Source of the DNA: Antedon mediterranea
Taxonomy: Eukaryota > Animalia > Echinodermata
Length of the DNA stretch: 64,000 nt
Reading direction: 5' to 3'
NCBI RefSeq assembly: GCF_964355755.1
Contig: NC_092676.1
Location: 15,766,871-15,830,870 of the forward strand
The notes beneath the pieces were generated by a model. That model searched no databases, was not told the DNA's origin, and saw only the letters and a program-made list of their open reading frames with translations. The position numbers were made by a program, and so were the translations under genes. Below are positions 1 through 64,000 of the stretch, one piece after another. The first letter of the stretch is position 1; the number at the start of each line of letters is the position of its first letter.

Positions 1-898
1 TTCTATAAACAAATGAAATATTGCTAGCCTATTGTCTGTCCATCACAATATTTGACTCACAATTGGCAAACAATTGCATCTGTAGGAGTTCAGTCAATTA
101 CACAAAATCAATTGTAGATCAACACCGTCATATGATACTAGCATCTTTATGTCTACTGTGCAAGACAATGTGGTATGGCACAAGAGAACAAAACATTCAT
201 TTTGTACATTCATTATTCTAACTAGTCATGTGGATATTTGGTTTGTGTCAGTGAGGATATTGACTTGTTAAACAAGTGTTTTAGGATCAACAAAAGATTG
301 TCTAATATTATATCATCATGTGTTTAATGAAGTGGTGAATTATTAATTTATGAAATCATTGTTAATTGCGAATGCTTTATTCCACCTGTTGCTTGCAGTT
401 TCTTTCTTTAGTTGAGCTGGAATTTAATTTGTTAGGTATCAAACAGGCGATACTCTTACACAAGCCTGATTGGAGACAATTTGTTTGTGAAAACAATCAA
501 GCAGCCGGTCCTCGGTTTGGATGAACGTCACCAGACAGAAATGTCTTTCTTTTTTGCCTCTTATCTTCATCCTTTTTATCGAAGAACGAAAGAGGCAAAG
601 GTTAACCATTCATGGTTTCAATAATGAAAAAAACGTAAACGTATTTGTAAAACAAGATTTCGGCTCTAACCAATAACCAGTGAGTATACTTCCTAGTGAG
701 GGCGAAATTTAATTTCCAGGTCCTTTGTATTTCATTTAGGTAAAGATATCCTCATGTCTTGTGTGTCAATTTTAGATCCAAGGTCAATTTTTAAAATATG
801 TTTGAAAGTGTCCAAGGGATTTACTAAGTCAACTAGGCCATTTATCTTTTGGCCAGGCTATGGCGCGCCAAACTGTCATTTATTTAGAAATAAAGATA

Positions 899-1302
899 AA
901 TAGAATTCTGTCTTTTTAAGAGGGCTATAATTGAGAAAAATATGCCCATATTCTACAGTCCACAGAATGTCTCGGGACTGTTTTTCACTACAAAATGTAA
1001 AATACTTTTTACCTCATTCAAATCATCTGTCTTATTGACAAAATGTACCTCTTTTACACTCCCACTCGTTCGTTCTACCAAATTTTTACCTTCTCCATCA
1101 TCAGATGAGATGAGATGGCTGGTCTACGGTAGCTAGTCAACAACATGTGCGTGTCGATGAAGCAAGTTTGAACATGCTATCATGGAATTTCTTTTTAAGA
1201 AAAGCTTTCCTTGTTTTCGAAATAAATTATCCTAGAATTCCGTCTTTCCAAGGTAATTATCGTGGAAAGACGTAAATTATCTTAAAAAGACGGAATTCTA
1301 TT
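899..1302. mobile_element. Probable MITE / inverted-repeat element
   Basis: tagaattctgtctttttaag at 901 is the inverse of cttaaaaagacggaattcta at 1281; a further internal copy tagaattccgtcttt lies at about 1233. Confidence 0.5.
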
Positions 1303-1682
1303 CCGGAAAGACGTCATAATTACTACTTTATTCCGTGTTCCAAGATAATTTCATGTTGGTATCTCCATGATTTTGCTGTATTTTATAACATTTACTAGTA
1401 TAGCTTATTAGCAGTAAGCCAAGTGTGATTGACAGGTCATTAATAAAGATTTCAAATAAAGCATCAATTGAATTATTTGTATAGAATAATGTAGTAAGAT
1501 CCACGAACTAGATAACTTAAAGTGTGTGTGTCACAAACATTAGATAAGTCATTAACAGTAAACATCAACCAATAATAAAAAATCTCACCCATATGGCACC
1601 CCACAAGATACCTACTCTTTATTTTGTATGGATTTACACAGAAAATATCTTTGATGTCAATAATAAGGTTATACATGTATAT

Positions 1683-1834
1683 GCTCGACTCCTTGGATTG
1701 TAGGCCTATTACTGTAGATCTTTGGGAGTGGAGTAATTTGGTCCTTAGAAAAAATCCTGACATGTGACGTGACTTGAACTCAGGACCCTTGGAGTTGTAG
1801 ACAAGCATCATAACCACAAAGCCACAACTCCACT
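1683..1834 (-). mobile_element. tRNA-derived SINE head (degenerate)
   Basis: The minus strand reads gtggctttgtggttatgatgcttgtctacaactccaagggtcctgagttcaagtc, with Pol III A-box-like and B-box-like motifs at tRNA spacing but no intact cloverleaf. Confidence 0.6.
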
Positions 1835-3942
1835 ATTGTTTGAGGTAAAAATTTATTTACAATTTGTTTATTTAAAGCCAGTATTTACATTGGTGGATTA
1901 GATGTCTTGTATAATATCGCCATGTTTTAGTAATAAAATGAAGCAGAATATTGCAGCTCTGTATGTACCGTACCCCATGCCCAAATATTATGTATTTTTT
2001 GAACATTTATACAATAATTTCAATTTAAGTAGGTTGTTGTAAAGTATTACATAAACAATCTAATTAACCATGTTGTTCTCTTAATACCATCTGGCTAAAC
2101 TTTGATGACCCGAACAAGTCTGTTAAGGAGTCATGGAACAGTTTATATGTGCATTGTTTAATAAAGTTAGCAGTTTAGCTAATTTTGTGTTGAACAATGG
2201 ATTAGTAACACCTCTGATGAACTAGACATATGCACCTTTGGGTTCACCCAGAGGGCCTGCAGATGGCACAAATTCATGAATAAAGTAACAATTTATGTTT
2301 TTTTGTAGCAGATTTTGCATGCCCTATAGTAATAGGACATTTTGGCTAATTCAATCCTGTTTTGGAAATAAATATCATCTGTGGGATAGGAGTGTGCTCC
2401 TTGTATTATGCAACAAGGTGTTTTATAATTAATAGTATTATGAAACATGAAATGGAAAAATGATTTATCGGTACAAATTTATATTTGAATTCTATGTTAA
2501 AATAATGAATTATATAAAATAATGTTTACAAATATAATGTTAACACTTCTGTTTGGTCATAGATTAATATTGCAACTATCTTTTACAGGAAATCATTTTA
2601 ACTGTAAAAATGTATTTGTTAGCTACATTGATTAAACTGTATGTAGTTTTTAGGTATTTTTTTGTATTCTGTGCTAGATTTTTTCATGCATGTAATACTT
2701 GCTGCCAATTATACACTTTAATGCTGGCACCGACAAACAACTAACTTTCAGGTTAGTTCAACTCAATCACCTGGAATAATCACATAAGTGCTGACCAATC
2801 ACCTGGAATCTATACAACTTTCAAAGTTAGTTTTCCAAAGCTCTTTGAATATCAAAACACACTGATTAGGTAACGCAAACTTGGCTTAATAGACGATGCA
2901 AAGAATGTGAAACAAACTTGATAGCAATACGGGTAGACGCTGTTTTTTTTGGGAAGGTGAAAATATAAAGGCCTCATTTTTTACAGTATTTCTTGCTAAT
3001 GAAATGACCTGACACTCAATTTTACCGTACTCATAATTTAGCTCATTTTGAATGCGAAATAAACATCAACTCAATGAATGCCTCTAAATATATTAGAAGA
3101 GCCCAAGTCCACATCATATTTTGTTGAATTATGCACTCTTGTTTGTATGACACTGTGACAGCTTATGTAGACAGATATTGTCAAGCTGCTCATCTTCATC
3201 TTCTAATCGATAGGATTTTCACCTGATGGCCTACATTATCCTTTGTTATTAGTTCATGTATGAGATGCTGGGTTGCTTTGCTCAAATATTTGTTGAGTTT
3301 TACGACATCATTCTTCTTAACTTGGAGTGTTTAGCACTGCCCAGTTGGCAGGGTAGGCTTAACATTGGGCTTCAGTCAGGTAAATCGGAGGCAATTCAAT
3401 CCCATCATGACTCTTGAACTTCATTGGGATGTGCCTTGTTAAAGCAAAGATGCTTCTACTGTGATACAACGGGTAACGATCAGTGTTTTGCTTGTTAACT
3501 ACTTGAAGTAGCTCAATAGATGGCCGAAGAAATCCTGTATTACTTCAAACACTCTTGAACCATTAACAATCCATCCGTCAAACACTCCAATCTATCTCAT
3601 CCTCTTCTTCTCAAGTGTCTGTCACATAGTAAGCCATCTGAATACACATTCACTTTCTTTTACGTCTTCTGCTTCATCAGTGTTACATTCTAGTCTATTC
3701 TCACAGTTGGTACTTATCATTATATATGCCAAATTGTTTTGAATGGCGTACGTTTCCTGCCAGCCATTATGATAAATTACGTTCAATTTTAGCATAGTTT
3801 CAAATTTCAATTTAAAATTGGGGTGTTTTAAAGACCACTGAAATATGCTACATGATCGTCCTGGCTCATCCATAGGATAGTGACTTAAAAATAACGATTC
3901 TATATATACAGTACTACTGAAAAATATTAAAGAAATTAAATG

Positions 3943-4757
3943 TTATACCTTCCAGTGTCTTTCAATATGTTCGGTATGAACACTAAATGTGTCTTCACCA
4001 TAACGTGATACCATATATTTTGCCACCAGGGTGTTTTCCAACCCCATATCCGTACGCACCTTTGTAGGGATGCCGTAATTACCAACAGCACCCAGGAATC
4101 TTTTCAATACGGTCTCTGCTCTATTATTAGAGCTGCACTTACAAAAACTGGCAAGCGTGTAAAACCGTTGATTGCCCATGTACCACAATTCGCCATCTGC
4201 GACAGATAATATTTACAAAATTAAAACAATAATAATTAATATTTTTCAGTCATATGGTAACCTGCAAGCGTGTAAAACCGTTGATTGCCCATGTACCACA
4301 ATTCGCCATCTGCGACAGATAATATTTACAAAATTAAAACAATAATAATTAATATTTTTCAGTCATATGGTAACCTGCAAGCGTGTAAAACCGTTGATTG
4401 CCCATGTACCACAAATCGCCATCTGCGACAGATAATATTTACAAAATTAAAACAATAATAATTAATATTTTTCAGTCATATGGTAACCATTAAACATGGT
4501 GTTATTGAATAAACAGGGTTATACCTAATGAGTTTATGGTTTCCATCCATTAGCCAGAAGGCATTTGGTCCAGCAAACGCTGTATACTCTGCACCACATA
4601 GTTTTCGCTTTGCGTGTTTCAATGCCTTCCGCATCTGCTCTTTTTGTAAACTAAATGCGTTCCATAAGTTTTGGAAAGGAAACCATTCTTTGGAGGTTTT
4701 TTTAAACAGACCCTTAAGTTTTGATAAAAAATGAACACTCCCAGAAGACATGCTCAT
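3943..4757 (-). pseudogene. Degenerate intron-containing integrase-core (DDE) transposase remnant, possibly IS3EU-like
   Basis: GPNAFWLMDGNHKLIR | intron | WRIVVHG (frameshift) AINGFTRL..CSSNNRAETVLKRFLGAVGNYGIPTKVRTDMGLENTLVAKYM..SVHTEHIERHWK. This matches the recalled WHIDGNHKLIRW..HGGIDG..RVRSD.G.EN..SVHNQRIERLW integrase-core family. It is frameshifted and internally deleted. Confidence 0.75.
4151..4489. repeat. Tandem repeat, 113-bp unit x3
   Basis: Unit gcaagcgtgtaaaaccgttgattgcccatgtaccacaattcgccatctgcgacag...catatggtaacc starts at 4151, 4264 and 4377; copies are near-identical. Confidence 0.95.
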
Positions 4758-7700
4758 ACCAATCTAATTTGTAATGTTTCTTAATAGGTTAAAGGTCAAT
4801 GCTGAAAAGTACTGTAACATATGATTTGGTTGTTGTAAATATTATTAATACTATTTTTAATGCTTTAGATTTACTACTGACATTATGGTGTTTATAAATT
4901 ATTGTGTGACAAGGAAGTTTATGATTTAACCAATTATTAGAAATAAATTGGAAACATCTTTAACATTCCAAGTTGTGCCAACATATGTACATTTTGGATA
5001 TAAAATGTGTATAAAGTGTTATGTTTTATGCATTGGTTTTGATCTTGTAATTGCCATCTTGTGACATTATTTTTATTTAATGATTTATACTAAGGATTTT
5101 TCAGTAATAATAATAATAATAATAACAACTTTTTTTTTTAAATAGATGCAACACTTGAATCACCATATTGGTGTTTTTCACAAGGCCGTTACTACAAAAC
5201 TATTTACACAAGTTATCATTTACAGTACATATGATTTTTTTTTAATGAATTCAAGAGAGTGGTGGGGGAACCACAAGCTCATTTTTAAACAAATCTATCA
5301 GTAAATTTTGTGAAAAAAGTTTAAATTGTGTATTTTTATAATAATTTATTTATAAATGTTTTAGAATATTTTGCTATAACCTTCTATTATGAGGAACTGT
5401 TGTCAGTAATATAAACATTTTCTTCTCTCTTTTTATGAATATTTTAAAGTTTATATAAAATGTGTTGGAGGGCCTTAAGTTTACTAAACCATGGGCCTTA
5501 GCCACCCCTCCCCCCACCACTGTGTTACACCACTAGGAAACCTAATTATCCAGTTTTGGCAGAGTTGGTTATATGCAATGCAAAGTACTGTAATTGTTTG
5601 TTTATGTAGTTACTTATTTTTACCATATTATATTAGTTGAATGCTAATTGTACGTGATGTTTTTCATCTGTCTAAAAATTGTACATATTTCATTTGCCTT
5701 CTATGATTTTAATTGATGAATAAATATGTACCTTTGAATAATTTGAATGAAAAGAAGTTTTGTTTTGTGAATTCCTAATATTTCATGCTGTCTTGTGTTT
5801 ATTAATTATACCATAAATTGCAGTCCACATTTTATAAATAGAAGCCATTGAAATACTGTGTTATTTGTAAAATGACATATTTTGAGTTCCTAATACGTGA
5901 CTAAATGGCTTCAACAATAGCTGTAGTAGTATGTGTATTATGAGTTATTGAAGCATATACAATATTTCTTTAAACTTTTTAAATATGGGTATTATACAGA
6001 GGTGGGGTTGTAAATTACCGGTTTTAAATGTGAATTCAAGCAAGTATCGTTGTTGAATAAGCCGGTGATTATCGCGGGAAATAATACTGCAACGTAGCCA
6101 GACAATAAAAGTGTGATGTTTGGTTAAAATTCAAGAAACTTAGGTAAGTATATTTACCAAATTACCTTTATATTGAAGTTTTGTCGATGGAATGGTTATA
6201 GGAAATAGTTTTTGTAAATTTTAAACTGCTGATATAAATTTATACTGCCATGTATTATTTATCTGTATTATTAACTGTTAAATATCACTTTATTTTTCAT
6301 TAAAATAATAACATCCTGGATTTTTTTGCCTAATGTTGTGAAACCTTTAAGCGCTGTACAAGACACTGAGAGAAAAAGTTAAAGCCAAACCGAAGTATGG
6401 AGATACGCCCTCGTCTCGGTCTCAAATTTAACCCTGGTGAGCACCAGTTGTGTCTCAGTCATCCCGGACTCGGGCGCCTTTTACCCTAGTAAAAAACTGT
6501 TTTGATATATTTGGTACATTTGAAAATCTCAGTTAATTGGTAGGACATCATTCAAAAAAGTTATAAAACAAATAAAAAATGAGAATGTCATTTAAAATGA
6601 TATAGTATAAAACTACTCTGTAGTAAATAATATTCTTGGCATTTAATCTCTGTTTTTATTGTGAAATGCTACTAAAAACTAATAAGATTAATCATTGTTA
6701 TTTATTGTATTACTGTATCCAGTATTAAAGGTATGTTTACTTTATTTTTTGTAACAATTGGTCAACTTTAATCAGGTTCATTGTCACAAGTCGCAAATTT
6801 AAGTCTCTTTATTCCCCTATCAGGTAATGTTTATCTTTCACTACAGTGTTTGTGTTTGTTGAGGTGTTCTCAATAGAATAATTAGTGAAATATCCACAGC
6901 TTTTCAATAGAAATTTATCTTGGATTGTTAGATAACAATCTATATAGAAATCCATATAATCTGTTTTTTCCCCCATTATTTACAATGGTTTTTGTATTTC
7001 CTTTACTATAACTTATTTAGGGTACATTCAGACTCGCAGCTTAAATGTACAAAGGGTCAAAATAACAGGTCTTTTCATAAATTATGTATTAAAAGATGAC
7101 TAAAAAATGAAAGATGTATCAATGTCTATTACAAGTACAGTGTTTCATATTCTAGACTGATTAATTGATAGTCAACTCTCTTGAACCATCCATGGGTCAC
7201 TCAAAAAATATAATTTTTACATAGGCCTAGTAAAGAAGATTTTGGACCTGAATGACTTGTGGTTTGTGAGCTGGTTCGTTGACACTTTCCATTTACGGTA
7301 GGATCATCACAAAAGGAGAGAATTACATTTGAAGGGTTTTATATGAGGTGTGGTAAATCTAACTGGATTAGTGTTCTGAAATCTTTACAAAAGTTGCATT
7401 TGTCATAGAAGCAGATTATGATTGATGAATCAGAGAAACAACTTGATAAAATTTGTTAACCACTAACGCCATATGCCAAGCACTAAATGAAGATTAATAG
7501 ATCCTGCTCAATTGCAGCACTCAATTTAATAACTACTAAGTACTTTGCATCCATAACCAACAATATAATTATTATAATAATTAATTAATAATAATTATGG
7601 CTATTTTGGCGTTTTGTATGAACAAAAAAGTAAAGAAGGGATAAGCCTACAGTAACATGGCAAAACATAATTAAAGTCTAAAGTTTGTGTGCAATATTGA

Positions 7701-9904
7701 TTGAGTAGGTTCCAAAATAGAGGCTATAAAAATTTATTTTGTTTTATTCAATTATACAGTATGTAAATTCCTTGTAAACCCACATCAAGCTGTACCATAA
7801 AGCCTTGTATATATAAATTACTATAACACCCCTATTCTAATAGTGAGAATGGTCCATTGCCTATTAGCCAATCAGAATTAGCCTTGCCTAAGGGTCTACT
7901 TTCGTTTTCATTGCTAAATACAGAGAAGTGCACAGTTTAGTAGTGTGAAAAGTCTTGATGCTTGAGTTTAGTGAGATATTAACTAATTAAGTACCAGTAA
8001 AATAGACAGATCAAAGTAGCCAAGGACCTAGTTGCTTTGTAGTTGCTAGTAAGGCAGTGTAAATACATGATGTAATATCAGTATTCTACAGGATATAACA
8101 TGTGTGTGTTGATTTTACTAATTTAATTTCAGTAATTAAAGGTAAGATATAAGTTATTTCATTGCAATATAGTAATAGTAGTTATTAGTAGTAGACTTTT
8201 CATTGAAACAAAATAAAGTGATGATAGTGTAGTGGAGTTAGGCCTTCCTATTCCAGGACCTATTTCAGTTCAGTTGCCTGGACATTTCTTTACTCATGCC
8301 TGATACAACTCATATATGAGGCCTACGTTTAGAAAGCCCAGGTTTATTCTGGTATTCCAGTACAGCAATAAAGGGTCCTACTAAGCACTACACAATGATA
8401 CATATAACATGCCCCTAACCCTATCATCAACATAACCCCTGAATAATTATTACCTCACTCCTAAATATAACAGAACTTATACCCTCTAAATACTACCTTG
8501 TGGATGTGGTGTTTAGTAGTAGGAGCAGTATTAGAGGATGGATGGAGCTGAGTAGCTTTTACAAACCATCAAAAACTGTTAATGAGGCTCTAATTTCATT
8601 TTTGTTTTAGCTGTAGCTTCATAACGTTTTTCAAAACCTTGTCTTTCTCATTGTTGGAGAGAAGTACAGTAGAAATATTTTGAAACTAGGATACTAATAG
8701 GTTGCTGCATCATAATCGGCTCAACATGGATTTCCCAGGTGCATTAAGTGTAGCAAGCGTTTGCAGAATTATCATACGACCCCAGTTTTGTTGCTACTTT
8801 TTAAATTAAGTTTCAATAACATTCACACGTCTTATTTTTGTTCTTAATCTGCCTATTCACTAAGCTTATATTGTAACAATAGCATACCATTCTCCACAAG
8901 TTTAGAGAAAAAATAGTGTAAACACAATGCTACAATGGAAGCAATTCTATAGATTGTGAAAATCTGGTGGAAAATCTGCTTATAAAAACCTTGAACTAGT
9001 CTTTGTTTGGGGAATTTTGTAACATTCCAAATGTATTCAAAATGTTAGGTGGTAAGGTATAGTTTAATTATTATTGTATTACGAGTTGATTTTAAATGAT
9101 GTTATCAACAAACTGAGGTACAGATTTTTGACATGATAAATTGGTTGTATTTGTCTTTTGAATTTTATGTGTGCCTAAAATGGTTAAAAAGATGTTTCTG
9201 GTCCAGATATATCCAAATACTTGATACTTTTCATTAGAACTGATAACCTATGCAAAATGTAGGTAAAAAGAGGTGTACACACTGTAGCACTAAACATACT
9301 GTAGAGTGAATTGTGAAAAGCCTGCGCACCATGCTACAAATAACAATAATTTTCTATTCATCAACAAAAAGTGGACTGGCTACACTTAAATTACTTTATT
9401 GTGAATATATGACAATTTCATACAACAATGTCTATAAACTTCAGAAGCCTTGAAACTTGTCTCATATACAACCTTCCAGAAACTAGAATCACAAACAATC
9501 AGCTAGACAACTATATGGAATCATTTTATTTTATCCATATCAGTTTTGTGTATTATCATAAAAATTAATAGTCATGGTCATCCTATTTTATATTCATATA
9601 AGTTTGCTTCAAATTAGGCATGTGAAATGTCTAGACAAGCATGTCAAGAACATTTATTTTTATTCATACAGAACAACACAATGTTAATTAATACTATATA
9701 CACAAACTAATGTAATATATATTATTACAATCTGTTTTTAATTTGTCTTTACCAACCAGTATGCATGTTTTATGTTACAATTAAATACAATTTGACATGT
9801 TTAAGTTGTAAATTTATTTTAAAGTTAATTGGCACACTGAGCCGTGTAACAGAAGAACATTTCACTTTCTCCCCAAGGAACTGTTGGCTAACATGTATTT
9901 AGCT

Positions 9905-10130
9905 TTACTTACTTACTTACTTACTTACTTGTTTCCGGAGCTCAGCAATGCTGGGTCCAGAGTCGAGGCTAGGCTATACCTATAAGCCCCTCTTGATAAT
10001 TACATCAACTCTTGAATATGGCGCAAATTTAAGAGGGTGGTTGGACCATGCCCGTTCAAGACCGGACTTAAATTGATTGGTTGATCTTGAAGCTACTACA
10101 TCCTCCGATAACCTTTAGAGGTATAGAACA
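9905..10130 (-). mobile_element. Probable retroposon 3' end with (TAAG)n tail
   Basis: (tact)n microsatellite at 9906-9930 abuts about 200 nt of GC-richer sequence. Confidence 0.35.
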
Positions 10131-10439
10131 TAGGCCTACTATAATTGCAAAGATGTATCTTTAGGGCTTAGAATTGCAATATGTTGCTATGGGCATGGCT
10201 CATATGCATGTACAGTCATTTTACTTTATGGAAATTATAAATTATAGTAGGCCTACACAACATATTGTGTTGAAATTAAACTTCCACCACAATTCTATAT
10301 TTGTCATATTTTGGTTTTCTAATATTTTTTTTTCTTTTTTGGCAATTTATGTAGCTAAATGCTTGTGTTTTTATTTTCAGGTCTCAAATTCAGTGCTTTA
10401 AGAAACTTCATTTGAAGTTATACTGTTGCAGATGTTAAA

Positions 10440-19334
<8,895 letters not shown>

Positions 19335-20329
19335 TAATATATAATGTTTCCCTCATTGTATTTAGGAAAACTTATTTTGTAACAATTTTTTAAAGGAAAT
19401 TCTACATTGAATCAAACAAACGTGAAAACAAAGTTTTTGTGAACATTGTTCACATTTTGTGTGCTTGTAATGGTAAAAAATATATCTTGCTTAAGTATGT
19501 GATAGTAAAAACATTTTTGTGTAATGCAGGGTATAATTTGTATAGAAAGACAATGTATTTATATTTATAATGATAAGCAGACATAATTTAATGTTATGAA
19601 TAGTGTTTATTAATATGTAATTTATTTTATTAAATTTGTGCCAAATATTATAGTTCATTAGAAGTAGCTAAGGAAACGAAAATGTTAACATTTATTTATT
19701 ATTTTTATTATTTAACCTGTTAATATTATTTTGTATAGTTTCTAAACAACTCAAACACATTTAAAGATATTGTAGATGTCAGAAAAGTCTTCTCAAAATA
19801 TTCTTCATAAATACAAGATTATAGAAACTATCTTAAGCTGTTACTACTGTGTGTACTGTATTTTTTTGGATGAGTATTAAGAGAATATTTTAAAGAATGC
19901 CAGTCCCTATAGCATCAATATCTCATAGGCATATTGTGTGACGCGAATGAAAAATATCTAATTTAAAATGTTGTTGTTTTTAAAGAAATAAAGTATACAC
20001 CTTAAATAAAATATAGTTTTTTTTATTGAATTGTTAAAATGTAATTATGAAACATTACATGGGGTGAAGTTCGCAGGAGACAAAATAATTGTTAACTATA
20101 GTTTTTTAGGTGATTGCACTAATCTGATCACCTATTGTGTTGTACTGTTTTTTTATTTTCCCATTGCAGCCATTTCCTTAAAACAAAGGAACACAAAATC
20201 TTATTTTTGACCACCAGACAGAGATTCCCTTTTTTTCGATGTCATCAGTTCCCTGCATCATATATTTCCAGTTTTATGAAATTCTTTGATCATAATATTT
20301 CTAATAAAACGATACTGCTTCATGGCACA

Positions 20330-20452
20330 ACACTAGTTTGACAAGAAAGTGTGATGTGCCCAAATATATGGTCGTGATATGACGTCATCGTGTCCATATG
20401 TGGCCACATCACACTTTTTTGTCACATAAAGTTTAATAGTGTAGACAGAGCT
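20330..20452. mobile_element. MITE (family B), left end truncated
   Basis: gtgtgatgtgcccaaatat..gtgatatgacgtcat..ccacatcacac..aagtttaatagtgtagacagag matches 34905-35025. Confidence 0.7.
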
Positions 20453-21249
20453 ATAGGATAAACCCCAAAAATAAACATTTATGAGGAAAAGCATCTACCG
20501 AATCTTCTTCTTTTCATTGACTTTAAAAAGGCTTTCGGTAAAGTTGAGTGGATTATCAAAGACTATTCGCTGCATCGTTAAGGTTTTGGTAAAAATTAAA
20601 ATAAACCAAAATATGCCTAACGACAAAACCGGTTTAGTGGCATCGTTTACTCGGCTCAAGAGGACCGCAGAGCATGCAGGGGAAAAAGATCCGAATACAG
20701 TAATTAAGTATAACAAAATCTATAATAGTATACTGTATTTAGAAAACGGTCCTTCAAACGTCCCTTATAAACAAGCATTAACATATCGACCTTCTGTCCC
20801 CAGTGAAGGTCCACCTTATTGCCAAAACCAGGACATTCCATCAAGTTACGTGATTAACTTGCGTCAGAGTTTTTCTCTATCTTCGCAATATTGTTTATAA
20901 TTTGATATGTGCAAAACTCGGGTAAGTGCCGACTGACGACGCGATGTGCGTCAATCAGAAGGATATAATTTAAGTCAATGACGAATGATTTCATGTTAGT
21001 CTTCTTTCATTCAATCAATTATTGGACTCCTTTCAACGTTTCAAGGCGTTTGCATTTTGTAATAACAAAGGCAACTATGAAAGAGGTTCATTAAAAAAAT
21101 TTGTATTAAAAAAACAGTACCTTATTCGTTATCTTTCACCGTTACAACTGATAAAATAATAAAAAAAACGTATTTGTAACTAAATTTTCCTGGTAAAGTC
21201 AAAATGAAATTAAAAACATAATAGAAACAAAGTTCACTAACTGTATCTA

Positions 21250-21880
21250 CTTCTACCATTAAACTTCAAAAAGTCCAAAACAAAGCTATTCGTAGCCTTC
21301 TCCATCTTCCTCCTACTACTCATTTAACTTCTTTTCACTTCACCATTGCTAAATACCCTTCCTCTTCATAACAGATATCGATATCAACTTGGCTGTCTTA
21401 CCTTTGAAGCTCTTGCTCCTCAATCTATCTCTCAATTACTTGCTAAGATCACATCTAATGGCCATACGGCAGATCACTAACTGTGATCTCCTTCTACCCA
21501 GACCTTACTCACTTGTAAGTTACTTGGAACTTTTCAAACAGTCTTTTAGCTTCAATGCTCCAACTAGTTTTAATTCTCTTTCTTTAGATATACGACTTGC
21601 CTCATCCCCTACTTTTCCTTCAAATTTCTGCTCAAGAACCATCTTCTTGTTTGTTACTTCCTTTTTCCTCTTCTCTTCTGAGAGGGCCAATTTAATTTTT
21701 TATTCTAAATTTTTGTGCTTTATTTTATCTTTATAATTTATATTTATTTTAATTTAATTGTTATTGTTACATGTTTATGTCTTTTCATGATGTATTTCTG
21801 TGAGGGTCCCTAATGATCAGCTTTGGCTGGATAGTAGATAGACGACCCTCGTAAAATAATATTGAAATAAATAAATAAAT
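21250..21880 (+). mobile_element. 5'-truncated non-LTR retrotransposon 3' end
   Basis: KLQKVQNKAIR and FKQSFSFNAPTSFNSL..IRLASS resemble C-terminal motifs of CR1/L2-group ORF2, followed by a T-rich 3'UTR and a (TAAA)n tail at about 21866-21880. Confidence 0.7.
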
Positions 21881-22882
21881 CGTTCTTCTTTCTACCAACT
21901 CACAATACGGTTTTTTAATGGTCCCCTGATCCTCAAGGCTCGTTTTTAAATGACTTTTTAAAAGTTTTTTTACAAATGTATGTAGAACAATTAACAAGCC
22001 AACAAAATAAAACGAATAGTACTAGGCCTATAGGCCTACAACGCTGCAAAAGAAAATGGTGGTCTCTTGATCATTTAAAACGCCATTGTCGAGCTTTAAA
22101 GACATGTTGTATACAATACCATAGTCTAGTTAGAAAATCTTTATATTGAATATTTTAGAAAACTACGTTTAACGATTATTATATTTTAAGGATAACTTTT
22201 CAGCAGTTCACCAATTTGAAGTGCACTGGTTTGTATTAAAACATTTTACGATCATGGAGACGACGTTATTGCAATTCCAGGCTCATTAAATAGAGAGGGT
22301 CTAGTTTGGTAGCACATCGATTGACCGATTATAATGCCGTGCTTTTAATAGAGAATGTTCAAAATGTATGCAGTTATGAATTTATAATATTCGTAATGAA
22401 CTATTAGGCCTAGTATTAAAAATTTTTAATCTCCATTCTTCAGATATGAACAGGTACTAAACTTTAACACTTGTAGGATTCTCTAAAACAGCAATTCAAT
22501 ACGCGAACATTAAAATCCGACCTTGGTATGCGCGAAATGGGAGGACCATATAATACCAAGACCTACCAAATTGAAAGGGAAATGGGAATTCTTTGATATG
22601 GCATGGATGTTCTTTAGTCTCGTTTTTAGGTCTAGTCCATGAATTTCTTCATAGAACTGAGACTCAAATGACAAAACGTTTTCTGAGCCGGTGTAAGATT
22701 GAAATGTGTCCGGTGCCATTGAGTGTCCACCGGACAATTTTCAGCATTGAATAGTGTAAAACCAGCTGTTTAAAATGGTTGCAACCACCCGGGCAGTTTT
22801 CATCGATAAAAAAGTAGGACCATTGACTGTCACATCACCTTACCCTGTAAAAACTGGCCGCTGGACATTACCAACTCCCATT

Positions 22883-23215
22883 ATAGACCGGCAGCCCAGA
22901 GACATTTGGTTAGATGAGCTAGGTACCAATATCTGACTATTTAAGTGTGTTGGGGGTCTCTTTAAGCAGCAGAGAAAAAGTCTGTCGTTTGTGATACTGG
23001 TATAAGGATGTTAATGGGTAAAATTAGATGGTATCTCTCTCATTTAACCGGGGTCGATTTTTTAGCACGTTTCGGGGTTCCCCCGGTCTAGACGCAGCAG
23101 GGGGTACCCGGCAGACTCCCATTTTCATTGACTTAAAGTGACCCCCAACACACTTAAATAGTCAGATATTGGTACCTAGCTCATCTAACCAAATGTCTCT
23201 GGGCTGCCGATCTAT
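22883..23215. mobile_element. Foldback element / MITE with about 80-bp near-perfect TIRs
   Basis: atagaccggcagcccagagacatttggttagatgagctaggtaccaatatctgactatttaagtgtgttggggg is inverted at about 23141-23215. Confidence 0.85.
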
Positions 23216-23404
23216 TAGGGTAATTATGATTCCTTAAAATAACAACTTGAATCGCAAACAAAACAAAAAAATATGTCGATCCAAATAGGCCTAAATATTA
23301 TTCATATTGTTATATCAGAAGACATAGTCTTAAATTATTATACGACCTGTTGTTTACAGAACAGACATATCAATTTAAAGTAAATGAACGTAATTTGAAA
23401 AAAA

Positions 23405-24068
23405 TATATAATGGTCGCTAATTGGAGGTGTCTGTTAGTAAAATGATCTTTAATTGAAAGAGGACCAGTATAGTAGTCACCCCTACCAATTAATAAAATG
23501 GTCGCTAATCAAAGGTGTTTTAAGTAAAGTAGGCCTAGTCTTTAATTGGAAAAGGACCAGTACTTAATTACTTGTTTTTGTCACAAAATTAAAACTATGC
23601 ATTCTTCTTGTCTTTATTCATACTAAATAATATAATGGTCGCTAATTGGAGGTGTCTTTAAGTAAAGTGATATATAAATGGAAGATGACCAGTACAGTTA
23701 CCTAATTTTGTCACATAATTAAAACTATGTATTCTTCTTGTCTTTACTCCTACCAATTGATATAATGGTCGCTAATTTGAGGTATCTATAAGTAAAGTGA
23801 TCTTTAATTGGAAGAGGACCAGTACAGTTACTTAATGTTGTCACATAATTAAAACTATTTATTATTCTTGTCTTTACTCTTACCAAATAATAAATGGTCG
23901 CTAATTAGAGGTGTTTTAGGTAAAGTGATTTTTAATTGGAAGAGTACCACTTCATTTACTTGTTTTTGTCACATAATTAAAAATTATTTATTCTTCTTGT
24001 CTTTACTCTTACCAAATAATAAATGGTCGCTAATTAGAGGTGTTTTAGTCAAAGTGATCTTTAATTAG
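23405..24068. repeat. Tandem repeat, about 100-130-bp diverged unit, about 6 copies
   Basis: The anchor aatggtcgctaat recurs at about 23410, 23497, 23634, 23764, 23893 and 24022, each followed by aagtgatctttaattggaagaggaccag-like sequence. Confidence 0.9.
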
Positions 24069-25031
24069 AAAAAATAACTAGTTTGGCATCATTTAGTATT
24101 ATTGGTCGTTAAAAAAAGACAAGTGCATGCAAATCACAAACACCTATCATAAAACGGCCGGGTTCTTACATAACCGCTAATATTTCCACGTACAGTTTTT
24201 AATAGTGGACGCATTTCAATCCATGGGTCAGACATTATTAAACGGGCCGACGCCTATTTATATTCAGCTCTTGCACCTAAATATCCTATTTTAGTATATA
24301 ATTTCATGTTTCATTAGGCATATGCCATAGAAATTTTTTTTTTAAATGCCAAAAAAAAAAGAATATTTCAGAATATGAATGATTTGTGGTAACGATACAT
24401 TTTTTACGCTTTAATTCATGTGTGATAGATGTCACATGTTTCGTCACACCATGATACCGCCACACTACTTATACGATCATTTGTCACGTAGTCACATGTG
24501 ATGCACATGTTATAGTGTTTGCCTAGATACAGGAGTTGAAAATCAGTTGCACATTTAAGGATAAATTGGTTAATGCAACGGTCATTTACAGATGAGTGAT
24601 ATTTAAGGGTGTACTGACGAAAACCGAGGAAAGAATCAGAGATTAAATTTGTGTGCATTCGCCTTCGGTAAGGTGGAAATTGTTATTACATTATAGCCTA
24701 GGCTAGGCCTTAACACTAGCCAGACCACCAGCACACAGCCGCAATTCTGTCGGCGGCGCGGGACGGTCTGGCTGCGTGTGGCAGGCTGGCTTACATTCGA
24801 AGCTGCTTGCTGTGTATATACTGTTTGTGTGACACATCCGGGATAATCTATTTGTGACCTCGGTAATTTAAATACGACCCAACTTCCGCTGGAGTGAAAA
24901 CATTGAACACTGCATACTCTCGCGCGCTTCCTCCGCTGTCGCAGGTGGTGTGGGAGGTGTGCGAGGAGTGAAATTGAAAATGAGCATTCACAAATGTCAG
25001 TAGTCCGTAGTATTTTAATTTTAAATCTAAA

Positions 25032-25863
25032 ATGTCTGGCAATTGTGAAGCAGTAGGTTGTACAAATCATACACTTATGGAAAATAAACCATCGATTTCC
25101 TAAAGACCATGAACGTAGAAAGAAGTGGATAAATTCACTACTACTACAAGAATTGAATGGTGATGGTTCAGAATGGACACCATCACTGCTAGGATATGTG
25201 GAGAACATGCGATTAATGGTAGGTCTAATGTAGTAGGCTAGAATAGAAATTAAAATTTATTTTCATTTTGCTGAATACTGTTACTGTACAGAAATACTGT
25301 AATATAAATATACTACTTAAAAAAAAAAAAGGGGGTCCATGTTTGTTAAACTGAGTGTAGGCCTAATAGGCCTATATATTAACTGACTTCGCCCATTTTC
25401 ATTTGCAAATGATATCTGGTCATACAGCGAATACAGTTTGTAGATGAGAGGGTACTTTCTTACACAGAGTTACAGCTGGATGGTTAGACAGGCATCCATA
25501 ATTAATACTGTGTACAGTACATGGGATCTAGGCTTGTTGGAGTGTACCAACAAAACCTTTGATTTAGAGATAATATGTGTGACCTATTTTCTGTATAGCC
25601 TAGCATCAAAAGAAAAAAAATTAAATGACACACCACACCCAAAGTAGACATTACCATTTTTATTATCTAATTATTCAGGTAAGCCAAATCATGCTGACCC
25701 TGCACATCCAGATTATACACCATCTGTGTTTAGGCACACGACTGCAAGAAATGGTAAAAGCAAAATGAGCAGGTACAACAGTGATGTAAAAAGACTGAAA
25801 TTGAGTTCACCACACAATACTCTAGTAGAGTGTCCAAGCATAGACAATGAGCCTTCCACTTGA
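25032..25863 (+). pseudogene. Frameshifted THAP-domain gene remnant (probably transposon-derived)
   Basis: MSGNCEAVGCTN..(fs)HRFPKDHERRKKWI..EWTPS(fs)ARICGEH..NG | intron 25219-25678 | KPNHADPAHPDYTPSVF. This is the C2CH THAP signature with FP, W and the AVPTIF-like box, disrupted by two frameshifts and an early stop. Confidence 0.8.
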
Positions 25864-26767
25864 GAAGAAACTCTAAATAGTGGTCTACTTCCAGCAGCAG
25901 AGGCTCTCTTAAACCTTTCTTCTGTAATGCCTGCGGATTACCATGCCAACAATCCTGCAGCTTTCGACACAAATGTCTAAGTGAGAAAGCCATGATGTAT
26001 GATAAGATGAACACTGTGTGATGCAACATACACGTGTACTGTGCATTCTGGGTGTGATTAAAACAAATTTAATCTTATATAATAGTACTTTTGAAGGATG
26101 GTATTGTGTATATTATGATATGAATAAAAAATAAATCCATTTAGCAAGATAGTACTTTCAAATGAAATATGTAAGATTTTTTCAAGTGTATGCAAATAAT
26201 AGCATATATTTATTTTATTTTTAAAATACTGTATATCTGATTACTTTTTATTTGCAAATACAGTATATACAAGTTGAAATAAAAATTTCATTGATCTTTA
26301 TGTGTCGACAACAATTTGTTTAAGAGTAACTGTAGGCCTATTATTATTTTATAAATCCATTATTTAATTTATCAAAAACATAACTTGACCAGAATCTATG
26401 ATTTTTAAAGCCTACAATCACAATCAGTGCCTGGTTACCATTTACTAATATTAGTAAACGATCAATTCATGTACATGGTAATAGCCATAGCCATAATGGT
26501 ATGATTATTAATGCCATTTTCCCCCTATTCATACCTTTCAAACGAGGGGTTATACAGTTATGTGCAATTAATAACTTATTAATATTGTTTAAAGGTTTGC
26601 ATCGTGAAGAAATGTATTGTATTGTAGCGAAACATAAATTACTTTCACTAACTATTTATTGTCCTAATTAAAGTTCATTTTTATTTATTCTGTGTTTTTA
26701 GATTTAAAAAAAGTTAAAACTTGTTCAGTCATCTATTTTTAAAAGTTATAGAGCATCAAAACTAGAA

Positions 26768-29700
26768 ATGAGCCGCAAAAGGTAAATGTGTTTGTTAATA
26801 GTTGTTTGTTAATAATTTTCATGAAAATCTATTGATTAAAATCTTATCTCCATTCAAAAAATACAAAGACTATTAAACTGAAAAATCAAAATGCATGAAA
26901 ATATTCTCCTCATTCAACTCATTATTTGTATGTACTGTAACATTGTGGAGTTCTAATCAATGATTCGACTCTATATTAATATGTTCATTCCTACTGTCCT
27001 ATTTTCCTTGTTGAATAGAAAAGTCAATCTTTTTTCAATCCCCATTCATAAACATTGATCATTTGTATAGTATTGCATTAGTCCTTTGGGACAATCTGCT
27101 GATTGTTAAAATTGCTATATACTGTATACAACATTAACATTACTAATAATGAATTTATATATCGTGATATCCTTTAGTAGTCTAACTCTTGTGACTGTCA
27201 CATGATGCAGTTTTATAACAAAATTAATTTTATATTAAAACATTTACATCTAGAAAGTACAATACTTTAAATGATGAGGTTAAAGAAATATTGATGTCTT
27301 ACTGGGAGCGAGGAATGGACAGTTATGGCTGCGAAGGAAAGAGAAAACTGATAGCTGATGCAGCCATAGAATGCGGTATAACCCAAAATCAGGTGAAGGT
27401 AATATCATTGATTTACATTTTAATTTAAATTGACAGCTTATTTTAAACACACACAATTGTGATTGATAAAATACATGTTTTTTATTTAGTAAATTAATTC
27501 ATTTTCATTCATTTCATGGTTAATTAAAAAATTGCAATAATAAGAAAAAAATGACATACACAAATATACAACAAAAACAATACATAAAAAAGTACCCTGG
27601 AAACATAAAAGATATAAATAAATATAAAAAGGGGTAACCAAGAAAAAGGATGACCAAACGGTCGTTTATTATTAAAGGACATTGTTGACAAATCTTTCTG
27701 TGCAAAACTTAAATTGTGACTTATTGCTGAAGCGTAAAATGTGTTTCTATAATTTCTAGGATTGGGTTGGAAATAACAGGAAAAAGGTAACAGGAAAGAA
27801 ATATCAAAGAAGTGAAACCATCAAGAAAAAGACCCCCTCTGGCTATAATCTTTTTTTTAAAGACTATTATGTTGAAGGTACAGTATTTTTTATTTGTATT
27901 GTTTAATAACCATCCTCATTCATTGTTGAGAGAACATCAGACTGTCATGGACTGGTTTCAGTTGACATGCATTGACTTTGACATTGAGTGAGAGGAACCA
28001 GCAATTTATGTGCTTCATATACAGTATATATGTATTTTTACATTTTTTTCTCATATTAATTTATCAACATTCGAATAGACAAATAAAAAATAAATTGTTA
28101 GGTGCTCTTCTGTCCGATCAGGATCCTCCTGGGTAGGATCGCTTATGTCTCTGATTGGATCATACTGCATAACCGCATCTGATGATTGTTGATATCCTAT
28201 TGTTTTATTATTAAAATGTGTACATGTTTATGTTCATTCATCAGCACTGTCAGCATCAAACAAAATTCATTTTTTCCCTGTAGAATTAGCCAAAGGAAAC
28301 ACAAAAATCGATATTTTTAAAGGTGCTCCACATGTATGGAACCAATTGAAAGAAAGTGGTGAGGCTGAGAAGTACTTCAGTATGGCCAACAAGCTGGAAT
28401 TACCAGATGTTACTGAATTGTCTGAGGCACAGAAAAATAAACAAATAGATCTGATAATTAAAGAAGTAAACGTAAAGGTGAAGCTTTTGATTTAGCTATT
28501 TTGATTTATAAACTTCTAACAAATATGTCTGTTATGTAACATTTCAACCCATGAACAATTTAAAATTGTAATTTCTAAGAGTTCATAAATGTTTAGACCA
28601 GTGGAAAAAACTTACGCTAAGAGTTGCTGTCAGTTGTTATGTTGCTAAGATGACAGTTGAACTCCTTTGCAGCCACTGCATGGTTTTGCTGTATAGTCTA
28701 GGAGACCAGTTGTTAGGAGTTGATCATGTGACATGCTTTATAATTTATGAATTCTATATTATTACTAAATCAAAATTAGATGAAATTGTTTTAACATCGC
28801 ATTATTGTTGATGCTTTCAACGTTGTTTTACAGATTCAAAAGCTTTCTGACCTAGGCGTTGAATGTATCGCCACATTTGTAACTCCAATGAAGAGCATCG
28901 TAGAAGTAGGAACACAAGTTGGAAAACAATTTATAGAGCAAGACAACACTAACACAAAATTTGCAGCCTTTGTTCACTGTATGTATGAGTGTTTCTGCTG
29001 AAAAAACCCTTATTTTAGTCAATTATTATTATTATTAACATTCCAGCTGCCTAAATGACTGTGTGTGATTTTGGTTTAAAAACGAATAAGAAGTGAACCA
29101 AACTCCTTTTACCCTAATATTAAACAAATTTTTATTTAAATTTTAAGCAGCAAAATAATGGTTTTAACCATTATTTTGCTGCTTGAAATTTGCCCAGCGG
29201 TTTTTGATGCCAGGAAAATGGGTTTTTTTACTCGCAGAAAAGCAAACATGTAAATATTTAATAATTTATACATTTAAATGTAGTAATATCATAACTAATC
29301 ATTCACTTTTATTTTATTTAGTAACGGAAACTGGAGTATTGCCTGTAAACACTGTCAAAGAGGCCACAAACAAGAAACGGTTAAGAGCGGAAGTACAGAA
29401 GCTTTTTAACCGTAAATATTGTAAGTAAAATTAAAGTTAAAATTTAATAATTTGAGTTAGTTAGAACAGCTAAATATGAATAAACAAATTCTACAAAAAT
29501 GTCATCTAATCTGTATGTTTTTACCAAGTAAAGAACTTCAATGATATTTGTGGTGGATGGTGTTGAAATAAATAGAAAGTACATTGGTCACAAAATAAAA
29601 CACTTCTGGTTTTTTTTCAAAAAAAGCACTTCTAAGTTTTATAAAATATTCATATCAAATGCAGATCAGTCATGAGTAATAGGCTTAGAATATAATGTTT

Positions 29701-32700
29701 AATATTGTTTATATTGTTTTTGAATATTTTTATTTTTTAAGTTATTGGAGTTTGAAAACTAATTCTGTATTAAACCAACTATGGGTTATCGAGTTACATA
29801 ATTTCATAACCTTATATTTAGCCAGTCACTCTTCCCTGATATAACATAGTATTCATTTGGATTAGGAACTTTATTTAAACACGATTAATTTCCAATACAG
29901 AATAAATTAGATTACATAACGTCTAGTTTCTTTCTCAGGCTCAAAGCTAACTTGTTTGTTATTCATTTCCACTCAGAACAATTCCCATTATATAGTACAG
30001 TATTTTAAACAATTTTTGTTTTCACACCTAGTGAATTAGTTATTCATGACCACACCTACTGTCTGCTTTGTTTCTATTGGGTGGAAATTGTTTTGAGTGA
30101 CACCTGACTTCCTATCTACTGTATAGCTAGGAAATTTGAGTAAAATGTGTTCATTCAAATTAATTAACAGAAAATATAGAAACTTCATTATGATCTAAGA
30201 AGAAAGAAGAAAGGCAGTATATAAAAGAAAATGGAAAATGTTGTCAGAGAAAGCAATCAAAAAGAGATTCTATTGCATCTTGAAGGTTGCAAAAACTGAA
30301 ATGTTCCAGGTAGAAAATATGAGATGCCACAGAACTAAAAAGAGAATGATTGAGGAAGAAGAAAAAGATGGAGCCAAATATTCTATGCAAAGTCTTGGTA
30401 AAGTAGTTACGGCATGCAAACAAGAATTTGCCTCCGACTCCTTGTAAAGACCTCCAGTTTAAAGGAATATGAGTGTTATCAAAAGAATTTTGCAATGTTG
30501 AGCTTACCGGCATGAAATAATACTGGTAGTCATGGTATAGAAAGGAAAATGTGGACACTGTGTTGATGCTTATTTCGTCCAAATCACAAAGATGTTATGG
30601 ATAACGACAGATGGTTAGAAAAGGCATGTACCAAAGAGATTTCTACAGATGTCACTCAGAGAATGCCAAAATCTTTTTATCTATTGAGTCATCAGATAGA
30701 CCAGCATTTGTAAGCCTATCAAAGGACTTCTTGCATACGTTTCATGTTTTCAAATACCATGAAAATGTGAAGCTTCTTTTGCAAGTTGTTAAAACTGCAA
30801 CAACATATGAACACATTAGAACGAAATTTCGCAGTTGTATTGGATTGATAACTTGTGACCAATAGAATAAAGTTTGCATGCTACAGGGCTGTGATGGCTG
30901 TTGATCCAAATTCAATGACCTTTTCTACTTCTCAAACATGGAAAATCAGAAACACTGTTAGAATGTATTGATCTCTTTCAACAACAACAAGTTTATTTTG
31001 GTTTATACTAGCCTTTGTGAGACAACTACAGAGTACAGCATTTGAAGCACAAAATTAGCTGTTTTTCAAATTGATTTTTGCAGAAAACTTTTCTGTAATA
31101 CACCAGAATGAAATACAAAGCAGGAACTGGAATCATCTTTTCCATCTTCACTTGCTGTGTTCATGCTGGAGGTATGCAACTGTAAGCATGAAAATACTTT
31201 AATTTAGTTTTGAAGGAAGGTGAAATTACTGCAATATATATATTTTTACAGTGATGGGGTGGCAAAGCAGTTCAAACAAAAACCTTTTTTTTTAAATATA
31301 ACTCATTTTAAAAAGATTACAGTATTAGGGGATCAAATGGACATGGAATTTCTTTTTGCAACTTCACATGGAAAAGTTTTGGCAGTAACATAAGTGGTAT
31401 TGTGAAGAGCATGGCACATTAAAAGATAAAACTTTGCCATTTTGTGAATGTTGTAAAAGTAGTGAGTGAAATTGTGAAAGGCGTAAATGTTATCTACATC
31501 TACATTTCCAAGTGATTGGAAAAGACAGAACCAAGATAGATAGTTTTTTGGCAAATGTTAGGACACTAAAGACTATGAAGTTGTGACAACATAAGCAGTA
31601 GTAATAAAGGAACGATAAATGCACAGAAAGAAGATTTTTTTTTATCAACTATATAAAGGAAATAAGCAAGGAAATTGTTAACGCCCCATCTCTGTCCTTT
31701 CTGTTTTCTCTAAAGCTTTAGAAAGGGTAATCTACGATCGTACATTTTCATTTATCTCAAAACATAACATTCTTAACAAAAATCAATATGGCTTTAGAAA
31801 AGGTCACAACACACCCATGGCTCTCATTGACTTAACAAAAAAAATTGTTGACGCATTTGAAAGTGGTCATCTAGCCATCGGCGTTTTTATAGATTTGTCA
31901 AAGGCATTCGACACAATAGACCACAATATACTTTTATTTAAACTATCCCATTATGGAATCAGAGGGCCCGCATATGATCTTTTCAAAAGTTACCTTACCA
32001 ATCGTTTCCAATGTACCAAGTATTCTAATTCTGTCTCCAACTTCAACCCTGTTACTTGTGGTGTTCCCCAAGGCTCTCTTCTTGGCCCCCTCCTATTTAT
32101 TCTATATAGTAATGATATATATCTTTCTTCTTCAATTCTTAATTTTTTTCTATATGCTGACGACACCACTGTTTATTACTCTGACCCTGATGTTCAAACC
32201 TTATTTAATACTGTTAATACCAATCTGACCCTTATATCTCAATACTTTTCGGCTAACAAACTTTCTCTTAACCACAAAAAATGTAACTTCATCCTGTTTG
32301 GGACCCCTCAGAAAATTAAAAACATTGATACTGCAAACTATAACATTTCTATCAACAATCATGACATTCCCTCAGTCCAATCTGCTACATTTTTAGGAGT
32401 TCATCTTGACAGTCGACTTTCATGGAAAAATCACATCAATTTTGTTGAGAATAAAATTTCTTTGGCATCATCACTAGACTTTCTTCTTTTTTACCCCCTA
32501 ACATTCTTCGTATTCTTTACTGCTCCCTCATCCTGCCTTATCTTAACTATTGCAATATTGTCTGGTGCAACTCTTATCCTTCCAGTATTAAAAAACTTCA
32601 AACTCTTAAAAAAAAAGGCCATCAGGGTTATATCTGGCGCCCCACCCCTGTCTCATTCATCTCATCTTTTTTCAAAGCTCCATCTTCTCAAAGTCTCTGA

Positions 32701-34393
32701 TATCAATCTAACCCAACAAGGCTTGTTCATTTTTTCTTCTATTAATTCTAACCTTCCCAAACATCTCTGCTCCATGTTCACTCCAAATTCTTCAATTCAT
32801 TATCATCATACCCGTATTTGTTCAAAATTACATATTCCCACCCATAAAACCAACCACTTTCAACACAACATTAGGTATTCCGGACCCACTTTTTGAAACG
32901 ATCTGCCACTCCCCATCTTAAACTCTGTTTCTAGCAAATCATTTTTATCTAAACTTAAAAGTCACCTTATTTCCAAATATTAACTTTCCTCTGTGGTTTT
33001 TTTTTTTTTTTTAAATTTATTATTATTTTTTATTTTTATTTTCATTGTCTGTGTTTGTAATAGGTACGTCCTCCACAAGATGTGTTTTTCATCTTTCTGG
33101 GTTTGTACCTTCTTCTTTCGAAATTTTGTTTACATATATATTGTTCATTGAAAACTATTTTGTATATGAAAGGAGAAAATAAATGTTGCTTTGAATTGAA
33201 TTGAATTGAATGTTGCAATTGTTGATTACATTCCCAGAGACAAATCTGAATTTAACATTATTCATTTATACAAATTTGATAAAGGAGGGACACTTTTCAT
33301 TGTTGGTTTAGGATAATCAATATACAGTAGCTCAAGTACAGTAATATCTATAGTTCCTTCCAGCACCATTGATAGACAACTTCACGAGGCTATAGGATGA
33401 ATGTTTTTTTGTGGATAATCGATATATTGTAATTACAAACCATTGTATTGTAAATATTAAAACATTATGCTGACTGACACTAATTATCAGTAACCATTCA
33501 ATTTCATAATGTTACTTTTCTTTCATAGAATAACTTATTTTATTCTAATAAGACTGTCTGTGTTATTTATTTATATCTAGTAATAATTAAAATTTATAAT
33601 AAAAATGTTTGTTTTTTAAATTGTAGTTGAGGCAACTGGAAAAGCACATGTATCATACAAAGAGGTGGACTGTGGAAAGATCTATGTTTCAGGACTACCA
33701 GATGGTATTGTCTTCAACAGACCCTCTTCATATGGTGTTGCTGCTATGGAAAGAATAATAAATGAAAACAACATAACATTTGCATTAGGTATGAACATAT
33801 TGGTACAGTATATTAATATTATAGACACATAGAAAGTTACAAAAATGCTTTTATATTGGTACTGTGCATTCTATTCTATTTTATATCTTAATTACATTTT
33901 TGTAAGTTGAATGTTTTTAACCTTTAGGCTGCTTGTTCATGTTTTACACTATAATAAAAAAAATTACTGTGACTTTTGCATGAAATTTTGTATGTAATCT
34001 TATTTGATAGAGAAATGAAAATAGCACATTTTTTATTCTTCTAGGATTTAAAGGATTTAAGCGCAATACAAGTGAGTTGACCAATGACAAAGTGGTAGTT
34101 CAGATAATACATTGTTTGTGATTGGTCAAATTACTTGCACTGTGTTTACATCCTTTTATTGCATCTTAGTGCAAACCCACCTTAAGAAAATTATGTGAAA
34201 ATGTAGGCTTATGTTATGTTGACTAATTTAAGAAAAATCATTGACTTAAAACAAAGTTATGATGATTAATTGGATGATGATTTGCTAAACATGTTTGATA
34301 AATCTGACCGATGATATTTAATTATTTTTCATTTACTTAATTGTTTCAGTCACAGATGCTGAGCAAGAAGCCTCTGGGCCCAGTGACAGCTGA
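26768..34393 (+). CDS. Uncharacterised putative transcription factor: HDX-like homeodomain + HMG-box-like segment + TFII-I-like region with a single GTF2I-like repeat, 8 coding exons, 306 aa
   Basis: Exons 26768-26781, 27254-27398, 27760-27877, 28284-28477, 28834-28978, 29322-29420, 33627-33788, 34350-34393. All introns are GT-AG, phases are 2,0,1,0,1,1,1, and the total is 921 nt with no internal stop. Translation: MSRKRKYNTLNDEVKEILMSYWERGMDSYGCEGKRKLIADAAIECGITQNQVKDWVGNNRKK...KKTPSGYNLFFKDYYVEELAKGNTKIDIFKGAPHVWNQLKESGEAEKYFSMA...LSDLGVECIATFVTPMKSIVEVGTQVGKQFI...LRAEVQKLFNRKYFEATGKAHVSYKEVDCGKIYVSGLPDGIVFNRPSSYGVAAMERIINENNITFAL... Confidence 0.8.
30180..31620 (+). mobile_element. Highly degenerate DDD transposase remnant, Sola2-like, in intron 6 of the homeodomain-GTF2I gene
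   Basis: Fragments YHENVKLLL, LITCD..VCMLQGCDGC, QIDF/AENFSVIHQNEIQSRNWNH, FYSDGVAKQFKQK and WNFFFATSHGK, with many stops and frameshifts. The Sola2 assignment is from recalled motifs. Confidence 0.7.
31682..33210 (+). mobile_element. 5'-truncated LINE (CR1/L2-group reverse transcriptase) with 3'UTR and (GAATT)n tail
   Basis: [67 protein letters not shown]. Frameshifts near 32460 and 32610; ttgaattgaattgaattgaa tail at 33191-33210. Confidence 0.92.
34040..34185. mobile_element. Degenerate family-A MITE
   Basis: gagttgaccaatgacaa ... ttgtgattggtcaaattacttgc matches the internal inverted motifs of the 18100 and 61915 copies. Confidence 0.6.
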
Positions 34394-34904
34394 GAAGAAT
34401 ACAATTTAGAGATTGGAATCGAGTTTCTTTTGTTGGACGCATCTTGGTTATGAAATTACTTTATCTGTGACTCAACAGTTTTTTTCCATACTCGGTTTAC
34501 TTTCAAGACAAAATCATTGATCCATGCACAGGTGCATGCAACAAAAACACTTTTCAGAAGTCTAAAGTCAAGAAGCATAGGATTCAACACTAGGTGTGCA
34601 CCTCTTTGATGGAATAACCAATGAAACTATGAACTTTAAGTTCTGTATTTTGATCAGACTTTAATATGAATATTTAAGAGTAACTGTCATAGCTTTCAAA
34701 TTAAAACAGGGACACAAATCATGAATCATGAAAACTTTATTTCCTGTGGCCATGAATATCATCTTTATTATTAATTATTATTAATATTAACTCTAGCTTC
34801 ATTAGTTTATTAGGTTAACCATAAAGTTCTTTTTATAGTAACTAATAAAAGTAAATATGTCCGCACCCAATGAGATTGCCTCTTTGTAATGTGTTTAGGC
34901 GCTT

Positions 34905-35025
34905 TAACTCTGTCTACACTATCAAACTATATACCCAAATATGGTAGTGATATGACATCATTTCCATATATGGGCACATCACATTTTTTGTTGTCAAATA
35001 AAGTTTGATAGTGTAGACAGAGCTT
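34905..35025. mobile_element. MITE (family B)
   Basis: TIRs ctctgtctacactatcaaact / agtttgatagtgtagacagag; related copy at 20330-20452. Confidence 0.8.
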
Positions 35026-35399
35026 TAATGCATTTCTTCACAGACTTTTCCATTTCTTGATATACACACAGGAATATAACACTTTTAAACTATAGTTACA
35101 TGATTTAGATTAGTTTACCTACTGTATACATTAATTATAGATTAGTAACATTATTTATGGAGCGACAGTAGACTGTTTATCTTTACTCACTGCCTTGTAT
35201 GTGGATTCCATGCAACAAATAAGATGCCAACTTAAGTCGTTGTTATGTGTTCCTCCTCAAAGATGATTAGCTAAGAATAAAACATGCCAGATGATTTAAG
35301 TTTTTGTAACTTTGAAAAGTATTAATTCATGATTAAAGTAGTAAAGTACAGTATTAATGTAAAAGTTATGATTCTTTATTTCAGGTTCACTTATATTGT

Positions 35400-35768
35400 T
35401 ACTGTATTTATTTGAATAAATGCCCTGCTTTGAATAAACCCTTAAATAAATGCGCCCCTCCCCTATAGAACATCTTTTGGAATAATCGCCCCCCTCGAAT
35501 AAATGCCCTGGGGGTATATTTTTTCCTCAAATAAATTCCCCGCCACATGCATATACACACAATATTGTATTACAACACATTTCTATTGTAGATCTACAAA
35601 CAAGCATTTTTAATCCATTTTTACTGTATTTTTTAAAATATTAATTGTATTGCATTTTTTTTATATCTAGAGAGAAATTATTATACATGTTACAATATTA
35701 CACCCAAATATATAAATGCCTTCCCCGAACAATAAAATCCTGAGGCATTTATTTGAATAGATATGATA
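35400..35768. mobile_element. Probable Tc1/pogo-type MITE with internal (GAATAAATGCCC) repeats
   Basis: tactgtatttatttgaataaatgccc ... ggcatttatttgaatagatatgata; several internal aataaatgccc motifs. Confidence 0.55.
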
Positions 35769-36817
35769 CTCGAATTAGGAGAAAGAACAAAAAATGTATT
35801 TACAAAAGTTAACTAAATTGAGAATTATAGAATTCATTGTGTTTTTAAGTATTACTAAATGTACTTTAACAATAACTATAATAATAATCATTATAATAAT
35901 AATAACCTTTATTTTCATTGCAAGCGGTTTCGATTTTTGCAAACAATTTTTGGTGCAAATGTTTGGTAATGGCTGAGAGATTGTTGAATGCATTCTTAGA
36001 GTCGTTCACCAAAACTAGTTTAGTTTTACCCACATGCACCTTATCACAGCTGTAGCATGGGATCTATATCTATTTTTACTTACACTGAATATTTTGTAAT
36101 TAGACAATCAATTGTGGAGTGTAGCTTTTTTTTTATTGAGAGCACAACACTATTTGTAGGGTATATACAGGACAGTTTTGTACTTTAGTTTCCTGATAGT
36201 ATTTGTTGTTGTTAATTAGTGTGTAATAAACAAACAATTAAATTGTTAATTAAAAAAACTTTTTTATATTACCGTTTTTTGTCTCCTCCTTTATTTAGTG
36301 ATTTTCCAATATCCTGAATTGTTTTGGCCATCAAGTACCATAGTTGTAAATTCAGGCATATCAAAAATGCAGCAAAATCAAGCTTGGTGTTCTTTTATCT
36401 CTCAGATCATAAATTTATAAAAAATAAACAATTATGCATTTATCATAGTTATGAATTTATTAATTGTGAAAAAAACTTTCTTTCTGAGGTGTTGCTGGCC
36501 AAAGAGTTTGTTCGGATCATCATCAAGTGGCTAACCTTAGCCTTGCATTGATTTTTGCCAAACATTCTACTTTTATTGAGGTACCAGTATTGAAAAAATG
36601 GAACACATTTGCCTCACAAATGGCACATTCTTTAGTTTTAGATTCGAAATTCTCTTCTTCTCTTTTACTAATAAATTACAATACTTGTACAGTATAAATT
36701 GTTGTTTTTTTTCCTGTGAATTCGTTCAATATGGATAAATATTCTGGCAACTAAGAAAACGCGTCCTTTTTTTTTAAAATGCTGCCCTCTCAATGTTGTG
36801 CGTGCTAAAAAATTAAA

Positions 36818-39800
36818 ATGGCTGACGGTGGTGTAGATATTGATTTGTATGCCGACGATGTTGATGAATTTAACCAGGTAATTCTTTCTTTCAAGTCACC
36901 TAGTACCTCCAACTTACTTTTTTATAATATTTCCATATAGTTCGCAATTAACAGCGCTTTTAAATACAAGCATATTCTGTAAAATTAGTGTTTATTGTTT
37001 GCCTGTGTCAGTGTTAGATGATTCGGTTGTTGCTGCACTCTTTTTGTGGAGAGTGAGAGTGAAGAAGAGAAACCACGCGGGCCGGTGTCTGATCATTTGT
37101 TTTCGGCCGCCGGTCAGTGCCTAAATTAATAAAATGTATAATTATCCGACTGCCCATTCATTACTCACATGCCTAGTCTATACCAGCCTAGATAGAATAA
37201 TTATTATAGCCTACAGGCCTAGCTAGGCTAGGCCTAGTACTAGTAGAGATGGAGAGGCCTCGAGACGAAGAGAAGTTGAGCCGCCGCCGCCAGAAAAACG
37301 TTATTTTCTATGAAACGCCAAATGCTAACTTTCGCCAGCGCTTGTTTCTTTTTACCGAGTTTCCTTAAGCAGTACAGCCTTGTATTTACTGTAACTTCTT
37401 AATGGTCAACATGTCCACCCATTTAAGCTTTAGTCAAACACTACTAGGCTAGGCTACTAGTAGGGATAACGATGCAAAATTAAAAGTTGTTATTTTTCAA
37501 CCAATTTAAACACTATATGTTAGTATTTTGTTTCAATATTCCAATAAAGAAAGAATTACGAAAATCTGACTTGTAGTTTTCGAAATATAAGGTCTAAAAC
37601 ATCTCCGAAAATGATCGTTTTTGGCCACGAACGTTGTAAACAAATTGCGCCCTCAGTCGACAATTGTATGAACCACACCGTTTTTCGCTAAAATAATTAC
37701 AAATAATTACGTTTTATAGTAATTTATTTTATATATCAACATTGGAAATATCAATAAAATATGTTATTAAATGTTTACAAAATATATAAAATTGTTTATT
37801 TAACGGAATTCGTACAAATTCATTGCTCTAAATTTGTGTAGTAACATCAGTACAGACAGACCATGTGACTTCGCGGTACACGCGAGAGAAAACATTCCGC
37901 TGTGGGTGATTCGCGTCCACCAATCAAATAGCCAGGATCCAAAATCATTCATCCGTGAGCTCTGCCGATCGCGGGAAATCTCAGCTTTGATTGGCTTACG
38001 ATGACATCATATCACAAAATGGTGGTTTTGTAGTTGAGCCTCACGTAATTTTCACAATTTTATTTTAAAAATGAAATAAATGGACCTTCTTTATGGTATG
38101 TGTGATTTTTCTCTAAAAGATTTAAATAATAAAGGCTTCATATAGAGAAAAAACCGTTTTTTTGGCACTTATAATAAATATTTCTCAGAGAAAAAAGCAC
38201 ATGGCATGTAGAACTATATTATCTTGGCGTAGGAAGACAAACAAATCCCAGGTCATGAGAGGCTCAACTACAAAAACAAGGTTGAATAGGGTTAGGTCAC
38301 TGGACCGTTCGAAGGTTTTTGAGTAAACAATCTACCGCGTATGGTCGTACGCGCTAGACAGTACGATATTTTAACCACATTTTGTACATGTTTGGTTGAA
38401 TGTAATGACGATAAAAAATAGTTGATCTTATGGAATGATATGTAAATAAATAAATACTCAAAAGAATTATGTTTACAGTTCAATTATTTTCAGAATAATA
38501 TTACATAAAAATGTGTTTACCAATGGACAGATAATCGCGTCAATGACATAGCGCGCATGGTAACGTACGCGGAGTTGAATCGTGGCAATAACAATGGAGT
38601 CAACTCTCGGTAACCCTACTACTAGGCCTAGTACTCCCAATACATATTAATATTGTTAACAATCTCTATTTCCTTTAATTAATGTATACTGTCAGATTAA
38701 TGTTTTCGAAAATCAATCCTTAATATTGCTTCAAGAAAATTGTTGCCACAATAATCGTTAAATCGAATAATCTCAATAAGGTACAGAGAATAATCGTTGT
38801 TATAAGTTCAACTAGGCTAGTACAGTACAGATAATTAATACTGCAACCTTTGGTTGGTACACTACGTTTCGTAGGTTTCGCGTGGCGTAATCTACGCAAG
38901 CTAACATGCTACGCGTAGATTACGAAGCGATAGCTAGGAGGGGAAATCCCAATGTTCAGATTATTGTGTACTGTGCTGCATGCACCAAACACGGAATTTG
39001 AATACTAGTTTTCATCAAATTTAAAATGTGAGTTAATTACTGTGAAGTAATAATAAATGTATTAATATTAGTATTAATTACTGTGTGTTGTGTTAAAATG
39101 GGACATTTATTTTTATGAAAGAAGAACAAGTGTACATCTACTGTACAGTATCGGCCAACGTACGCCAAGGACGGCGGTCGATGTCTGTTTGTGTGAAATG
39201 ACCTCCGACTAGGCCTAGCTAGCTAGCTAAAAAGGTAGGGTTACTGTACCTACCGACAGTTTAATTTTAAAACAAGTGGAACGCCTAGCTAGTACTTATA
39301 GGCCTAGTTAATAGTAGTACTGTATGATAATACATACTGTGTACAAGCGTTAAATACGATGTACATGGCGTGAAAATGTGAAATAATGTGGTATAGCCTA
39401 AGTAGTAACAGAAGGATATTTCCTCAATATGTCAGTTTTCGCCGTGTAGCTGCTGTTTACCCACGTGTGTGTATCGCGCAGTAGCTACTGTTTACCCACG
39501 TGTGTGTATCGCGCAGTACTGCTCTACTGTCTGAACTACAGTATGTTTGTTTACTAGGCTAATATAATGAACGATGTTTCGTTTTAAAATTGCGTTTAAA
39601 TGACATATTACGCTTATTTAGTACTATTGGATAATATGGACTGTTTAAATACTGTAAATGTCAAAATAATATAATACAAGTAGGTACGATATTTTTGTTC
39701 CAACAGAAATCGAGACGGATCACTCCATTCATAATTCATTCGCCCAGTTTGTTTATATCCACGTGTTTATGATCAGCGGATGGATACTCTCCCTGAAATG

Positions 39801-42800
39801 TACTTGTTATGTTTTGTTTAAAATGGACCTGAAATGGAATTTCGATTTTCAAGAAATTCACACATGTTATTTAAATGTATCAAATTAACACAAACCCATA
39901 CAAATAAAAACAAAATATATAGTATTTTGAGTAAAAACGAAATTTTAAGATACCATGGTAAATTAGCGAAAATTACTCACGCCATTGCAATATTCTATTT
40001 CAACGGCCGTCGGAAGCCTCTATATTCACGACGTCACATATACACACGATGATATCGAGAGCGTGTATGCCGCCTGATAGTCAGTGAATGATCGACGGCC
40101 TGGAAAGATACGCGAAGCGTTGACACTAATACTAATTTATTCAATATCTAATGTTGTTGAAATATAGGTCCCTAAAATGTACTTCGTTTGTTCTAAAACC
40201 CGAATTTAGAAGGCCTACCTCCCAAACCTTTACTAGCTAGGCCTAGCTAGGCCCCCAATCCAGTGCGCGGAGTCGATCCACCACCCACATCATGCGGCGA
40301 GGCTCCGTTTCATGTGCATCCAAGGACCAAAGCGATATCAACAACTTGCTGCGCTCATTGTCAAGCCAAAGTAAAATATGAATAAAATTCGTTTTCGAAC
40401 TGCCTGATTCGACAAATAAATTATCATCTCATATTACTAATTTAATTCTGCTAAACTAAAAACTAAAGAAACTATCACATTTTAGCAGTATAAATTACGA
40501 ACGATACAAAATACACGAACGGAAAATATGGATACGCATCATTGCGCACGGAGCTGTATCCCGGACAACGTTGCCAGGCCAACTTCGGTATTGCCAGAAA
40601 AAACCCGTTGATTTTAAGATTTTAAATCGTTATTTACTCGATCAATAACCGTTTATACGATAATAATTTTATCTAAAAAAATTCTAAATACGTTTCTGCA
40701 AATGCACAAGCATTTTTTAGAAAATACTCCATAGATTTCAAAACTGCAAATTGTCCATTGGAGGGATAGGAATATATTCGCAAAGTGACGTCACCCGCAA
40801 ATTTTTTTGATTTTCAAATGGGGCTTTCCCCAAAAGGGCCAATTTATATTTTGTAACAATATACATTCTAGCAACACCTAATAGCCCCCAAAACATCATT
40901 CTAAAAAGAAAAAAATCAAAAATCCATTTCAGGTTCATTTTAACCTTCGATTTAGTGAAGTTGAACTTTTAAATAAAGTTTTGCATATTTTAAAATTTCA
41001 ATTATAATTTATTTTTATTTATAACTAAAATAACATTTACTATCTAATTTATTATCTCGCATGACTAAAAAACAAAACAACAAGATCCAGGGGTGAGGGA
41101 ATTTCAATTTCTTTCACTTGTCCCAGGACAAGTACCTGCACGGAATTCACTTGTCCGAGAAAAAATTTACTTGTCCCTCTTTATTGCGCAATATGCAAAA
41201 AATTACACGAGTGTCGACAAATGTCACGCAAGTGTTTATTGTCTATTTAAAATTCAGCAGTTTATAGGCCTAGCCTAGACTTTTTTAGCCGGCTCAATAT
41301 TTTGATAAAAATAACGGTCATTTTTAAGTTTTATTTTATTAACACAACAGTGTCTAGAGTACTGTAGGTCTAATTAATAAATAGTAGTTAGTAAATAAAA
41401 AATAAAAGAATTGAATTACCAAAAAAAACTGTGGTGTCTAGTCATACTTGGGAACTGATCATTGTAAAATTCAATTTAATAATTAAAGTATTAGTAAATA
41501 AAAAGTTATATTTATTTTTTATCGCAAATTGTGTGAGCGATGAATAATGTGAAGGGTTTGGGAGCAATAACGCCACCACCAATATATAACGTTTGTATTA
41601 TACGGTGACGCTATTGCTCCTAAACCCTTCCCATTATGCATTGTGCAATGACGTTTCTCGCGAAATTAAGGTATTGGCGATATGTCAATACTTTATTAGT
41701 CCTGGGCTGGGAGACAACGTGACTTCACGTGGTACAATAAATAAAAAATATTATGGAGTGCACCAAATTTTTAACTTAAAGATTAAAAACAATTAAATTA
41801 TTAAATATTACGTTAAACTCCTTTCCTTTGTTGTGTTGTTATGGCGGCCCAAACCGACAAAATTGTAGTATGTAATTATTTATTTTATAACACAATAAAC
41901 CTAAAGACCATGAACTTATGTACTACATACACGTACAGTACTGTTAATCACTACACGCAATGTCATAAAAGACGAAGTGTTTCATAGAAATTACCGGCAG
42001 CTCAACTTGTCAGTGGCCCAACCGATCATATGCCATTTTATCGCTGGTTCTTGTTCAAATAGAAGTTCTACAGTATATTCATTAGGGATAGCAATGTATA
42101 TTCAAAAGTTTATTTCACGGTTTTTAGGGGTATATATTATTAAATATTACAATTTAAAGAAATTATGAAATCTGATTTGTAGTTTCCGAAATATATTGTC
42201 TAATAAAACATCGCCGAAAATGGGTATTCTGCAAACGCCGTAAATCCATAGCAAACCCCATTGAACCAACATAAAAGTCAGTGAATCGTGTAGTGTACAA
42301 TATACCTAATATGTCAAAAATTTCGTTTTTGTTTACTTATTTTTGGGATAAAACATCATTTTTTGGTTAAAAAGTAATTGCTAATTGCTTACTTGTTTTT
42401 GGAAAGAAAAATATAACAAGATTTACTACTAAAGCATCTTAACATGTACTTGAGATCATTTTATATCGTAAAACCCTACGTACCAGACGATACCAGGCAT
42501 ACCGGTGAAGATTAGCATGACCGCCTGGTTTCTGCACAGTACTTTCTTTCAGAATTTCGCTAGTTCCTAGGCTAGATCCCAACAACATTATTCATTAATT
42601 TCACCAAGATAATGATTTTTTATCATGGATTTTTTATTAATTTCAGGAGGGTGATTATAACTCTGCCTCAGTAGATTTATATGATGATGTGATAACAACA
42701 CCAGCAAATAACACACAGCAGCCACCTCGTGTAAGTAGTGGATGCTATGCATTGTTTGTAACTCATTGTCTGCAGCTAAGCACAATATTGTTTGGTTTGT

Positions 42801-45800
42801 TATTGTTGTTTGTACTACACAGTACTAAAAAAAGTTCAGTAGGTACAGTAGTAAAATATTTTAAATGTATTTTTGTTATTTCAATTGAATTTCATTTGAC
42901 AGATACTTTGCCAGTCAAATTGTATTTATCCTTTCAATTGTGGATAATTAATTTGATGTTAATAGTATTTAATTAATAAATCGTTTGCGTAAGGTTTATA
43001 ATGCCGTCTAGCACATACATTACAGAGCATCTTTAACAAACCTTCCAGCCTTTTCTTTACAATGTTGACATCTCTGGGACTTTAACACCCTTTTTGCACA
43101 ACCAGGTTTGCACAGTGTGAAGACAATTTTTTAGAAATTATATATTGGAACCTGTGAAATCTTAGGAGAAAAACACCAACTGGCCTGTTTTGGTTTCGAG
43201 TTGTACAGTACAGAAAGAATATACTGCAACTTTACCTACAAAGTAGCTTCGTAGATGCTTCATACTTTAGATGCTTCGTAGATAGGCTATACTGTAGGCT
43301 AAGTTTTTGGCTTCATAAACCTCAATAAACAACTTTCAATGAGCTACTGTATGTTCTTAACTTTGTAACCATGTCTGATTTTATTATATGTTTGAAACTT
43401 AAATTTTGTTAATACTAATAATCTAATTGTTTACTTTCTTATCTAGCGTGTGTCATCGAGTGGTGATGCAGGACCTCAAAAAACACAGACCATACAAGGA
43501 ACAACTAATCATAACTATGCCAAGAAAAGTTCATTGTACATTGGCAATTTGACCTGGGTAAGTTTTCAAGATACCCCTCAACCTAAGAACACCTGAACAT
43601 CTGAACAAGCACATGCACCAAACGACACTGCATTGTAATTGTCCAAATTACTTTAGTTGCATTTACATCCTTGCATTGTAACCTATTAAGGACCAAGTTT
43701 AAGCGTTTTAAAAGTAAATAGTGAATGAGGCAACATGGTGTTTGGGCGGTTGTCATGGTTTTGTATGACAGCAATTTGAGACAGCCATTTTGATTGTAAT
43801 TGTATTACAGTTAACTCTCAAAATACCGGTAAGTCTCCAAAAACCCCATTTTTTTATGGTTCAAAAGGACGGTCCCAAATGCATTGTTACCATTAAAAAT
43901 ACATTCTGAATACCAGACTTTCCAGAAAACCAGATATATTTTGCCAGTCCAAGATGTCTGGTATTGAGAAAGTTGACCTTACAGTATACAATGTTTTCTC
44001 TTGTTTATAACAGTGGACTACAGATGCAGACCTAAGTAATGCTATCTCTGAACTTGGTGTTAATGATTTGATTGAGATTAAGTTTCATGAAAACCGTGCT
44101 AACGGTCAGTCTAAAGGATTTGCAACTGTGCATGTTGGATCAGATGGTTCTTATAGGGTCATAATGAATGGTTTACCAAAAAAGTAAGTTAACATTATTT
44201 AATTTCTGTGATAAAGGTTTCATACCGGTACAAGTATATAGTATTTATTTTAAAAGTGCAAAAAGTTATTTACATTCAGGGAATCAAATGTTTTCAAAAA
44301 GCAATTAAGTGCTATTTTCATTTCCATTGTGTGTCTGCTGAGCTTTTTGATTTTCATGAACTCATGATAACTCATTTCCTAAGCTCTGAATGGTTGCAAA
44401 TTTGTTTTCGCAAAACATGAATATGCATTATAAGCTGATGTTTTTCATTCACGCAATACAGTAGACTAAAATTGTATTTGTAGCGATAATTAGCAAAAAA
44501 ATGTATTTTTACAGAGAATTACATGGACAGCAGCCAGTTGTTACACCATGTAATCGACAGAGCTTGACTCAGTTTGAGGCAGCATCTAGGAAAGGCGAGG
44601 CCAGAGCTCGTGAGTACAATTATCTTTAAGTGTAGTCTTCAGATTAAAGTTTAATTACCAATGGGGAAAAAATGTCACTGAACATGTTCTCAAATTTGAT
44701 AGTTGACGTGCCAGTCGACTTTGCCATCAGTTGATAACAGTGGACATGCACATCGAAATGTCTGTAATAATTTGGGAAATGCATCAACACAAATATATTA
44801 CAAATCGAGATTCATGGAATAATATTTCTTGCTTACTTTATTATAATTTGATGTGCAAGTATTAATTTGTAAAATTGTATGAATAGCTAATGATAGAGAG
44901 GGACCTCCACCTCGTCATGGACCACCTAATCATCGTCAACATGGTCCACCACAACATCACAATGATGGTGGTGGGATGCGTTTCCCATCACCTCAACGTG
45001 GACCCTCGCCACAAGGACCTCCACAAGGACCAGGAAATGGACCACCACCACGGGAAAATTTCCCACCTGGTAAATACCTATTTTATTTTATGTAATTCAG
45101 GTAATATCTTCAATCAACAACATCATAAACTCGACTCTCCATGCTATATGGATGTTCCAATTTGTCTTAGACTTTGTTCAATATTGAGAAAATTTGACCG
45201 ACCAATGGACAGACAGATACACATTTTGACTGAAGAAAACCAGTTCACTTTCATGTAAAGTCAACAATTTTAACTCCGACGTGAAACGGTTAAAAAATTG
45301 AAGTCAGGCAATGCATCAAAGTCAAAGATTAAGTCTTTCTAGAATTTATCCACAAAAATCCATGAATAGCAAAATTCTATTTATACCAACAATTTAAATT
45401 GTTACTGTTAATTACGGTTTTGATTTGGTTTGATGTTTTTAGTGGTTATTTCAGATTATTTATATTGACTTTCACAAATAACCGAAAACAAATTGTTACT
45501 GTGATTGCACATTATTTTTCTCCATATAGCTCGGGGACCACCTAGAGGTCCTCCACCTGGTATGCCACAAAGACCCATGGGGGTAAGTATCATGTTATTA
45601 TTCATGATAAATTTCATTGAAGGTTTTTCTATTTAATGACCACATTTTAAAGGAAAAATTTACATTGTACAAATAATTAATATTAATAAATGTTAAATTA
45701 ATGGAACCTGCAAAACAAATGAAAATATAACATTCAACAAATTCCAACATTTTTTGTTTATAACATACCTAATTTACGTTTACAGTATTTATTATATTAC

Positions 45801-48800
45801 ATCAAAATCTCCTAATTATGCAGGCTGATCTTTGAATATCACCTTTTAGTTCAATGAAATGAAATTACCAATGCCGTATGATATAAATTCAACCAATCAA
45901 ATGATAGGCATGGTGTATATTGCTAATTCATTAGATTTTTTAATATTTTGAACAGCATTACAGGTTATGGTTTCAAGATATATTGTCCCCCTGAAAAAAC
46001 AATTTGATGAATATGCCATTTTAATGTCACATAATAGTTTGACCAAAATTTGGTTGAAAAAAAATATTTACCTGAAAATATAGTCAAATTGACTGGAAGT
46101 CAATGGGCTTAACTGTTTATTTTGTCTTTTTACGGGTGAAAACTGTTTTTTTCCTGTAAGTGATTAACCATTCAATATTTTTTATTAATCTTAATTTTTT
46201 TTGGGACAATACATCTTTAATAAGATCATGTTTATTATTTAGCCTCCTGGGCCAATGAGAGGACCACCACCTCCACGTGGACCACCACATGATCAGCGAG
46301 GACCACCTCAAAGGTCGCCAGGTAAGATACTAGATACACCTCATAGTACGTGTTTGAAAGAGTAAATTTTACCCTCAACTTTAATTGAATGTCAATAGTA
46401 AATAATCAATCTGGTTTTATTTTTCAGGACCATTTGGTGGACCACCTCCACATGGCGGACCACCTCATGGCGGTTCCCCTCATGGTGGACCACCACCCCA
46501 TGGACATCATCATGGTGGTCCCCCTCATGGTGGACCCCCTCATGGTGGACCCCCTCATGGGGGACCTCATCATGGTGGACCTCCCCATGGTGGACCTCCC
46601 CACGGTGGACCTCCCCACGGTGGACCTCCTCATGGTGGACCTCCTCACGGTGGACCTCCTCATGGTGGACCTCCTCACGGTGGACCTCCACACGGTGGAC
46701 CTCATCACGGTGGACCTCCTCACGGTGGACCTCCTCATGGTGGACCTCCTCACGGTGGACCTCCTCATGGTATGCCGCCACATAGTGGTCCTCCCCCTGG
46801 TGGACCACCACATCCAGGACCAGGTGGCCCTCCACGTGGACCTCCTATGCCAGGGATGCCTCCTCCAGGACCTGGTGGACCCCCTCCTCAGAGAGGCCCT
46901 CCCCAACAATATGGACCACCAGCTATGGGTGGGCCACCGCCGCATCATCCTGGGCCTCCACCTCCTCATCCTGGTCCACCACCCCATCATTCTGGTCCTC
47001 CGCCACCACATCATCATTCAGGTCCACCTCCTCCTCACCAAGGACCACCACAACCACAGTATCAACAGCCACATCCTCAAGGACCTCCGCCAACACATCA
47101 AGGACCGCCACAAGGACCTCCTCCTCATTCTGGGCCTCCACCACATCCAGGACCACCACCTGTTCATCCAGGACCTCCTCCTCCAGCACCTCATGTCAAC
47201 CCAGCATTTTTTCATGGGAATCAAGGCCCTCCTCCTCCTACTTCACAAGCCAACTACACTCCAGATCAGTATAAAACATCAGACAGGTTCCCTCCACCAG
47301 CACAGCCAAGATATCCAGATGACCAGTACAAGACACCAGAACGGTATGTCTTCTTATTAATCTATTTAAATATTAAATTTCTATTCTGAAATATTTATTA
47401 TTATAGCCCTATACAGTTTGTGTAACCATGTGTTCTTTACAGCCTCAATATAAATCATTTACTTCTTCTATATTGGTTTTGTAAAAAAAACACAAATGAA
47501 TTGAAGTGACAAATATCGGTATTATTCTTGTTTAATATTCTCAGACGAGAGAATCCAGCACCTGTAGAAACGCCAGCTCTCAGTGAAACAGAGTTTGAAG
47601 AAATCATGTCTCGTAATCGAACAGTTTCCAGTAGTGCCATCTCAAGGGCAGTCATGGATGCTAGTTCAGGTAAGAAAAAGTACCTATTAAAACTAAAATA
47701 GTCTGATTTCAATCATGCATCCAAATCGTTTTTTCCATGTCTGTCCTGTATTGACCTGTAAACTTAATTTGTGTGTAGCTTTCCCTCGCCCACTTTTTTC
47801 TTACTAGTTTTCATTACTGTAATGTGTCATTACTTGTATCGCACTTGCTTTGTTTGTTTGTTAGCACGATAACGCCCACAATTTCTAAGTTATCATCCTG
47901 AATGTTTGTATGTACTTGCAGAACATGCCTATTGATTAAAATCTTACCTGTATCTTCCATATCCGATATTAAATAGAACGTCTGTATTCTTTTAACATGG
48001 ATCGAAATATCAAGTAGTGAGCCCTCTCTCTCCAAATATAATTTTTCCCTGCAATGTAATATTCAGTACTTCACTCAGTTTCTGAGTGCTTTCATCTGTA
48101 TGATTTTTTTTGCTTGATTAAACAGACATGTGCAATTTGATCAGATTGGATTGTTTTAATATTCCTCCAATTGAAATTCTTTTGTTTTACTGAATTAATC
48201 TGTTTATTTCCTTAAGAATGATAATTAAGTTACTTCTAACTGTATATGGTTTTCTGTTCTTAGGGGAATATGCATCTGCTATCGAAACATTGGTCACCGC
48301 AATCTCCTTGATCAAACAATCTAAAGTGGCATCTGATGATCGCTGTAAAGTAATCATCAGTTCACTACAGGATTGTCTTAGAGGCATAGAAGATAAATCC
48401 TATGGTAGTGCTGTGTAAGTATTTGCAAAATTCATCCTCCAATCCAATTGGGTGTACATGTTATGTTGATATTTAATGTACATTTTATTTATGATGGCCC
48501 TCCCATGAATTCAAAGTTAAAATGAAGTGTATTTTCCTTGGAATAGTACTACTACAAGCAGTAGCAGTAGTAAGAGAAATCGTGACAGAAGTTCCAGAGA
48601 TCGTGAAGAGCGCCATCGCTCTAGGGAATCGAAGAGCAGTCGCCACAAAGAAAGGCGTGAGAGATCACGCAGCCGAGGTAGTAGGGAACGTGAGTACCGT
48701 GAAAGAAGCCGGGATCGTGAATATCGTGACCGTGACAGAGGTGAACGTGAAAGCCGAAGCGATCGAGAACGTGACAGAGATCGTGAATATAGGCGCCGTT

Positions 48801-48802
48801 AA
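36818..48802 (+). CDS. CPSF6: Cleavage and polyadenylation specificity factor subunit 6/7 (CFIm68/59), 12 coding exons, 760 aa
   Basis: Exons 36818-36877, 42647-42730, 43447-43557, 44014-44183, 44515-44609, 44887-45069, 45530-45582, 46243-46321, 46428-47343, 47545-47669, 48264-48414, 48547-48802 (2283 nt, in frame). Motifs: N-terminal [14 protein letters not shown] and DLYDDVI; [29 protein letters not shown]; Pro-rich region with [10 protein letters not shown]; [38 protein letters not shown]; RS/RE-rich C-terminus. Confidence 0.95.
37461..38618. mobile_element. Non-autonomous DNA transposon in CPSF6 intron 1
   Basis: Ends tagggataacga...tcggtaacccta form imperfect TIRs, flanked by the direct repeat ctactag. 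The left part is homologous to 42083-42230. Confidence 0.6.
42083..42478. mobile_element. Shorter relative of the 37461 element
   Basis: tagggatagcaatg..aaatctgatttgtagtttccgaaatat..catcgccgaaaatg resembles 37461-37612; the element ends in aaacccta. Confidence 0.55.
43806..43985. mobile_element. Degenerate pogo/Tigger-like MITE
   Basis: tacagttaactctcaaaatacc ... ggtattgagaaagttgac imperfect TIRs. Confidence 0.45.
46436..46771 (+). repeat. Coding 15-bp minisatellite encoding (GGPPH)n
   Basis: ggtggacctcctca(c/t) units: about 17 consecutive GGP(P/H)H pentapeptides plus 4 variants, in CPSF6 exon 9. Confidence 0.95.
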
Positions 48803-49614
48803 TTTCTTAAGTATTGAGGTGAGTGAACTTTTCTTTTCTCTATTTATTCTTCTGTGGATAATGGTAAGTATTAAAAAGGTAGGTGCATTTTATATTTTTT
48901 TAAATAATGTTTTTGTAATTTAATATTATTTATTATAAGGTCAAAATAACGAATTAGGTATTTATGATTATCAAGTTGTAGCAGGAGTTTAGTTAACAAG
49001 TAATGGGTAACTTTCATCGGCTAGCCTGCCTGTTTTATTTATAATAATTGTTGTTGCTCATTAATGCGTTAAAAAAACAATTTCGAGCAAGGTTTGATGA
49101 AATCTCAATATGTATAAGTTTTATTTTTTATTTAAAAAAGTCCTTACTACCACGACCATCAATATTATTTATTTTATTTATTAACATGATAATCAACATT
49201 TTTACTATTGTTTGTTTTACCTTTAAAAGGAAATAGTGTTTATGCTTTAAATGAAAAGTTTTGGAGATCATTTTTTGCATTGAATGTAATTGTGTTTATA
49301 AACTAAAAAAGGGTATTTTAGAAATTTGACATATTGTTTGTACCATTACGTAATTTGTTTTTTGTTATAGTGTAGTTTAACAGTTATTTACAGTTAATCT
49401 ATTATGAAGTACAAGTTACTTACTTCAACGGCCTATGTTCTCATCATCTGACTGTAATTTGGCAATTAATTCTGGCAAAAAGTATTATTATATAACTTGA
49501 CAAGATAAGAAAGACATTTACTTACATTTTTTAAATGTATATGTACTGTATTTGATTGAATCTTTCACATAAATGATAGGTTAATATTCCTTAATGTTCA
49601 GTTTATTGTACAAG

Positions 49615-49795
49615 TGAAGTTAGGTTTGCGGTACACCATGTGTTTCCAAAAAGAAACAAAATATGGTTGAGAATGTGTCAACGTTTCGGTTGTTATGCTA
49701 CAACCATCTACTGGAGAAATAATGAAACACCAGACATTCTCAACCATGCTTTATTTCCTTTTTGAAACACGTCGTCTACCATAAACCTAACTTCA
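49615..49795. repeat. Long imperfect inverted repeat with a Penelope-like, degenerate hammerhead motif in the spacer
   Basis: About 60-bp arms tgaagttaggttt..tggttgagaatgt / acattctcaacca..aaacctaacttca. The minus-strand spacer reads cagtagatGGTTGTagcataACAACCgaaacgtt. Confidence 0.6.
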
Positions 49796-52700
49796 GTATT
49801 AGTGTCTATCTGCCATGCAAAGCTTTAAAACAAGCAGAAAATGGTGAAGTATTAATTGCAATGATCCTTTTCATTTAAAAATTAATAAAAACTACTAAAA
49901 ATGTTGTTGGAATAGCTGTAAATTTATATTTATTTATTATATTTCTATGATTATTAGAATATCAAGTTTATTGTAATTATATATAGATCATAGTGTCCAG
50001 TATGTATTGTTATTTATTCTGTATCTGTATGAATAATTTAATTTGCCTTGCATTTTTAAACAGTAACGGAAAATGATTATTTAAAATACCTCCAGGCATA
50101 CTATGGTGTTTATCTGTTTTTAAGTACTGTATGTTTTTTTAAGAACAATTAAGATAAACTAATGGAAACTCTAGGTGTGATTATGAGTACTGTGGAGGTA
50201 GGTATAAAAACTTGATTACATGGATAATCATGTTTTTTTTGTTTGTGTTTATTGTCATCAGTAGTTTTCATTATTTTTTCATACAATGTATTATTGAATA
50301 TTGTATTATACATTAAGGCCTAGAAAAGAGCATATTTAATATTGATCTTGATTTTAAGATTTAGGTATAGAAAAGTTGTTGCCAACATATTTTACATATA
50401 TAACTTTATTCTAGTTAGTATTGCAAAATATAAAAAATTAGATGGTTTTAAAATTAAACACCTACAATGGCGGTTCAATGTACACTATATCAAATTATTA
50501 GGCATAAACCGCTTTAAAAATATATTTGCACAGCCCTAACAGAAACAGATAAGCCTGTTCAGTGAACCTTGGCTTTCGGGAAGTATTTAATTTCAGCAAT
50601 ATTAAATTCTTAAAATTCAAATGTGGTGTTTATAAAATTACAACTAATTCCAAGAAATTTAAGGCTGTGTAAACATGTGGCTATTGTTTAAAAAAAGTGC
50701 TTCTTCCTTTTTCTTCCTATTCCTCATGAATATTAGTTCAATAAATAGGTAAAAAACTTGCAAGTGAAATATTCAGTTCACATCATTGCAACGATCTTCT
50801 TTGAAATTATATTTCTATGATTATTTCTTGGTCATTAAATAGGATTATATTGTAGATTTAAATGCTTGTACACTATTTGGTTGTGACATGATGTAATGAT
50901 ATTAAAATCAGCTAATTGAAGTATATTATACAGTAGTATTAATTAAGGTACTACCATAATATTCCTAGTAGGGCTTACAGTAGCTATTAAATGATTACAT
51001 TTCATTTGAGACTATCTCGCACTCCAAAAGAAAACAAAATAAGGTTTAAAACTTTCTGTGATTTGAAAATGTTTAATATCTAAATGTCTGTTTATAGGTT
51101 TACAGGCTTTTTGCACGAAACAAAAATACTACTATTTTTACTTTTTATATTTAAAAAATGATTGTGATTAGCCAATTCAATCTGTTATTGGCAATTTCAT
51201 CGCTGTTGGTTGTCAACTGAATAAATAACAAAAATTAAATACTAAATTTTATAAGTTAATATTTAGATTATGAATATAGATAATATTAATGTATGAGTAA
51301 AAGAATACGTCTGGTTACAATGCTCGATTTGGTAGAGCTAGATATAAAAGAAATACTAATGTATTAAACAATGTATTCAAATTATGAAACAATCTACAAC
51401 AGACTTTTTCAGTACATTACAATTTATAGCATACAGCCGACATAAATGCATAGTTACCGATTCATTTGTAATTAAAATTTAGGTATATTGTTAATTGTAC
51501 ATAGAAACTAGTATTCTGGGACCAAAATGTGTGCAATTTGCAGGCTCATTATGGTTTATGTGTTTATTTGTATTGAATGATTATATAAACAAGCCTTCAA
51601 GACCTTTTTATTTTAGACTTATTATTTTTTTGAATATCTACAGAGTTATAACATTTTATGTTATTGAGTGACAGGTGAATATGATTTTTTTACAGCAATT
51701 AATTTCAACTATCAAAACACTATAGTCCCAAATATTAACTGAATCGATTTCAACAATATCATGTTTTCTTTAGTTTAGGAATTTAATGAAAAATTACTAC
51801 TTATTAAATATTGTTTATCAAGTAATAGAAATTAAAATATGTTTTTGATTATTTGAAATACCATACTTCACTAGATTTATTCTTATGGGCATACCAGTGA
51901 GTAGATATTAAAAATAATGAACCTTTAGAACCTACATTCTATAATGTTGATGCATATTCTTTTTGGAACAAACTCAAACCTTTTGTTGAACATCACCAAC
52001 TTTTTGATTTGTTTAAAATTAATTTGAGAACCTCATTTATTTTGTAAATTTCAGCATACAGTACTGCAATGTGCTTTGATCATTTTTTTAAATTAACTCA
52101 ATATAAATGTTTTTAATTTTAGCGTCACACCAATTTATATTAGATTTATTTTCCATTTGCATTTGTTTTTTCCCGTTTGTATTGTTGACATAATTACTAA
52201 ACTGGTATTCTATTTCTAACAGCAAAAAATGTTATTTCCAATAATTAAATAATGATATCGTGTTTTAAATTATAATTTTAAATCTTTATTTTATTTGTCT
52301 ACTTTTTGTAATCAAATAGTAATTTTGTTATATAGTTTTCTTGTCGCCGCTAATGACATTGAATAAATATGAATAAATCAAAACAATCAATATTTAAGTT
52401 ATATCAAATTTCAGAGTTTTATATCGCTAAACTATGTTATTTTTTTAACATAGGAAATTAAGCACTTGCACTTAGTAAAGTCAAATTTAGTGTATTAACT
52501 TTCAGTTTTACATAGAAATAACAATTTGTGAAATTATTGTATGATGGTAATAAACAAAAACAAAATTAAGTACTTGGTAGTTTGTATGTATAATCCAATA
52601 TAAAGTTTAGCATTAATATGTATTACATTACTTTTTTCGAAATCTACAGCAAGTTTCTATTATATCCAGTAAAATAATAATTACTTTTGACATTAAACAT

Positions 52701-54552
52701 TTTTTTAGGAAAATATATTTTAGTTGCGGGAAAGAAACATTTTGGATATGTTGGTAAATTGTTTATCCACACCCTCTGAGTTTAAATGATTGCTTTAGAA
52801 TACTCTTTTTATAGAGGGTGCATGTGTGAATACAACCTAAGGTCACTAGAAGGTAGTTCTGCATGTGTAACTGTGTCAATTCAACAATTGACTAGCATTG
52901 TATTGAGAAATCTTGGGCCATATTTTTACCATGTTCCTCAACCCAGTCAATATTTGTATAATACATTTAGTGATGATTTTAACTCGGTGTTCTTCAATAA
53001 AATTGTTTAACATAACATTCTAATTTGTTTTCTTCTGATAAATAGTATTTTTATTCTAATGGATAGAAGATATTTGATGATCAACATCGACTGTATTTTC
53101 GATTTAAGTTTTGAGATTGTGGTTGAATGCAATCAATTTTCGCATGAATTTCTCCATGAGAAGACCAATAAAAGTGTCTGATTTTGATTCACAATTAAGA
53201 ATTGATAAATATATAAATTCACCATAGTTAATACATTATACTGTTAGCATTTAATGAATGCGTGATCTATTAGTATTTTTTTTATTAAGATCCCAATCTA
53301 GGTCAGTGTTCAACCAGTAATAATATTGCTAGTAGAAAAGTCAGATTGTTGGTAATTCTTTGAAAAAAGTAAATTAAAGTTTAGGTATTTATTCATGAAA
53401 GTTTTGAAACAAATAGACTCATAGCCATTAAGGCTAGTGTTTAATAAAATGGCCTCCCATAAATAGTCTTAAACTAAACAGGGAAAAAAGGTTAATTCAC
53501 TTAAGTTATTTAAGGTATTGCATTAAGTTGTTCTTAAAGGATAGTAGGGGTATACTTCACCATGCAAACTTTAAAAATCATTGCTACTGACTGTCTAAAT
53601 ATAAACATGTTCTATTTGAACTACAATTTACACTTAATGGTGTGATTTTAGTTTTTTGGAAGTAACTGAATGATTCAATTTTAAAGTTAGAAATTCCATG
53701 AAAAACTGTTTTAAAAAATGTGCTTGATATAAGCAGATATTGAATGCAAACATCATTAAATAAACTGTGAAAGAGAAAGGGATTTACATGTTTAGAAAGT
53801 TTAGTTTTATTTTGTCACCAAAAAAAAACAAGTGCCAGTTTTTTGCTGTATATACAGTATTTTAAAGTGTTAAAATAACTGTGTTTCATGTTTGTCACTG
53901 TTTATCTCAAATTTTGATGTCTGTGTTTTTTGTTTTTTGTTTTTTTTTATTGTACTAATTCATGTTATTGTACTAGTTGTTTTTATTTTATAAATTATTT
54001 TACAATATACTATATTTTTGTTTGATAATGGAAATAAGAAACTTTACTTGTTTTGGTGAGAAAAGTTTTTTTTTTTATGTCAATATAACATCTTAAATTT
54101 TAAAACCAAAATGTTTTATGCGTAAATTATTAGATACTTTACTAAGTAAATTTTTAGTTTGGGAATGTTATTGTTTTGTTGTTATTATCCATACAGGTAT
54201 AATGTTAAAAAAGATGTTTACCCAAAGTGTACCTAGAGTGGGTGTAGACAAAGTCAAACATGCACACTGTAAGACAGTTTAATATAACTGATATGCTTAC
54301 AACAATATTGTCAGGAGACCTGAATCTGTTGGGGTTATCTTTCTTTTCACTAAAGATTACCTCTGAAAATAAAAATGGCAATTTGTATAATGTAATATTA
54401 AATAATGGCTCTCTTAATAAATAAAATCATAAGAAACTAATGCATTTTTTACCCCAGTTGGCTCTCTAATGACAACTTAGAATTTGAAACTAATGTAATG
54501 TTGACCCGATTTGTTTAAGGATCATGTCAAACTTATTCTACTGCAGTTACTC

Positions 54553-54712
54553 TTTAACCTGTTTATGCATTCATATAGCAAGGGTTTAACCTGTTTATGC
54601 AATCATATAACAAGGGTTTAACCTGTTTATGCAATCATATAGCAAGGGTTTAACCTGTTTATGCATTCATATAGCAAGGGTTTAACCTGTTTATGCAATC
54701 ATATAGCAAGTG
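54553..54712. repeat. Tandem repeat, 32-bp unit x5
   Basis: tttaacctgtttatgca(t/a)tcatatagcaaggg repeated five times. Confidence 0.95.
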
Positions 54713-57194
54713 TTTTTGGTTATAATACACACTGTTTATTTAAATAAAACTACTGTAGAATGTTAATGCAGTAAAAAATTGTACTAGAATCATTTTTGAC
54801 ATGATTCCTTGATGAAAAATAAATAACAGAAAATCTGCAAGCCAGTGGGAAGTTATTTCAATATCTGTTGCAAATTGGTAACAAATTATGAACTTATTTG
54901 ATGTTCAATGTTGTAACAAGCATAATAATACACAAGGTTATTTACGTGTTGCAGAATTTGGTTTCATATTTTGTTTTATTGACTATTATTATTACAGTAA
55001 AATAATAGTTTAGGGCTAATTGCAAATAACCTCTTAAATATTGTTTCTTTGACAGATTAATCAAGCTAACGTCAGTGATAACAACTTTGTATAAAACTTT
55101 TATGAATGGGATGATTTTTTCTTTTAATATTTGTGGGGTAAAAACTGAACAATTAAACTTCTAAATGTACAGACAACTAGAAGATGCTGAAGGTAACAGA
55201 ACAACGAAGATGAAATAATTACAAATGATGAAGTGAAATTTGAAGACATTGAATACAATTGAGATGTTTTAAAGGATATTAGAAGTGGAGCAAGAAATCA
55301 GATTTACGTGGAAGAGTGCCGAGTTTACATTGTCAGAGAGCACCTCCAACATCCAAAGAATACTCTTGAAGCAGTATGAAAAGAACAAGTGCTGATCTCT
55401 TTTGAACTATTAAGCCAATTGTGTATATTTTGAAATTTGTCGTTTTTGAGATAAATGTAGCAAGAAGAAGATGCCATTAGTGTTACTGTTAGTTAAGTAG
55501 TGTTTTGTAGCCAAGCAAAGCATCTAAATGTATTAATGTATATAATGATGCTTGATAATAACCTATGATAATCATAATATGCTCTTAACAGTCTCATGAG
55601 GTAGTTAGAAGTAGCAATGTTCCTAAATTCAAAACCTACCTGCTAAGTTTGAATTATATTGTCAATCTTGATTTCTAAACTTGTAGTATAATATAATTAC
55701 ATTAGTATTTTCACATTTTTTATAACATGTACAATACTTGTTCCAAATTGTGTCCTTAATTCATGATTTTTTTTTTTAACCATATTCACCATCGATGTTT
55801 GCACATAAAAAATCAATCAGAGTAATAAATTTGAACATTGTTTTTAAATTTCATTAGTTTAATATGTGTTTGTATATATCATAATCTCTATAACCAATTA
55901 TCAAGTTTATTAGCACTATGCTTGCTTTACTTTGTAGATTATCAGTTATTAAAGTACACAGTTTAGTGGTTATATAATGTTGTATCATTTGTTTTTTTTT
56001 TTACTAGACACCATTGTAATACTGTACTTGTGTTCATCATACATATTTTTAAAATACTGTAAAACTATTCACGAGTATGTTTATAAAGTAAAAACACAAA
56101 CTGGTAAATTTAATATGCAACTAAACACTATTAATGAATTTTTCAAGGTATTTTCAAGAACATGTTTGATCCGAACAGTTTTTAATTTTTACTTTTTATT
56201 TGAGCGATGTACTTTATATGGTAAATCATTTTTAATGTAATCAGAATTTAATCTGTAACATTCAAACAACACTATTTAGAAGTATAATGCAAGAAATGAA
56301 TAAAATGTTTTCTATTTAAAAATGTGAATGTAGGAAGACACATGGCTTATGAAAATAATTAATTGTAAAATTAATTCCGTCATGTTTTATATAACAACCG
56401 CTATATAAAATGGGAACTATAATATTATGAAAGCAAAAGGCCTAGTAACTTATAACCAACAGGAGTATTAGGTATGTATTTAAGGTAAGTTATTTTAGCA
56501 ATGTTCAAAGTGTTCCAATGTTCTGATGAAAACAAGCTTGTAAGTATACATTTTTTCACAATTTTAGATCCTAAGATATGCATGCTACTTGGACGTTCCT
56601 ACAGTTTTAACATTTTTTAGTTTAAATATAAAATAAAGTATAAATTAAATTTGTGTTTCTAACATTAAGTTCCAGCTAATCTAATAGAGTAAAACTGCTG
56701 TGCTTGTTGTCATTTTAGCAATTATACCAACTTATGTTGTAAAAATAAATTTCAATTGATGGATCACTTATTCATTTGCGATATGCCAGATATGTATTTT
56801 GATATGAAGAGACTGAAGATTTCTGGAACTTGAGAGCAAATTTAGGTAAATAGACTATTCAATTTAATTAATAATTAAGGGAATTTTTCACTAGTTCAAA
56901 TTGTAATACTACATGGATCCAGTAAAGATGTATAGAGTTGTACTTTACATTGTGCAAGACCTGAACAGAGAATTTGTAATAAAATGTTTGAGAACAAATC
57001 AGATCTCCCATGTTTTATCTTGGCTGGATTGTTTTAGGGTGTGTGGCGCACCACACCATTGTGTTTGGCAATGGACTGATTGTAGAATTGGGAGTTTGAG
57101 ACTCATTGCTTGGCACTCAGAGTTACACTCAACATACCATAAAGCATATATATTTAAATAATCAGTCCCATGGCAGGGCATTTTTCAGTATTAT

Positions 57195-57460
57195 AATGCA
57201 CCTTTGATTGGAGGTTTGTGAGTCACATGATATTCAATAAAATATGGTACGCTAATCGAGACTGCAATGTCGTTTTGCGCATTCATTTTTATTATAAGCA
57301 ACCGACAAGAGTCTGCTGTTGACTGACCGTCTATTCTACTCCACTTAAAAAATTGGAGAGCTGCCTTTTTTAAATGGTTAAATGGTGAATAATGAATATT
57401 TCTATTTTCGCCTCATGGAATTATTTGCACTTTGCACAATTCCATTGCACTCAAATATTA
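57195..57460. repeat. Interspersed repeat shared with 18730-19000
   Basis: ttggagg(a/t)ttgtg(g/a)gtcacatgatattcaataa and cctcatg(a/g)aattatt occur at both loci. Confidence 0.6.
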
Positions 57461-58060
57461 TAGTTGAAATATATATCTTTGGATCATTTGCAGATACACC
57501 ACTTCTTCATATCTCTTTCTAGGCAACAAATAGCAAACGGAGCAAAAACATACTGGTACATATCTAATCTGAATTGTAGTTGTACAGTAAGAAACGCTTG
57601 CCCATGTTTTAAATGAATTGAAGAATTTCAATTCAGATAATTTCAATTCAGATAAAATATTATGTGCCGTGCCAATTTACCATGTAAAAACTGACAGAAG
57701 AGTTTAAATAATTACACATATACTATTTCTTGGACATTTAAGCAATTTATTTTTTAACCTTTTGTATAAAAATGAATATTATACTGGCCACTGGCTTGTG
57801 CAATAATACATAAAGTACATGGATCAAAGTACTGTTATATTTACCATGTTACTGAAAATACAAAATGCAATACTGAAATTGTTAATAACACACACATTGT
57901 TTATAAAAAGATACAGAAATATAAAACAAATTAAGCACCACAATTATTTGTTATCACCACAGCTTTGGTATGTAATATAAAATGAAGTAGCATGATATTT
58001 TATCAAGGAATTTTATATGGTCTCTGGCAGTGACTTTAATCAAGGAACTCTTGCAGACAC

Positions 58061-61000
58061 TTAGTCTTGGTCAAGAGTTTCTTTATCAAATGTGTATTCT
58101 CCAAGGCCTGTGCCAACATGCTTCAGTGATCCTATGTAATCAGAGAGTTTCTTTATGGCTTCAGTCTGCTCGGCCAGAAATGTGCCATCAATGAAATCAG
58201 CCAGCTATAAGACAATGTCACAAAATAAATTGAGATTGGTCCATGCAATTGTAGTAAAATCGTTCCATTATCCTTAATTTTAAGAATATTGGTTGGATAG
58301 TCATTGGAATGAGCGTGGATATTTTATTCAATATTTAAATTATAGGGTTGATTTTCACATGCAAAATAATCAAATTTCTGTAGCAAAACTCATGAAGCAA
58401 ACTATTAAGAATAATTAAGAATAATTATAATGCAGCCAAATATATAGGTATATTTACATGTTTGTCACCATGCTTCTCAGCTATTGCATGAAGGTCTAGC
58501 AATGACTTATTGACAGTCTTCTCAAGACCTAGTGCAACCTGCATAGCTTCCAATGCTGTACCCCATTCATCTTTCTCGGGTCTCTTTAAGAAAAAAAATG
58601 TAAATAATTTGTTTAACATGCTACACGAATAACAGACAACTAGTGAAGTGTTTGGGTGCCACAATCTCCTAACGCCCATGGATTTGATCATAAATAATTT
58701 TATGTCTAGCAGCTTCTCGCTAAACGTAATTTAATATACATAACAGCATTTACATTAACCGCTGGCCAATAACCAGTTAAATAACAAGACCGCTTGCAGG
58801 GAAAAATTTCATTTAAAAATTTTGTTTAGCAAAATTGCTAATCAAACTGATTGTTGAGTCTAGAAACATAGTTTTGTATTGCATTTTTTGCTACACAATT
58901 TGCAAAATGTGTAGCAATAAGGTTGTTTTGTATAGCTTTTTGCTATGCTACACTGGCGAAATTATTCCCTGCGCTTGGCCAATAAAATCTCAAAACATCA
59001 ATAATAAAATTCATCTCTTCACGATATTTCACACCTAGACTAAATGTCGATTGTACCTCATTTTGACTTTTTTAAAGTTAATTGAAGGCCTCCAACTTAT
59101 AGGCCCAAATTCTGTGACCAGTAAATGTGGAGTGGAGGACAAGTAAAAATGTAAATTTTACTGGTCCGCTTTTGTAGTTAAAAAAACCCCAACAGAGACA
59201 TCCGTAAAGATAGAAACTTAATGTCACAAATATTGATAAACTTACACAAATATCTTGTAAAACCATTCTGCCACCTCGTTGATTTTGGTATGTCATAAGC
59301 TTCATTGCATGTTCTCTTTCCTCATTGGAATTACTTTGGAAAAATTTAAAGCAGCCTTTTAAGGCTATATCATCACGGTCAAAATAATATGCCTGTATGT
59401 AAAAAAAAAAGGTTTTAAAATTGTATTATGTTCTTATTCTGTCTATTAAATAATGGACTGTTCTGGCCTAGAAATGTACTCCATTTAAAAAATGACTCGT
59501 CTATGCAGCATGGATAGAAATGATTTGTATCAATCAATTTACAATGTCTCTTGCCACCAGTGCACAGACTGCTCACAATTTAAAAACTTAATTGCAACCA
59601 GCTATACCCATGGGAGTGCAACCTGTGCATTCATTCATTCAATCTTTTATTTCAGAAACTTTGGTTCATAGAAAGTAAAAAATTACATATAAATGAAATA
59701 ATAAACAAGACTAATTACTACTACTCATCTCAGGATGACATTCCACCTGAAGAGCATCTTCGACATTGCTTATAATCGTTGAGATTAAAATATTTTTGCT
59801 TGCATCAAGTCTACACATCAGGCCATATATTAATTTTCTTAACAATTCATAAAAAGAAGGAATTCTACATTTCGTAAACATGAGGCTGGCACTGCAATGT
59901 CGAGGCCTATATGATGGCGATTGTACAGTAGCTACCAGATCCAGAATGTTATAATTGATTAACGTTAATATTTATTTACATTATCATACAATCCCAACTG
60001 TCCTGATTTTGATAGTAATGTCCCACTTTTTGATGTGTCCCAGTGTCCTGCATTTCAAAATATTTTATTCTATAAAAAATGTCACCGAACCAAAGAATAT
60101 AATACGACTGAACTTAATGTGAACCTTTATCTTTCGATTTCGATCTACCTCCCATAATGTATTTAAAAAGGCTTTTGGATATTTTAATTTCAACATTATT
60201 TAATGTGATTTCCAGGTGAGACCACTGTCTAGGTGGACACCAAGAAATTTAGCGGATTCAACCGTGGGGATGTCGACATTGTCCAGGGTAATTTTTATAA
60301 AGAGACTGGTCAATGTTTTTTGTAAACTTCTGAGGGGTTCCAAACAAGATTAAGTTTGAATGAATGTTTGAATATTGGGTGAGAGTAAATGATGGTCGTG
60401 TCGTCGGCATACAGAAAGAAAAATGGGAAAGAGAGGTAGATATCATTAATATATAAAATGAATAGAAGGGGACCAAGTAAAGAGCCATGGGGGATGCCAC
60501 AGGTAGAATAATTAAAGTTGGAGATAGAATCCAAGGTCCACGGATTCCATAATGTGATAATTTGAATAAAAGTATATCATGATCAATAGTGTCAAAAGGG
60601 TTGGTTATTGTTTTTAAAAAAAAACCAGAAAAGCCTAGCGGGTGTCAAGACTAATTTACAATGTCCCCAGTATTACCTGGCAGGGTTTTATTATAAAAAA
60701 AATGTTACATACAACCCCTGAGTACTGTACATGCTACGATTATTAAGTTATTGGTTTTTTAATTATTTTATTTATTTGTACGTTTATTATACATTAAAGC
60801 ACTGCTTATGTTTATTCCAAAGACTATGACGTTTTGTGGCGAAGACGATTGACACGTTTTAGGATGAGAAGTTTAACAATGTCAATATTTAAATAAATTT
60901 AACTTGTTTCGGAAAGAAAAATATTTAAATTAAATTTACCACTAGGCCTAACATGTTAATTATAGGCCTACTTGTTGATACTTATGTTTTATAATAAAAC

Positions 61001-61284
61001 CCTACCGGGCGTTGATTAGGCCAAATAGTAAATACATTTTGGGACGTTTCGACCCAAAAGTGGGGCGAATCGTCCCGGATTCCCTAGTCTAGTTGGACCG
61101 GCGACTGGCCGGCCTGCCTGCCTGCCTGCGTGGCCTGCCTAGGGTAGTTTAGTAATGGCATTTTTTGGTAATACAGGATACCTACTAATGATAAATATAC
61201 ATATGAAGCGTAAAGTTCTAAGTTAATTTGCTTATTGACAGCAGCTTCTGACTCTTCGTTGTAATTCTGGCGACATCGAGACAT
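58061..61284 (-). CDS. Ferritin, H-type with intact ferroxidase centre, 4 exons, 171 aa
   Basis: Minus-strand exons 61284-61186, 59392-59246, 58583-58458, 58204-58061, all phase 0 and GT-AG. Translation includes [81 protein letters not shown]. Residues equivalent to human H E27, Y34, E61, E62, H65, E107 and Q141 are all present. Confidence 0.95.
60185..60598 (-). mobile_element. LINE RT fragment related to the 31.7-kb copy, in ferritin intron 1
   Basis: [67 protein letters not shown]; internally deleted and frameshifted. Confidence 0.88.
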
Positions 61285-61405
61285 TTTACCACAAAAACCA
61301 ACCAAAAACAATTTCGGCCAAACAGTGTTTGTTGTATTCAGAAAAATATGAAACGCCAAATCTGCCTTCCAGTTTCCGTCAATTATTTGACGTGAGCTGG
61401 GATTT

Positions 61406-61414
61406 CTATTTATA
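61406..61414 (-). promoter_or_regulatory. Candidate TATA box of the H-type ferritin gene
   Basis: TATAAATAG on the minus strand about 120 nt upstream of the ATG at 61284. Confidence 0.55.
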
Positions 61415-61627
61415 GGCCTAACAATCGTTTTAAATAATGAGGTAGGCCTACGTTTGTGTTGTTCATCATTAAAGAATTTTTAATTTTAATCATTTGATTA
61501 GTACATAGATTGTTTATAAGCATTGAAGTAAAGTATTAAGTAGTAATTCTAAATAATTTTTAGTAAAGAGCCAAACTGCACTTTTTATTTATAAACTTCT
61601 ATCATTTCAATTCGAAATAGACACCAG

Positions 61628-63200
61628 CTATAAATTGGTATCCTCCAATGTATTACAACACGTGCAGTTGTCATTGGAAAGCAATTCTCTATCAAATGCG
61701 TGTTCTCCATGTCCGGGACCGACACGCTTGAATGATGTTACGTAATCAGCAAGTTGTTTAAGGACTTCAGTCTGCTCAGTAAGGCGTGTAGCTACAAACT
61801 GCATCAGCTAAAATAAAAAAAATCATATTGGTTAAATTTATTAAGCAAATGCAAATTCAGGAGGACGCAAGCAAACACCAATTCGAATAATCCATCGTTT
61901 GTTTGTCAAATCTCCTAAGGTTGGTTCTCACCTAGGACGCAACGCAAGGATGTAGACTCAACGCAAGCGAGTTGACCAATGACAAGCGATAGTTAATTCA
62001 TCGCTTGTGATTGGTCAAATCCCTTACGCTGAGTTACGTCGTGTTGCGTCTCTAGTGGGAACCAAGCATTAAGCTTGGTTTCTAACGCGTGGTTCCCACT
62101 AGCGACGCAACACAAGGACGTAACGCAACGCAAGTTAATTGACCAATCACAAGCGATGGCTTATTCGCTTGTGATTGCTAACTGTCTATAACTTCGCTTG
62201 TCATTGGTAAAAACGCTTGCGTTGCGTTTACGTCCTTGCGTTACGTTCTATTGGGAACCAAGCTTAATATATGACTAATCACAAGCTATTGGTTAATGCG
62301 AACTTTCGCTTGTCATTAGTCAACTCGCTTGCGTTGCGTCTAGGCTTTTATTTAGCCTGAATGGTGAATACAGTCACTGATCACGATGGAGCTGCCAAAA
62401 CTGAAAGAACAAGACAAAATGTGTCAAAAGCGTACTTACATGTGTGTCAGTATGTTTTACTGCTGTCTTATGAATGTCAATCCATGATTGATTAATATGC
62501 CTCTGAAGATCAACTGCAGAGTTCATAGCGTCCAAAGCTGTACCCCATTCATCTTTGACGGGTTTCTATGATAAAAACATTGTTAATAAATAATTAACAG
62601 ATACATACAGGTTGGTCCCACTACACAATAGCGTACGGTACGTATCGCATTTATGTTTAGGCGCCACAATCTCCATTACTCTTAATGCCCATGAATCGAA
62701 TTGGGCTGAGCACATAATTTGTTGATGACGTGACGGCGGTCTTGCAACTTCTCACAAAAAAAAAAAATGGGGAAACGTTTTAATCGGCCACATAAAGTTT
62801 AATCTTTAATATAACAATGATAAAAATGGCGAGCGATTTGTTCTATATTTCACTTACACTGATTTCGTTTAATACCACTCTGCCCCCTCGTTTATTTTGG
62901 TATTTCATAAGCTTCATTGCATTTTCTCTTTTCTCACTCGAGTTGTTTTTGAAAAATGTAAAGCAGCCTTTTAATGCTACGTCATCACGGTCAAAATGAA
63001 ATGCCTGGAAAAACAAACGTGTGCATAGATAACATGGTGCACATGGTATTTGCCTGAAACTACTACAGTATAGGAGAGGCAATAACGGATATCAAACTTA
63101 CTAATGATAAATATGTATATGCGGCGTAAATGTCCAAGTTGATATGTTTATTGATAGCAGATTCTTCATCCTCGTGATAATTCTGTCGACAGAGAGACAT
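61628..63200 (-). CDS. Divergent ferritin paralogue with substituted ferroxidase ligands and a Cys-rich C-terminal extension, 4 exons, 183 aa
   Basis: Minus-strand exons 63200-63102, 63004-62858, 62565-62440, 61807-61628. Intron positions match the neighbouring ferritin, and there are no stops or frameshifts. Translation includes [92 protein letters not shown] on the minus strand at 61584-61589. Confidence 0.9.
61915..62345. mobile_element. Cluster of three adjacent or nested family-A MITE copies in ferritin intron 3
   Basis: Repeated ggttcccactag..cgcaacgcaagga..gaccaat(g/c)acaagcga termini. Copies at about 61916-62070 and 62088-62266, plus a split copy ending at about 62345. Confidence 0.85.
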
Positions 63201-64000
63201 TTCCTTACCCGGCCTGACCAAACTGAAATACGTCTTGTCAAATGTATGAAATACAGAATACACCACGTCTCACTCCGTAATTTTGAATGTTTTCTCCTCA
63301 GCTGCATACACAGTTCACATGCAAATGAGGGGTTTTTGAATACTTAAAAGAACAGAGACGATAAATACTGTTCGTCACGATAATCGATTGCTAAACTATT
63401 ATTTTTTTCTTTTACTTTATTAATTGTCAAGTGTATGAGTTTTTCTGGTTGTAAATTTAAATATAATTTTTTTTTGGTTTGTGGTCGTGATACAACATGA
63501 TTGAATTATTCAAAACTATATAACTTTAGTGTTAGTGTCGTAGAACAGTATTAAAACCTTATTTTAATATATGACTAATTAAATGTACGAGCATGCGTTT
63601 CAGTATAAACGAGCGCTGTGATGGATATATTATTAAATGAGAGGCAACAATGTTGACAATAATATAATGATGATGTTGCCTCTCGTTTTTATGTTTATTA
63701 TTAAATGAAAGCAGACATAATTAGTTAAGAGTTAACTAATGGTGAATAATATACAGTACATAAATAATGGGATCGATATTTCGGTGTGTAGGTGTTTCTG
63801 TACTGTTGTGAGGCCTATTGAAAGTATAAGCACATACTTACATCGAAAACAAAGCTTAACACTCTTACATTCCTTCCTTGTGGTAAAGAGATTAAGTGTA
63901 TGCGAGATGAAATATGAGTTTTAATATTCTGAATTCGATAAATTTAGAAAGTCCGGCGTGTTCTGCCAGTTGCGCCAGCACCGTGTAATGAGTAACCGGC

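Follow-up and report, generated by a model that had tools for sequence, protein, structure and literature searches.

The window, by which we mean the whole 64,000-nucleotide stretch of Antedon mediterranea DNA analysed here, contains a multi-exon gene on the + strand between a BTB-domain gene and a gene starting at about 36800. GT-AG borders flank all seven introns, and the eight exons splice into a coding sequence of 921 nt that encodes 306 aa with zero internal stops, in agreement with the earlier note, which had joined them in phase. Their GC content is 33-57%, versus 24-33% in most introns. A query with exon 7 returned one protein, the NCBI/UniRef entry 'uncharacterized protein [Antedon mediterranea]', of 306 aa and identical at every letter; evidently an annotation pipeline arrived at the same model independently, and the gene is annotated but unnamed, not hidden as the note had it. 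An in-frame candidate exon of 27 nt (34045-34071) was dropped, as it sits in a dispersed repeat and the length of the transcript contig described below fits without it. The features of the locus are:

24551..24667, + strand: putative first exon of 117 nt, non-coding and within CpG-rich sequence; its donor follows 24667, joint inferred only
25032..26193, + strand: broken THAP-domain gene in two exons, lying within the inferred first intron; exon one has two frameshifts, exon two has stops from 25679
26702..26781, + strand: exon 1; inferred 66-nt UTR, ATG at 26768, coding part 26768-26781; residues 1-5, basic N-terminal arm
27254..27398, + strand: exon 2; residues 5-53, helices 1-2 and beginning of helix 3 of an HDX-type homeodomain
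27760..27877, + strand: exon 3; residues 54-92, recognition helix (W55, G57, N58, R60), basic linker and start of the HMG box
28284..28477, + strand: exon 4; residues 93-157, completing the HMG box (which ends at about 130) and adding the long helix that opens the middle domain
28834..28978, + strand: exon 5; residues 158-205, beta-hairpin and helices of the TFII-I N-terminal, MADS-like domain
29322..29420, + strand: exon 6; residues 206-238, linker and first helix of the I-repeat
about 30100-31650, + strand: broken DNA-transposase-like reading carried in intron 6; no Pfam transposase match
31682-32896, + strand: LINE reverse-transcriptase fragment interrupting the transposase-like reading (RVT_1, 117 bits)
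33627..33788, + strand: exon 7; residues 239-292, body of the I-repeat
34350..34708, + strand: exon 8; coding part 34350-34393, acidic tail, stop at 34391-34393; 3' UTR reaching at least 34708; no chromodomain

No read run was recorded as RNA; run X1 was guessed to be RNA, and runs X2, X4 and X5 cover the introns continuously, as DNA does. One X1 contig of 1420 nt (depth 52.1) is placed by its letters 1059-1420 on 34348-34708 only, and the depth listed for 24655 is equal to it. Coding exons 1-7 (877 nt), the stretch between the acceptor at 26702 and the ATG (66 nt), the first exon (117 nt) and the part from 34350 (359 nt) add up to 1419 nt; one inserted letter is listed in the contig at 34675. 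The depth comparison used 21 bins, the other 9 of 30 being repeat-dominated. Six of the ten exon-holding bins lay within 2 of the predicted X1 depth and four were higher, and depth was 2-12 in eight of the 11 intron-only bins; the three higher ones comprised two over the THAP remnant and one at 30260-30643. None of the 15 joints listed is a splice joint, and the support for splicing and a likely mRNA is thus indirect, with the junctions inferred. CpG observed/expected is 1.2 and 0.9 across 24001-25000, versus 0.16-0.58 across 25001-29000.

The THAP match of the remnant (E 0.004) is below the cut-off. The remnant has its own X1 contig (25678-26193, depth 46.3) and seems to be transcribed separately from the four-module gene. 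The intron-6 insertions, at 30100-33400 overall, do not belong to the gene. The reading at about 30100-31650 resembles a DNA transposase in its motifs. It was considered as a partner gene and rejected as a likely later insertion, having no Pfam family and facing only a short intron (335 nt) at the matching place in the metagenomic locus L003. An intact frame amid these decayed insertions argues for selection on the Antedon gene. Two repeats lie close by: a 130-bp unit repeated 4.5 times in tandem (85% matches) at 23484-24070, just 5' of the inferred promoter, and a small palindromic repeat at 34900-35030 and 20339-20455, whose summed contig depth reaches 10^5-10^6 in all four runs.

The encoded protein holds, in order, an HDX-type homeodomain, an HMG box, a middle domain and one I-repeat; the earlier note had named the first two and the last in the right order and overlooked the module at residues 139-206. 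The best match of the homeodomain is PDB 2da4, ahead by 24 bits, which itself matches the second homeodomain of an HDX-named protein (P0149), and HDX-type proteins reach 56-66 bits on the profile of the four-module family, bearing out the proposed HDX type. Both homeodomains are atypical: extra residues are inserted between helices 1 and 2, and helix 3 reads W-I/V-G-N. HDX, however, carries a pair of homeodomains separated by about 430 residues and lacks the other three modules; the Antedon protein shares the homeodomain type without being an HDX. DNA-contact positions are kept among the relatives (W48 in 38/40, N51 in 35/40), and the Antedon homeodomain retains W48, N51 and R53, with G at position 50. 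The HMG-like box of the note stands too, with a three-helix HMG fold and a profile match. The two specificity positions of its helix 1 are Ser and Asn, a combination that likely goes with DNA bending without sequence choice.

The I-repeat (PF02946) scores 51.1 bits over a cut-off of 27 and has PDB matches as well, as the note had expected. Vertebrate TFII-I/GTF2IRD1/GTF2IRD2 have the middle domain (139-206) as their N-terminal dimerisation ('leucine zipper') domain, placed before the first repeat, and it is the strongest tie of the Antedon protein to that family: modules 3-4 are co-linear with the first ca. 210 residues of the vertebrate proteins, and HHalign gives 99.4% over 154 columns for the middle domain plus I-repeat. 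According to the available part of PMC3493543, the homologous N-terminal region of GTF2IRD1 dimerises and I-repeats are unique to the three TFII-I proteins, and in that of PMC3438194 they are independent DNA-binding modules with an RGATTR core. The Antedon protein itself falls outside the TFII-I family, because it has a single repeat, not 2-7, and because the GTF2I/GTF2IRD1/GTF2IRD2 clade of our quick tree (13 rows, SH-aLRT 100) leaves it (P0001) out. It differs further in the homeodomain and HMG box that precede the repeat, and its relatives often end in a chromodomain, are often multicopy and range from cnidarians to fish. It would work like a minimal TFII-I with added DNA-binding domains, yet is no member. 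The suggested invertebrate relative of TFII-I therefore holds as to the link, through the shared N-terminal domain and repeat, but not as to invertebrates, since teleosts have the form too (zgc:113176).

The predicted fold of the middle domain (helix, beta-hairpin, helix) is MADS-box-like. In the fold comparison MADS-type chains and NRF1 occupy ranks 3-7, ahead of every unrelated row, and in Foldseek they lead once I-repeats are set aside. The helix, beta-hairpin, helix dimer module is that of the MADS-box proteins SRF/MEF2 and of NRF1 (PDB 8k4l, 8k3d). In NRF1 a DNA-binding domain is linked further downstream and lines up with the I-repeat; the unit of middle domain plus I-repeat aligns with NRF1 co-linearly but weakly. 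The SRF-TF signature (PF00319) was absent in Pfam scans of the Antedon protein and the scanned relatives, and no MADS chain turned up in a further search. On the predicted model, then, the MADS and NRF1 links are links of fold only and speak for proteins that would work alike. In the Atlas, mollusc C2H2 zinc-finger proteins and hypothetical proteins of Basidiomycota have the same predicted fold as residues 132-212 (TM 0.74-0.79), and the MADS-like module may, on these models, be distributed more widely than the four-module family. Feature matches to Basidiomycota clusters (0.81-0.86, under the 0.9 bar) are leads only.

The Antedon gene belongs to the family of zgc:113176 and of unnamed database relatives. 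All four modules occur in 45 of the 150 listed relatives, and many relatives also bear a C-terminal chromodomain. From 30 representatives looked up, the family includes echinoderms (Anneissia, Antedon, Holothuria, Acanthaster, Patiria), amphioxus (Branchiostoma), cnidarians (Dendronephthya, Exaiptasia, Hydra, Clytia), molluscs (Pecten, Octopus and, from a separate search, Mytilus), the annelid Capitella, Priapulus (with a partial architecture) and the teleosts Sardina (zgc:113176), Poecilia and Cololabis; Atlas clusters hold 166 members (mostly Cnidaria) and 58 (mostly Mollusca). The Sardina protein (P0028) has the same four modules in the same order at about 28% identity to the Antedon protein. 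The nearest relative, Anneissia P0004 (40%), has a C-terminal chromodomain, of which tblastn of P0004 (E<=1) found no remnant 3' of the Antedon gene. Homologue searches by word index had little sensitivity (1, 3 and 5 matches); P0043 and P0096, with none of the four modules, were treated as false relatives. Two scans of viral contigs (103 and 88 pattern matches) yielded no relative. The quick tree, unrooted and built from the 94 of 151 proteins with both domains near full length, has the TFII-I proteins as one clade in an unsettled fork with crinoid, amphioxus and octopus rows, the teleost four-module proteins apart from that clade, and no one-to-one pattern. Two unusual members were met: Priapulus P0053 repeats the homeodomain-HMG unit two to three times per chain, and in the crinoid protein Anneissia P0008, with a homeodomain, four I-repeats and C2H2 fingers, the I-repeat has multiplied independently of vertebrate TFII-I, though in parallel with it.

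Several members occur as near-identical copies. One Dendronephthya cluster has 11 named loci on about ten scaffolds, the nine compared being 99.3-100% identical to the representative; identity is 94.5-100% within two further Dendronephthya clusters, one of Hydra and one of Cololabis, and only 30-45% between such sets. The closest Antedon paralogue seen is 37% identical. A metagenome scan gave 8 loci from 41 pattern matches, which appear cnidarian-like as judged by similarity to the query alone. Five of them (L003, L004, L005, L006 and L008) share gene DNA that is 90-98% identical within flanks of at least three unrelated kinds. As no homeodomain/HMG exon was found in the 1.0-3.5 kb upstream of L003, L005 and L006, and their flanks are unrelated, these are truncated, dispersed copies. 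Three introns of L003 sit where the crinoid gene has them, and its middle exon is likewise 145 nt long (exon 5 of Antedon, phases 0 to 1 in both); the gene structure is therefore ancient. At L007 an intronless 461-aa helical ORF (2649-4031, +), with no clear Pfam family, lies beside a lone I-repeat exon, and the P0140 gene model joins a KDZ-transposase-type CxC cluster to a middle domain, an I-repeat and a chromodomain. THAP or CxC fusions were seen in two of 49 scanned relatives.

En/Spm TnpA and the Harbinger Myb protein are helper DNA-binding genes of DNA transposons, and the four-module family resembles such helpers as a multi-exon DNA-binding gene with near-identical dispersed copies among its relatives. 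It differs from them in its domains, and neither terminal inverted repeats, a target-site duplication nor an intact partner transposase was found at the Antedon locus. On balance we think it somewhat probable that the family is transposon-borne as a helper gene.

Our preferred reading, to which we give a probability of roughly 0.55, is that the four-module protein is likely a dimeric DNA binder and its gene a tamed copy of an animal DNA-transposon helper gene. According to the model, two middle domains probably join their beta-hairpins to build a four-stranded sheet of MADS type, the arrangement of SRF and NRF1. The I-repeat of each subunit, on a flexible linker, would read a half-site like the DNA-binding domain of NRF1, the homeodomain would supply a second sequence read-out, and the HMG box would likely bend DNA without choosing sequence, so that the multivalent dimer could coat and bend repeated sites. 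TnpA of En/Spm bridges sub-terminal repeats, and in a transposon the dimer may do the same, with the chromodomain of many members reading histone methyl marks. The Antedon copy, now presumably a host transcription or chromatin regulator, is likely tamed because it has no chromodomain, no detectable ends and no intact transposase, while its frame survives amid decaying remnants.

The best-surviving alternative, which we consider unlikely, is an old, ordinary family of host transcription factors that transposons never carried, with the same dimeric mechanism and lineage-specific duplications and losses. Such a family would suit the introns conserved between L003 and the crinoid gene, the multi-exon Antedon gene with its CpG-rich promoter and likely mRNA, the single long form conserved across three Octopus species and the missing element ends and partner transposase; it sits poorly with several sets whose copies, spread over different scaffolds of single genomes, are 94-100% identical (30-45% between sets), with truncated near-identical copies in unrelated flanks and with a tree that has no one-to-one pattern. 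Less probable still is a still-transcribed helper gene of a dying transposon without a host role, the THAP remnant being its partner and the 130-bp array its sub-terminal repeats. The remnant does share the strand of the gene, within its inferred first intron, the array is just 5' of the first exon, and in amphioxus P0094 a THAP domain is fused to the same cassette, but that fusion is a single locus, no element ends occur at the Antedon locus, and the closest paralogue seen is only 37% identical. Moreover, no damage is seen in the 921 nt or at the 14 splice sites, beside a THAP gene with frameshifts and stops and two decayed intron-6 insertions, which points to selection on the gene after mobility ended. 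A further reading accepts the modules but sees in the middle one a plain helix-hairpin unrelated to MADS/NRF1, and takes the protein to act as a monomer or protein scaffold instead of a dimeric DNA binder; this is very improbable given the fold ranks and Foldseek result above, the conserved W48 and N51, and the dimerising GTF2IRD1 region (available part of PMC3493543).

Under the tamed-helper reading, vertebrate TFII-I would have arisen from such a gene by loss of the homeodomain and HMG box and multiplication of the repeat, and HDX by keeping only the homeodomain, doubled. The four-module family is likely the source or sister of both; we place it at the origin because its range is wider, the tree being unrooted and the direction inferred. 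More tentatively, and with somewhat less than even odds, the helper gene, uniting homeodomain, HMG box, MADS-fold dimer module, I-repeat and chromodomain, may predate the cnidarian-bilaterian split and have been tamed repeatedly, with vertebrates splitting it into TFII-I and HDX; the TFII-I 'leucine zipper' would then be a MADS-fold domain, and TFII-I and NRF1 would share a dimer-plus-reader design.

How general transcription factors evolved, TFII-I among them, is reportedly treated in a 2013 paper. The Antedon gene is real and comes from an apparently undescribed four-module family: neither the architecture, nor zgc:113176, nor a MADS-like N-terminus of TFII-I is described in the full-text literature searched, a scope outside which most subscription journals and Repbase fall. 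The architecture that the earlier note did not recognise is absent from that literature, though the 45 relatives show that it is no one-off. The available portions of PMC12730594 and PMC12062965 (the KDZ link) have nothing on the family, PMC10027918 leaves GTF2I unmentioned, and PMC12428995 has nothing on origin; the hAT transposases misnamed GTF2IRD2, as covered in the accessible text of PMC10641963, are a separate matter. Published accounts place the I-repeat fold among the novelties of jawed vertebrates (PMC9541633) and list HDX as an orphan without invertebrate orthologues, its class only tentative (PMC2211742). One chain of 306 aa that holds all these parts, from cnidarians to fish, offers a testable origin for TFII-I and HDX. 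The predicted MADS-like TFII-I N-terminus would give a concrete structural model for the dimerisation of the Williams-syndrome factors, and a small one-repeat protein, which fish have too, makes the structure of an I-repeat on DNA easier to approach.

Elsewhere in the window, about 20 tandem 15-bp units at 46406-47389 (+) code for GPPHG repeats within a gene that presumably resembles CPSF6 (the tested exon had no Pfam match), and two tandem ferritin-like genes lie at 58000-63300 (-), with Pfam Ferritin on one exon and direct repeats of 73-85% identity 3.6-4 kb apart.

Follow-up and report, generated by a model that had tools for sequence, protein, structure and literature searches.

What is a ferritin gene that has lost most of its ferroxidase ligands and lies directly beside an active sister gene? 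The question is raised by gene B of the crinoid Antedon mediterranea, one of two tandem ferritin genes (A and B) on the minus strand at the end of the window, that is, the whole stretch of 64,000 nucleotides analysed here. An earlier note on this DNA had described B as an intact paralogue that evolved independently into a chain resembling vertebrate L ferritin and formed an H/L-like pair with its neighbour. The evidence given below indicates that B is real and intact, and probably functional in a limited structural sense; what this function may be is discussed with its rivals in the last part.

Organization of the ferritin locus

Gene B consists of four exons (63102-63200, 62858-63004, 62440-62565, and 61628-61807) that encode 183 amino acids in a frame free of stop codons. 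All three introns are of phase 0 and of the GT...AG type, and the six splice ends are canonical, so that the intactness claimed in the earlier note holds. The protein is identical to RefSeq XP_071954776.1 (P0007), annotated as "soma ferritin-like." Exon 1 contains the start codon and helix A, exon 2 helix B and the BC loop, exon 3 helix C, and exon 4 helices D and E and the stop codon. Gene A (61284-58061, minus strand) encodes 171 residues, and its protein is identical to XP_071954777.1 (P0213), which is also named "soma ferritin-like." The spacing between the stop codon of B and the ATG of A is 344 nt (61284-61627), and the two proteins share 102 of 170 aligned residues (60%).

Repeats were found in the introns of both genes. 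Intron 3 of B harbored a MITE-like high-copy element (61933-62342, no strand assigned) with nested inverted repeats, whose summed contig depth was 10^5 to 10^6 in all four sequencing runs. The introns of A contained further high-copy repeats near 58650-59020 and 59580-59950, as well as, in intron 1 (about 60150-60640, minus strand), part of a LINE reverse transcriptase, interrupted by frameshifts, that by eye resembled the RVT_1 open reading frame at 31682-32896; scanning one frame of this fragment gave no Pfam match. Upstream of B, a donor-like GTAAG motif was observed 9 nt from the ATG, an acceptor-like TTTCAG near 63222, and the exact octamer ATTTGCAT at 63326, and no TATA match was found within 800 nt. 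These motifs could be due to chance, although the GTAAG motif might in principle let splicing skip the start codon. Elsewhere in the window, the plus strand at 10400-16100 and 42600-48900 contained exons of two genes. One encodes ankyrin repeats (Pfam Ank) and presumably resembles BTBD11/ABTB; the other, with a proline-rich region, an extended GGPPH repeat, and a tail of RS type, presumably resembles CPSF6.

Residue replacements in ferritin B

Residues 3-169 of B were aligned to residues 7-177 of the human H chain (6b8f_A), and human H numbering is used throughout, with an offset of +4 until the first gap. Four ferroxidase ligands were replaced in B, namely E27D (codon GAC) in exon 1, E62K (AAA) and H65N (AAT) in exon 2, and E107Q (CAG) in exon 3. 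Both acids of the three-fold channel were replaced in exon 4, as D131Q (CAG) and E134A (GCT), and one residue of helix D was missing between positions 134 and 138, with the exact gap column depending on the alignment. The codons and the alignment thus bear out the six replacements and the deletion that had first been reported. Y34, E61, E64, H118, E140, and Q141 were kept. Each of the six replacement residues was unseen at its own column in 251 other single-domain homologues, i.e., the 253 of 296 proteins with a length of 160-185 amino acids, minus A and B (the remaining 43 fell outside this range and were left out).

Exon 1 of B also contained Q23H, L28I, and S31A. Three further features had been missed by the earlier note, including L114W in exon 3, a His at the position of the outer four-fold Leu in exon 4 (also seen in 4 of the 251 homologues), and a C-terminal extension of 12 residues past the stop of A (61628-61669), which contains three Cys. 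L114 is presumably a pore gate (frog L110/L134), and no paper on such a role of L114 was found. The outer four-fold Leu corresponds to Leu160 of the sea-cucumber ferritin (PMC8886333). The tail of B was polymorphic, with C175S in run X1 and T177K in runs X1 and X4. The original stop codon of B appears to have been lost, which gave rise to this polymorphic tail, and the extension is probably unconstrained read-through. A metal site in the Cys-rich tail was rejected as the main explanation for B because the tail is disordered in the structural model, polymorphic, and short of one Cys in X1.

Gene A kept all of its ferroxidase ligands, as had been claimed: E27 in exon 1 (61186-61284), E61, E62, and H65 in exon 2 (59246-59392), E107 in exon 3 (58458-58583), and Q141 in exon 4 (58061-58204), in addition to Y34. 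D131 was also kept. This active neighbour has itself diverged, with S57, N60, M67, and an E134D replacement that occurred in none of the 251 homologues and had been overlooked in the earlier note. B appears to lack a signal peptide, its protein start being in register with those of cytosolic ferritins in the alignment. Searches for an iron-responsive element (IRE) were negative for both genes: there was no IRE match among the five Rfam hits up to an E-value of 10 across 57000-64000, the region upstream of A had no IRE-type loop, and the 800 nt before B contained no CAG[A/T]G loop. B might have a remote 5' UTR exon located outside the window.

Fold of ferritin B

Ferritin B matched PF00210 with 94.7 bits against a cut-off of 24.5. 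The AlphaFold2 model had a mean pLDDT of 89.8 and contained all five helices, A to E (residues 10-36, 45-71, 92-119, 123-153, and 157-170), whereas residues 171-183 had a pLDDT below 50. The rmsd of the model to solved ferritins was 0.8-1.3 Å, about 0.9 Å. Helix D of ferritins carries a bulge, which the one-residue deletion might remove. A control fold of A displayed the same unbroken helix D in three-state DSSP. The deletion is tolerated elsewhere, as two ligand-complete ferritins (P0140 of Oscarella, and P0176) carry the same shortening of helix D. Changes unique to B occurred at 10 of 27 positions of helix A and at 13 of 28 of helix C, and helix D also contained many; those in helices A and C could weaken the assembly of B.

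Transcript support and a second individual

Run X1 was taken as RNA by guess, as no run was recorded as RNA; its contigs are spliced, and it comes from a different study than the DNA runs. A 693-nt contig of X1 joined exon 2 of B to exon 3 and continued into exon 4 and a further 245 nt of 3' UTR. The joint 62565-62858 skipped 292 nt with GT..AG ends, and intron 2 was without cover. No difference from the window was found over exon 2 (62858-62999) and exon 3, and the exon-4 piece contained three differences, all in the tail and the 3' UTR, of which two were coding (those at residues 175 and 177). The replacements in B are not assembly errors because the contig of another study matches exons 2 and 3 exactly, and for the same reason a second individual also carries the replacements of these exons. 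In this small sample, exon 2, exon 3, and the core of exon 4 contained no coding differences.

The contig stopped short of exon 1. A piece that matched exon 1 in X1 was the contig of A cross-mapping with 12 differences, and D27 was covered by DNA runs alone, possibly from the source sample; run X4 covered exon 1 with no coding differences. Gene A had its own spliced contig in X1, which included exons 2 and 4. The contig depths (161 for B and 171 for A) are unfit for ranking expression. Expression of B, proposed earlier as a check, is therefore supported by the spliced exon 2-3-4 contig of a presumed RNA run, and this support does not reach exon 1.

The contig of B defines a 3' UTR at 61383-61627 that extends past an AATAAA signal (61589) and over a TATA-like motif (61414), and this motif may serve gene A. 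Because the contig reaches 61383, the 3' UTR of B likely overlaps the promoter of A, which makes read-through or transcriptional interference possible.

Origin within crinoids

In four trees, B formed a clade with A and the Anneissia japonica protein P0123 (XP_033127242.1), with supports of 99/92*, 97/97*, 99/96*, and 100/96*. Constraining B to group with six L-type representatives was rejected (p-AU 0.003), as was a grouping with a gar chain (p-AU 0.0003). These trees show that B arose as a tandem duplicate within crinoids, from the lineage of A and independently of vertebrate FTL; both the local duplication and the grouping with the neighbour had been anticipated in the earlier note. The order within the clade was unstarred: the maximum-likelihood tree placed B outside A and P0123, and a clade of A and B was not rejected (p-AU 0.255). 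P0123 deviated from an otherwise invariant motif at the residues of the exon 1/2 junction, which suggests an error in the gene model or assembly.

The branch of B was three times as long as that of A (0.72 vs. 0.24). The synonymous distance between A and B was about 0.5, with 13 of 36 four-fold sites differing, and the introns had just one stretch of 21 nt in common; because of this distance and these introns, the duplication does not appear to be very young. Identical tracts between the two genes reached 20 nt at most, which gives no hint of recent gene conversion. Among 474 candidates no B orthologue was found, the closest non-self single-domain match being 61% identical, and an Atlas search returned ferritin clusters only. 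A. mediterranea contains two ligand-complete ferritins besides B. The second of these, XP_071941246.1, came from a protein cluster look-up, where it shared a 90% identity cluster with an Anneissia protein; it was the most conserved copy.

Selection on ferritin B

The B branch had accumulated 47 amino-acid changes and the A branch 21. Pairwise dN/dS between A and B amounted to 0.49 (bootstrap 0.32-0.77). Constraint on B is clearly relaxed because of this ratio and because most of the change lies on B. Six of nine metal-handling sites were changed in B, compared with 11 of 56 other sites that are conserved at 95% or more (Fisher p 0.007). Among these 11 sites, one change was common to A and ten were conservative; the only radical change was L114W.

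Neutral simulations were started from A as a stand-in ancestor, with branch lengths of 0.15-0.4, the synonymous distance split evenly, and no indels. Under these settings, 8-18 radical changes were expected at conserved sites against the one observed (P(<=1) <= 0.002), and an open frame persisted in at most 2% of runs (P(no stop) <= 0.02). At least six of nine metal-site changes occurred in 3-50% of runs, and in 18% at half of the synonymous distance. The simplest reading of these patterns is that the metal residues were lost at about the neutral rate, probably freed early and then drifting, while the fold remained under weaker but real constraint. The pairwise dN/dS ratio and the many changes unique to B in helices A, C, and D speak against this reading. 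Positive selection on the metal sites is not needed as an explanation, as no faster-than-neutral change was found there. An unprocessed pseudogene was also rejected, given the lack of stops, frameshifts, and splice defects, the rejection of neutrality for the whole branch, and the spliced contig; B is not a long-dead pseudogene because its fold has been constrained. A very recent loss of function would leave no trace in these tests.

Comparison with other ferritins

Adameyko et al. (2021) described "atypical" ferritins without a signal peptide, which made up 18% of the non-insect invertebrate ferritins in that set and whose function is stated in the text of the paper to be unknown (PMC8395497). 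In the sponge Halisarca dujardini, HdF2 carries E27Q, E61S, E62K, H65S, and E134A and has no IRE; it was detected as protein in a native cage band with active subunits, and a fine-tuning of iron binding within mixed complexes was suggested as its role (PMC8395497). Like HdF2 and EmF2 of the sponge Ephydatia, B has a long branch, is paralogous to an active ferritin of its own species, carries replacements at residues 27, 62 (K), 65, and 134 (A), and has neither a signal peptide nor an IRE (PMC8395497). Unlike the sponge proteins, B also contains E107Q, D131Q, L114W, and the helix-D deletion, keeps E61, adjoins its active sister, and has a separate origin in crinoids. Furthermore, HdF2 is known as protein from a cage band, whereas B is known from its gene and a spliced contig. 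Judged by sequence, B falls within the definition of atypical ferritins (PMC8395497) because it carries six replacements of the ferroxidase centre and channel, its identity to human H variants being 47-48% in structural alignments and not by the Needle method of that paper. It thus belongs with the atypical invertebrate ferritins and not with the vertebrate L chains, as a new member of a described class. A view of B as surprising is not supported, as ferroxidase-dead E62K/E134A paralogues of invertebrates are already a published class (PMC8395497). The literature search found no paper on gene B and none on crinoid ferritins, and the supplement of PMC8395497 may list crinoid atypical ferritins.

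Mammalian FTHL17 is a second parallel: this paralogue derives from H, carries E62K, and is devoid of ferroxidase activity (PMC7760355), a loss that is predicted for B as well. FTHL17 keeps most other ligands, is X-linked, and is expressed in germ cells (PMC7760355), whereas in B four ligands and the two pore acids are gone and the gene contains three introns.

E62K also occurred in more distant chains. The Lingula anatina model XP_023933523.1 (P0122) fuses two tandem ferritin copies that both contain E62K and L114W, and its second copy has also lost E140 and Q141. Several other "ferritins" of 260-315 amino acids among the matches appeared to be similar fused models of tandem genes. K62 was present in both ferritins of the shark Stegostoma (P0211 and P0212). 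The Lingula copies and the shark chain were placed elsewhere than B in the maximum-likelihood tree, and clades forced with B were not rejected, with a p-AU of 0.24 for the Lingula copies and 0.06 for the shark chain. E62K in B and in these chains is thus likely to be convergent; an ancient common origin of B and the Lingula atypical ferritins was not favored by the tree. Among the best 150 of 3155 family representatives, K62 was found in 20 and W114 in one (Lingula). Positions 27, 62, 65, and 107 were covered by 134 of the 150, of which 43 had lost at least two of these ligands, 24 at least three, and two all four, as in B; mammalian L copies, pseudogenes, and poor gene models inflate these survey numbers, and E62K requires just one transition.

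Possible role of ferritin B

Loss of ferroxidase activity in B is near certain because of published mutants, as E62K alone was reported to be sufficient to abolish it (PMC7760355). In a sea-cucumber ferritin, the mutants E25A/E60A/E105A and D129A/E132A, which correspond to E27/E62/E107 and D131/E134, still formed shells and oxidised iron slowly (PMC9785301), and in mitochondrial ferritin D131A abolished the rapid oxidation (PMC12022971). Human H chains mutated at the three-fold axis could nevertheless be incorporated into 24-mers along with wild-type chains (PMC3179174). A sequence of events can be proposed on this basis. B arose from the A lineage by duplication within crinoids; the substitution patterns suggest that its iron-handling residues were then released early from selection, with the fold still constrained. 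By analogy with the published mutants, B would have no ferroxidase activity, and Fe2+ entry would be poor at pores that contain it. B may co-assemble in mixed 24-mer cages with A or with XP_071941246.1, which is an equally plausible partner. Each B subunit would cost the cage one ferroxidase centre and deprive a shared pore of two acids, and iron loading would be slowed or tuned. Entry into mixed cages would be the most likely fate of a chain that is folded, expressed, and inactive and occurs in a cell alongside active ferritin. We give about an even chance to the reading that B is a catalytically dead filler subunit damping iron uptake in mixed cages with active ferritin.

The same losses would be expected of a redundant duplicate that drifts toward a pseudogene, with its iron function gone and no role of its own, a reading that we consider rather unlikely but the strongest of the rivals. 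The long branch of B, metal-site losses that fit neutrality, the apparently lost stop codon with its polymorphic tail, the lack of an orthologue among the candidates, and the two ligand-complete ferritins of the species are all consistent with drift, and foldability may have been kept because cages would be harmed by misfolded subunits or because the decay has not yet run its course. However, an open frame together with a single radical change at conserved structural sites is very unlikely under neutrality of the whole branch. The canonical splice ends, the spliced contig, and the core without coding differences in a second individual (a small sample) also argue against it.

It is improbable, and less probable than drift, that the task of B has nothing to do with iron storage and is carried out in cages built from B alone or by B outside any cage. 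Such a task could be the binding of haem or of metals other than iron, with His residues lining the four-fold pore, or a function in the nucleus or germ line comparable to that of FTHL17. This possibility draws on the loss of the whole iron route, pore as well as catalytic site, on a pI of 6.1 compared with 5.1 in other crinoid ferritins, and on the rare His at the outer four-fold position, where sponge ferritins also have a His with predicted haem binding (PMC8395497). FTHL17, with the same E62K, is partially nuclear (PMC7760355), and E62K plus L114W are common to B and the Lingula atypical ferritin. On the other hand, no new conserved motif can be demonstrated in a gene without orthologues, the Cys-rich tail is disordered and variable, and the metal sites have not changed faster than neutrality predicts.

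A bolder reading is that B is a selected, dedicated regulatory subunit which re-plumbs the cage, and that unrelated animals repeatedly reach the same "pore-closing" design, distinct from the nucleating vertebrate L chain; we regard this as doubtful. It is equally doubtful that the three-fold iron route is closed by D131Q, E134A, the pore-side L114W, and a straightened helix D while the four-fold pore gains a ring of His. The E62K and L114W pair in a brachiopod would likewise be a quite uncertain sign of such a repeated design.

The remaining reading, the main one of the earlier note, in which B is a true analogue of the vertebrate L chain that co-assembles with A, nucleates mineral, and stabilizes the cage, is also quite improbable. 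For this comparison P0344, P0355, P0381, P0385, P0388, and P0391 were taken as L-type representatives by their sequence features. They contained K62 with G or Q at position 65, and B resembles vertebrate FTL in K62, the absence of H65 and E27, and the ferritin fold, in addition to adjoining an active paralogue. E107 forms a salt bridge with K62 in the L chain. E107 was kept in the vertebrate L-type chains, D131 and E134 were kept where covered (all three in P0381 and P0385), and the chains mostly had E57, E60, E61, and E64, whereas B contains Q107, Q131, A134, N57, and S60, is of separate descent, and has no IRE found upstream. B keeps E61, E64, and E140, the residues to which nascent mineral is anchored in mitochondrial ferritin and human L (PMC12022971). 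The patch E57/E60/E61/E64 is the nucleation site of the L chain (PMC12022971, PMC8886333), and B has two acidic residues of four there, the same number as A with S57 and N60. This patch is what the L chain supplies (PMC11719527, PMC12022971), and the L reading is therefore weak for B, which has N57 and S60 and no more nucleation acids than A, with fewer acidic residues overall (26 vs. 29). Moreover, M-type chains of marine invertebrates already join both functions on one subunit (PMC8886333). The H/L-like pair of the earlier note therefore stands for the dead ferroxidase site (K62 and N65) and is not supported as an equivalent of L; "L-like" fits the dead site of B alone.

Implications

Gene B reveals no new kind of system. 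Its locus offers a clean test case, in which a dead subunit lies 344 nt from a 60%-identical active sister and a third, conserved ferritin is present in the same species. The three Antedon ferritins are small, soluble proteins of a deuterostome, and their co-expression could tell whether dead subunits dilute or gate iron uptake, replace an L chain, or do nothing, which bears on how easily an H/L-like division of labour evolves.
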